Of a stretch of DNA of 10,920 nt, positions 1 to 10,920 are shown piece by piece; position 1 is the first letter of the stretch, and every line of letters begins with the position of its first letter. The notes beneath the pieces were generated by a model. It was not told where the DNA came from, did not search any database, and saw only the letters and a list, made by a program, of their open reading frames with translations. The translations under genes were made by a program, and so were the position numbers. The DNA is from Candidatus Altarchaeum sp. (GTDB taxonomy: Archaea; Altiarchaeota; Altiarchaeia; Altiarchaeales; Altiarchaeaceae). The stretch covers positions 11,993-22,912 of the forward strand of contig JAGWDQ010000129.1 in assembly GCA_018260615.1 (NCBI GenBank), read 5' to 3'.

Positions 1-2
1 TG

Positions 3-686
3 AGATGTCCTATATGTAAAAGTAGCAGAATAAATTATTACGGAACATCAACAACAATGGGCGGAGGATATAAAGGTACCGATGCAAAATATGTATGCGA
101 GGACTGCAGATATGTCGGAGCTTTGATTCTGGATGTAAGTGATGACATTGATGAAAAAGCCGGACAGGAAGTAGAAAAGGACCTGGAAAAAATTAAGAAA
201 GAGATGGATGAAGAAGACAAAAACAAAAATCCTGTTGAAAGTGATTTAAAAGAAATAAAAAAGGAAATGGGTGATTTATATAATAAGTCCATTAAAACTC
301 CAATTGTATCTCAAGAGCCCATTCCTATTGAAATAAAAAATATTCTTGCCGGCGAACTTTATGATTTTATTGTATATGCAAAACGCACTGTTTCCATATT
401 CGCATTAATCATTCAGTTAGGTGTCAGTTTATTTCTTACATTATTCTTTCCTTTTTCAATTTTTGTTCTAATATGGGGTGCCCCCAATATCTTTATTAGT
501 GTTCTTATGCTTTTTGCTTTATTCGTGGGATATTTGGGAATAGATCTGCTAAAATGGATAATTTCTGGCGAAGCAAAAAGAAGCGCATGGTTTATTGGCA
601 ACCCAAAAAGTTTGATAATATATCCAAAAGACAAAAAAAATAAGCTCTCTTGGCCAAGGGGAACTGGCAAATACAATTGGTTTTAA
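3..686 (+). CDS. Zinc-ribbon membrane protein, N-terminal part (5' edge of window; probably the first half of a frameshifted gene)
   Basis: The frame of track ORF 57..686 is open back to position 3 and reads RCPICKSSRINYYGTSTTMGGGYKGTDAKYVCEDCRYVG, i.e. two CxxC pairs (CPIC, CEDC). The window starts with TG, so the ATG probably begins one base before position 1. A charged linker follows, then two hydrophobic helices (VSIFALIIQLGVSLFLTLFFPFSIFVLIWG; IFISVLMLFALFVGYLGIDLL). Confidence 0.75.
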   Translation, partial: RCPICKSSRINYYGTSTTMGGGYKGTDAKYVCEDCRYVGALILDVSDDIDEKAGQEVEKDLEKIKKEMDEEDKNKNPVESDLKEIKKEMGDLYNKSIKTPIVSQEPIPIEIKNILAGELYDFIVYAKRTVSIFALIIQLGVSLFLTLFFPFSIFVLIWGAPNIFISVLMLFALFVGYLGIDLLKWIISGEAKRSAWFIGNPKSLIIYPKDKKNKLSWPRGTGKYNWF

Positions 687-1215
687 TAGCACTCAGAAAG
701 AGTGTTTCATAAAAATAAGTTGGAAAAAATTAAAGAGTTGTGGTTGGAGTAGCGGTTGGAGTAAAGAATCAGGTGATATAGAAATAGTAACGAAAGTAAT
801 GATCCAACCTGATGAGGGCAGCCCCTATCCCGTAACTATATGCATAGGAGGAATTAAAAATGCAGATAACATTGGACAGATAATAAGAAAAAGAATTGAA
901 GAGAACAACCCAATCAATAATAATTCTCATTTATTTCTTTGGGAAGATGTTCCTGAAAATAACACAGAATTTATAGAATTTTTGAATAAAGACATGTATA
1001 TTTCGTGGGTAGAAAATGCAAAAATCAAAAAAAGTGATAATAATGAAATAATAGATGTTACGGATGGAGAAAAATCAATTATTCTTAAACTCAATAAAAG
1101 AGAAAAGAAAGTAAGTTATCTTTCTGAGGTCAGAGAGAATAAGCGCTATATTGGGAGAGGTACCTATTATTACTCTTTGAAAGAGGCTGGTGGCAAGTTA
1201 AGTGTGTGCTATTAA
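640..1215 (+). CDS. Downstream frame (track ORF 799..1215); probable C-terminal part of the preceding gene, with a PH-like segment and a C-terminal LFxW-type domain
   Basis: This frame is stop-free from 619 to 1212, well upstream of the ATG at 799. It reads ISSLGQGELANTIGFNSTQKECFIKISWKKLKSCGWSSGWSKESGDIEIVTKVMIQPDEGSPYPVTICIGGIKNADNIGQIIRKRIEE, which resembles the end of bacterial PH (bPH_2-like) domains that follow two TM helices. The domain call is pattern recognition only. Confidence 0.55.
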   Translation: MSSLGQGELANTIGFNSTQKECFIKISWKKLKSCGWSSGWSKESGDIEIVTKVMIQPDEGSPYPVTICIGGIKNADNIGQIIRKRIEENNPINNNSHLFLWEDVPENNTEFIEFLNKDMYISWVENAKIKKSDNNEIIDVTDGEKSIILKLNKREKKVSYLSEVRENKRYIGRGTYYYSLKEAGGKLSVCY

Positions 1216-1253
1216 TTTAAATACAATAATTTTATCAGTTTTTAAAGATGAGA

Positions 1254-1338
1254 AAATTTTCCCCAAATTTCGTAAATTTAATTTCGTAAATTTCATTCTT
1301 TACAAATTTCTTAAATTTAAATTTCCTTAAATTTCCTC
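1254..1338. repeat. Degenerate tandem AAATTT array upstream of rad50
   Basis: Eight AAATTT hexamers start at 1254, 1265, 1274, 1288, 1304, 1313, 1319 and 1329. There is an exact 14-nt tandem AATTTCGTAAATTT (1266-1279, 1280-1293) and a near-exact 10-nt tandem AAATTTCCTT/AAATTTCCTC (1319-1338). Confidence 0.8.
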
Positions 1339-1341
1339 AAA

Positions 1342-4300
1342 ATGCTCCTCGAAACCTTGCACATAGTAAATTTCCGCTCTCACAAAAATACAAAGCTCAA
1401 TTTCCAGTACGGAACAACCGTAATTGTCGGAGATAACGGCAGCGGGAAATCAACAATAATTGATGCTGTCCTTTTTGCATTATCCGGCGAAAGATGGGAA
1501 AAACGGGAAGGACTTAAGCTTGATAATTTTATAAGGTGGAATGAAAGCGGAATGTCTGTTTCTTTGTCATTTACAGCAGACGGAGTAAAATACAGAGTGA
1601 AGAGAGGCAAAATTTTAAATCGCAGCACCAGTGCATCATTGGACATACTTAATGAAAACGGCTGGAAGAATATTGCCAGCAGACAGAGGGGCGTTGATGA
1701 GAAACTCGGCGAAATTTTAAATTTAAATGAAATAGATACATCTGTTGTGAGGCAGGGCGAATTAACGAGGATTTTAAAGCAAAAACCGAGTGAAAGAAAG
1801 GAATACTTCCACAAGCTGCTTAATCTTGAAGATATGGAAAAATTTCACTATGACTTTGGAAAGTATGTAAAGGATTTTGATGATAAAGCAAACGAGCTCA
1901 AAGGAAAGGTTGGAAATGAAAACAACATAATAAAAAAGAAGGACAATAAACTTAAAGAGATTGCGGACTTAAAAAAAGAGGGGGAAATTTTGAGAACTGA
2001 TGTGGAAATTTTGAAAAATGAGCTTGCAGAAAAAAAGAAACTTTGCGATGCAGAAGACACAAAAAAAGGGGTCTACATAAAAATTTCAGGCGAAATTTCC
2101 ATCCTTGAAAATAACCTAAAAAATGTCCGAAGCAGGATATGTGAGAAGGAAAAGGAGTTAAAGGATATCGAAGAAATAGAAAAGACAATTCCATCGCTGA
2201 AAGAGGAAGCAAAAAATCACGATGAGTTAAAGGAAAAGAAGGACAAAGCAACTGAAATTTTAAATTTAAAAAACAGATATAATGTTTTTAAAGATAAGGA
2301 AAATGATTACAATAAGCACATTTCAAAAATTTCCGCATTACAACAGGATGAAAACGCTCACACTAAAATTTATGGAGAAATTGAAAATTTAAAGGAAAAA
2401 ATTGCAGGTTTAAAGATATATGTGGAAGAAGTTGCCCGGCTGAACAGAGAGGAAAACGAAACAAAAAAGAAGGCGGCGGATTGCCGGAAATATATAAAAG
2501 AGACAGAGGAAAAGTATTTCAAAATATTCAACGAGAAGGCCGATTTGGAGAAAATAAATAAAATTCCGGGGAAGAGGGAAAATTTACGGAAAGAAATTGA
2601 CAAATTAACAAAGGAAAGGGAAATTTTAAAAGGAAAAGAAAATGAATTAAATGCTGCCATAAAAAATTTAGAAAAGCAAAAAAATACATTGCTTGATGAA
2701 ATTAATAGACAAACAAAAGTAGAAAACGAAACAAAAAAGAAAATAGCGGATTGCTGGAAATATATAGAAGAGACAGAGGAAAAGTATTTCAAAATATTTA
2801 ATGAAAAGCCGGATTTGGAGAAAATAAATAAAATTCCCGGGAAGAGAGAAAATTTAAAGAAAGAGATTGACAAATTAACGAAGGAAAGGGAAATTTTAAA
2901 AGGAAAAGAACACGAATTAAATGCCGCACTGAAAAATTTTGAAAAACAAAGAAAAGAACTTTCGGAAGCAAAATCCGTTTGCCCTGTTTGTGAGTCCTTG
3001 TTACCTGACGACAAAAAGTTCAATTTACTGGGAAATGTTGCCCGGAATAAGGAAAAAACAGCGAATGATTTAAAAGAAGTGCTATGGAAAATAAAGGAAA
3101 TAGAACTGGATAAAAGCAATAAAGACAAACAATTAAGGGCTATTGAGGACATAAATAACGAATTGTTTATAGCAAGATATAATGAATGGACGGACTTAAA
3201 TACAGCCGTTGAAGAAATAAAGAAAGCCCTTTTAAATGCGGAGAATAAAAGCCATGACTATGAAAACGAGGAAAAAAATTTAAAAGAAGGAGCGGACAAA
3301 AATAAAGAAGGAATAAATAATATTGAATTGGACAAAGGCAAAAAAGATGTTATGTTGAAGTCCATTGAAGGCATAAATAACGAATTGTTTATAAAGATGT
3401 CTGATGAACAAACGGAACTAAATGTAATAATTGAACAAATAAAGGAAAATAAAAAAGAGGCGGAAATCAAAAAGACAGAGTATGAAAAGCACAATGACAT
3501 GCTGATTGAAATGACTAAAATTTTTAACGAACTTAAAAAGAAGCATGATGATTATATTGGTTCAAAAAAATTTGTTGAAAGCACAAATATTGAAGAGATA
3601 AAAGAAAATATGAAGAAAATTTTAAATGAAATTAATAACATAATCGGCATGAATAATCTGCCCTGCACAATTGAAAATGTTGAACATTATATTACGGAAG
3701 CAAAAGATAAATTAACTTCTTTGGAAAAAAAGAAAGAGCTTTTGAACAGATATGAGGAAAGGATAAAAAAGAAGGATGAAGTTGCGAAGTTCATTAATGG
3801 GGAAAGAACTAACGAAAATGACTTAACCGGGAAGAAAAACGAACTTACAGGCAAAAAGACAGCTCTTAATTATGATGAAAAAAGGCATAATGAAATTTTA
3901 AAATTTTATGAATATGCCAGAAAGAAGGAGCGGGAAGCAGATAAAAATTTTTGTCTAAATGAGGCGAACATAAAAAATTATGAAAACATACTTAACGATA
4001 TAGAAAGTGATTTAAAGAAAATAGAAGATGCAAAAAAAGAGGAGGAAATTTTAAACGCTTTTATTAATTTTTCAAAGGAAATAAGAGAAAAATTCGGAAG
4101 GAATGGCATTCAAAAAGACATTTCACAGTCATTTTTCCCGATTCTTGAAACATACACAAATAATCTTTTTTCAACATTTGGTTTTCCTTATGACGGCGCT
4201 GAGATATTTGAAGACGAGGAAAACTGCAATATAAATTTAAAAAAAGGAGGGAATACAATATCTTCGGCGTCGCTGAGCGGTGGCGAGAAGAGTGCTTTAT

Positions 4301-4635
4301 CTATTGCCCTGAATGCGGCGTTATCAAAGCTCATAGGAAGGGCGGACTTTCTCATATTAGATGAACCGACGGAGAGTTTGGATGAAGGCAAAATCAGCGA
4401 ATTAATAGAAATTTTAAAGGAATTTAAAGGCGTCTCGCAGTTAATTGTAATTTCACATGACAGGGACTTTAAGAATGCTACGAGGTCAAGGATTGAAATT
4501 TACAAAGAAAATGGAATTTCACACATTGTAGGGGAAGAAGATGAAAATAATGAAAATATAGATGAAAAATTGGGAGAAGAAGATGAAAGTGTCAAAAATT
4601 TAACGAATACACAGCAGGGACTTTTTGAATCTTGA
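1342..4635 (+). CDS. rad50: DNA double-strand break repair ATPase Rad50 (SbcC/SMC family)
   Basis: N-terminal NFRSH and Walker A GDNGSGKS; Q-loop VRQGE; long coiled coil with a central zinc hook CPVC (2980-2991, aa 547-550 of 1097); ABC signature LSGGE; Walker B/D-loop FLILDEPTESLD; H-loop VISHD. Confidence 0.92.
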   Translation: MLLETLHIVNFRSHKNTKLNFQYGTTVIVGDNGSGKSTIIDAVLFALSGERWEKREGLKLDNFIRWNESGMSVSLSFTADGVKYRVKRGKILNRSTSASLDILNENGWKNIASRQRGVDEKLGEILNLNEIDTSVVRQGELTRILKQKPSERKEYFHKLLNLEDMEKFHYDFGKYVKDFDDKANELKGKVGNENNIIKKKDNKLKEIADLKKEGEILRTDVEILKNELAEKKKLCDAEDTKKGVYIKISGEISILENNLKNVRSRICEKEKELKDIEEIEKTIPSLKEEAKNHDELKEKKDKATEILNLKNRYNVFKDKENDYNKHISKISALQQDENAHTKIYGEIENLKEKIAGLKIYVEEVARLNREENETKKKAADCRKYIKETEEKYFKIFNEKADLEKINKIPGKRENLRKEIDKLTKEREILKGKENELNAAIKNLEKQKNTLLDEINRQTKVENETKKKIADCWKYIEETEEKYFKIFNEKPDLEKINKIPGKRENLKKEIDKLTKEREILKGKEHELNAALKNFEKQRKELSEAKSVCPVCESLLPDDKKFNLLGNVARNKEKTANDLKEVLWKIKEIELDKSNKDKQLRAIEDINNELFIARYNEWTDLNTAVEEIKKALLNAENKSHDYENEEKNLKEGADKNKEGINNIELDKGKKDVMLKSIEGINNELFIKMSDEQTELNVIIEQIKENKKEAEIKKTEYEKHNDMLIEMTKIFNELKKKHDDYIGSKKFVESTNIEEIKENMKKILNEINNIIGMNNLPCTIENVEHYITEAKDKLTSLEKKKELLNRYEERIKKKDEVAKFINGERTNENDLTGKKNELTGKKTALNYDEKRHNEILKFYEYARKKEREADKNFCLNEANIKNYENILNDIESDLKKIEDAKKEEEILNAFINFSKEIREKFGRNGIQKDISQSFFPILETYTNNLFSTFGFPYDGAEIFEDEENCNINLKKGGNTISSASLSGGEKSALSIALNAALSKLIGRADFLILDEPTESLDEGKISELIEILKEFKGVSQLIVISHDRDFKNATRSRIEIYKENGISHIVGEEDENNENIDEKLGEEDESVKNLTNTQQGLFES
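2452..2960 (+). repeat. In-frame tandem duplication (270-nt / 90-aa period) in the Rad50 N-terminal arm
   Basis: 2452-2690 versus 2722-2960: 25 mismatches in 239 nt by manual count (about 90% identity), no gaps. Confidence 0.95.
3100..3444 (+). repeat. Older in-frame duplication (222-nt / 74-aa period) in the Rad50 C-terminal arm
   Basis: IELDKSNKDKQLRAIEDINNELFIARYNEWTDLNTAVEEIK (from 3100) versus IELDKGKKDVMLKSIEGINNELFIKMSDEQTELNVIIEQIK (from 3322). ATAAATAACGAATTGTTTATA is identical at 3151 and 3373. Confidence 0.85.
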
Positions 4636-4702
4636 TTTTATGAGAGTTGATTAAAATTTAGTAAATTTTTTAAGTAAAAAGATAATTATTAAATAATTAT
4701 TA

Positions 4703-6001
4703 ATGAATCATCAAAGAATTAAGATGGCTATTGTAAAAAGAGCGGAAAGTTTAGAAGAAATTTATGATATTTTTGATCCAAGACAACCACTTAAAGGAGA
4801 AACCTTAAATAAATTCTATGTTAGTCCATATAAAGCAAATGAACGATTTAAAACATTATTTGAAAAACTTAAAAAACCCATATTAAAATCCAAAGGTTCA
4901 GATAAATTTTTGTTTGGGGGATTTAAAGGATGCGGAAAATCAACGGAATTAAACAGGTTGTGCGAGGATGAAGAAATCATGAATAGATTTTTGGTTGTCA
5001 AGTTTTCAATAAGAGATAAGTTAAATATTGCGGATTTTGATTATAAGGACTTATTAATGGTGTGTACAGCGGAAATTTACAATTGTGCTAAGGCAAAGAA
5101 TATTAAAATAAACGAAGAAGTTCTCAAAGCGATTGAAAACTGGGCATTTCAATTAACTGTTATTAACACAGAAAAGGAAGAAGAAAAAATAGAAGTGGGG
5201 GCAGGAATTGGTTTGGGGATTGATTTAATATTTGCAAAGGTGTTAGGTTGGATAAAATTCGGAAGTGAAATGAGAAAAGAAATGAGAAAAGAAATAGAAC
5301 CAAAAATACCTGAACTATTGGGACATATAAACAGAATGCTTGGAGAAATAAAAAGAAAAACGGATGTTCTTTTGGTTGTTGAAGATATCGACAAACTTTA
5401 TGTAGGTGATGCAGAAAAACTTTTTTCTTCTTATGCTTCGCCATTTTTACAACTCAACTGCAAAGCAATTTTTACATTTCCTTTTGCATTGATGCTGTCT
5501 CCCAACTGGGGCATTGTTTCAAGAACATTTGCAAATCCTATTATTCTTCCGAATGTAACCATTCATGAAAAGAGGAGCAACAAAAAAGTAGAGGAAAACT
5601 ATGCAATAATGAGGGAAATTTTTATGAAACGGGCAAATGAGAATTTAATAGCTCAAGATGCCCTTGATGAATGCATAAAATATTCCGGAGGGGTCATATA
5701 TGATTTTATAAGAATTATAAGAAACGCAGCAAATCACGCGAGTGTTGAAGAGAATAATAAGATTGAAAAAAATGATGTTAAAATAACTATTATGGAGATG
5801 AGAGAAAACTATACTTTTTTAAATGAGGAACACATAGAAAAATTGAAATATGTTTATAAGAAAAAAGAGTTAAGTATGGGAAAGGGAGAAGAAGGAAGCA
5901 AATCTGTTATGGAACTGCTTGGAAGTTTGAGTGTCCTAAAGTATTATAACTCGGAAGAATGGTTTGATGTGCATCCGATAATTGAATATAAAATGAAATG
6001 A
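4703..6001 (+). CDS. P-loop ATPase, STAND/KAP-like (AAA_16-type) family
   Basis: Walker A GGFKGCGKSTEL (from 4916); Walker B LLVVEDIDK; N-terminal FDPRQPL; post-NTPase helical motif SGGVIYDFIRIIRNAA; C-terminal WFDVHP. Alternative start at ATG 4724 (MAIVKRA). Confidence 0.85.
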   Translation: MNHQRIKMAIVKRAESLEEIYDIFDPRQPLKGETLNKFYVSPYKANERFKTLFEKLKKPILKSKGSDKFLFGGFKGCGKSTELNRLCEDEEIMNRFLVVKFSIRDKLNIADFDYKDLLMVCTAEIYNCAKAKNIKINEEVLKAIENWAFQLTVINTEKEEEKIEVGAGIGLGIDLIFAKVLGWIKFGSEMRKEMRKEIEPKIPELLGHINRMLGEIKRKTDVLLVVEDIDKLYVGDAEKLFSSYASPFLQLNCKAIFTFPFALMLSPNWGIVSRTFANPIILPNVTIHEKRSNKKVEENYAIMREIFMKRANENLIAQDALDECIKYSGGVIYDFIRIIRNAANHASVEENNKIEKNDVKITIMEMRENYTFLNEEHIEKLKYVYKKKELSMGKGEEGSKSVMELLGSLSVLKYYNSEEWFDVHPIIEYKMK

Positions 6002-7677
6002 AATCAACAGAGTTATTAATTAATGAGTTAAAACTTGCAAAGGGAAAAGGAGCAATAATTTTTATTACTTGTGAAAATTACATGATTGATGAGTTCAAAG
6101 AAAAACTGAATGCTGCTTTAAAAGATATTGTGAAATTTGAGGATATTTTTCTTTCTTCCGAGTCATTTGAGAAAAAATACCTGCCGGGAATATTATACAA
6201 CAGAAAGGTTGAAGGAATTAATGAAAATGTTGTCTTCAATATCTTTGGATTTGAAAAAGCAAGACCAGAAATTTACGGATACATACAACTTCACAGAGAA
6301 ACAATTGCGGGGATAAACAGACCTATATTAATATGGGTTCCCGAATATGTGTTTAAGGAAATTCCGCTTAAAGCACCTGATTTTTACAGATTCAGGTCAA
6401 GTGTTTACCGGTTCATTGAAGAAGAAAAAGAGGACGGGGCGATGAAGTCAGTGACAACTCCATCAAAAGATGTAAAAACCGAAATTTTGAAATTTGCAAA
6501 AGATGAAGAGGAAATAAAAGAAATAAAGAAACTGCTCGAAATTGATAATTTTCTTTTAAAGGATGCGGACGATGATGGGAAAATTTCTGTTTATTCGGCA
6601 CTTGTAGATAATTATGCAAAATTAAGGGACTTTGAAAAAGCAGAAGAAGTTGGCAAAGAAGGCAGGAAAATAGCAGAAAAAATTAAAAACGAATTCTGGA
6701 TTTCATTATTTTGTTTTAAATTGGGCAGAATTTATTATTATAGAAAACGCTCTGATGAAGCTGAGAAAGAATACAGAGAAGCAATACGGCTAAATCCAAA
6801 TCTTGCCGAAGCACATAATGGTTTAGGACTTTTATTGTATGATTTAAAACGCTATGAAGAAGCGGAGAAGGAGTACAGAGAAGCGCTCAAAATAAATCCA
6901 AATTATACTGAAGCACATAATAATTTGGGAAATTTATTAGACGATTTAAAACGATATGAAGAAGCGGAGAAGGAATACAAAGAGGCGCTAAAGCTCAATT
7001 CGAATTATGCAGATGCACACAATAATTTAGGTGTCTCATTGCAAAATTTAAAACGCTATGAAGAAGCAGAGAAGGAATACAGAGAAGCAATACGGCTAAA
7101 TCCAGATTATGCTGAAGCACATAATAATTTAGGAATTTTATTGAAAAATTTAAAACGATTTGAAGAAGCAGAGAAGGAATACAGAGAAGCAATACGGCTA
7201 AATCCAAATTATGCTGATGCACATAATAATTTAGGAGTTTTATTGGATGATTTAAAACGCTATGAAGAAGCGGAGAAGGAATACAGAGAAGCAATACGGC
7301 TAAATCCAGATTATGCTGATGCACATAATAATTTAGGAGTTTTATTGGATGATTTAAAACGCTATGAAGAAGCGGAGAAAGAATACAGAGAAGCAATACG
7401 GATAAATCCAAATGATGCTGAGGCACATTATAATTTAGGAAATTTATTGAAAGATTTAAAACGCTATGAAGAAGCAGAGAAAGAATACAGAGAAGCAATA
7501 CGGCTAAATTCAGATTATGCCAATGCACATAATAATTTGGGACTTTTACATATGCAAATTGGAAAAATTGATGATGCAAGAAGAGAAGTTTTAAAAGCAA
7601 AGGACTTATTTGAAAAGCAAGGAAAAACCGACGAGGTTAAGCGTTGTAATGAAATTTTAAAAAATTTTAAATTTTGA
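5998..7677 (+). CDS. TPR protein with an N-terminal probable inactive P-loop-like domain
   Basis: ATGA start/stop overlap with the ATPase at 5998-6001. The N-terminal ~140 aa is an alpha/beta segment ending LHRETIAGINRPILIWVP...APDFYRFRSSVYRF and lacks Walker A. Eight near-identical 34-aa TPR units and a capping helix follow. Confidence 0.9.
   Translation: MKSTELLINELKLAKGKGAIIFITCENYMIDEFKEKLNAALKDIVKFEDIFLSSESFEKKYLPGILYNRKVEGINENVVFNIFGFEKARPEIYGYIQLHRETIAGINRPILIWVPEYVFKEIPLKAPDFYRFRSSVYRFIEEEKEDGAMKSVTTPSKDVKTEILKFAKDEEEIKEIKKLLEIDNFLLKDADDDGKISVYSALVDNYAKLRDFEKAEEVGKEGRKIAEKIKNEFWISLFCFKLGRIYYYRKRSDEAEKEYREAIRLNPNLAEAHNGLGLLLYDLKRYEEAEKEYREALKINPNYTEAHNNLGNLLDDLKRYEEAEKEYKEALKLNSNYADAHNNLGVSLQNLKRYEEAEKEYREAIRLNPDYAEAHNNLGILLKNLKRFEEAEKEYREAIRLNPNYADAHNNLGVLLDDLKRYEEAEKEYREAIRLNPDYADAHNNLGVLLDDLKRYEEAEKEYREAIRINPNDAEAHYNLGNLLKDLKRYEEAEKEYREAIRLNSDYANAHNNLGLLHMQIGKIDDARREVLKAKDLFEKQGKTDEVKRCNEILKNFKF
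6745..7560 (+). repeat. Eight tandem 102-nt TPR-coding units
   Basis: Units start at 6745, 6847, 6949, 7051, 7153, 7255, 7357 and 7459. Consensus KRYEEAEKEYREAIRLNPxYAxAHNNLGxLLxxL. Units 5 and 6 differ at 4 of 102 nt. Confidence 0.97.
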
Positions 7678-7693
7678 TTAATATGCAGGAAAA

Positions 7694-8296
7694 TCAATAA
7701 AATTCCATCTCTCTTTCCTGTTTTCTTAAAAATTTACCTATGATTATTCCTCCGATAATACCTCCCAGATGACCTGCATTTGCAATATGGAATCCTCCCA
7801 ACGAAATCAATGTCAGAATTACAAACCACAAAATTATTGAGTAAAGTAATGTCGTACTTATCGGCAAAAACAAAAATCCAACCCTTAAATTCGGAGCAAG
7901 CAATGCCAAAATTGTCCCAATTGCAAATATTGCTCCCGACGCTCCAATCACAACGCTGTTTGGATTTATTCCCAATCCCGGAATAAGTGAAAGAGGAAAG
8001 AATGAAAACAGCATAACACAAAGCCCTCCTGCAATTCCCCCGACAACATAAACAATTAAAAATTTCCTGCTACCTATCATCGGCTCTAAAATCATTCCGA
8101 AAAAGTATAAAGCGAGCATATTCATTATTATGTGGTAAAATCCGCCGTGCAAAAACATACTCGTAAATAATCGCCAGATTTCTCCCTGCAAAACAGCAGC
8201 GGGAATTAGTCCGAATGCCGCATCAAAATTAATGAGCATGCCCAATGCAAATATCACCGCATTTGCTGCGAGCAGTGCTTCATAGACCTTAACCAT
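7694..8296 (-). CDS. Rhomboid-family intramembrane serine protease
   Basis: WRLFTSMFLHGGFYHIIMNMLAL, catalytic GASGA and GHLGG motifs, multiple TM helices. Start placed at ATG 8296 (MVKVYEALL) rather than the track's non-ATG start at 8350. Confidence 0.93.
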   Translation of the reverse strand: MVKVYEALLAANAVIFALGMLINFDAAFGLIPAAVLQGEIWRLFTSMFLHGGFYHIIMNMLALYFFGMILEPMIGSRKFLIVYVVGGIAGGLCVMLFSFFPLSLIPGLGINPNSVVIGASGAIFAIGTILALLAPNLRVGFLFLPISTTLLYSIILWFVILTLISLGGFHIANAGHLGGIIGGIIIGKFLRKQEREMEFY

Positions 8297-8309
8297 TTTA
8301 AAGAGTGTT

Positions 8310-8326
8310 TTAAATTTAAATATAAG
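8310..8326. promoter_or_regulatory. Candidate shared TATA-box region between the divergent rhomboid and GTPase genes
   Basis: TTAAATTTAAATATAAG lies in the 60-bp divergent intergenic region, roughly 15-45 nt from both ATGs (8296 and 8357). The AT-rich background weakens the signal. Confidence 0.3.
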
Positions 8327-8356
8327 GAAAGTAATTAAATTTCTTACCAAAATAAT

Positions 8357-8725
8357 ATGAACATCATAATACTTGGCACAGGCGGCTGCGGGAAAACATC
8401 ATTTACGGGAAGATTCGGAAAATATTTAAAAAGGAATCATTACAAGGTAAAATTTTTAAATTTAGATCCCGGAGTTGTGTCTTTTGATTACAAAGCGGAC
8501 TATGACATAAGAGATAAATTTAACGTCAAAAAAATTATGGACGAAGAAAATCTCGGCCCGAACGGAGCAATGATACAGGCAATGGAAAAAGTTGTACACA
8601 AAAAGAAGGTAGATTATATTTCATTTTCAATATTTGGCTCTAAATCCTTGATAAAAAAATATTGGCATCTATTGAAGTTTGCGGGTAACGAAATTTTGGA
8701 ATGTGCCGATATAAATTTTGAGTAG
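8357..8725 (+). pseudogene. Truncated GPN-loop GTPase (ATP_bind_1 family), N-terminal third only
   Basis: Walker A GTGGCGKT, NLDPG, YDIRD and the signature LGPNGA are present. Similarity ends near MEKV (about 8590-8610). No DTPGQ (G3) motif was seen in any forward frame before the stop at 8723-8725. The family is normally about twice this length. Confidence 0.8.
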
Positions 8726-8983
8726 TGATCAAGAAGTAAGATTTTTAAAAACAATAAGGTGTCTTGATTTGTGACATTGAGTTATTGTACCTGTCTTTTA
8801 TTTTTTATTTCAAAATTTAAATTTATCTGTTTATTAATTGTTCGTTGATTAAAAAATTAAGCAATACTTTACTATATTTTGTCTTTATCATCCTTCAACA
8901 TAATTTCTACAATGTAAACAAATTACAACTATAAAAAAATTTATTTTTCATAGTGGTAGGTCATTTTGGTTTTAATTTAAATT

Positions 8984-10510
8984 TTACTTTAAATTCACCA
9001 ATAAATTTTCTATAATTTTTGTATCATACTCTCTTCCTTGCTCTCTAAATAATTTTAACGCTATTTCAAGTTCTCTCTTTGCATTTTCCTTTTCTCCTGT
9101 TTTCATATATAAAAGCCCCAAACTTGCATGTGCTTCAGCATATATAGGGGCTAATTCTATTGCATGATTAAAATCCTCAGTGGCATTAGGATAATTTCCA
9201 AGTTTAACATAAACCATTCCCCTATTATAATATGACTCAGAATCATTTGGCCCCAATTCAATTACCTTACTAAAATCTTTAAGGGTATTATTATAATTTC
9301 CAATTTTGTCATAGCTTACGCCTCTATTGAAATATACCATAGATATATTTGGATTTAATTCTATTGCTTTGTTATAGTTTTCTATTGCCATTTTATGAAG
9401 ATTTTTCATACTATATGCAAATCCTCGGTTGTTATAAGCTAAGTAATTTGGATCTAATTCTATCACTTTGTCATAATCTGCTATCACTTTGTCATAATCT
9501 TTTTTTTCTAGATAAGCAAGACCTCTGTTGTCATAAGCAATTGCATATTTATTATCTAACTCTATTGCTTGATCATAGTCAGATATTGCCTTGTCATAAT
9601 CTCTCTTATTAGCGTAAGCACTTCCTCTGTTGTTATATATGACTGCATCTTTCATACCCAAAGTTATTGCTTCATCATAATTTTGTATCGCCTTGTCATA
9701 ATCTCCTTTATTGGCGTAAACAGTTCCTCGACTTTTGTAAGCACTTGCTAAATTTGAATTTAATTCTATTGCTTTGCTAAGGTCTTGTATTGCTTTATCA
9801 TAATCTCCTTTATCGGCGTAAACACTTCCTCGACTAGCGTAAGCGAATGCATAATCGGAATCTATCTTTATTGCTTCATTATAATCTTTTATGGCTTTCT
9901 CATATTCGCCTTTATTTGCATAAACATTACCTCTATTATGATGTGCTTCTTTATAATTCGGACTTATACCTATTGCGGTTGTGTAATCTTCTATTGCAGC
10001 ACTGTAGTTGCCTTTCTTTGCATAAGCAAATCCTCTATTATTATAGGTTAGTGCAGAATTATTATTTAATCTAATTGCATTATCAAAATCATTTATTGCT
10101 TCATCATAATTTCCAGTGAAAATGTTTATAATTCCTTGAATACAATGCTGATTAAAATAGGTAGGTATGTTTTTACTTAAAGTAGTAACTTGGTCAGGAG
10201 TAATATTGTATTCTTTTAACATTCTTTCAAATTTTTCTTTATCTTCTTCTGTTGCACTTAATTTTGAGAACTCAACACTTGTATATATAAGATTCAGTTG
10301 TTTTATAGTTTCATTATATTGTTTTTCGGTTTCTAAACTACTTTTTTCGTAAAAATAATTACTGACAAAATAACCCACACAAATACTAATAATAAATGTA
10401 ATCAATATCGACCAAACAAACATTCTAAAACTAATTCTTGTTTTATATTTATTCTTAAATAATTTAATAAATTTTGTAACTATTGACAACCCCCAATTTT
10501 TCAATATCAT
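8984..10510 (-). CDS. Membrane-anchored TPR protein (about 11 TPRs)
   Basis: A single hydrophobic helix (MFVWSILITFIISICVGYFV, aa 30-49), a short helical stalk, then about 11 canonical TPRs (AYNNRGxAYxxKGxYDKAIxDYxxAIELxP) and a capping helix. Confidence 0.92.
   Translation of the reverse strand: MILKNWGLSIVTKFIKLFKNKYKTRISFRMFVWSILITFIISICVGYFVSNYFYEKSSLETEKQYNETIKQLNLIYTSVEFSKLSATEEDKEKFERMLKEYNITPDQVTTLSKNIPTYFNQHCIQGIINIFTGNYDEAINDFDNAIRLNNNSALTYNNRGFAYAKKGNYSAAIEDYTTAIGISPNYKEAHHNRGNVYANKGEYEKAIKDYNEAIKIDSDYAFAYASRGSVYADKGDYDKAIQDLSKAIELNSNLASAYKSRGTVYANKGDYDKAIQNYDEAITLGMKDAVIYNNRGSAYANKRDYDKAISDYDQAIELDNKYAIAYDNRGLAYLEKKDYDKVIADYDKVIELDPNYLAYNNRGFAYSMKNLHKMAIENYNKAIELNPNISMVYFNRGVSYDKIGNYNNTLKDFSKVIELGPNDSESYYNRGMVYVKLGNYPNATEDFNHAIELAPIYAEAHASLGLLYMKTGEKENAKRELEIALKLFREQGREYDTKIIENLLVNLK
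9460..9500. repeat. Exact 20-nt direct repeat (21-nt period) within a TPR
   Basis: CTATCACTTTGTCATAATCT at 9460-9479 and 9481-9500, encoding DYDKVIA/DYDKVIE on the minus strand. Confidence 0.9.
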
Positions 10511-10539
10511 TTTATTATAAATTGCAGATTTTATATGTA

Positions 10540-10654
10540 AATCTCAAAGCTAAAGTGTTTGATGACGAGATGCTTATTCCTGAAATTACCAAAAAGCAGA
10601 AAGAATTATTTGAGAGATTTGAGATCATAGTGCCTAAAGTGGCTGGAATTTAGG
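10540..10654 (+). mobile_element. Probable IS remnant: transposase C-terminal tip and candidate right end (IS1634-like)
   Basis: The frame reads NLKAKVFDDEMLIPEITKKQKELFERFEIIVPKVAGI* (stop 10651-10653). EITKKQ(K/R)E resembles the C-terminus of archaeal IS1634-family transposases as I recall it. The stop sits inside a terminal-looking GGAATTTAGG. There is no catalytic domain or left end in the window. Confidence 0.55.
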
Positions 10655-10740
10655 AATTTAGCATTCTGTAAAGTAAATTTTTTCTTTGTCTAACTTTTTT
10701 AAATCTCTTATGGTTTTTTTCATATCTTTATTTCTTTCGT

Positions 10741-10917
10741 TTATAATTCCATATCAATGTCCGTTGAGCCGCATTTTTCACATTGATATTCGGGCAATTC
10801 ATCCATTTCGGGAGGAGTAACCACATAGCGTCAAATAACCGTTGGAATTTCTGCACTGAGCTGATATATTTTTAATATTTTCTTGAGTAACACTTTTTCC
10901 CTATGCTTGTATTTTTC
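10741..10917 (-). pseudogene. Degraded fragment ending in a CxxC half zinc-ribbon
   Basis: The minus frame reads *EKYKHREKVLLKKILKIYQLSAEIPTVI*RYVVTPPEMDELPEYQCEKCGSTDIDMEL*. CEKCGSTDI is zinc-finger-like, but in-frame stops lie upstream. Confidence 0.3.
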
Positions 10918-10920
10918 TTA

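Follow-up and report, generated by a model that had tools for sequence, protein, structure and literature searches.

Can a sensor and the ATPase that it governs be encoded by separate genes, and be joined through an ATPase-like domain that has lost its active site? This question is raised by a gene pair in the window, the stretch of 10,920 nucleotides of Candidatus Altarchaeum sp. DNA analysed here. The first gene, P0001 (4703..6001, an ORF of 432 aa), encodes an ATPase, and the second, P0002 (5998..7677, 559 aa), a partner protein with TPRs; these and all features given below lie on the plus strand. The likeliest reading of the pair is that of a heteromeric NLR-like switch, with a possible role in immunity.

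Gene arrangement, pairing and distribution

The ATGA overlap reported in the initial annotation is present at 5998..6001, where the start codon of the partner (ATG, 5998-6000) and the stop codon of the ATPase (TGA, 5999-6001) share nucleotides. Upstream, an AT-rich spacer of 67 bp (4636..4702), read between the stop of a Rad50 gene and the start of the ATPase gene, is the probable promoter or leader of the gene pair. Besides Rad50, the neighbours of the pair at this locus include genes for a rhomboid protease and for a fragment of a GTPase. A functional link to Rad50 was considered and rejected, because the adjacency is kept in close relatives only (68-100% identity), being missing from a 79% homologue and from all other lineages.

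The co-occurrence of the two protein families, also claimed initially, is borne out by the neighbourhood survey. The survey took in 85 ATPase loci of archaea and of bacteria from many phyla, drawn from more than 565 archaeal and bacterial genome stretches matching the ATPase. A gene starting with the N-terminal domain of P0002 (hereafter the N-domain) lies directly downstream on the same strand at no fewer than 78 of these 85 loci, and thus the pairing is no chance adjacency. With partner starts chosen heuristically for these 78 loci, the reading frames overlap in 43 pairs, by 4 bp in 21 of the 78, and in 63 the partner start either overlaps the ATPase gene or comes close to abutting it, overlap being the commonest arrangement. 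Pairwise identities of the ATPases and of their cognate N-domains are correlated (r = 0.86 over 3003 pairs), and the source genome holds exactly two N-domains, each adjoining one ATPase paralogue.

The same pair is found in hundreds of archaeal and bacterial genomes, Methanothrix being one archaeal carrier, and its distribution is patchy: within its class it was found in the source genus only, and not in 37 other genomes, and the closest relative outside the genus has 53% identity and a Bacteroidota-like context. The N-domain family comprises 4927 clusters in a library at 50% identity, and the domain is placed N-terminally in all but one of the best 150 clusters listed; a word-indexed search for longer N-domain proteins gave only 10 matches.

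It could be argued that the two genes are unrelated neighbours, or the decayed remnant of a single-chain STAND-TPR gene without joint function, the lack of a demonstrated function being the sole argument for it. This reading has hardly any probability left and is already contradicted by the comparative data, that is, by near-universal pairing in two domains of life, overlapping frames, co-divergence, conserved motifs that are intact in both proteins, and DNA that is identical across strains.

An active ATPase and a pseudo-AAA+ partner

In its predicted model (pLDDT 87.8), the ATPase (4703..6001) consists of N-terminal helices, an AAA+ base, a lid and a C-terminal winged helix, with a helical insert of roughly 115 aa between strands 2 and 3 of the base. 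Both Walker motifs had been called intact, and both prove invariant or nearly so in 84 homologues. In Walker A (GFKGCGKST, aa 73-81, 4919..4945), residues G73, G76, G78, K79, S80 and T81 are 100% conserved, and in Walker B (LLVVEDIDK, aa 223-231, 5369..5395), of the form hhhhEDxDK, D228 is conserved in 97%, D230 in 94% and K231 in 97%. In the same homologues G330 (100%) and H424 (90%) are candidates only for the STAND-specific GxP of HD1 and for the nucleotide-contacting His (MHD) of the winged helix, and an Arg at the canonical helix-4 position occurs in only about 58% of ATPase homologues.

The predicted fold is Cdc6/Orc1-, STAND- and TnsC-like. The model matches Cdc6/Orc1, PAB2304, SSO1545 and TnsC with Z of 15-17 (VIA), the alignments with PAB2304 and SSO1545 being full-length at Z of about 15, and the NOD modules of plant NLR, CED-4, Dark and MalT with Z of 11-13.7, those of plant NLRs at about 13; MuB is a further structural neighbour. 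The chain stops after the winged helix, with no sensor or effector on P0001. Pfam weakly matches aa 300-369 to Ribonuc_2-5A and to one of the HEPN families, but a HEPN domain with R340-x4-H345 as its motif was rejected, because this stretch forms the lid of the AAA+ fold and the His is lost even in a homologue of 79% identity.

The helical insert brings in a rather improbable alternative, according to which the ATPase is a KAP-type abortive-infection protein and itself the toxic output, for example by way of membrane damage through its hydrophobic insert, whereas its N-domain/TPR partner is an inhibitor that frees it upon sensing a trigger, in a toxin-antitoxin-like manner. The KAP members PifA and Tmn have a role in phage exclusion. 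KAP NTPases (PF07693) resemble the ATPase between Walker A and Walker B, where both have a large insert, the helical insert occupies the same place as the KAP membrane helices, and the Walker B region presumably resembles that of KAP in form. Three ATPase homologues pass the Pfam threshold for KAP_NTPase (20.6-29.3 bits against a cut-off of 20, with some at 24-29 bits), one cyanobacterial homologue is annotated by NCBI as 'KAP family NTPase', and an Acaryochloris plasmid copy of the pair adjoins HicAB, an integrase and a NACHT gene. Within the insert of P0001, a Gly-rich segment (aa 163-187, 5189..5263) is borderline hydrophobic, with a maximum Kyte-Doolittle(19) value of 1.67; the model has pLDDT <50 at aa 158-170. 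However, the family median of 1.28 is under transmembrane level and the insert has no clear membrane helices across the family; P0001 itself stays under the Pfam threshold and does not match the PF07693 model even at E <= 5. Moreover, the partner gene lies downstream of the ATPase gene, and toxicity of the ATPase is hypothetical. KAP proteins are not known to come with a pseudo-AAA+/TPR partner.

Returning to the proposed switch, its second part is the N-domain of P0002 (aa 1-145, 5998..6432), described here from its predicted model and from motifs in 88 homologues. A domain lacking Walker A and carrying an RE...PxxxW...APDF..R motif had been noted here, and this is what P0002 reads: no GK[ST] stands behind the first strand, and the motif residues are R100-E101, P109-x-x-x-W113, A126-P-D-F129, R133-S134 and F139. 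Conservation among the 88 homologues reaches 94% for R100, 94% for A126, 95% for D128 and 99% for R133. Walker A and B are missing from all 88 sequences, strand 1 not being followed by any G/K/S/T pattern and the position behind strand 3 being D/E in only 20-30%; the domain is therefore a pseudo-ATPase, a decayed AAA+ core that cannot bind nucleotide.

The proposed origin of this domain from a dead NTPase is in line with its predicted model (pLDDT 82.5), a five-stranded alpha/beta AAA+, and so apparently P-loop-derived, core according to Foldseek and VIA. It aligns uniformly with AAA+ cores at Z of 10-11 over about 135 of 145 residues (rmsd about 3 A), the matches being Orc1/Cdc6, ORC, RFC, Pex1/6 and Avs5. 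The assignment rests on predicted structure, since the profile-profile comparison of the N-domain with the ATPase (hhalign) found no sequence homology, at a probability of about 1%; a sequence-level duplication of the ATPase is thereby unsupported.

In AAA+ proteins an arginine finger reaches into the ATP site of the neighbouring subunit. R133 (codon at 6394..6396), which in the N-domain model comes after helix 4 and before strand 5, is a candidate for such a trans-acting finger, its equivalence to the AAA+ arginine being suggested by topology. A complex of the ATPase, ATP and the N-domain was predicted with a median score of 0.53 against 0.00 for the best control, and the runs gave a contact agreement of at least 63% and a partner pLDDT of at least 77. 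Of 80 solved complexes 58 reached the mark used, as did 2 of 110 mismatched pairs. The interface postulated initially is weakly favoured over the controls, but its score falls in a range (<=0.60) that held only 7 of those 80 true complexes and both mismatches.

Putative sensor array, accessory modules and neighbourhood

Behind the N-domain, an acidic linker modelled with low confidence (aa 146-189, 6433..6564; pLDDT <50 at aa 146-164) leads to the TPR array (6565..7677), the putative sensor. It is made up of degenerate first repeats, 8 near-identical 34-aa repeats and a capping helix; Pfam matches 8 TPR stretches in P0002, and at 6744-7548 a unit of 102 bp is repeated in tandem 7.9 times, in agreement with the array as first described. 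In six strain assemblies the ATPase DNA is identical (0/1299 nt different between strain alleles) and the partner has 8 or 6 TPRs, a difference that in these short-read assemblies could partly be assembly collapse.

TPRs follow the N-domain in 69 of 73 partners. Other C-termini are DUF4062-NACHT-FGE-sulfatase, AAA_16-TPR, TPR-ParB, TPR-TIR_2-Lcl_C, WD40 propellers or nothing, and at one locus an Mrr nuclease gene overlaps the partner gene. No conserved third gene or effector was found across the ATPase/N-domain loci. The absence of an effector, claimed from the sequence alone, holds at this locus but does not extend to relatives, in which modules of the TIR, ParB-like, Mrr and NACHT-FGE-sulfatase kinds are fused or lie alongside.

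Neither the ATPase nor the N-domain belongs to any family of Pfam, NCBIfam or PADLOC, so that the pair matches no system named in these collections; PADLOC models do not match P0001 and match P0002 through its TPRs only. Sequence searches of the PDB gave no match and a phage collection yielded no copies of the pair. No description of the pair was found in the literature, which is weak evidence because coverage was incomplete.

The genes around the pairs are mostly housekeeping, without a clear excess of defence genes, and only a handful of 148 non-redundant neighbours, some of them housekeeping look-alikes, match PADLOC at E <= 1e-10. Of the two things expected of the neighbourhood, conservation of the pair was found at at least 78 of 85 loci, but a clear enrichment in defence genes was not. 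In 18 Chloroflexota loci an MraZ-like regulator precedes the pair, and in those examined further upstream there are a histidine kinase and a LuxR-type regulator. The conserved Anaerolineae array runs from histidine kinase, LuxR-type response regulator and MraZ-like gene to the ATPase, the N-domain/TPR protein and a further TPR protein. This Chloroflexota arrangement looks regulatory and vertically inherited.

These contexts, the lack of an effector at most loci and the action on DNA of the structural neighbours Cdc6/Orc1, TnsC, MuB and MalT all speak for a non-immune regulatory or remodelling pair, in which the TPR protein would serve as an adaptor and deliver a client or a signal of the cell to the ATPase; the ATPase would then remodel a complex or bind DNA via its winged helix, as in MalT/AfsR-type STAND regulators or AAA+ adaptor pairs. 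Such a role deserves attention, although we consider it unlikely: the distribution is patchy with a cross-domain nearest relative, variants carry TIR, NACHT-FGE-sulfatase, ParB-like and Mrr modules, the TPR array turns over between strains with the ATPase gene unchanged, and several paralogous pairs occur within one genome. The likeliest role of the pair would be in conflict or immunity, as a sensor of an invader or of some other protein that is foreign or abnormal.

Related systems, proposed mechanism and significance

Kaur, Iyer, Burroughs and Aravind described in 2021 (PMC8195603) an operon whose two genes encode STAND NTPases of a Dap3/CR-ATPase-like family, one of them active and the other inactive. 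It resembles the present pair as a mobile two-gene unit with a predicted hetero-oligomer, in the variable modules of the inactive partner, and in combining an active NTPase with one that has eroded motifs and a retained arginine, the equivalence of which is presumed here. However, in that bacterial system each of the two proteins has a complete STAND module, and the fusions of the inactive one are mainly to GT4 or HEPN effectors, whereas here no more than an AAA+ core of 145 aa makes up the inactive part, in most cases with TPRs behind it, and the pair is also archaeal. It is set apart from that family by description, not by sequence comparison; Methanothrix is absent from the supplements of PMC8195603, and GT4 or HEPN fusions were not seen among the 25 partner families listed. 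In the ternary iSTAND/iSTAND2 systems (MoxR-vWA-iSTAND), predicted to be conflict systems (PMC7159879), an active AAA+ ATPase is likewise teamed with a protein based on an inactive module of STAND-like type, but the ATPase here is ORC/STAND-like and not MoxR, and neither MoxR nor vWA genes turned up in the recurring neighbourhood of the pairs.

With Avs/AVAST, bacterial NACHT proteins and eukaryotic NLRs the pair appears to share the ATPase fold of NBD, lid and winged helix, and it shares TPR, WD40 and FGE-sulfatase sensors, fast-changing repeats and, in some variants, TIR. Each of those is one polypeptide that has its effector at the N-terminus; here, in contrast, sensor and ATPase are on separate proteins, presumably joined via the pseudo-AAA+ domain, usually with no effector and with no PADLOC match. 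Similarly, STAND NTPases (Leipe et al. 2004) have the Walker A/B NBD and the NBD-lid-winged-helix NOD layout that the ATPase model suggests, but carry the sensor repeats, and usually an effector, on the same polypeptide, whereas here the TPRs are on the next protein. The best structural matches of both proteins are Cdc6/Orc1 and mixed AAA+ rings (ORC, clamp loader delta-prime), in which an inactive subunit gives an arginine to its active neighbour; unlike Cdc6/Orc1, the pair shows no sequence-family match, is also bacterial, is TPR-paired and has no known link to replication.

For the pair itself we infer docking, an arginine-finger role, ligand sensing and an immune role. Gene 1 would provide a hydrolysis-competent AAA+ ATPase with the NBD-lid-winged-helix layout of Cdc6/Orc1 and STAND NOD modules, and gene 2 a decayed AAA+ core of 145 residues and then a variable sensor, here the TPR array. 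The pseudo-AAA+ domain would pack on the ATPase as a pseudo-subunit and give or withhold R133, and hence ATP turnover or oligomerisation of the ATPase would depend on a TPR-bound ligand. The ATPase would be the transducer or output, acting via the winged helix, the large helical insert or partners that it recruits. We give about even chances to the proposal that these genes form the constant core of a two-protein switch of NLR/STAND type, widespread and with the sensor on the partner. A bolder version, which we regard as doubtful, makes the N-domain a universal docking adaptor through which varied sensors, among them TPR, NACHT-FGE-sulfatase, WD40 and TIR-bearing ones, donate an arginine finger to one dedicated ORC/KAP-like ATPase, the executioner or amplifier of archaeal and bacterial NLR-like immunity; it would reveal a previously unrecognised wiring of such immunity common to both domains.

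The scale is considerable, with about 4900 N-domain clusters at 50% identity and the ATPase in more than 565 genome stretches, neither part being named. Were the pair regulatory instead, it would still be a widespread signalling module without a name. If the proposal is true, the pair would represent a large cross-domain class of NLR-like switches in which sensor and motor are separate and coupled by a pseudo-enzyme domain, and it would extend to sensing the logic of active and inactive subunits known from ORC and clamp loaders. With its two proteins it would further be a simple system in which to study the gating of an AAA+ ATP site by a repeat sensor, and it would provide archaea, uncultured groundwater lineages included, with a candidate innate-immune sensor.

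The ATPase gene and its surroundings

The ATPase (P0001, 432 aa) is encoded at 4703-6001 and its partner (P0002, 559 aa) at 5998-7677, both on the forward strand, and the ATGA at 5998-6001 contains the stop codon of the former and the start codon of the latter. P0001 has an intact Walker A (G-F-K-G-C-G-K-S-T, aa 73-81) and Walker B region (L-L-V-V-E-D-I-D-K, aa 223-231). The N-terminal domain of P0002 (aa 1-145, the N-domain) has no P-loop and carries R100-E101, P109-x-x-x-W113, A126-P-D-F129 and R133; it is followed by an acidic linker and then by eight TPRs of 34 aa, almost identical to each other and encoded by a tandem array with a 102-bp unit (6744-7548, +). Taking into account that the reading frames, the ATGA, the Walker motifs, the N-domain motif and the TPRs are all present, the observation in the initial annotation was correct in every detail.

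The window has a G+C content of ~32%. A Rad50-like gene (1342-4635, +) lies upstream of the pair, separated from it by a 67-bp AT-rich spacer, and a convergent rhomboid protease gene is found 17 bp past P0002. The Rad50-like protein scores far under the NCBIfam Rad50 cut-offs and is also matched by Lamassu LmuB models; despite this low score, it is the best Rad50 candidate of the genome. Its adjacency is retained among close relatives only and is no feature of the pair family. The gene 5' of it (1-1215) is seemingly split into frames 3-686 and 799-1215, for which a family match was sought and none obtained. Past the pair, a 122-aa ORF (8357-8725, +) matches PF03029, the GPN-loop GTPase family, over only the first ~82 of its 240 positions. 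Since strain assemblies likewise contain a short ORF at this place (of 122 aa in one and of 98-111 aa in three more, with contig ends cutting some of them), sequencing error was rejected as its source, and it is regarded as a fragment that is stably maintained or as a short variant.

P0001 is unnamed by Pfam, NCBIfam and PADLOC, and a sequence search of solved structures gave no match. Its alignment-based model is confident (pLDDT 87.8) and has as best structural neighbours Cdc6/Orc1 (Z 15-17), PAB2304 and SSO1545, which are archaeal ATPases of Walker type and align over almost the full length (Z ~15), and TnsC; next come plant NLR NOD modules, Dark, CED-4, MalT, RdrA and BrxC. Judged from these neighbours, the modelled layout is that of an AAA+ base followed by a lid and, at the C-terminus, a winged helix, a predicted minimal NOD (NBD, lid and winged helix), in which a helical insert of ~115 aa separates strands 2 and 3. 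Among 84 homologues, Walker A, T258 at the sensor-1 position, R310 and G330 are conserved in 100%, D228, D230 and K231 in 94-97%, and a winged-helix motif is conserved as well (Y414 and W420 100%, H424 90%, P425 98%); an Arg at the canonical helix-4 (arginine-finger) position occurs in only ~58%. Some homologues reach the Pfam KAP_NTPase threshold or match AAA_16, ATPase_2 and nSTAND models below threshold, and a cyanobacterial member is annotated by NCBI as 'KAP family NTPase', all of which places the family at the KAP/STAND/Orc boundary, outside any named family.

Within the insert, a Gly-rich hydrophobic segment of low model confidence (aa 163-187, window 5189-5263) has a hydropathy of 1.67, borderline for a membrane helix. 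Most relatives are less hydrophobic there (family median of the insert maximum, 1.28), and the insert does not clearly span a membrane. The sequence R-N-A-A-N-H (aa 340-345, window 5720-5737) fits the HEPN Rx4H pattern, with weak Pfam Ribonuc_2-5A/HEPN matches; the His varies in close homologues and the region belongs to the AAA+ lid, which argues against a HEPN identity.

The N-domain and its pairing with the ATPase

The suggestion that the N-domain is a dead NTPase domain was supported by comparison of its modelled structure. A model from 46 homologues (pLDDT 82.5) is ordered up to approximately residue 140, before a disordered linker, and its strands and helices alternate (beta-alpha-beta) as in an AAA+ core. 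Foldseek returned AAA+ proteins only, and an exhaustive structural scan aligned ~135 residues (Z 10-11, rmsd ~3 A) with Orc1/Cdc6, ORC subunits, RFC, Pex1/6, NSF-D2, TnsC and the Avs5 STAND module. Profile-profile comparison of the N-domain with the ATPase gave no sequence homology, and Pfam holds no model for the domain. Taking into account that, in 88 homologues, the Gly/Lys/Ser-Thr pattern after strand 1 is absent and an Asp or Glu ends strand 3 in only 20-30%, nucleotide binding is predicted to be lost family-wide. In these homologues helix 3 conserves L96-N97-x-x-R100-E101, strand 4 conserves W113 and helix 4 conserves A126-P-D128, and R133 (99%) is kept just ahead of strand 5. In AAA+ proteins, the trans-acting arginine finger of the second region of homology is located at the end of helix 4, ahead of strand 5; from its topology, R133 is a candidate equivalent. 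A profile search of a 50%-identity library (E <= 0.001) retrieved 4927 clusters, and in all but one of the best 150 the domain is N-terminal.

More than 157 proteins of the collection belong to the ATPase family, which matches more than 565 genome stretches in one-per-species genomes, both archaeal (Methanothrix/Methanocrinis, ANME-1/Methanophagales, Methanoperedens, Methanosarcinales) and bacterial (Chloroflexota, Bacteroidota, Chlorobium, Desulfobacteria, Aminicenantes, Tectomicrobia, Sericytochromatia and others). The expected conservation of the pair was found: in at least 78 of 85 loci an N-domain gene lies directly downstream on the same strand, and the remaining loci are mostly interrupted by contig ends or frame breaks. 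With partner starts chosen heuristically, the frames overlap in 43 of the 78, 21 of them by 4 bp, and in another 20 the two genes are no more than 30 bp apart. ATPases and their cognate N-domains have correlated pairwise identities (r = 0.86), and the loci of different lineages have no third gene in common. The ATPase and N-domain genes are one unit. The window's genome has exactly two N-domains, each with a separate ATPase paralogue beside it. The pair outside the window (contig C96, ~24430-26222, -) has overlapping frames and shares 34% (ATPase) and 25% (N-domain) identity with the window pair. A further TPR protein of the window (8984-10510, -, 508 aa, ~10 repeats) has no pseudo-AAA+ N-domain, and it was rejected as a third partner because the genome has only those two.

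Possible conflict system or regulatory wiring

TPRs follow the N-domain in 69 of 73 partners, whose whole length ranges from ~300 to ~1200 aa. Variants include DUF4062-NACHT-FGE-sulfatase, NACHT-FGE-sulfatase, AAA_16-TPR, TPR-ParB (ParB is also encoded next to the partner at a locus), TPR-TIR_2-Lcl_C and, in Nostoc, the N-domain alone; at one Bacteroidia locus an Mrr-type nuclease gene overlaps the partner gene. Plasmids of cyanobacteria have both the ATPase and the N-domain families. On the Acaryochloris marina megaplasmid pREC1 (127286-134355), the ATPase, named 'KAP family NTPase', overlaps an N-domain protein of ~1900 aa ending in WD40 propellers, and the pair adjoins HicAB, an integrase and a NACHT gene. 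A constant core with interchangeable sensor/effector modules is typical of prokaryotic conflict systems.

Strain data point the same way. In six independent assemblies the ATPase gene is identical over all 1299 nt, as are the first 740 nt of the partner gene; TPR number is 8 or 6, with residue changes at a few repeat positions, a difference that may reflect short-read collapse of repeats. In the 6-repeat strains, the last 1 kb of Rad50 (window 3636-4635) differs at 25-28 nt (~2.5%). That this end differs while the adjoining 2 kb are identical hints that the pair recently swept or recombined. The pair was found in two out of three further genomes from its genus and in none of 37 others of the class, and the contigs with the closest ATPase outside the genus (53% identity) have Bacteroidota-type genes around it, which argues for horizontal transfer. 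A homologue with 79% identity comes from GCA_000821205.1 (PRJEB6121, groundwater metagenome), which we take to be the SM1/Altiarchaeum data set; with its ~32% G+C, the window is probably from an Altiarchaeales-like archaeon.

The neighbourhoods, where no clear enrichment in defence genes appeared, argue against an immune role: genes around the loci are mostly housekeeping, and PADLOC (E <= 1e-10) matched only a handful of 148 non-redundant neighbouring ORFs, some of them IscS-like or ABC-like look-alikes. A search of the phage collection yielded no copy. Also against it stands the arrangement in Chloroflexota, where an MraZ-like gene precedes the pair at 18 loci (L061, L064, L069, L105 and 14 further), genes for a 7TM-GAF histidine kinase and a LuxR-type response regulator are located farther upstream where examined, and the pair is usually followed by a second TPR protein. 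This recurrent order (histidine kinase, LuxR-type regulator, MraZ-like gene, ATPase, N-domain/TPR protein, TPR protein) looks like stable regulatory wiring. An extra N-domain/TPR gene is often present ~5 kb upstream.

A proposed heteromeric switch and its relation to known systems

A heteromeric AAA+ switch is the best-supported reading of the pair. The mechanism is inferred, as is the biological role: the pseudo-AAA+ domain would dock on the ATPase as a pseudo-subunit, its R133 would complete or control the ATP site as an arginine finger, the TPR array would sense a ligand and decide the assembly state, and the ATPase, through its winged helix and helical insert, would pass the result on. Complex prediction with controls for the ATPase and the N-domain gave weak support and returned no contacts.

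The nearest published concept is a mobile operon of two genes, one for an active and the other for an eroded STAND NTPase, each of which keeps an arginine finger (Kaur et al. 2021, PMC8195603). Compared by description, the inactive module of that operon is a full STAND fused to GT4 or HEPN, unlike the present N-domain. The iSTAND ternary systems use MoxR and vWA (PMC7159879), which are not recurrent at the pair loci; Avs/NLR proteins share fold and sensors with the pair, yet are single chains; and KAP NTPases have the Walker A to Walker B region in common with the P0001 family. In view of these likenesses and differences, the pair is placed outside the named families, as a novel form of conflict or signalling switch of the NLR/STAND type.
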